Positions 1 to 32,000 of a stretch of DNA of 32,000 bases are shown piece after piece. The stretch's first letter is position 1, and every line of letters starts with the position of its first letter. The notes beneath the pieces are model-generated. The model was not told the DNA's origin, searched no databases, and saw only the letters and a program-made list of their open reading frames with translations. Origin of the DNA: Candidatus Thorarchaeota archaeon (GTDB taxonomy: Archaea; Asgardarchaeota; Heimdallarchaeia; Hodarchaeales; Hodarchaeaceae); assembly GCA_048882505.1 (NCBI GenBank), contig JBHLRO010000008.1, forward strand, positions 60,001 through 92,000. The letters are read 5' to 3'. The translations under genes and the position numbers were made by a program.

Positions 1-93
1 TGAGAGTTCAATACCACGTAAAGCTGCTACTTGAACTTCACTGTTTAATCCAGTGTAGATTTTTATAACGTCTTTACACTCAAGAAACGCCAT
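1..93 (-). CDS. ABC transporter ATP-binding protein (LolD/MacB-type), N-terminal 31 aa, runs off the left edge; not in the ORF track
   Basis: Manual translation from ATG at 93: MAFLECKDVIKIYTGLNSEVQVAALRGIELS, the typical opening of LolD-like ATPases (L-x-C-x-x-V-x-K-x-Y...V-x-A-L-R-G-I). The ATG overlaps the permease stop (TGATG). Confidence 0.85.
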   Translation of the reverse strand, partial: MAFLECKDVIKIYTGLNSEVQVAALRGIELS

Positions 94-3062
94 CATTCGA
101 CCTTCAGCAACCGACTAATGTCTGTCTGGGAGATAAAGATGATTGGAATAAGACTACTTCCACTAGAAACCAGGAAAACCGCAAGGATAATCGGAAGAAT
201 CGGGGTAGGGAAAGTGATGACAAAAGGTGTCGTTAATGCCTGAATCTGAACCACCTGAAAAAAGATTGAAGTAAAGAAAAAACCAGAAATAACCCCGAGA
301 AGTGTTCCGAAAACAATAATGGTGGATGATTCTAGCAGGAGTAGTTGCCACGACTGAATTCGAGTGAGTCCTAAAGCTCTTTCAACAGCCATCTCCCTTC
401 CACGCTCAAGATAGATAAACAATGCGAACATAATCATACTTGCAATTGAAATAGTGACACTGAAAATAAGAGCAGAATTGAGAACAGCAAGATTAAAGCG
501 GTGGTTGAAAGAATCCAAGTATTCATTATACTCCAACCACGGAACCTTTATAGAAGTAGAAGTTAGATTCTCCACTGACTCCGTTACTGTTCCAATGTTT
601 GGTTCGAAATCAACATTTATCAGACACCTTGAACCAATCGAGCCCGGAATTATGATACTACGAGAAAGTAAACTGGAGAACAGGTTAATCGAACCGATCA
701 GATATACGTTTGATTTAAAGTCGGTTACTGTCTCAAGATTGATGGATGGCCAATAGTTGAACGTTCCTACAAGCCGAAAAGGGCTTAGAACATTATACCT
801 GTAATACGATGAATAAAGACTTGGTTGTAATAACCATCCAATTCTTAGCTGAAGTTCACTTAAATTCTTACTGAGGATCAAGACTGACGAATTGCCTTCT
901 TCCAAAGCTTTAAAGGCGTTCTTTACTGAGGTGCTCAATCCGAATTCTGGAAAGCTTATTATTGTCTCAGGATAAGATTTTGGATCGACGAATAGGAAAT
1001 GGTACGTCACATCAGACTGTGATCCCAGTATACGTCGAGATTCAGCCCTTGCAGTATATTCTACCGTTGCTTGTGAAACATGAGACGAATTTCTGAGTTT
1101 CTCTATCAGAAAGGGATCTTCTGAGCCGTCCAGCGAAAAAGAAATATCCGCTCCTGACGAGAAATACAAACGTAAATTCTCAGAGTGATCCAAGCTGACG
1201 ATCAGCGCAGAAGAGACAACTGAAAAGGCGATGGCTAGAGTAAAAACAAGTGCGGCACGGCTGGCTCGGTGTTTATACCGCCTAACGTTGCTTAGAGCAT
1301 AGAATAAAACATCCCGCTCATACCGCCAGGCCATTTTTGCGGCCTTTTTTATGGAGTAATAGAATATTCTTGCTGTAATCGTTACAAAGCCGATAAAAAT
1401 GAGGAAAGGAGCAATAATGAAAAAAATCTGCACTAGATTCATCACTGAGGGCGTTCGTTCCGCACTAGTTAATCCGTTGACAAAAGAGATCACACCGATC
1501 CATAACACGATCCCCAGTATGAAAACAAACATGTCTAAGTAATATCTTTTCCAGAATGGAGCCTGAATTTCGATTGGAACCGTAGTTTCTTCAATGTCCT
1601 GGCGACTCATTTTGATGATTCGGAGGATGTTTACAGCAAGAGCTAGTAAAACACCTAGAAGGATTAAATTTTGCAGCGTTCCAATAGACGTTCTAACGTC
1701 TTTCGATTGACCTAGAAATTCCAAGAAAGCTGTGGATCGTAAGACCAGGGATGTTAAAAAAACGCTAAGTACAAAACTTAAAGTTATAGCAACCATTGTT
1801 GAGACCAGCATCTCCCCGAACAAAATTCCTAAGACCTGCCGTCGACTTCCTCCCCGTGTCTTCAATATGGCTATTTGGTTTTGTTTCTGACGTCCAATCA
1901 ATCCAAAGGCGTATACCATCAAGTAAAGCGAGATCCCCAAGAGTGGTGCTCCCAATAATAAAAGCTCTAAAACCAGTTCTGAACTCCTTCTCTCATATGC
2001 TCGCAATCCCTCAATAACTGAACTCGTAATAATTGAATTATATCCGTAGGAGTCGATTGAATCTCCTAAAGAATATAGTAATCCTAAAAGATTTTGGATC
2101 TCAGAAGGGGTATCGTATACATTAAACGTGTCTCTTTGAAGAAATATCTTGCCCCACATGAATTTGGTCAACCACCGAGCACTGTCAACTTCTAGTTTGA
2201 TAACCACTTCTTCAGGGTATGTAGCATTCAAAATGCCTTGAATGGACAAAGGGGGAGAAAGTATTCTATAAGGATAACTCCACGAATAGTTTAGATATTT
2301 GGCTAAGTGCTGGGTGATAGTATCTAGCGTCGAAAATTCAAGAATTGTGCTTGAAGCTTCAATAATTCCTACAACGTTCACTGATTTGTTCGGTCTACTG
2401 CTAGGATCTTTAATAACCGGGTCGAACTCTGGTACAAGATAATAATTATAGTTCGGAAGTGTTAAATCAATAGTGGAGTTAATCGTAATATTATGAAGAT
2501 CCTCATTGTATAGTTCAGAATTATTCGTCACATCTGGTTTGATCAGAAGAACTTCGGATTCGTTTTGAGGAAATCTGCCATCGTATAGAATCCCGGCGCT
2601 TTGATTTAGCTTTTCAAAGAAAGATTTAGACGAAGAGGTAGCAAGATCAAAGTCTATCAAATCATATGGCGAAGAATTCCTCATTATGGAAATACCTAGT
2701 TGTGTATACCAGAACGATTCAGCGATATACTTCCCAAATTTGGAGCCGATCCCCTTTTCCAGCATTGCATTATAATGGGAAAAATCAGTATATCTCTGGG
2801 CTCCATAAATTAGCGGATAGAATCCATTTAATTGGATATTAATATCAGCCTGTCTTTCATTCTCTGAAGATGTCTCAAATACTAATTTCTCAAAAAAATC
2901 CACTCGAGAAGATTCTACCAGCAATTGAGCCTCTGTAAATACCGCTAAAGCTAAAATAAGGCCGAAGATTGAAGGTATAATTAATTTCCGAGAGTTGAAG
3001 ACAACATCCAAGGCTAAAGAAAATAAATCCAAACTCCGTTTAACCCTGGATCTGGAGGCCAT
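93..3062 (-). CDS. ABC transporter permease, double FtsX/MacB-type, 989 aa
   Basis: Two repeats of an N-terminal TM, a large extracytoplasmic domain and a 3-TM FtsX module, with signatures RQKQNQIAILKTRGGSRRQV and ERGREMAVERALGLTRIQ. Directly followed by an ABC ATPase. Confidence 0.9.
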   Translation of the reverse strand: MASRSRVKRSLDLFSLALDVVFNSRKLIIPSIFGLILALAVFTEAQLLVESSRVDFFEKLVFETSSENERQADINIQLNGFYPLIYGAQRYTDFSHYNAMLEKGIGSKFGKYIAESFWYTQLGISIMRNSSPYDLIDFDLATSSSKSFFEKLNQSAGILYDGRFPQNESEVLLIKPDVTNNSELYNEDLHNITINSTIDLTLPNYNYYLVPEFDPVIKDPSSRPNKSVNVVGIIEASSTILEFSTLDTITQHLAKYLNYSWSYPYRILSPPLSIQGILNATYPEEVVIKLEVDSARWLTKFMWGKIFLQRDTFNVYDTPSEIQNLLGLLYSLGDSIDSYGYNSIITSSVIEGLRAYERRSSELVLELLLLGAPLLGISLYLMVYAFGLIGRQKQNQIAILKTRGGSRRQVLGILFGEMLVSTMVAITLSFVLSVFLTSLVLRSTAFLEFLGQSKDVRTSIGTLQNLILLGVLLALAVNILRIIKMSRQDIEETTVPIEIQAPFWKRYYLDMFVFILGIVLWIGVISFVNGLTSAERTPSVMNLVQIFFIIAPFLIFIGFVTITARIFYYSIKKAAKMAWRYERDVLFYALSNVRRYKHRASRAALVFTLAIAFSVVSSALIVSLDHSENLRLYFSSGADISFSLDGSEDPFLIEKLRNSSHVSQATVEYTARAESRRILGSQSDVTYHFLFVDPKSYPETIISFPEFGLSTSVKNAFKALEEGNSSVLILSKNLSELQLRIGWLLQPSLYSSYYRYNVLSPFRLVGTFNYWPSINLETVTDFKSNVYLIGSINLFSSLLSRSIIIPGSIGSRCLINVDFEPNIGTVTESVENLTSTSIKVPWLEYNEYLDSFNHRFNLAVLNSALIFSVTISIASMIMFALFIYLERGREMAVERALGLTRIQSWQLLLLESSTIIVFGTLLGVISGFFFTSIFFQVVQIQALTTPFVITFPTPILPIILAVFLVSSGSSLIPIIFISQTDISRLLKVE

Positions 3063-3087
3063 AAGCGGTTTGCGGGTGTCTTAAGAG

Positions 3088-3106
3088 TATTTAAAAAGAT
3101 TTTTTT
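3088..3106 (-). promoter_or_regulatory. Probable archaeal TATA box with A-rich BRE-like stretch for the ABC permease
   Basis: Minus strand reads AAAAAAAATCTTTTAAATA, with the TTTTAAATA box ending 26 nt upstream of the ATG at 3062. This is the spacing expected for a leaderless transcript. Confidence 0.5.
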
Positions 3107-3218
3107 TGTATTGTTCCTAAAATTATTTATTCACCTTTGTGGTTAAAGCAATTCTAATAAGAGGCGAAATGAGGGTTTTTCAGAGAAATTAGCGGTAGCC
3201 GAGGTCTTATTATTGTCG

Positions 3219-4325
3219 TTAAGTGATCTTTAATCTTTCTTTAATCCTTTTGTAACCAATCAATAATGTTATCGCTATTAGGATAGGTAAGAAGTAAAAG
3301 CTAGTGGTTTTTGGCGCGATTGCTACCTTTTCGATGCTAGTTACTGTAAATTTACTGTAAGATATAGTTAATAAGCTTGAATTCTCATCAAGAATATCGA
3401 CATCTTGCGTACTCTGTAAATTTGTACCAGAAAACTTACTTTTCCATATAGTATAGTCAGCTTCAATCGAAAAATGTTCTTGACCTAAGAAATCACGTTT
3501 ATATCCAAGTTTTTCAAGGACCCAAGTCGGAATGCTTGCAGTCACATTATTAATCGGGATGGTTAAATCTTCCTCCCTGGTGATTGAAAATTCGACGGAC
3601 CTATCACCAATCTCGATGGAAATTGTATCGCCAATCTTCCAGCCTGAAGTATCCATAGCAAAATCGTCTATTTTCACACCTTCTTCTGTTTCAAGCGTGA
3701 TTGGATCAAGCGTTGAGGTTCCAACTAGAGGAAACTCGGCCAGATTTGTTTGTAACTCAAATTGAACATAAATGGAATTATCAACAATCTTGTCATCGTT
3801 AAACCATACGAGGTAGTAGGTACCTGACGTTGTGGCATTAAATGTATCCTTATCGCCAGAGGTAGTGCTCAACGAGAATAAAGCCTCCGCTTGATCTGTT
3901 GTTTCGGGTTTTCTCCATAATTCATATTGATCTTCTTCAAAGATAAGAAAATCAATAGTTCCTGGTGACATTCCAAATTCATATTCAATGGAATCGCCAC
4001 TATTTAATGAATACGCAATGCGAACGAAGAAACCTTCTTCAATTATGATCGCATCGTGTATGAAGGTATTTGATTCTGAGATGTTGAATTTTGCTCTTCC
4101 GTCTTCATCCAGCCCGTCAAAGACGTAACTCCCCTCTTGTATATATTCATTATCAAATGAGTCGCCTTCATAATCTTCAGTCGTTTTACTTGTATAATAA
4201 AGTTTGCTTCCCGTTTCCCAGTAACTAGTTATTGTGAATGTCTGACCTTTAGTCGTAGATACAGCTCCGAAGAGAAAAACAACTAGTAAAACTTTTAGGA
4301 TTTGAAATTTCTTATTTGTTAACAT
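3219..4325 (-). CDS. Type I membrane/surface protein with a GOLD (emp24)-like beta-sandwich; probable start 4325 rather than 4385
   Basis: Signal peptide MLTNKKFQILKVLLVVFLFGAVSTTKG, preceded by an AGGT SD-like motif. Central segment LNSGDSIEYEF..IDFLIFEEDQYELW...FNATTSGTYYLVWFND. C-terminal TM FYFLPILIAITLLIG plus basic tail YKRIKERLKIT. Confidence 0.7.
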   Translation of the reverse strand: MLTNKKFQILKVLLVVFLFGAVSTTKGQTFTITSYWETGSKLYYTSKTTEDYEGDSFDNEYIQEGSYVFDGLDEDGRAKFNISESNTFIHDAIIIEEGFFVRIAYSLNSGDSIEYEFGMSPGTIDFLIFEEDQYELWRKPETTDQAEALFSLSTTSGDKDTFNATTSGTYYLVWFNDDKIVDNSIYVQFELQTNLAEFPLVGTSTLDPITLETEEGVKIDDFAMDTSGWKIGDTISIEIGDRSVEFSITREEDLTIPINNVTASIPTWVLEKLGYKRDFLGQEHFSIEADYTIWKSKFSGTNLQSTQDVDILDENSSLLTISYSKFTVTSIEKVAIAPKTTSFYFLPILIAITLLIGYKRIKERLKIT

Positions 4326-4403
4326 AGTGATTACCTTTTCGTGGTCTTGGTGCAAATTTTCTTTATTATCCGCGAGAGTCATCAATCCTTATTACTACGA
4401 GAG

Positions 4404-4418
4404 AAGGTTTTAAACCTT
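4404..4418. promoter_or_regulatory. Palindrome AAGGTTT-T-AAACCTT overlapping a TTTTAAA box in the divergent intergenic region
   Basis: Perfect 7-bp arms with a 1-nt centre, read directly, between the divergent surface protein and subtilase genes. Confidence 0.4.
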
Positions 4419-4478
4419 TTTTACAAATAAATCGAAAATGGTCTCAATACGCTAGTTATAAATAGGAAGGTCTGCTGT

Positions 4479-7400
4479 TTGGGGTATTCTTTCAAAAGAT
4501 TGAAGATAGCGATTATATTAAACTTACTGTTTCTTTCTTCGAATTATTTTCTTCCGGTCGTTGATTTACATCCAATCCAAAGCCCAATGGTATCGAATTC
4601 CGCCACAGCTACTTTAAATTCCGATGATATCGAAACCGTAAAGAAATCAGATGACGATAGGGATTCCGAGAATCTCATCTGGGAACAGAAGACCCTGGTC
4701 AATCGTCAATCGGAGAGAAAAGAACGAAGTATTCCGTTACCTGGATCTCTGAGGGAAATGATCCTTAGGACTCCCAGGTCTCTCTGGAAAACTACACCAG
4801 TTAGGCTGATTTTGACATTTGAAGCGCGGAAGGAGACTTTATCAAATTCACTATCCAAATATAATCCAGAATACATGAAAAGACTCCCCCTTGCTATCAT
4901 AGATACTACATTGGACTCTTTTGAAGATCTGCAGACGATTCCTGGAGTTTCTGGCGTATATTTGGACGAATTAATACCTCTGGATCGTTTTGCCCTGGGG
5001 TCTCCCTTGGCCGAAGGGCAAGAAGGGATAGCTACCTATCCATCGGAGAGCATCATTGGCGCCCGTTACCTACAGGATTTGGGTGTGAATGGTTCTGGGG
5101 TTACTATTGCAGTTCTAGATACGGGGATCGACTCTAACCACCCTGATTTGGACGACTTAGACAATGATGATTCTACTGATGATCCGAAAGTTATCCTTGA
5201 AGCTTCATTTATAGATTTTGACGAGGATGGACTCAACGATACGTCCCCCATGGGCGATCATTTTCATGGTACACACGTAGCAGGAATAGCAGCTGGTAAT
5301 GGACTCTTAAAAGGTGTAGCGCCAGGGGCTACACTTATGAACGGTAAAGTTCTTGATGCGAACTTTGGAGGAAGAACGAGCTGGATAGTAAAAGGAATGG
5401 ATTGGGCCATACAGAACGGAGCCGATATCATTTCAATGTCTTTGGGCGGACTTCCAGGAGACGCTTCTCCGCTCTTCGAAGCAGCGGCTAATGCTGCCTG
5501 GAGTAATGGCACAATAGTTGTAGCCTCTGCTGGAAATGATGGACCGTCCCCAGGCACTATTTCAAGCCCTGGATTAGAATCGAGAACCATAACTGTTGGG
5601 GCTTCCAACATTTACAACGATGTCGGTTTCTTCTCCAGTAGGGGGCCAGCTCTTACGGGTACAGTTGACCCAGACATAACCGCCCCTGGGAGAGGAATTC
5701 TTTCCTTGAAACCAAAAGGGGGCTATATAACAGCGAGTGGAACCTCAATGGCCGCTCCCGCGGTTTCAGGAGTGTTGGCCTTACTAATTTCTGGAGACCC
5801 GAATGCGACCCTCAGTGAACTTAGAAGTGCTCTACTAAGTACCGCCACTGATTTGGGCAGACATGTATTCACGCAAGGAGCGGGCCTGGTTAACGCTTCA
5901 GCTGCATATCAATTACTTAAGTCCCAAGATTTGAACGTTTATGCCTATCCTTCCTTCAGTAACTCCTCCCCGTTGGTTCTTAGCCCCGGCGAAAGATATG
6001 ACTACCAACTTGACCTATTCCTTAATCATACATTTGGTTCCCTTAATTTAACCCCTTCTGCAAATGTTAAACCGCATGTGAATGTTTCATTAATTGATTC
6101 AGGATTGGAAGGTTGGATTAGGGCTCGAATCAATGTTACTGGGCCATTGATGGATGTCACGGGAGTCTTGATGGTTAATGATGGACCCCAAAACTACTAT
6201 AATGCAACCCTTTCAATGGTGGTCGATAGAGAGGAAAATGATGGGGGAAGCGGAACCGATGCAGGAGAAACATTTGCAGGAGCTCTCTCTATATCCTTGG
6301 GAGTACCTATCGATGGAGAAGCATTTAAGTGGGATAAGGATCTATATTCTATTTCGGTTGTCCAAGATCAAGCATATTCAGTAGTGCTTTCGAACATGAC
6401 TGAGAATCTCAATCTTTTTATTTCTGATGAGACTGGAAATATATTCAATGCTAGTAGACAACCCGGAATAGTGCCTGAAGAAATTTTATTCAAAGCCTAT
6501 AGCACTGGCGATTATTATATAAAAATTGAAGGCGAATTACCCGGGAAATATAGCATGCTTGTCCGAGCATCAAGCGAAAGCGAAATTATTTCGAGTCCTC
6601 CCGCATATCTAACAGGGAACATGTGGAGTCATCCTGTTGATAATGACTTGGACGGCCTAGGTGAGGAACTAGTTTTTAGCATTGAAGTAAACGTTTCGAA
6701 GGCAGGCAAATACAATTTTTGGTATTCAGTAGCTCAAAACCGCCCTGATTACTTCTTTGGTCGTTATGTCTTTGTTTGGGATTTGTTGAATTTTACTTTA
6801 CAATCAGGGTTGCAGAACCTGACCATCTCTATTCCTGGCGGATTACTACAATCTTCTGGGTTTAATGGCTCATATATAATTAATGAACTAGCTTTTGGTA
6901 AATATGGTTTTTCCCTACTCTTGTTTTATGGCGTGGAAGTTTTTACCACGCCCGTACAGTACCATTCCTCATTTGAGGCGTTGAATAATAGGCTTAAATC
7001 GCATATGATAACTGAGAAAGATATTGATGGAGATGGCACTCCTGAAACGATCCAGATACGCCTTGAATTTGAATTTTCAAGGCGAGGAAGTTATGCTGTC
7101 TCTATCCCTGTTCTTAACGAGAATCAGAACGAAGTACTTGCCGCAAATGGGACGACGTTTGGGGTCTCACGGCTTGGTATCACTCAAGTCTCTGTAGAAT
7201 TCATGGCACAGCAGTTTGGAAATCAGAACGATATCGTGTTATTTGGCATCGCAGGTTCTTGGTTCAGATACTTAATTCCAATTTACTATCGAATCACGAA
7301 ATCAAACCTTAAGAATTTTGATTCAACCATTGAGTTCACGATAGGAGATAGACCCGTTGATACGAATAAAACCGGAAAGGTGGATGTCCTTAGATTCGTT

Positions 7401-9371
7401 TTCGTGATTACCTCGAAAATTAACACAACTATGGAACTTTTCACAGGCCACCCATTTAGTCTGTCAAATGAAACGATGATACTTGTCAATTCAGCAGAAA
7501 AAAACGCGACTCTTGAACCAGGTTTAAGTGTGATAGAAATTGATTTTGACCTCAGAGTCTTGAGAGGGAAAAACCTGCATGGGCCTTATTTTTTCCCAAA
7601 TCTTGGCTTTTCCCTCCCCGAAGGGTTGGGAACTTACGAAATACCTTATATTACCCAAGATTATCGATTTTCCTCTCTTGAACAACCACCCCAGCGATTC
7701 GAAGCTTTCTACGGAGGTACGCCCTATGCCTTTGAGTATGATGCAGGTATCGAGGTTACATGGCGGGTTACTTCGTTAGTCCAAGCCAAGGTGATATTTG
7801 AATTTGTCATATGGGAGTATGAACCGCGAGAAGGAGAGTTTCGAAAAACGATCACCTTCACTAGAAAAGTTTCCGTCGGGACATTCAATGTCTCGTTTAA
7901 ATTGACCTCAGAGGATCTGTATTATTCTAAGTATGTTGGGGGGCTTGAAATCTATACTGCTAGCATTTATTCTTTTGGTATCGAAAATAGGCTACAACAC
8001 CGCTTTCAGGAACATAATTTATCTCTCGTGGATTTTACGTTTCATGCAGGGATTTTACCTAGCGTAAATTTCAACGATTATGCGAAATACATGGATTTCT
8101 ACTTTGTCTCCAAACCTGAAATGAGATTTCAGGATTTTGATCAAAACAAGGTTTACGAAGGATTCGAGTTGAATTCCACCGTACATGTGGATGAACCTGG
8201 AAAGTATCAGGTGGTTGTGGTCTTGTATTCCAGAAATGATTACTTATGGAGTACAATTAGAGATCAAATTCAGTTATATGTTTCCGGAGAGGATAATTAC
8301 ACCGTTTCATTCTTCTTCAATGCTAAGACTCTTGTCAGGAAAGGATTTGATCGTATAGTCTACGGAAACCTCTCAATCAGGAGGGACGAGACAGGACAAC
8401 AGATAGAAATAATGGTACCCCACTTTCGTATGAATAAAAGCCAATTAAGCTATTCTAGCGCAGTCCAGTTTGGAACAATCGTAGCTGAACACGAATTTGA
8501 TCGTGATGGTGATGGTAACTGGGATGGCGTACAAGTTGAAACTATGCTGAGTTCCACTCAGGAAGGCTCTTACGAGATATCTTTCGGCGCTTATTCGCAG
8601 CTGGGAGACTATCTCGAGATGTACCTAGGAAATATAACACTATCGAATGTACAACTTCAGTTGGGATCACAAGGGGTAAATTTTACTATTCCCTATTATT
8701 ATTTCCTCGCTATCTTTCAAGAAGCCGAAAAACTAGCCATATCTGCTGAAATAGAAATTATTTTGGTGCCAATTTTCGGTTTAGACAGTACGGGACTCTT
8801 CTTGATCTCGGATAAACCTTATTTTCTGACCAAAACCTACGACTTGAATGATTTTAATATGAATCTCCCTTTCTCGTTTAGTTCTGTAAAAATTTCCCAG
8901 AATGATGGTGATGAGGATAAACAGGTAGATAGTGTTGAAATTTCCTTGAAAATTCTTGTCAATGATCTAATCCCGTTTTCCATACATGCTCAAATGGATT
9001 TCTTCTGGAGTAATTACAAAAATTCCCTAGATTATGAGATTACCTTTAATCCAAAAAGCACGGGAACAATTGATAGCGTGGTTATGTTCGGATTTGCTGA
9101 AGCATTTACCTACGGGAATACACCAGAAAAATATTCGATCGGCGCAGAACTAAACCTAGTTTCTTTTGATGGAATAACAATCGATACTTATCTTACACCC
9201 GTTAGACTCCATTTTGAAACAGGAGCTGTTAATCCATCAAATTCTACGACAACGGATGTGCGTCTCCCTTCTCTAACACCTGGATTTACAGAATTCATCG
9301 TTGTTTCGTTATTAGTTCTGTCAATGAGTACGGCTCTTGCAATAGTATTACGTCAGAGATCGCGAAGTTAG
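4479..9371 (+). CDS. Membrane-anchored S8 (subtilisin-family) serine peptidase, 1630 aa
   Basis: Catalytic Asp (IAVLDTG), His (HGTHVAG), oxyanion Asn (SAGNDG) and Ser (SGTSMAAP). N-terminal signal and propeptide, a PPC-like domain after the catalytic domain, repeated beta-rich domains, and C-terminal TPGF + TM + basic tail. Confidence 0.95.
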   Translation: MGYSFKRLKIAIILNLLFLSSNYFLPVVDLHPIQSPMVSNSATATLNSDDIETVKKSDDDRDSENLIWEQKTLVNRQSERKERSIPLPGSLREMILRTPRSLWKTTPVRLILTFEARKETLSNSLSKYNPEYMKRLPLAIIDTTLDSFEDLQTIPGVSGVYLDELIPLDRFALGSPLAEGQEGIATYPSESIIGARYLQDLGVNGSGVTIAVLDTGIDSNHPDLDDLDNDDSTDDPKVILEASFIDFDEDGLNDTSPMGDHFHGTHVAGIAAGNGLLKGVAPGATLMNGKVLDANFGGRTSWIVKGMDWAIQNGADIISMSLGGLPGDASPLFEAAANAAWSNGTIVVASAGNDGPSPGTISSPGLESRTITVGASNIYNDVGFFSSRGPALTGTVDPDITAPGRGILSLKPKGGYITASGTSMAAPAVSGVLALLISGDPNATLSELRSALLSTATDLGRHVFTQGAGLVNASAAYQLLKSQDLNVYAYPSFSNSSPLVLSPGERYDYQLDLFLNHTFGSLNLTPSANVKPHVNVSLIDSGLEGWIRARINVTGPLMDVTGVLMVNDGPQNYYNATLSMVVDREENDGGSGTDAGETFAGALSISLGVPIDGEAFKWDKDLYSISVVQDQAYSVVLSNMTENLNLFISDETGNIFNASRQPGIVPEEILFKAYSTGDYYIKIEGELPGKYSMLVRASSESEIISSPPAYLTGNMWSHPVDNDLDGLGEELVFSIEVNVSKAGKYNFWYSVAQNRPDYFFGRYVFVWDLLNFTLQSGLQNLTISIPGGLLQSSGFNGSYIINELAFGKYGFSLLLFYGVEVFTTPVQYHSSFEALNNRLKSHMITEKDIDGDGTPETIQIRLEFEFSRRGSYAVSIPVLNENQNEVLAANGTTFGVSRLGITQVSVEFMAQQFGNQNDIVLFGIAGSWFRYLIPIYYRITKSNLKNFDSTIEFTIGDRPVDTNKTGKVDVLRFVFVITSKINTTMELFTGHPFSLSNETMILVNSAEKNATLEPGLSVIEIDFDLRVLRGKNLHGPYFFPNLGFSLPEGLGTYEIPYITQDYRFSSLEQPPQRFEAFYGGTPYAFEYDAGIEVTWRVTSLVQAKVIFEFVIWEYEPREGEFRKTITFTRKVSVGTFNVSFKLTSEDLYYSKYVGGLEIYTASIYSFGIENRLQHRFQEHNLSLVDFTFHAGILPSVNFNDYAKYMDFYFVSKPEMRFQDFDQNKVYEGFELNSTVHVDEPGKYQVVVVLYSRNDYLWSTIRDQIQLYVSGEDNYTVSFFFNAKTLVRKGFDRIVYGNLSIRRDETGQQIEIMVPHFRMNKSQLSYSSAVQFGTIVAEHEFDRDGDGNWDGVQVETMLSSTQEGSYEISFGAYSQLGDYLEMYLGNITLSNVQLQLGSQGVNFTIPYYYFLAIFQEAEKLAISAEIEIILVPIFGLDSTGLFLISDKPYFLTKTYDLNDFNMNLPFSFSSVKISQNDGDEDKQVDSVEISLKILVNDLIPFSIHAQMDFFWSNYKNSLDYEITFNPKSTGTIDSVVMFGFAEAFTYGNTPEKYSIGAELNLVSFDGITIDTYLTPVRLHFETGAVNPSNSTTTDVRLPSLTPGFTEFIVVSLLVLSMSTALAIVLRQRSRS
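6639..9230 (+). repeat. About seven tandem ~120-aa beta-rich repeats, each opened by a Dx[DN]xDG-type motif, within the subtilase
   Basis: DNDLDG (6639), DIDGDG (7020), DTNKTG (7359), a degenerate unit near 7700-7750, DFDQNK (8133), DRDGDG (8499) and DGDEDK (8904). Spacings between adjacent intact motifs are 113-135 aa. Confidence 0.7.
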
Positions 9372-9502
9372 AGGACACGAACGGGCGGGGATACGTTGTC
9401 TTAGCGGCAACCAATTGTATTCATGGTAGAATAAGTAACCATTCGAAACGGTAATTTTATCCGCGGAATGTCTGGGAGACCTACAGAACCAGAAGCACGA
9501 CG

Positions 9503-9521
9503 CTTTTAAGGATCTTAAAAG
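9503..9521. other. Inverted repeat CTTTTAAG-GAT-CTTAAAAG between convergent genes
   Basis: 8-bp perfect arms with a 3-nt centre in the convergent subtilase/msrA gap. Function unknown. Confidence 0.35.
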
Positions 9522-9622
9522 GGCGGCTTAAACGAAAGTTAGTAAAGGAATGGGCCTCAGAAAATCCAAATCCCGTCATCCCAAATATATCCTCCTTACA
9601 CAATTCTAGTTAAAACCGAACC

Positions 9623-10180
9623 TTAATTTTCCGCCAATAAGTAGGTCGTAAACTTTTTCCGAAATTTCATAACCTTCGGAGCGATAACCATTTGGCAATA
9701 TCCTTGGTACGGGTTTTTTTGATAGTATTTCTGATGATAATCTTCTGCTTGGTAGAATTGTTTTAATGGGCTAATTTCAGTGACAATGGTATCTGGCCAA
9801 ATTTTAGAATCAGTAAGATCCTTGATTACCTGTTCACTGATTTCTTTTTGTTCGGGATTATGGTAAAATATACTTGAGCGATACTGCGTTCCGACGTCCG
9901 CCCCTTGACGATTAAGCTGAGTGGGATTATGAACCGAGAAAAAAATTTCAAGGATTTCTCTAAATGAAATTATTTTGGGGTCAAAAGCAATCTGAACAAC
10001 TTCCGCATGACCCGTTGTGCCCGAGCAAACTTCCTCATAAGTGGCTTCTGTATCCCCGCCAGAATACCCCGAAATCGCTTGTTTCACTCCTCTAACTTCT
10101 GCAAATACAGCTTCGATACACCAAAAGCACCCACCACCAAGCGTCGCTTTTTCAAGTCCTTCCGATGTTTTCATTATCAT
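9623..10180 (-). CDS. msrA: Peptide-methionine (S)-S-oxide reductase MsrA; start probably 10180 or 10174
   Basis: GGGCFWC active site, YEEVCSGTTGHAEVVQI, RQGADVGTQYRS, AEDYHQKY and resolving GYC. The GGAG SD lies inside the first codons of the ORF-track start, which favours the downstream ATGs. Confidence 0.97.
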   Translation of the reverse strand: MIMKTSEGLEKATLGGGCFWCIEAVFAEVRGVKQAISGYSGGDTEATYEEVCSGTTGHAEVVQIAFDPKIISFREILEIFFSVHNPTQLNRQGADVGTQYRSSIFYHNPEQKEISEQVIKDLTDSKIWPDTIVTEISPLKQFYQAEDYHQKYYQKNPYQGYCQMVIAPKVMKFRKKFTTYLLAEN

Positions 10181-10477
10181 TTCTCCTTTCATTAAAGCAT
10201 TTCACTAAAAAGATGTCCGAAATAGCAAATGTACTTCGAGATTATGGTTTTTTTGAAACGAAATCCCAAATGTAAATGATAATTGATTTTCTACCTGTCA
10301 CGGTACCAACAATCTTGTCTTTTGCTACCTTTTTGGAAGAACCGAAATAAAGAAAGAGAAAGGTGTTAGGTATACTAAAAATATTTGAGTGCCTGTCATC
10401 ATCCATCGTGAGGATTGGCCTAGACTGGAAGGGGCGGATCTACAGATCTGATTTGGATTAAAAAAAACCATGGCCTT

Positions 10478-12130
10478 TTGGATTGGGCAGCAACCCAAGT
10501 CCTTTTATACCAAGGCGTCGAAAACAACTTGGCTTTTAACGAGTTACAAATTGTGAACCTAATGATACGTCCATCTGATGAAGTTAAACCTGGGAATAGA
10601 TACTGTTTTCAAGCTATCAAAACCACCGTGTGGCCTAAGCAAACTGTGGCTTTAAATCCTATATCAGGCCTATTTACTGGTAAATTCAAGAACCCTACAT
10701 TACAATTGGTAGCGGGCACCGATGTTCAAGCTCCCAATGTATTTTCGGATCGCATTATTCTCTCTTCAATGGTGCCAGCTGATCAAATATGGTTATCGGA
10801 GGAGTACTTGGAGGATCTAGGTGTTTCTGAAGGATCACCGATATACGCCTTTCCCATGAGTCGCACCCCGACCGATTCATATATGATTTTGCGAAAAAGA
10901 ATGGTGACGAAACGTCAGTTTAAACCTGGAGAAATAACTCAATTAGTAAGCGATATTGCAAGTCACAGATTTTCAGACCTAGAAAAGGCATCGTTTGTCC
11001 TGTCTCAACTTTTCGATCCGTTTAACATGGACGAGATTGAAGAATTAACCCGTGCCATGGCACAAACTGGAGAAATCATAGATTTTGGCCAGGATACGGT
11101 CTTCGATAAACATTCGACTGGGGGTATTCCAGGAAATAAGGTATCTCTTCTCATTGTTCCCATAGTGGCTGCAGCAGGACTGTTGATACCGAAAACCAGT
11201 AGCCGAGCGATTACTAGCCCGAGTGGCACCGCGGATACAATGGAGGCACTAGGTTGTAATGTAACGTTCACCTCAGAAGAGCTTGTTGAGATTTCACGTA
11301 AGATCCGTGGAATGATCGTTTGGGGTGGAGGATTTAAACTGGCACCCGTTGATGATATATTGATCAAAGATGTAGAGTTTCCACTCGGTGTCAATCCGAC
11401 TCCGATGATGTTGGCGAGTATCATGTCCAAAAAGCTCGCAACTGGAATACATTTTCTCGCAATGGATATCCCAACTGGATTTGGGGCCAAGATAGGAGAC
11501 ATGGGTACGGCCCAAGCCTTGGGTCGAGAATTCGCAGAATTAGGCAGGCGCCTTGGTATAAGGGTTGAAAGCGGGATCACGTTTGGAGGGAACCCTGTCG
11601 GTCATGCAGTTGGCCCGGCGCTTGAAGCGAGAGAGGCTCTCTTGGCTTTGAAAGAGCCTGCCCGATCTCCTTCAAGCTTGGTTGAAAAATCAAGCGAAAT
11701 AGCGGGTATATTGTTAGAAATGGCAGGAAAGGCCCTCCGAGGACAGGGACGTGAGCTGGCAAAAGCAATCCTAAACAATGGCCAGGCGTATGCGAAATTC
11801 CAAGAAATTATGGAGGCACAAGGAGGTAATAAGAACCTTGAACCTAGTGATATTCCTATAGGAGCTTATTCATGTGAAATTGCTGCGCCTAGCTCAGGTT
11901 GGATAGTCCATATAGACAACGCAAAGATTTCCGAGATCGCTAAGACCGCGGGATGTCCCCGTGATCATGGAGCTGGTCTTGAGTTTATTAAAAAGAAAGA
12001 TGCGGTTAGACAGGGCGAACCAATGCTGCGGATATGGAGTAATTCTGAGAAACGTCTAACAGCAGCCGAGGGGAAGTTTGCCAAACTAGCTCCGCTCACG
12101 ATCGAAGGTATGCTCCTTGGCCGAATCTAA
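10478..12130 (+). CDS. AMP phosphorylase / thymidine phosphorylase family, paralog 1, with extended N-terminus (start uncertain)
   Basis: DKHSTGGIPGNK, PKTSSRAITSPSGTADTME, ASIMSKKLA, MDIPTGFGAK, VGHAVGPALEAREAL and a C-terminal AGCPRDHGAG..KK..AV..GEP domain. QIWLSEEYLEDLGVSEGSPI resembles the N-terminal barrel of archaeal AMP phosphorylases. Confidence 0.92.
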   Translation: MDWAATQVLLYQGVENNLAFNELQIVNLMIRPSDEVKPGNRYCFQAIKTTVWPKQTVALNPISGLFTGKFKNPTLQLVAGTDVQAPNVFSDRIILSSMVPADQIWLSEEYLEDLGVSEGSPIYAFPMSRTPTDSYMILRKRMVTKRQFKPGEITQLVSDIASHRFSDLEKASFVLSQLFDPFNMDEIEELTRAMAQTGEIIDFGQDTVFDKHSTGGIPGNKVSLLIVPIVAAAGLLIPKTSSRAITSPSGTADTMEALGCNVTFTSEELVEISRKIRGMIVWGGGFKLAPVDDILIKDVEFPLGVNPTPMMLASIMSKKLATGIHFLAMDIPTGFGAKIGDMGTAQALGREFAELGRRLGIRVESGITFGGNPVGHAVGPALEAREALLALKEPARSPSSLVEKSSEIAGILLEMAGKALRGQGRELAKAILNNGQAYAKFQEIMEAQGGNKNLEPSDIPIGAYSCEIAAPSSGWIVHIDNAKISEIAKTAGCPRDHGAGLEFIKKKDAVRQGEPMLRIWSNSEKRLTAAEGKFAKLAPLTIEGMLLGRI

Positions 12131-12497
12131 TAATCCATATGTCTCTGGAATTTTTAATCAATTTTGGTTCAGACTAGAAGTCCTCGAAAGACGAATAATC
12201 GTCACTGTTTTAGCTTAAATCCGTTGTAGGATAAGGTGTAAAAAGACGAGAAAGAGGGAAGAAAATCCTCAGATCTCACATTCAAACTAACGCTCATCAA
12301 CGTAGCAGGACCTATTTTCTTTTTCTACCCACGATTATGGTTATCAATACCATCATAGGAATATTAACACTCCAGCCTGGCGTATTATGCGGGGGAGTAC
12401 TTTTTCAAATATATTGTTGTAAACTATTAACCCTTTTAATGTGGAAAATATATTGGGCCTAGCTGATCCTTTCGTATGGTTTGCTCCGCTTTCAGTT

Positions 12498-12515
12498 TAG
12501 CAAACCAATTTGCTA
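12498..12515. promoter_or_regulatory. Inverted repeat TAGCAAA-CCAA-TTTGCTA upstream of the small ORF at 12621
   Basis: 7-bp perfect arms with a 4-nt spacer, read directly. A regulatory role is inference. Confidence 0.3.
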
Positions 12516-12620
12516 TTTGGATTACCCATTTTGTTAGTGACCTCTCCTGAAGTACTGGTAATCCCGCCCGCTCACGTATTTCCAGCTAAAGTTTTATATC
12601 AAAACTAGACGAAGGAGACT

Positions 12621-12803
12621 TTGGGCCGAAAACGCCACCCCGATTCCAAATATTGGACGATAAAACCCGATTCAAGGCTTATATGGACTCTCTCCCATCT
12701 GACCTCAAAGAGGAACGAAAAACTAAGATTTAAAATAACTGTACTTTCTAGTTATTTAGCCAAAAACTACCAAACAAGATTTAAAGAAATTATTTTAGCA
12801 TAG
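12621..12803 (+). CDS. Small basic protein, possible ribbon-helix-helix DNA-binding fold, 60 aa
   Basis: GAAGGAG SD-like motif immediately before the TTG. Pattern WTIKPD (strand), SRLIWTLSHLT (helix), KRN, KLRFKITVLSSYL (helix). Confidence 0.5.
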   Translation: MGRKRHPDSKYWTIKPDSRLIWTLSHLTSKRNEKLRFKITVLSSYLAKNYQTRFKEIILA

Positions 12804-12853
12804 ATATGAATCTAGAGATTTATTATGTAAAGCCACACCTACTATCATTAGAC

Positions 12854-13612
12854 TTAATTGGAGTTTGTCTTCTTTTTCTCTTCAATCTCGCCAATGAGTC
12901 GTTTTGCTTCGGTAAGATGCGAATTAATCATGGCCCGATCATAGGAGGACTCAGGAGAGGCAAGTAATTGCATCACTCCAGTGGTTCGATAGTTCTTCAT
13001 TCGCAGTGCGTCCAGTAACTCACGATCGATAGAGGGGCACAGGAAAGAAAAGTGAATAATATGATCAAAGCACAGCACATAACGTTTCCATAAATCTGAA
13101 CCCTCTTCTAATCGATTTATGACGGATATACGTAATTCACGCCAATTCTTCTCGATTTCATCTTTTGCACGATCAATCAGTTGTAAAATTTGTATTTCCT
13201 CGCGAAAAGAAGTCCGAAACGAGGATATAACCGCAAGGGGGTAGTATGGGATGTCTTTAGCAAAATCATAATAATCTCTAAGAGTAGATTGACCCCATTG
13301 AAATGGTAGAAGGACATAAATACCTCTTATAATTACAACTACATCCTTGGTTTGATCGTCCTCCGCCCATAATGTGAATAATCGGGCACTACGTTCATCA
13401 ACGTCAGGAATTTCTGGTCCCCAAGGATGGACATTGGTGAAATCAAGTTGAATTGGGCCTAAATCCTCTATTAATGTTATACTGTCTATTTCTAGACCTG
13501 AATAATATCGATTGATCACCGCTTCCATCTCAAACCTAAAAACCCTCTCAATATCAATATGGTGAATTCGTCCGTTATAGAATGTAAGGTTTCTGAGTGT
13601 ACTTACTGTCAC
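12854..13612 (-). CDS. Hypothetical protein, possibly a divergent GNAT-like fold; probable start GTG 13612
   Basis: Long ORF with alternating strand/helix pattern (LFTLWAED, VVVIIRGIYV, LAVISSF, HFSFLCPSIDRELLDALRMKNYRTTG). An AAGGAAG motif precedes GTG 13612. No canonical acetyl-CoA binding loop seen. Confidence 0.55.
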   Translation of the reverse strand: MTVSTLRNLTFYNGRIHHIDIERVFRFEMEAVINRYYSGLEIDSITLIEDLGPIQLDFTNVHPWGPEIPDVDERSARLFTLWAEDDQTKDVVVIIRGIYVLLPFQWGQSTLRDYYDFAKDIPYYPLAVISSFRTSFREEIQILQLIDRAKDEIEKNWRELRISVINRLEEGSDLWKRYVLCFDHIIHFSFLCPSIDRELLDALRMKNYRTTGVMQLLASPESSYDRAMINSHLTEAKRLIGEIEEKKKTNSN

Positions 13613-13983
13613 CGTGTTATCTTCCTTGTTTGTAGTAATTTTGACACTTAAGTAGAAAATGATCCCAATATGATAGCATGCATAGATAGATAATCTACCC
13701 ATGGATTTCTTTGTTACAATTCCAGAATGTTTAGGTATGTATCTCGAACTTTAACAAAACTAAGGGTCATTCTCCAATCATATCCAGTTAAGAGGATTTT
13801 TTATCTCTTTTTACCAGAAAGAATCTTCTATGAGATCCTTTTTCTCACTTTTACAATTAAAACATTTGTGAACAGCATTCATTAAGAAAAAAACTCTTTA
13901 TCGGGCCAATTCTTAGAAAAGATACCCATTTATCGAATTCTCGGAACAGGGTTGTACCACCGACCTGTTGGTGATAGAACACA

Positions 13984-15243
13984 TTGAATGCAGTAGAGCG
14001 CCTAATTAGCGAGAAAGTCAAAGATGGCCGAGAATTTTCTAAAGATGACCTTGACAAGATTACAACGGGGTTTATGAAAGAAATAATATCGCCTCAACAT
14101 AGTTCCGCCTTCATTCTTAGTCAACACTATTCAAAATGGAAGCTAGATGAAATTGAGGCCATGGCACGGTCTTTTGCAGAAAGTGGTCAAATTCTAGACT
14201 TTGAACTTCCTTGCTATTCAAAACATAGTGTAGGGGGGGTCCCAGGTAATAAAATAACCTTGTTAATCGTTCCAATACTTGCAGCCGCAGGGTTACTTGC
14301 ACCAAAGACGTCCACCCACGCCATTACCTCAGCAAGTGGTACTGCAGATACCATGAACGTTCTTGCCCCGATTGAATTTAATCCAGACGAGGTCATTGAC
14401 CTAGTTAAACGAACTAAAGGATGTATTGTCTCGGGAGACCGAATGGGAATTGCCCCTGTTGTCGATAAAATCATCAAGAGTTCTGCATTCCAATTGGGAA
14501 TTGATCCCGAAAGTCTGTTCATGGCTGGGATTTTGGCAAAAAAGATCGCAATGGGCGTTCAATTTATGGTTTTGGATGTTCCAATAGGCACCGACAAAGT
14601 AGCCACGGAAGAGAGCGGAAGAGCCTTAGGAAGAAAGTTTGTAGATATTGCTGGTCGGCTAAATATCAAAGCTGAAGCTGGCCTCACCTACGCCCGTGTT
14701 CCTGTGGGCCATACAATCGGTCCATTACTGGAAGCCGCAGAAGCTCTTTCTGCCTTGGAGGGTCGGGGTCCAACTTCATTGGTTGAAAAAAGCTGCGAAC
14801 TGGCAGGAATTGTCTTCGAGTTGGCAGGTTTGACTCCACGTGGATTAGGGAAGGATTACGCCTCCGATCTACTCAAATCAGGCAAAGCGTTGGATAAAAT
14901 GCGGGAGATTATTGAAAACCAAGGAGGGAATCCTGATATTACTCCAGAAATGCTTAGAGAACGATTACAAGATAGGCCAGTACTCAAGTTTAGAGCGCCG
15001 TCAGATGGGTGGCCCGTAGCATGGTCCAACTATGCCCTTCAGGAAATTGCCCGAACCGCTGGTGCTCCAGCAGATCCACTAGCTGGTATAGAGATATGTG
15101 TTAAAAAGGAGTCGGTGAAAAAAGGAGAGGAAGTCTTTCGTGTGTATGGCAGTTCTAGTAAGTCTCTTGACGAAGTTCAAGGAATGATTGCCAAGATGAG
15201 GCCAGTGACAATTGAGAGTGTCCTGCTTGAACGTGTTGGTTAA
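13984..15243 (+). CDS. AMP phosphorylase / thymidine phosphorylase family, paralog 2, lacking the N-terminal barrel domain, 419 aa
   Basis: SKHSVGGVPGNK, PKTSTHAITSASGTADTMN, GILAKKIA, LDVPIG and VGHTIGPLLEAAEAL. GGTGAT SD 8 nt before TTG 13984 and an in-frame TAG at 13975 support the short start. Confidence 0.9.
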   Translation: MNAVERLISEKVKDGREFSKDDLDKITTGFMKEIISPQHSSAFILSQHYSKWKLDEIEAMARSFAESGQILDFELPCYSKHSVGGVPGNKITLLIVPILAAAGLLAPKTSTHAITSASGTADTMNVLAPIEFNPDEVIDLVKRTKGCIVSGDRMGIAPVVDKIIKSSAFQLGIDPESLFMAGILAKKIAMGVQFMVLDVPIGTDKVATEESGRALGRKFVDIAGRLNIKAEAGLTYARVPVGHTIGPLLEAAEALSALEGRGPTSLVEKSCELAGIVFELAGLTPRGLGKDYASDLLKSGKALDKMREIIENQGGNPDITPEMLRERLQDRPVLKFRAPSDGWPVAWSNYALQEIARTAGAPADPLAGIEICVKKESVKKGEEVFRVYGSSSKSLDEVQGMIAKMRPVTIESVLLERVG

Positions 15244-15548
15244 TGATCCCTACCAGGATATAAGAATGAACTAACTCGATTCTGCATAGTCCTTTAGATG
15301 GCTGGTGGGAATTTCAATTCACGAATAGTTCAGATTCTCTTTTCCGTGTACTCGGATGCACTGTCAAAAATATGTGTACGAAAGTCAAGGAGTCTGAATT
15401 TATTCTAAAAACTCCAATAGAGGGAGAACCTTAGACTTGGTGAGGAATATGTACTTGTATTCTCAAAATAATTGTTAAACTAGATAGAAAATCGGCCTGG
15501 GTTGAACTACGGATTAATAGATTTTTGGCATAGAGAGATGGCAGTCCC

Positions 15549-15938
15549 TCAGATCATCGCTGACAGCTTATTTGCAGCACGTTTCATATCTAGTAATACT
15601 AAACCTAACTTAGCATCCACTCGGGCGATACCTACTAGTACGGCATGTTCTCCTGCATCTCGGATAATAACCAAACCATTAGATCCCGTTATAATTACTT
15701 GTTCCATTGCTCCCCTTTCTAACTCTATAACTACTCGTTCTGAGAGTGACAAGCTTGCTGCAGTCATGGCTGAGATTCGATCTTCATCTGTAGACGTGTA
15801 TAAAGCGCTGGCGATCGGTAACCCGTCTCGTGTAACAACGGCCAGTCCTTCCAGATCTGGAATACGTGATTGAACATCTTTGAGAATACGTTCAATCTCT
15901 TGGAGTCTATCCATTATTTCAGCGTCGTCTTCGAGCAT
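15549..15938 (-). CDS. Roadblock/LC7 (MglB-like) domain protein; probable start 15938
   Basis: LEGLAVVTRDGLPIASAL...DEDRISAMTAASLSLSERVVIELERGAMEQVIITGSNGLVIIRDAGEHAVLVGIA...LGLVLLDMKRAA is a textbook Roadblock pattern. A GGTGAT SD precedes ATG 15938. Confidence 0.93.
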   Translation of the reverse strand: MLEDDAEIMDRLQEIERILKDVQSRIPDLEGLAVVTRDGLPIASALYTSTDEDRISAMTAASLSLSERVVIELERGAMEQVIITGSNGLVIIRDAGEHAVLVGIARVDAKLGLVLLDMKRAANKLSAMI

Positions 15939-16195
15939 GTAAATCACCACCCGTCTACCCCGTAAGGGGAACCCAGCCGAAAATTTTCCCTTGGGGGAAG
16001 AAAGTGGAATGTTAATTACACTTCCTCCATACTTTTTTAACAATATCCTATAATCCCCCAAATATTCAGCGAACTCTTGCCCCATAGAAGGGAAATGGAA
16101 TTCAAGAAATATTAAATACAACCCCCCATACATAACATTTACTTCCTCTTTTTAATCTGTTAACAGCTTCTCCATTATTAAACAAGATATAAACC

Positions 16196-16666
16196 ATGAC
16201 TAACCTGTTGGTGAACATCATGAAAGGATCTGAACGAGCAATTGTCTATTTCGGCACATTTGTTTTTGTTATAATCGGATATGTTATCTATCAAATTTTA
16301 AATCGGGAATTGACAACTCTACTGGCAACAGCAACCATTCCTCCTCCTTTTACACTATTCAGCGTGCTAAGCCTAGTCTACGCCATCACTTGGTGGATAT
16401 TATGCCTAGTTGTATATTTTGGTAGTACTCGTTGGCTAGAAGAAGGAGAAAAAGTTGGACTTGTGTCTTTGTTCTTCTTGATTCTCTGGATCATAGCAGG
16501 AATAGGGATTTTAATTGGAAGCATTGTCGATCTAATAATCCGGGGTGATACGGTCTCTTTCGACCTAGATGTTTTAATATTCGCGTTCATACATGGATTA
16601 GGAGAAGCGCTGGCCCCTGCTATAGCTGCGCTTTTGGGCGTTAGTAATAAATCTAGAGGTAAGTAG
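16196..16666 (+). CDS. Hypothetical membrane protein, about 4 TM, 156 aa
   Basis: Four hydrophobic stretches. Co-oriented with and 59 nt upstream of the thiolase. Confidence 0.7.
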   Translation: MTNLLVNIMKGSERAIVYFGTFVFVIIGYVIYQILNRELTTLLATATIPPPFTLFSVLSLVYAITWWILCLVVYFGSTRWLEEGEKVGLVSLFFLILWIIAGIGILIGSIVDLIIRGDTVSFDLDVLIFAFIHGLGEALAPAIAALLGVSNKSRGK

Positions 16667-16725
16667 TCTATAACCCCAAGTAAAGTCTTCGTTGTCTTTC
16701 ACTTTCATTTATCCGAGGATATTCA

Positions 16726-17916
16726 ATGACACAACTAGATGATGTAGTCATCGTATCGGCCACTCGATCGGCTATCGGAAGATATGGTGGCACATTAAGA
16801 GACGTACATGCTCCAGATCTTGCCGCTCATACCATGAGAGCAGTAATCGATCAATTAGGAATAGACCGCTTCGAAAATCTAATTGATGATGTTCGTTTCG
16901 GATGTTGCGTTGAAGATAATCGTTATATGAATGTAGGCAGAGTCGCTGCGTTAAAGGCTGGAATTCCGAAAGAAGTTCCAGCTGTAACAATAAACAGAGT
17001 ATGTACATCTGCGATGGAAGCCGTCGTATCGGGGATGCATCAAATTCAGGCTGATGACCAGACTGAAATTGTCTTAGCTGGAGGTGTCGAAAGCATGTCC
17101 ACGATCCCATATCTTTTGTATGATATGAGATGGGGCTCGCGATATTTTGATAGGAAGATAGTCGACGGAGTGATGGCCGGGCTGCAAGCTGGCGGAGATA
17201 AACTCATGGGTTTAACAGCCGAGATTCTGGCTCAGGAATTTAATTTAACCCGTGAAGAATTAGACATAATAGCTCACCGTTCTCATAAGAATGCGCTCAA
17301 CGCTACCAACAAGGGCAGGTTTGAAGCAGAGATTACCCCGATTGAAGTCCTAAAGGAAGGGAAAAAAGTCAATTTTGACAGAGACGAGCATCCCCGGGAT
17401 CTTTCATTAGAGGAGCTTGCAGCTATGCCACCAGTGTTTAAAAAGGACGGTGTCGTTACTGCTGGAAATTCTAGTGGTATAAATGATGGAGCTGCTGCAA
17501 TTATACTAATGAGTCAGACCGAAGCTGATGAACGGGGACTAAAAACGATCGCTAGAATTGAAGAATACGGAATTGGCGGAGTTTCTCCAGATCGTATGGG
17601 GATTGGACCCGTACCAGCAGTAAAAAAGTTGTTTTCTAAGGCAAAGGAAACGAAACTGGATGATGTCGAGCTTATTGAAGTGAACGAAGCATTTGCGGCA
17701 ACCTATTTAGCGACTGAACGCTCATTAGGTATAGAGCGTGAAATCTGTAATGTCAATGGGTCTGGTATCGGACTGGGTCATCCTGTTGGTGCAACAGGTA
17801 CGAGGATAATTGTTACATTAATCAACGAAATGCAGAAAAGGCGAAAAAACCTAGGCCTTGCGACTCTATGCGGCGGTGGTGGGTTGGGAATGGCTGTATT
17901 AATAAACCGTTACTGA
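16726..17916 (+). CDS. Acetyl-CoA C-acyltransferase (thiolase), 396 aa
   Basis: INRVCTSAMEA (catalytic Cys), VTAGNSSGINDGAAA, EVNEAF, GHPVGATG (His) and LCGGGGLG (second Cys). GAGG SD. Confidence 0.97.
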   Translation: MTQLDDVVIVSATRSAIGRYGGTLRDVHAPDLAAHTMRAVIDQLGIDRFENLIDDVRFGCCVEDNRYMNVGRVAALKAGIPKEVPAVTINRVCTSAMEAVVSGMHQIQADDQTEIVLAGGVESMSTIPYLLYDMRWGSRYFDRKIVDGVMAGLQAGGDKLMGLTAEILAQEFNLTREELDIIAHRSHKNALNATNKGRFEAEITPIEVLKEGKKVNFDRDEHPRDLSLEELAAMPPVFKKDGVVTAGNSSGINDGAAAIILMSQTEADERGLKTIARIEEYGIGGVSPDRMGIGPVPAVKKLFSKAKETKLDDVELIEVNEAFAATYLATERSLGIEREICNVNGSGIGLGHPVGATGTRIIVTLINEMQKRRKNLGLATLCGGGGLGMAVLINRY

Positions 17917-17954
17917 TCAAATTTATCTGAAACAGATTATCCTGACAAATAAAG

Positions 17955-18287
17955 TCAATATTCGCTATGTCTGAGATGGTCTCGTGTATGCGGAGGTACA
18001 CAGAATAGACGTTCTAAGAATCGTCTTGTTTCTTCTTGCTTCTCCTCGGGTGTCCTAGATAGATTTGCCGTTGCACTACTTGATTTTCCAGTCGTTGAAA
18101 AGCGGTTTGAATCACAACAAATGATATAACATGGATTTTCTTTAGAACATGGATCGGAGAATACTAAACTTCCGCTCGGAGCTATCCATACTTCACCTTT
18201 GCCTTGATTCTGACATTTACAGAGAAGTTGAGAGGTTTTAGGAGGCTTAATACTCTCTAACTCACGAAAAAACAATTCAAATGACAT
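17955..18287 (-). CDS. Cys-rich hypothetical protein, 110 aa
   Basis: ATG-started ORF filling the gap convergent with the thiolase. Contains CKC and C-x5-C-x3-CC clusters. Confidence 0.5.
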   Translation of the reverse strand: MSFELFFRELESIKPPKTSQLLCKCQNQGKGEVWIAPSGSLVFSDPCSKENPCYIICCDSNRFSTTGKSSSATANLSRTPEEKQEETRRFLERLFCVPPHTRDHLRHSEY

Positions 18288-18537
18288 TTATCATTCAGAT
18301 CTCCATCAGGTCTCTACTATATGGTTTAATCTCTTATCAGATTCTTTAGTTCGGGCCAGTAGTACTGAGCTGCGATTCTATATAACACTTGCCAAATGCG
18401 TATCCCTTTATAAACGTAGATAATACGATGGACAATATCTACTAGGCAAAATAGAGAAGAGGAGTGAGATCGCCATAATTAAGGAATACGGTTTTATTAC
18501 CGACATAATACATGTATTTAATGTGGTTATGATATAG

Positions 18538-19395
18538 TTATTTATTATTTCCATTATACGAACTAATGATCTCACAAAGCCTCTCGTGAATTGAAGGACT
18601 TGCTGCCAAAATCGATGAAGATTTATCTGTTAAAGTTTGGTTTTTAAAATCTGTAACAATCCCCCCTGCTTCTTCAACCACCAACCGTCCTGCGGCTATG
18701 TCCCAGATATTGCTACCAGGCATGATAAAGGCTCCGTATCTCCCAGTTGCGACGTTGCATAAATCTAAGGATACAGCACCTACTTGACGGATTTTATTGT
18801 TAATAGGTTTCAATTTAGAGTAAATTCGAACCATATTACGCCTTGAGGTTGGGTCACGTCCATTTTCAAAACTTATAAATGCGTCTTCAAGTGAGGATTC
18901 CGTATCAACTGCGACAGGGCTGCCGTTGAGCGTCGCTCCCGCCTTTTCCTCTGCAATAAACATTTCATTCAAGATCGGAGCGAAAACAACACCGATCCTC
19001 AATATGTCTTTGAAATAATAAGCGATAGAGACTGCGAAATAGGGATTTTTTACCGAGAAATTAGTGGTTCCATCTAATGGATCAACTACCCATAAATGAT
19101 CCGAATTCCTGATGATCTTTTCGCTTTCTTCACTATACACAGAATGATCTGGAAATTCGTTGGTAAGAACCTTTTTGATTAAATCATCTGATTCTATGTC
19201 AGCCTCTGTCACGATACTTCCGTCGAGTTTATAGGATTTCCGGGCTTTCCCAAACTGTCGGATTATAAGCTCGCCAGCTTCCTTAGCTATTGTGACAGCA
19301 ATCTCTAATTGTTCAGAGTACACTATAATTCCCTTTGCCAAACAATCATCAATTTCAGAAATTTTTTTCTTAGGTTTCTCTAACCGTGGAGACAT
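18538..19395 (-). CDS. suhB: Inositol monophosphatase family (SuhB/FBPase-IMPase)
   Basis: VTEADIESD, SEE, WVVDPLDGTTNF and WDIAAGRLVVEEAGGIVTD motifs. Confidence 0.93.
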   Translation of the reverse strand: MSPRLEKPKKKISEIDDCLAKGIIVYSEQLEIAVTIAKEAGELIIRQFGKARKSYKLDGSIVTEADIESDDLIKKVLTNEFPDHSVYSEESEKIIRNSDHLWVVDPLDGTTNFSVKNPYFAVSIAYYFKDILRIGVVFAPILNEMFIAEEKAGATLNGSPVAVDTESSLEDAFISFENGRDPTSRRNMVRIYSKLKPINNKIRQVGAVSLDLCNVATGRYGAFIMPGSNIWDIAAGRLVVEEAGGIVTDFKNQTLTDKSSSILAASPSIHERLCEIISSYNGNNK

Positions 19396-19456
19396 TCGGA
19401 ATGAACGGAGATTTATTAAAAACTCGTTTTTTTAGTATTTTCAAGGAGTTTTAAGC

Positions 19457-20206
19457 ATGAATTCTGATTTTTTGGCCGATGGAAAACACTACGATCTTCT
19501 CATTGACTGGGAAAAGCGAATTCCCCCTGAAATACACTTTATAATCGAAGCCGTCAGTAGAAAATCTCAAAAGATTCGTTCGATCTTGGAAATAGGATGT
19601 GGGACTGGTAGACATACAGAAAGACTCCAAAATCGTTATCATATGACGGGGGTTGATATTAATCCCTCTATGATCCACGAGGCCGAAATAAGGGCTTCCA
19701 ATGCTGAATTTATTAATGGTGACTTTATGGAGCTAAATCTACTTAGGAATAGGTCTTTTGATGCAATAATCAGTCTTGGAAATACGATTGGATTAATTGC
19801 TACATCTTATGTTTATGAACTAATAATCTACAGGATTTATTCCCTATTAAAAGAACCAAATGGATTGTTGATCTTTCAGATCCTGAACATGGAGAAAGAA
19901 CGAAATGGATGGTCAATACCGCGATCAGTACAAACCTCGGATGGAGAATTTGTCTTCTTAAGAGAATTCCGAACAACTACAGAATATGTTATCCCGCAAA
20001 TTTTAACCTTATATCGTCCATACGAGGAGAGTAGTTGGGCATTCAATTCATTGGGTCCCACAATGATACCTCGAACTACACGAAAGGCAATGTTAAATAT
20101 TCTTAAGAAAGCCGGATTTGGACAAGTGGAATTCTACGGGAGCTACGAATGGGAAAAATTTGATCCCCAGACATCAGTCGATATGATTGTGGTTGCGCAT
20201 ACCTAG
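19457..20206 (+). CDS. Class I SAM-dependent methyltransferase, 249 aa
   Basis: ILEIGCGTGRH (motif I), TGVDINPSMI, GDF and FDAIISLGNTIG. YDLLIDW at the N-terminus resembles small-molecule N-methyltransferases. Confidence 0.92.
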   Translation: MNSDFLADGKHYDLLIDWEKRIPPEIHFIIEAVSRKSQKIRSILEIGCGTGRHTERLQNRYHMTGVDINPSMIHEAEIRASNAEFINGDFMELNLLRNRSFDAIISLGNTIGLIATSYVYELIIYRIYSLLKEPNGLLIFQILNMEKERNGWSIPRSVQTSDGEFVFLREFRTTTEYVIPQILTLYRPYEESSWAFNSLGPTMIPRTTRKAMLNILKKAGFGQVEFYGSYEWEKFDPQTSVDMIVVAHT

Positions 20207-20217
20207 GTGTTCTGGAA

Positions 20218-22557
20218 ATGTTCACTGAGGGAGCAAAAGAGGCCATATATCGAATCCGACAAGAAATCCCTCAAGTCCCAACTTTATTAGAATTCGTGTT
20301 TTTTTCGATCGGGTTAATCTTCTTATTCCCGTCTCTAAATTCTGACTATCTAAAAAATCGTAATCTGTTTATAAAAGTCCTAAAGCAGGACAAAAAACCG
20401 AAAGAGATTGATCGTTTGTTAGAGCTAATGCCTATCGAGATTTCTGAGGGATGTCTGGCCTATTTAAGTCAATCGAGTGATTGGTGGGTCATTTTTCAAG
20501 AATTAAGCCTGAAAAACAAACTAGATCATCACGATCTGGCCGTTCTTCACGAAAACATACGGTTATCTTCGCAAAAAAAAAGATTGGGCAGCTATCACAC
20601 ACCGAAGAGCTTGATACAGAAGGTCTGTCGTACTTCGTTATTTACTTACCTAGTTAGCCTTGATGGTTTTCCCTTGGACGGCAGGACGACCTATAATTTG
20701 GTTTTTAAAGGAAAATATCCCTCAAACTTAGACAATGACGTATACAAACAAATAATGGATGTGTTGAGCGCTGTAAAGGTGCTAGATCCCAGTTGTGGTA
20801 TTGGGCTTTTTATTATCGAGATGAACAATCTGATTATCGAACTACTCCAAAAAAACCCCGCAAACCGTAAATCTTCCAAGAAAAGTATATTTCTCATCAA
20901 AAAAGTTTTGCTGAACACTTATGGATGTGACATAGATCCAGTAAGTATATATCTCTCCAGGATTACTCTATATAAGATTTACCTGGAAATTATCAAGAAG
21001 GAAAATAGCTCAGAAACCACCTTATCTAGTACTTTATTCTCAGATCAATTGCAGGTAAGGAATTTCATTAGAGACGACATCTCAAACCAATTTGATATTT
21101 GTGTTACAAATCCACCATATGTCCGGCACCATGGATTAAAATCAAAAATTGATTTAACAAATAATATGGCTAGGTTATCAAAAGACCTGCATTTCTGGGA
21201 CAAAAAGGCTGATTTGTATATTTATTTTTGGTTGAAAATAATTTCCTTGTTGGTTGACAACGGAACACTTGGTTTGGTTGTTTCTCGATCATGGCTTTCC
21301 TCGCGATTCTCCCAGCCTTTGATAAACAGATTTTTGGATGACTTTCAATTGGTCATGATATTGGAAACTCCTTATGAACCTTGGCAACATGCCCAGGTCA
21401 AAACCCATATCGTAATTGGCCGAAAAATCCGATCGAACGTAGAAAATCGTCCTTTACAAACCATTATCTTGAAGGAAAACGATGAGAATGCATTTGTTGA
21501 CATTCCCATTCTGATTAGCTCTCTCTTCCCAACAAAACCATTGGCAGATGAATTTATCTGGAAGGATGATGGCCTAACGATTCGAGGATACGAGACACCC
21601 GCTTTTAGATCAACTTATATCTCGGATGCGGGTAGAATAATCCGGCGCAAGATCTTTCCCCTTTCTCGATTAGATTATCTTGAAATGGCTCCTTTGCTCT
21701 TGATTAAAGTATTACTTAGGAATCAAGATAAATTTTGTATGCTCGAGGAGCTGGGTGATGTCAAAATGGGTAGTACCACTGGTGCTAACAAATTTTTTTA
21801 TCTTTCTAGTAAGACGGTCAAGGATTTTAATATTCCAGACAAATTTCTCAAGATTATGACGAAATCGCCTCGAGAATGGGATGATATCTTTGGACCATAT
21901 CCCAAAAGGCTCAAACACTTGCTTTATTTATCCGTTGAATCCTTTGACCTTGAAAGTGCGCCAGTTGGGCACCCTGTAAAACAATATCTGACCGAGATTC
22001 AAGAAAAGGTTCTTTCGCGTCCATATTTTCGTAATAAATCCAAAACTGCATGGTATCGTGTTCCTCTACTTCAACCTGATCTAGTTCTCCCAAACATGAT
22101 TTACAAGCGATCTTTTGTGGGACTAAATGCTCGAAAGTATCACATAGACAAACAATGGATTGGTTTTTGGTCTTCAAAACGAGATTGGACTTTGATCTTA
22201 TTAGCCTTCTTTAATTCAACTCTTGGGATATTATTAAGAGAAACATTGGGAACCAAAACGTTGGGCCTCGGAGCCCTGAAGATATCATTACAGGAATGGC
22301 GTCACATGTTGGTGCTAGATCCAAGACCTATCATGAAATCCTCGATTTTTCCAAGTTTGGTGTCTGCCGTTCAACGCTTAAAAAATGTTGAAATTCCAGC
22401 GATTGCTGCCGAAGGTCCATTTGGCAGGATTAGAACTGTTATTGATAATCTAATACTTAGGGAATACTTGGATTTATCGAATGAAGACATTTTTAACTTA
22501 TCTGATACTTTAAAGCTCGAGTACGGTTGGCGAACACATCGAAAAGGTCCATCTTGA
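20218..22557 (+). CDS. N6-adenine DNA methyltransferase (Eco57I/type IIG-like MTase plus TRD, no visible nuclease), 779 aa
   Basis: LGSYHTPKSL (motif X), VLDPSCGIGLF (motif I), YGCDIDP, VTNPPYVR (motif IV), DLYIYF, and a C-terminal KMGSTTGANKFFYL target-recognition region. Confidence 0.88.
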   Translation: MFTEGAKEAIYRIRQEIPQVPTLLEFVFFSIGLIFLFPSLNSDYLKNRNLFIKVLKQDKKPKEIDRLLELMPIEISEGCLAYLSQSSDWWVIFQELSLKNKLDHHDLAVLHENIRLSSQKKRLGSYHTPKSLIQKVCRTSLFTYLVSLDGFPLDGRTTYNLVFKGKYPSNLDNDVYKQIMDVLSAVKVLDPSCGIGLFIIEMNNLIIELLQKNPANRKSSKKSIFLIKKVLLNTYGCDIDPVSIYLSRITLYKIYLEIIKKENSSETTLSSTLFSDQLQVRNFIRDDISNQFDICVTNPPYVRHHGLKSKIDLTNNMARLSKDLHFWDKKADLYIYFWLKIISLLVDNGTLGLVVSRSWLSSRFSQPLINRFLDDFQLVMILETPYEPWQHAQVKTHIVIGRKIRSNVENRPLQTIILKENDENAFVDIPILISSLFPTKPLADEFIWKDDGLTIRGYETPAFRSTYISDAGRIIRRKIFPLSRLDYLEMAPLLLIKVLLRNQDKFCMLEELGDVKMGSTTGANKFFYLSSKTVKDFNIPDKFLKIMTKSPREWDDIFGPYPKRLKHLLYLSVESFDLESAPVGHPVKQYLTEIQEKVLSRPYFRNKSKTAWYRVPLLQPDLVLPNMIYKRSFVGLNARKYHIDKQWIGFWSSKRDWTLILLAFFNSTLGILLRETLGTKTLGLGALKISLQEWRHMLVLDPRPIMKSSIFPSLVSAVQRLKNVEIPAIAAEGPFGRIRTVIDNLILREYLDLSNEDIFNLSDTLKLEYGWRTHRKGPS

Positions 22558-22626
22558 GCCTGGTTATCCGATATAAAGAAAACTAAAATCTCAATGACAT
22601 TCCTTTGGGTGCCTAGAAAACGCTAA

Positions 22627-23115
22627 TTATTGCCATTCAATACGTGGAGAGTCGTTATCACGCAGGGCCTTATTACACTCCCCAATGTGAAACGCAGTGT
22701 GCCGTAGAACGTATAGATATTTTTCGAATCTAGTTTCAAACCAATCAAATCCGTCTTGAGAAAACATTTCAATATCAGACAACGAAGCCAGGGTCAAGCT
22801 GGCTTTGTTTTCGATCTCTACGAGAAACTCTTGTAAGAAATCCTTGGTAATCTGTAATTTTAGACCTTGAATTTCATCTTGCGATTGTGTATCCCATACT
22901 ATTCCGATTTTATGTCCCCATTTCATTCCTCTTGGATCATCACGCAAATAGAACGCTAATGTTTCGATTACGTGGTATAAAACCCAGGATACAGACCATT
23001 CATTCATTGACTGAAACCAATGCTGTTTTGGACATTTTTCAATAACCTGGGTAGCTAGGTTCAAAGAACTCCTAATTTGCTGTAGGAGGACTTTTTGAGC
23101 AGATATCGATGCCAT
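22627..23115 (-). CDS. DinB/YfiT superfamily protein, 162 aa
   Basis: WSVSWVLYHVIE and YVLRHTAFHIGE give the DinB His triad (H...H-x3-H). Confidence 0.88.
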   Translation of the reverse strand: MASISAQKVLLQQIRSSLNLATQVIEKCPKQHWFQSMNEWSVSWVLYHVIETLAFYLRDDPRGMKWGHKIGIVWDTQSQDEIQGLKLQITKDFLQEFLVEIENKASLTLASLSDIEMFSQDGFDWFETRFEKYLYVLRHTAFHIGECNKALRDNDSPRIEWQ

Positions 23116-23130
23116 TAGTTCACCCCTTGT

Positions 23131-24054
23131 TTAATCCAGTTGACAACAGACCGCCTTAAATATATCTGACGGTTGTATAAATTTTCCTCCACTTATCATA
23201 AAAACGATTAACAACACAGGGATAGAAAAGAAAAAGAACAAGACCAAGAACCAAACGACGGGAAAATTTTGAGCGGAGTATGAAGAGTTTTTGCTGAGTT
23301 TATGTAATTCTAACCCAAAATAGCTAATATAAACCACAGCTATACCCAAACTCCAAAATCCATACTCTCCTTCTAGAGCAAATAACACCCACAAAAACCC
23401 GCCCAACGATAGGGTGACCAACACCAAAATGATCCACATACTTCTATTCATTTCGCGTTTGGAGGGGATACGAAGATTCATAAAACCTAGTACAAAAATC
23501 ATCATCCAAAAGCCTGTGTACGCAAACCAATGTCCCACCACTTCGTCGAGGAACCATACATGCTGATAATATTCCGGTCTAAGAGCCTTGATATCAAGAT
23601 CAATTGCCCGAGAATTGAGAAAATCCGCAGCAGAGTGGATGCCCTGCCCTAGATTAAACGACACAAGGCCCAGGAAATAAAGAGTGATGATTAAAACGGG
23701 TATTTTGCCAGATTGACCTTTTTCCAACCTTTTCCAGATATTTTGAACATCGATTTTAATTTTCATCTTTGTATATTGGATTTCAAGAACTTCAGAATCT
23801 CCAGCATCATACAAAATCCCCAGTAGAAAAAGAGAGTGACATAAAACGACTAGAATGGGGATAGCTAGGAGATTTACGAAATTATCAATGTTATATCCGG
23901 ATTCAGGAAAAATGACCCGACTTATCCAGAAGAAAGCATTTAAGATTATCATTATGAGAGACAAAAGTACCGTGACTAATAAACCTGTAATAGTTCCCCC
24001 TCTAATTGTCCAAGATGCAAAGAACTTGTCAATGATATGTTGAAATATTCCCAA
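23131..24054 (-). CDS. Polytopic membrane protein with CLN6-like motifs, 307 aa
   Basis: About 7 hydrophobic segments. Intramembrane motifs FNLGQGIHSAADFLNSR and WFLDEVVGHWFAYTGF match the G-x2-IH-x3-D-x2-N-x-R and DE-x2-GH-x3-Y patterns I recall from CLN6. Confidence 0.6.
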   Translation of the reverse strand: MGIFQHIIDKFFASWTIRGGTITGLLVTVLLSLIMIILNAFFWISRVIFPESGYNIDNFVNLLAIPILVVLCHSLFLLGILYDAGDSEVLEIQYTKMKIKIDVQNIWKRLEKGQSGKIPVLIITLYFLGLVSFNLGQGIHSAADFLNSRAIDLDIKALRPEYYQHVWFLDEVVGHWFAYTGFWMMIFVLGFMNLRIPSKREMNRSMWIILVLVTLSLGGFLWVLFALEGEYGFWSLGIAVVYISYFGLELHKLSKNSSYSAQNFPVVWFLVLFFFFSIPVLLIVFMISGGKFIQPSDIFKAVCCQLD

Positions 24055-24137
24055 TTTTACTTCACCAGTCCGAAGTCTAATTAGCGCTGGTCAGCAAAGC
24101 AACCAGAGATTTGAACCGGGTTCATTTGGCTAGGATT

Positions 24138-24434
24138 TCAATGGTTCTTGGTTTTTGAAAAACTACTTATTTCACCAGAAGAAGTGAAAGTTACGGCGAA
24201 AACCGCAAATTCTTCATTAAATCCTGCTAGTACGTTTCTACGATAAACATTTCCCGAAATCTGAAGCTTCGTTACTCTAGGCCATCCAGTACTTTCGGTA
24301 ATCGACCTTAGAAGGTTTTTAAATGATTGAGCACATATCCTACAGCAAAAAAACCTCTTAATCCCCTCTATCTCGAGCCAAAAGTTCCCCCAAGTCGAAC
24401 CACATAATACACACCCGTCCGTTCTAGGAATCAA
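24138..24434 (-). CDS. Ta0938-family Zn-binding protein, 98 aa
   Basis: GCVLCGSTWGNFW..IEG...FFCCRICAQSFKNL...TGW....LQISGN matches the Ta0938 pattern (CxxC...CCxxC). Confidence 0.82.
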   Translation of the reverse strand: MIPRTDGCVLCGSTWGNFWLEIEGIKRFFCCRICAQSFKNLLRSITESTGWPRVTKLQISGNVYRRNVLAGFNEEFAVFAVTFTSSGEISSFSKTKNH

Positions 24435-25323
24435 ACTGCTCCGCCCTTTTCAGTCTGCTCATTAGATATTTATCAAATGCTTCGATTGATTTCAGGAATG
24501 TACTTTGGACAGATCTGAGATATACAGATTTTGAGGTTACAATGTACTTTTCTATCAAATCCAAGGCCTCCTCAACGTGCTGGACATCCGCTTCATATCC
24601 TTCCCTTAGGAATGCTTTGGTTGCCTCAGTAATTTTGTTGGTTTTCAAAATGCCTGGATCAAAATAATGTTTGGTTGCTCCTTCCCCACGTAATCCCTTG
24701 TGAGCGATTAATTCCAGACCATGCATTGCCAACATGGCCTCTAGCCAATGATAATTAGCCGCAATATGGTTCCAGAGTCTAATCGATTGTACTGTCTCTG
24801 AAAGAGGTCGCATGGTGATTAGTTTTTCCTTCTTAATGCCCAAACTCTCTCCCATCTTAAGCAACAACTCATAATGTGCCTCCGATCCTTGATAGCCTCC
24901 AAATTCAGTGTTAATATTATCCAATTCATAGAGGACAACGTCATCAAACTCGGTCTTGGCCATAATGTAGGCACAAGATCGCACCCACTGCCTCAAAAAA
25001 TGCTGATGTTCAACGACATAACCCAAGAGCGTGGCACGCGACGGATGTTGGAGAGCCTCGACAAAAGGATGGGCTGGGGACCCATAGAACTTCTCTATGA
25101 AGCGTAATTTTACCCATTTTTTTAATCCCAACTCTTCTACATCGAAGTAATCTCGAAGAAGTGATGCAAGTTTCCTCGGTTTTACTTTTTGATTCGTAAG
25201 ATTCCTATTCAACCATCTTATGTGAGGGGGGTCGCTCGATTCCGTGAACTGATAGATGTGATCAGCCAGTTTTGAAAACTCTTCATCTTCGAAGAGTTCA
25301 TCACAAACCATACATCTTATCAT
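24424..25323 (-). CDS. N-terminal C2H2-type Zn finger fused to a heme-oxygenase-like (TenA/PqqC/CADD) domain, 299 aa
   Basis: CMVC...LADH...H at the N-terminus, then EHQHFLRQW, ELDNINTE..GSEAHYELLLKMGESLG, AMHGLE and EADVQH. Confidence 0.8.
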   Translation of the reverse strand: MIRCMVCDELFEDEEFSKLADHIYQFTESSDPPHIRWLNRNLTNQKVKPRKLASLLRDYFDVEELGLKKWVKLRFIEKFYGSPAHPFVEALQHPSRATLLGYVVEHQHFLRQWVRSCAYIMAKTEFDDVVLYELDNINTEFGGYQGSEAHYELLLKMGESLGIKKEKLITMRPLSETVQSIRLWNHIAANYHWLEAMLAMHGLELIAHKGLRGEGATKHYFDPGILKTNKITEATKAFLREGYEADVQHVEEALDLIEKYIVTSKSVYLRSVQSTFLKSIEAFDKYLMSRLKRAEQFDS

Positions 25324-25356
25324 TAGTATCCTACCATATAAGTTGATTTTCAGCGA

Positions 25357-25572
25357 TTAAACGGGGAAATCCTTTGGAAACCGATTTCTCAATTCGATAT
25401 ATTCGGGCTCGGTTCCATATTTATCACGAACTCCAAGGAGGATCAACCTAACTTCTTCAGTGGTATAACCCCTCCAACCAGAAATCATCCTTAATGTTTC
25501 TTCAAAACTGCCTTTACACGCCCTATAGCAGTCTCCCATGGCTTTGAGCAGCTCATGTTCCTTTGGATTCAT
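25357..25572 (-). CDS. Small helical hypothetical protein, 71 aa, first gene of the Zn-finger/HO-like operon
   Basis: ATG start with an AT-rich box about 20-30 nt upstream. Sequence LLKAMGDCYRAC..FEETLRMI..WRG...Y.ELRNRFPKDFPV. Ends 33 nt before the next gene. Confidence 0.75.
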   Translation of the reverse strand: MNPKEHELLKAMGDCYRACKGSFEETLRMISGWRGYTTEEVRLILLGVRDKYGTEPEYIELRNRFPKDFPV

Positions 25573-25891
25573 TGGTTAGAGCCCTGAGACTTATATTCTT
25601 AAATTACGGATTCCTAAGAAATATAAAGCATTAATGTTCCGATAAAACCATCATTGAATATTGTTCGGAAATGGCTGCATCCTAAAGGTTTCAATACCGG
25701 AGCTAATTACTCCCAGAAATTTTATTCTATCGACTTCGATAGGATCAGTTGTTTATGGCAATCAAGATGTAGATATGCATAGATAACCTTTTGTTCTGTC
25801 AATGCATGATCTTGAATATAAGGAGTTAGTAGCAGTTATTTTCTTCACTGCAAGAGGGAATGCTGCCCAGAAATGGAAAAATAAGACATTT

Positions 25892-26464
25892 TCACTCAAC
25901 GGAATGCTTAATCAATCTCCTTTTGACCTTTGGTAATCCGTATCCAGTTTTTTGACTAGCAACTATTATCGACAAATTATCCCCTTCTGGTACATCCAGC
26001 GCTGCCTGAATGGCATTTTCTACCTCACGTATCAATTCAGAATGATTTTTGACCTTAGAATCAGCCTGAATCAGGTCAAATTTATTACAAACGACAATAC
26101 AGGGTATTCGTTTAGTTAATGGAACTACTCGCTTTTGAAATTCATTTTTTGATTCCAGTAACCGAACGGAATCATGGGCATCGACAACATATATGATTAC
26201 ATTGCATTTTTTGAGATAGGAACTCCAAAGATCCCGTAGTCCTTTTTGACCTCCCAAGTCGATAATGGTAGCTTTTACGAATTCATCATCATCTTCAAGG
26301 CTTATCGCATCCATTGTTGACGCAAGAGTTGGTTTAAGGTCTGTGACAAATTTTCCTGTTGTCAATCTAATATACATGGCAGTTTTTCCTGCATTGTCTA
26401 AACCACAAAAAACCAGATTGATCGGTGCTCCTATGGCGCGAATTGTTGACTTTAAATGACTCAT
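25892..26464 (-). CDS. Small GTPase, Arf/Sar-like, 190 aa
   Basis: G1 GLDNAGKT, G2 KPTLA, G3 DLGGQ, LW in switch II, YVVDAHD and G4 NKFD. The G5 region reads VASQKTG. Confidence 0.92.
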   Translation of the reverse strand: MSHLKSTIRAIGAPINLVFCGLDNAGKTAMYIRLTTGKFVTDLKPTLASTMDAISLEDDDEFVKATIIDLGGQKGLRDLWSSYLKKCNVIIYVVDAHDSVRLLESKNEFQKRVVPLTKRIPCIVVCNKFDLIQADSKVKNHSELIREVENAIQAALDVPEGDNLSIIVASQKTGYGLPKVKRRLIKHSVE

Positions 26465-26470
26465 GAACCA

Positions 26471-32000: not shown

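What the first reader, a model, noticed from the sequence alone, without database searches (positions are those of the whole stretch)
24138..25572. Three-gene unit: small Cys-bearing helical protein, Zn-finger/heme-oxygenase-like enzyme and Ta0938 Zn protein
Seen: three co-oriented genes with a 33-nt gap and an 11-nt overlap. All carry candidate metal ligands: CxxxC in the 71-aa protein, CxxC..H..H plus an HO-like domain, and CxxC/CCxxC in the Ta0938-like protein. Established: HO-like domain proteins (PqqC, CADD, TenA, UndA/SznF class) perform oxidative or salvage chemistry, often with small partner or substrate proteins. To my knowledge the Ta0938 family has no assigned function. Inference: a conserved, uncharacterised archaeal enzyme system in which the small proteins are subunits, metallochaperones or peptide substrates.
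Basis: partly seen in the sequence, partly recalled or inferred. Interest (0 to 1): 0.72.

Follow-up and report, generated by a model that had tools for sequence, protein, structure and literature searches.

The report
Archaeal oxidase-like enzyme with metal-protein partners
Three tightly packed genes of this Asgard archaeon form a conserved unit of unknown function: a heme-oxygenase-fold probable metal enzyme that in every locus checked is followed by a small cysteine-rich metal-site protein, and in most lineages is preceded by a 71-residue two-cysteine helper.

Summary
Three co-oriented minus-strand genes lie at the stated coordinates, with a 33-nt gap, an 11-nt overlap and all the stated Cys/His motifs.

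This is not chance. In 80 loci from Bathyarchaeia, Nitrososphaerota, Thermoplasmatota, Sulfolobaceae and Heimdall-group archaea, a Ta0938-type gene follows the enzyme gene in all 80. It is a gene remnant in one and fused to an esterase in another. The 71-aa gene precedes the enzyme gene in 68.

The conserved core is the enzyme plus Ta0938. The 71-aa protein was not found in the Sulfolobaceae and Thermoplasmatales genomes searched. A sister enzyme family without the zinc finger still keeps the Ta0938 partner.

The enzyme matches SSO2700 (PDB 4LQX). Its next structural neighbours are CADD, PqqC, BesC and TenA. Four His and five acidic residues are invariant across both subfamilies. No Cys is invariant in the catalytic domain, and the genome has no PQQ genes. 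So it is not a plain TenA or PqqC.

The N-terminal Cys motif of Ta0938 is of the TRASH/YHS type.

In Thermoplasmata, 45 of 48 carrier genomes encode a terminal oxidase.

My best reading (confidence 0.42) is an O2-dependent metal oxidase with a dedicated metal or redox partner. The substrate is unknown.

This scan found the same module before on other DNA. No paper I could find describes it.

The parts
25573..25630 (-). Putative archaeal promoter region upstream of the first gene. It has A/T-rich TATA-like elements (TTTATAT about 50 nt and AATATAA about 20-28 nt before the ATG).
   Evidence: Read from the sequence. This is inference only. No transcript data are available.
25357..25572 (-). Gene 1: 71-aa all-helical protein with an invariant C15-x3-C19 pair and a conserved C-terminal tail (R62, P66, F69, P70). 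It matches no known family.
   Evidence: ORF. No Pfam or NCBIfam hit. Homolog directly upstream of the enzyme gene in 68 of 80 loci. Alignment A2. AF2 model with pLDDT 93.7 and four helices. One copy per genome, always beside the enzyme gene.
24424..25323 (-). Gene 2: 299-aa enzyme of the SSO2700 family, made of an N-terminal C2H2 zinc knuckle and a heme-oxygenase-like helical domain.
   Evidence: Pfam. PDB 4LQX E 6.6e-85. AF2 pLDDT 94.3. Foldseek TM 0.93 to 4LQX, then CADD, PqqC, BesC and TenA. At least 685 homologs. An AGGA lies about 8-11 nt before the ATG.
25144..25323 (-). Zinc-knuckle domain of the enzyme (residues 1-60). C4, C7, H22 and H34 are invariant.
   Evidence: Pfam zf-C2H2_9 over residues 1-60. 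Invariant columns in A1 and A4.
24457..25113 (-). Heme-oxygenase-like domain (residues 71-289) carrying the invariant polar set E105, H106, R115, E133, D135, N136, E140, H150, Y151, H201, E204, D246, H249.
   Evidence: Pfam TENA_THI-4 over 71-289 and Haem_oxygenas_2 over 102-266. Residues invariant across the main family and the zinc-finger-less sister family.
24138..24434 (-). Gene 3: 98-aa Ta0938-family protein. Its TTG start overlaps the enzyme stop by 11 nt.
   Evidence: Pfam Ta0938 E 8.6e-26. PDB 2FQH E 1.6e-14. Directly downstream in 80 of 80 loci and in 5 further genomes. Alignment A3.
24333..24413 (-). TRASH/YHS-like Cys motif of the Ta0938 protein (C8-x2-C11-x18-C30-C31-x2-C34). All five Cys are invariant.
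   Evidence: Alignment A3. The family profile also hits proteins with repeated YHS/TRASH domains over positions about 6-46. Weak direct Pfam TRASH hit, E 0.022.

Best explanation
The locus encodes a self-contained archaeal enzyme module.

The 299-aa protein has a heme-oxygenase-like fold and belongs to the structural superfamily of CADD, PqqC, TenA and the dimetal oxidases (HDOs). I read its invariant His/carboxylate cluster as a variant dinuclear, or possibly mononuclear, Fe or Fe/Mn site that activates O2 on a substrate still unknown.

The Ta0938 protein is translated from an overlapping gene. I read it as the enzyme's dedicated partner. Its TRASH/YHS-type Cys4 site, plus a fifth invariant Cys, would either hand the metal to the enzyme's labile site or pass electrons to it. 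That is the role rubredoxin-type Cys4 centres play for other diiron enzymes.

The 71-aa CxxxC protein is an accessory factor found only in the non-thermoacidophilic lineages, so it is not essential to the chemistry.

Shown here: fold, family, gene linkage, residue conservation and the association with aerobes.

Inferred: metal binding by the HO-like domain, O2 dependence, physical contact between the proteins, and the partner's role.
For: 1. Linkage. Ta0938 follows the enzyme gene in 80 of 80 loci, mostly overlapping by 4-14 nt. One copy is a remnant and one is esterase-fused. Five further genomes show the same adjacency. No other neighbour is conserved within 6 kb.

2. The pairing predates the zinc finger. 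ZnF-less paralogs in Thermoplasmatota also have a Ta0938-type gene directly downstream. One metagenomic ORF, P0140, carries both domains in a single protein.

3. Fold and family. Pfam Haem_oxygenas_2 scores 56 bits against a cut-off of 28.9. After 4LQX, Foldseek ranks Fe/Mn CADD first, then PqqC, BesC, TenA, HrmI and UndA.

4. Invariant residues. E105, H106, E133, E140, H150, H201, E204, D246 and H249 are invariant across both subfamilies. By helix order and spacing they fall on the aux alpha2 and core alpha1-3 ligand helices defined for HDOs (PMC7848743, PMC13108848). They also fall at positions that the HMM alignment to PqqC places in its active-site helices.

5. Partner type. The Ta0938 Cys motif groups with YHS/TRASH metal-binding domains (PMC4626032).

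6. Aerobe association. In a 301-genome Thermoplasmata sample, 42 of 48 carriers have COX1 against 56 of 253 non-carriers, and 3 more carriers have cytochrome bd. The window's own genome has COX1.

7. HDO cofactors are reported to be labile (PMC7848743), which would give a dedicated metal donor a rationale.
Against: - The canonical 3His/3carboxylate HDO set is not intact by my spacing-based mapping. The core alpha1 His position holds Glu (E140) and the first core alpha3 His position holds Gly (G242). I could not superpose coordinates.
- The TIGR04305 (CADD family) score is far below its cut-off (21 vs 200).
- TenA and PqqC share the fold and use no metal.
- The Ta0938 Cys site may be a purely structural Zn site.
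- A review states that HDOs studied so far need no protein effector (PMC13108848).
- The aerobe association is confounded by phylogeny.
- The module is patchy: 3 of 301 Asgard genomes, 2 of 21 in the sample of this genus, 3 of 201 Nitrososphaeria. It therefore serves a dispensable function.
Confidence: 0.42

Rival explanations
1. The small partner is the substrate. The HO-like enzyme oxidatively modifies a residue of Ta0938 (for example the extra invariant Cys31, or W15/W51) or of the 71-aa protein. This would make a protein-derived cofactor or metal-binding group, by analogy with self-sacrificial CADD or with peptide-derived PQQ.
For: One-to-one gene pairing with translational coupling. A fifth invariant Cys sits beside the Cys4 motif, and W15, G16, T49-G50-W51 and R66 are also invariant or nearly so. 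CADD acts on protein side chains (PMC9522330, PMC13108848). The module stands alone, with no transporter or pathway genes nearby.
Against: Ta0938 is a folded 100-aa domain, not a leader-core peptide. One lineage fuses it to an esterase, which fits an adaptor or carrier better than a consumable. No protease, radical SAM enzyme or exporter is linked. The 71-aa protein was not found in two carrier lineages.
Confidence: 0.15
2. The enzyme is a metal-free TenA- or PqqC-type enzyme, doing pyrimidine or thiamine salvage hydrolysis or a cofactor-less oxidation. The small proteins are structural zinc proteins that only stabilise or regulate it.
For: The best Pfam hit is TENA_THI-4 (E 5e-34). PqqC is the only non-family PDB sequence hit (E 0.015). 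The genome has no other PF03070 gene, so this would be its only TenA-like protein. Public annotations call relatives PqqC or thiaminase II.
Against: No Cys is invariant in the HO-like domain; C117 varies and is not conserved in SSO2700. PqqE and PqqB were not found above cut-off in the genome. The pocket holds a His/Glu/Asp cluster, not the Tyr/Asp/Cys set of TenA or the basic pocket of PqqC. An obligate Cys-rich partner is unknown for TenA or PqqC. The link to aerobes would be unexplained for a hydrolase.
Confidence: 0.12
3. The module handles or senses metal and is not a metabolic enzyme. The TRASH-type protein and the CxxxC protein traffic Cu, Zn or Fe. The 71-aa protein is a small helix-turn-helix-like regulator with a thiol switch. 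The HO-like protein stores, oxidises or buffers the metal.
For: TRASH/YHS domains are linked to heavy-metal sensing and trafficking (PMC4626032). Carriers are enriched in acidic, metal-rich soils, mine and hot-spring lineages, judging by the record titles. The best fold matches of the 71-aa model are HTH DNA-binding domains, including MntR/DtxR/IdeR metal regulators (Z 5-6.3).
Against: Those fold matches are below the level the tool calls meaningful for helical proteins. The 71-aa protein has 12 basic and 12 acidic residues and is conserved across phyla on surface positions, which is unusual for an operator-specific regulator. No metal pump or efflux gene is linked. The deep, highly conserved polar pocket of the HO-like domain looks catalytic.
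Confidence: 0.1

Closest known systems
SSO2700 of Saccharolobus solfataricus (PDB 4LQX, structural genomics, 'TENA/THI-4 domain-containing protein') and Ta0939 of Thermoplasma acidophilum
   Same: Same family and architecture: zf-C2H2_9 plus an HO-like domain. phmmer E is 6.6e-85, identity 45% and TM 0.93. Ta0938 and Ta0939 bear consecutive locus tags and protein accessions and are listed among proteins shared by Thermoplasmatales and Sulfolobales (PMC1852104).
   Different: Those lineages lack the 71-aa CxxxC gene. I found no published function for either. This copy comes from a Heimdall-group (Hodarchaeales-type) Asgard archaeon, where the module is rare.
Ta0938 of Thermoplasma acidophilum (PDB 2FQH, Pfam PF11494)
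   Same: The 98-aa protein is a member (E 8.6e-26 to the Pfam model, E 1.6e-14 to 2FQH) and shares the C-x2-C ... C-C-x2-C pattern.
   Different: No function is assigned to the family. Here I show it is a small family (74 cluster representatives among 1.84 billion), tied to one enzyme family, with an N-terminal motif of the TRASH/YHS type.
[quoted passage not shown]
   Same: Seven-helix HO-like fold. The Pfam Haem_oxygenas_2 match is above cut-off. Invariant His/carboxylate residues lie on the helices that carry the HDO ligands. CADD is the top structural neighbour after 4LQX.
   Different: The ligand set departs from 3His/3carboxylate: Glu stands for His on core alpha1 and Gly for the first His on core alpha3, with extra His106, His150 and His201. 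The lineages are archaeal, whereas the review describes HDOs as bacterial. A zinc knuckle is fused. A Cys-rich partner protein is obligate, whereas characterised HDOs need no protein effector (PMC13108848).
PqqC (PQQ synthase) and TenA (thiaminase II)
   Same: Same fold and same Pfam clan family (TENA_THI-4/PQQC). The active-site helices align.
   Different: There is no pqq gene context. No Cys is invariant in the domain. The pocket is a His/Glu cluster, and a partner gene is always present.
Diiron enzymes that work with Cys4 metal centres (rubrerythrin, the rubredoxin-dependent alkane hydroxylase, the Zn-Cys4 YHS region of phenol hydroxylases). Recalled from my own knowledge, not tested here.
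   Same: A carboxylate/His metal enzyme is coupled to a small Cys4 metal site. This is a functional analogy for what the module may work like.
   Different: The folds are unrelated (ferritin-like or membrane desaturase-like versus HO-like). No evidence here shows that the Ta0938 site binds Fe or transfers electrons.

Membership tests
SSO2700/Ta0939 family (zf-C2H2_9 + HO-like domain) | N-terminal C2H2 zinc knuckle (Pfam PF16293) with its four ligands | tested here: met
   PF16293 E 2.9e-13, 49.9 bits against a cut-off of 29. C4, C7, H22 and H34 are invariant in A1 and A4.
SSO2700/Ta0939 family (zf-C2H2_9 + HO-like domain) | Full-length similarity to the solved member 4LQX | tested here: met
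   phmmer E 6.6e-85 over residues 4-296. Foldseek TM 0.93, rmsd 2.0.
Ta0938 family (PF11494) | Match to the family model and to the solved structure 2FQH, with the conserved Cys pattern | tested here: met
   90.6 bits against a cut-off of 27. 2FQH E 1.6e-14. C8, C11, C30, C31 and C34 are invariant.
TRASH/YHS metal-binding domains | C-x2-C ... C-x3-C zinc-ribbon-like metal motif recognised by the TRASH/YHS models | tested here: inconclusive
   The direct Pfam TRASH_HVO_1752_C hit is below cut-off (15.4 vs 27 bits). However, the Ta0938-family profile retrieves multi-YHS/TRASH proteins over its Cys region, and the pattern C8-x2-C11-x18-C30-x3-C34 fits.
HDO superfamily (heme-oxygenase-like dimetal oxidases) | Heme-oxygenase-like helical fold | tested here: met
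   The AF2 model (pLDDT 94.3) matches CADD, BesC, HrmI and UndA at Foldseek E 1e-5 to 1e-3. Pfam Haem_oxygenas_2 scores 56.1 bits against a cut-off of 28.9.
HDO superfamily (heme-oxygenase-like dimetal oxidases) | 3 His / 3 carboxylate ligand set on core helices alpha1-alpha3 (PMC13108848) | tested here: inconclusive
   Mapping by helix order and spacing gives E133/E140, E204 and G242/D246/H249. Five of six positions hold ligand-capable residues, but two His positions hold Glu and Gly. Extra invariant residues are E105, H106, H150 and H201. No residue-level structural superposition was possible.
HDO superfamily (heme-oxygenase-like dimetal oxidases) | Bound Fe/Fe or Fe/Mn cofactor that reacts with O2 | not testable with these tools
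   Indirect only: carriers are mostly aerobes.
CADD-type self-sacrificing pABA synthase (TIGR04305) | Score above the family cut-off | tested here: not met
   21.2 bits against a cut-off of 200. The patchy, dispensable distribution also argues against a core folate role.
TenA thiaminase II (Cys-type) | Catalytic cysteine conserved in the HO-like domain | tested here: not met
   No Cys is invariant or nearly invariant in residues 70-299 of A4. C117 is replaced in SSO2700 and in the paralogs.
PqqC (PQQ synthase) | Occurs with pqqA/B/D/E | tested here: not met
   PqqE and PqqB models are far below cut-off in the genome (58.6 vs 381 bits and 23 vs 245 bits). No such neighbours appear in 80 loci. 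The sequence match to PqqC is only E 0.015.

The most novel reading that the evidence does not exclude
[quoted passage not shown] Its metal site would be loaded, reduced or gated by a dedicated TRASH-type Cys5 protein, with a CxxxC helper in some lineages. Alternatively the enzyme chemically modifies that partner. Either would be a new mode of operation for the superfamily.
Probability: 0.3. Interest if true: 0.75.

Novelty: new variant of a known kind. Interest (0 to 1): 0.55.

Why it matters
HO-like dimetal oxidases are a fast-growing source of unusual oxidative chemistry: alkene, nitrile, N-N and nitro formation, and self-sacrificial pABA synthesis. They have been described from bacteria and as working without protein partners.

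This archaeal branch has two solved structures, 4LQX and 2FQH, that were never connected in the literature I could search. It has an obligate small metalloprotein partner, a fused zinc knuckle and a clear link to aerobic, mostly acid-soil and thermoacidophilic archaea.

It gives a well-defined two- or three-protein system for asking how labile dimetal cofactors are supplied or reduced in vivo. Genetics is available in Sulfolobus. The copy in a Heimdall-group Asgard genome shows that the module reaches the lineage closest to eukaryotes, though as a rare accessory trait.

Tried and rejected
- Complex prediction. Enzyme, Ta0938 and the 71-aa protein were sent together, with the 71-aa protein as the scored partner. 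The score was 0.00 against a mark of 0.32, which is no verdict and is not used either way.
- Sequencing runs. No RNA holder is listed and only sediment-metagenome DNA holds the stretch, so I did not lay reads.
- Word-indexed protein search for the 71-aa protein. It found only 7 close relatives and would have suggested a lineage-specific orphan. Direct phmmer/HMM search on the fetched loci found it in 68.
- Fold of the 71-aa protein. Foldseek on the PDB gave nothing at E <= 0.001. VIA-align wide gave at best Z 6.3 (Sap1, MntR, TnpE, sigma-4/LuxR HTH domains), below the level meaningful for helical proteins. The profile against PDB sequences hit only designed repeat proteins. The ESM Atlas feature search scored 0.78 or less.
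- Selenocysteine lead from earlier scan notes on bacterial versions. The N-terminally truncated Ta0938 representatives I checked (P0189, P0174) are start-codon miscalls with no in-frame TGA. I reached no bacterial homolog, so the lead stays untested.
- Enzyme residues that co-vary with presence of the 71-aa gene. Only six positions discriminate (81, 91, 111, 139, 161, 222). None is a Cys or an obvious ligand.
- A separate zinc-finger or 71-aa homolog near the ZnF-less paralogs: none found.
- tRNA or integration signals in the window: no tRNA.
- Literature searches for Ta0938, Ta0939, SSO2700, 4LQX, PF16293 and PF11494 returned only a 2007 list of lineage-shared proteins.
- pABA-synthase idea: rejected as the main reading because of the score and the dispensable distribution.
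Full report
**What is in the window**

- 25572..25357, 71 aa
- 25323..24424, 299 aa
- 24434..24138, 98 aa, with a TTG start inside the end of the enzyme gene

The gap is 33 nt and the overlap is 11 nt. An AGGA precedes the enzyme ATG. A/T-rich TATA-like elements lie 20-55 nt upstream of the first gene. This fits one transcript, though I have no RNA evidence.

All the stated motifs are present:
- 71-aa protein: C15-x3-C19
- enzyme: C4-x2-C7, H22, H34
- 98-aa protein: C8-x2-C11 and C30-C31-x2-C34

Pfam assigns the enzyme to zf-C2H2_9, TENA_THI-4 and Haem_oxygenas_2, and the 98-aa protein to Ta0938. The 71-aa protein matches nothing in Pfam or NCBIfam. The genome is a Heimdall-group Asgard MAG of 4.3 Mb and 94.5% completeness, and it holds one copy of each gene.

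**Is the unit real?**

A scan of one genome per species gave 80 loci encoding relatives of the enzyme. They come from Bathyarchaeia, Nitrososphaerota, soil and acidophilic Thermoplasmatota, Sulfolobaceae and Heimdall-group archaea.

In all 80 loci a Ta0938-type gene follows the enzyme gene on the same strand, usually overlapping it by 4-14 nt. One copy is a degraded remnant and one is fused to an esterase. A homolog of the 71-aa protein sits immediately upstream in 68 loci.

Of the 12 loci without the 71-aa gene, two are cut by contig ends. The other ten are Sulfolobaceae, a crenarchaeal single-cell genome and Thermoplasmatales-type loci. In six of these a divergent tRNA-Leu gene occupies the upstream position.

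A profile of the 71-aa family found nothing anywhere in five such genomes. The same profile found exactly one copy, always beside the enzyme gene, in five positive-control genomes.

No other gene family recurs within 6 kb of the unit. Adjacency also held in five further genomes checked by coordinates.

So the unit is autonomous. Its obligate core is the enzyme plus Ta0938, and the 71-aa gene is a lineage-restricted third member.

**The pairing is older than the zinc finger**

A sister family lacks the zinc knuckle. It has 26 cluster representatives, the one named by its source being from Thermoplasmatota, and matches the enzyme profile at about E 1e-30 to 1e-45. It also has a Ta0938-type gene directly downstream.

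One metagenomic ORF of this sister family (P0140, 403 aa) carries both domains in one polypeptide. It is a single contig, so an assembly indel that joined two overlapping genes cannot be excluded.

In another Thermoplasmata lineage the Ta0938 domain is fused to an alpha/beta-hydrolase (Abhydrolase_3) esterase.

**The enzyme**

- It is a clear homolog of SSO2700, solved as PDB 4LQX (E 6.6e-85).
- The AF2 model is confident, with pLDDT 94.3.
- After 4LQX (TM 0.93), its nearest structures are Fe/Mn CADD, PqqC, BesC, TenA, Sden_3740, HrmI and UndA, all at similar weak E-values.
- By sequence profile, only PqqC (E 0.015) and 3DDE appear.

Thirty-one diverse members share many invariant polar residues. 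The residues that also survive in the ZnF-less sister family are E105, H106, R115, E133, D135, N136, E140, H150, Y151, H201, E204, D246, H249, Y286 and R293.

By helix order and spacing, these fall on the helices that carry the metal ligands of HDOs:
- E105/H106 sits at the position of the extra SznF ligand on auxiliary helix alpha2.
- E133 and E140, spaced i and i+7 as I recall the first ligand pair of CADD to be, sit on core alpha1.
- H201/E204 sits on core alpha2.
- G242/D246/H249 sits on core alpha3.

The helix definitions come from PMC7848743 and PMC13108848. The HMM alignment to PqqC also places these residues in its active-site helices.

This mapping is an inference. I could not obtain coordinates or residue-level superpositions. 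If it is right, the site is a variant of the 3His/3carboxylate set, richer in carboxylates, with two canonical His positions replaced and three other His added.

No Cys is conserved in the HO-like domain, which argues against a Cys-type thiaminase II. The genome lacks PqqE and PqqB above cut-off, which argues against PQQ synthesis. The CADD family model scores 21 bits against a cut-off of 200.

**Ta0938**

- The 98-aa protein matches the NMR structure 2FQH.
- Five Cys, W15, G16, F29, G61 and R66 are invariant.
- An exhaustive profile search of 1.84 billion cluster representatives found only 74 hits, 37 of them at E <= 1e-10, so the family is small.
- The weaker multi-stretch hits are proteins with repeated YHS/TRASH domains. 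This places the N-terminal Cys motif in that metal-binding class, which has been proposed to bind transition metals such as copper (PMC4626032).
- The fifth Cys occupies the Ser position of the F-C-S signature. This rests on sequence reading and my own knowledge of the motif.

**The 71-aa protein**

- C15, C19, M29 and R34 are invariant across all 69 sequences. E7, L8, M12, F23, T26, V41, L45, Y58, P66 and F69 are also invariant in the 26-member alignment.
- The model is a confident four-helix bundle with pLDDT 93.7.
- Fold searches give only sub-threshold resemblance to HTH domains.
- With 12 basic and 12 acidic residues and deep cross-phylum conservation, it looks more like a protein partner than an operator-specific regulator. 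This is not settled.

**Distribution and ecology**

The module is patchy:

| Group sampled | Marker | Genomes with it |
|---|---|---|
| Asgard | full-length Ta0938 | 3 of 301 (2 of 21 in this genus sample) |
| Thermoplasmata | enzyme | 48 of 301 |
| GTDB order Sulfolobales | enzyme | 9 of 101 |
| Nitrososphaeria | enzyme | 3 of 201 |

Congeners without the module keep the upstream wHTH-Arf gene pair but differ downstream of it.

A quick ML tree groups the window with three other Heimdall-group sequences (SH-aLRT 100). A fifth, L061, falls elsewhere on a long branch. The tree mostly follows lineages, which suggests old presence with many losses plus some transfer. It is a quick search rooted at the midpoint.

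In the Thermoplasmata sample, 42 of 48 carriers encode heme-copper oxidase subunit I, against 56 of 253 non-carriers. Three more carriers have cytochrome bd. The window's genome also has COX1. These genomes are related to one another, so this is an association, not a test.

**Reading**

The best-supported explanation is an O2-dependent metal enzyme of the HO-like superfamily that works with a dedicated TRASH-type metalloprotein. That partner would act as metal donor or electron donor, and some lineages add a CxxxC helper.

Rivals are:
- partner-as-substrate chemistry
- a metal-free TenA- or PqqC-like enzyme with structural Zn partners
- a metal-handling or sensing module

The complex prediction gave no verdict.

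**Known or new**

Both main families are catalogued in Pfam and each has a structural-genomics structure. Ta0938 and Ta0939 were listed in 2007 among proteins shared by Thermoplasmatales and Sulfolobales (PMC1852104).

I found no paper on their function or on their linkage. A 2026 review of HDOs does not mention archaea and states that the HDOs studied need no protein effector.

Earlier notes of this scan describe the same module on other DNA: other archaea, and a bacterial version said to carry selenocysteine. Those notes gave me leads, not evidence. I re-derived the conservation and the esterase fusion here and could not test the selenocysteine claim.

Noticed in passing
L069:6872-8467 (+), and protein P0160: In one Thermoplasmata lineage the Ta0938 domain is fused through a Pro/Ala-rich linker to an Abhydrolase_3 (HSL-type) esterase of about 490 aa. 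It still sits directly downstream of the enzyme gene. This may hint at an ester substrate or an adaptor role.
   Followed up: partly
L087:4001-5212 (+), protein P0140: A single 403-aa ORF carries the ZnF-less HO-like domain and a Ta0938 domain. A SelR/MsrB gene lies just upstream. Only one metagenomic contig shows this, so an indel artefact is possible.
   Followed up: partly
L083-L086 (Thermoplasmata genomes G431, G480, G433, G328): A sister family of the enzyme lacks the zinc knuckle (about 240 aa, 26 cluster representatives). It is also followed by a Ta0938-type gene. H108, E152, E159, E241 and E244 of the main family are not conserved in it.
   Followed up: yes
L102:1795-2124, L103:2564-2854: Public gene calls truncate Ta0938 genes to 55-75 aa, starting at internal Met codons. 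The true start overlaps the enzyme gene and is not ATG. Database counts of this family are therefore distorted.
   Followed up: yes
Other Asgard genomes, e.g. G075:C1:1001652-1001759, G149:C6:28374-28487: Many Asgard genomes of other families encode proteins of about 150-190 aa whose N-terminus matches only positions 3-40 of the Ta0938 model. They appear to be a different TRASH-like protein, not linked to the enzyme.
   Followed up: no
L074, L075, L077, L079, L081, L082 (Thermoplasmatales-type loci): A divergently oriented tRNA-Leu(TAG) gene lies immediately upstream of the enzyme gene, in the place the 71-aa gene occupies in other lineages.
   Followed up: yes
window 25892-28015 (-) against 22627-25572 (-): The wHTH (514 aa) plus Arf-like GTPase pair is conserved in congeners. 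Those congeners lack the triad, the CLN6-like membrane protein and the DinB-like gene downstream, so this stretch is a variable region of the genus.
   Followed up: partly
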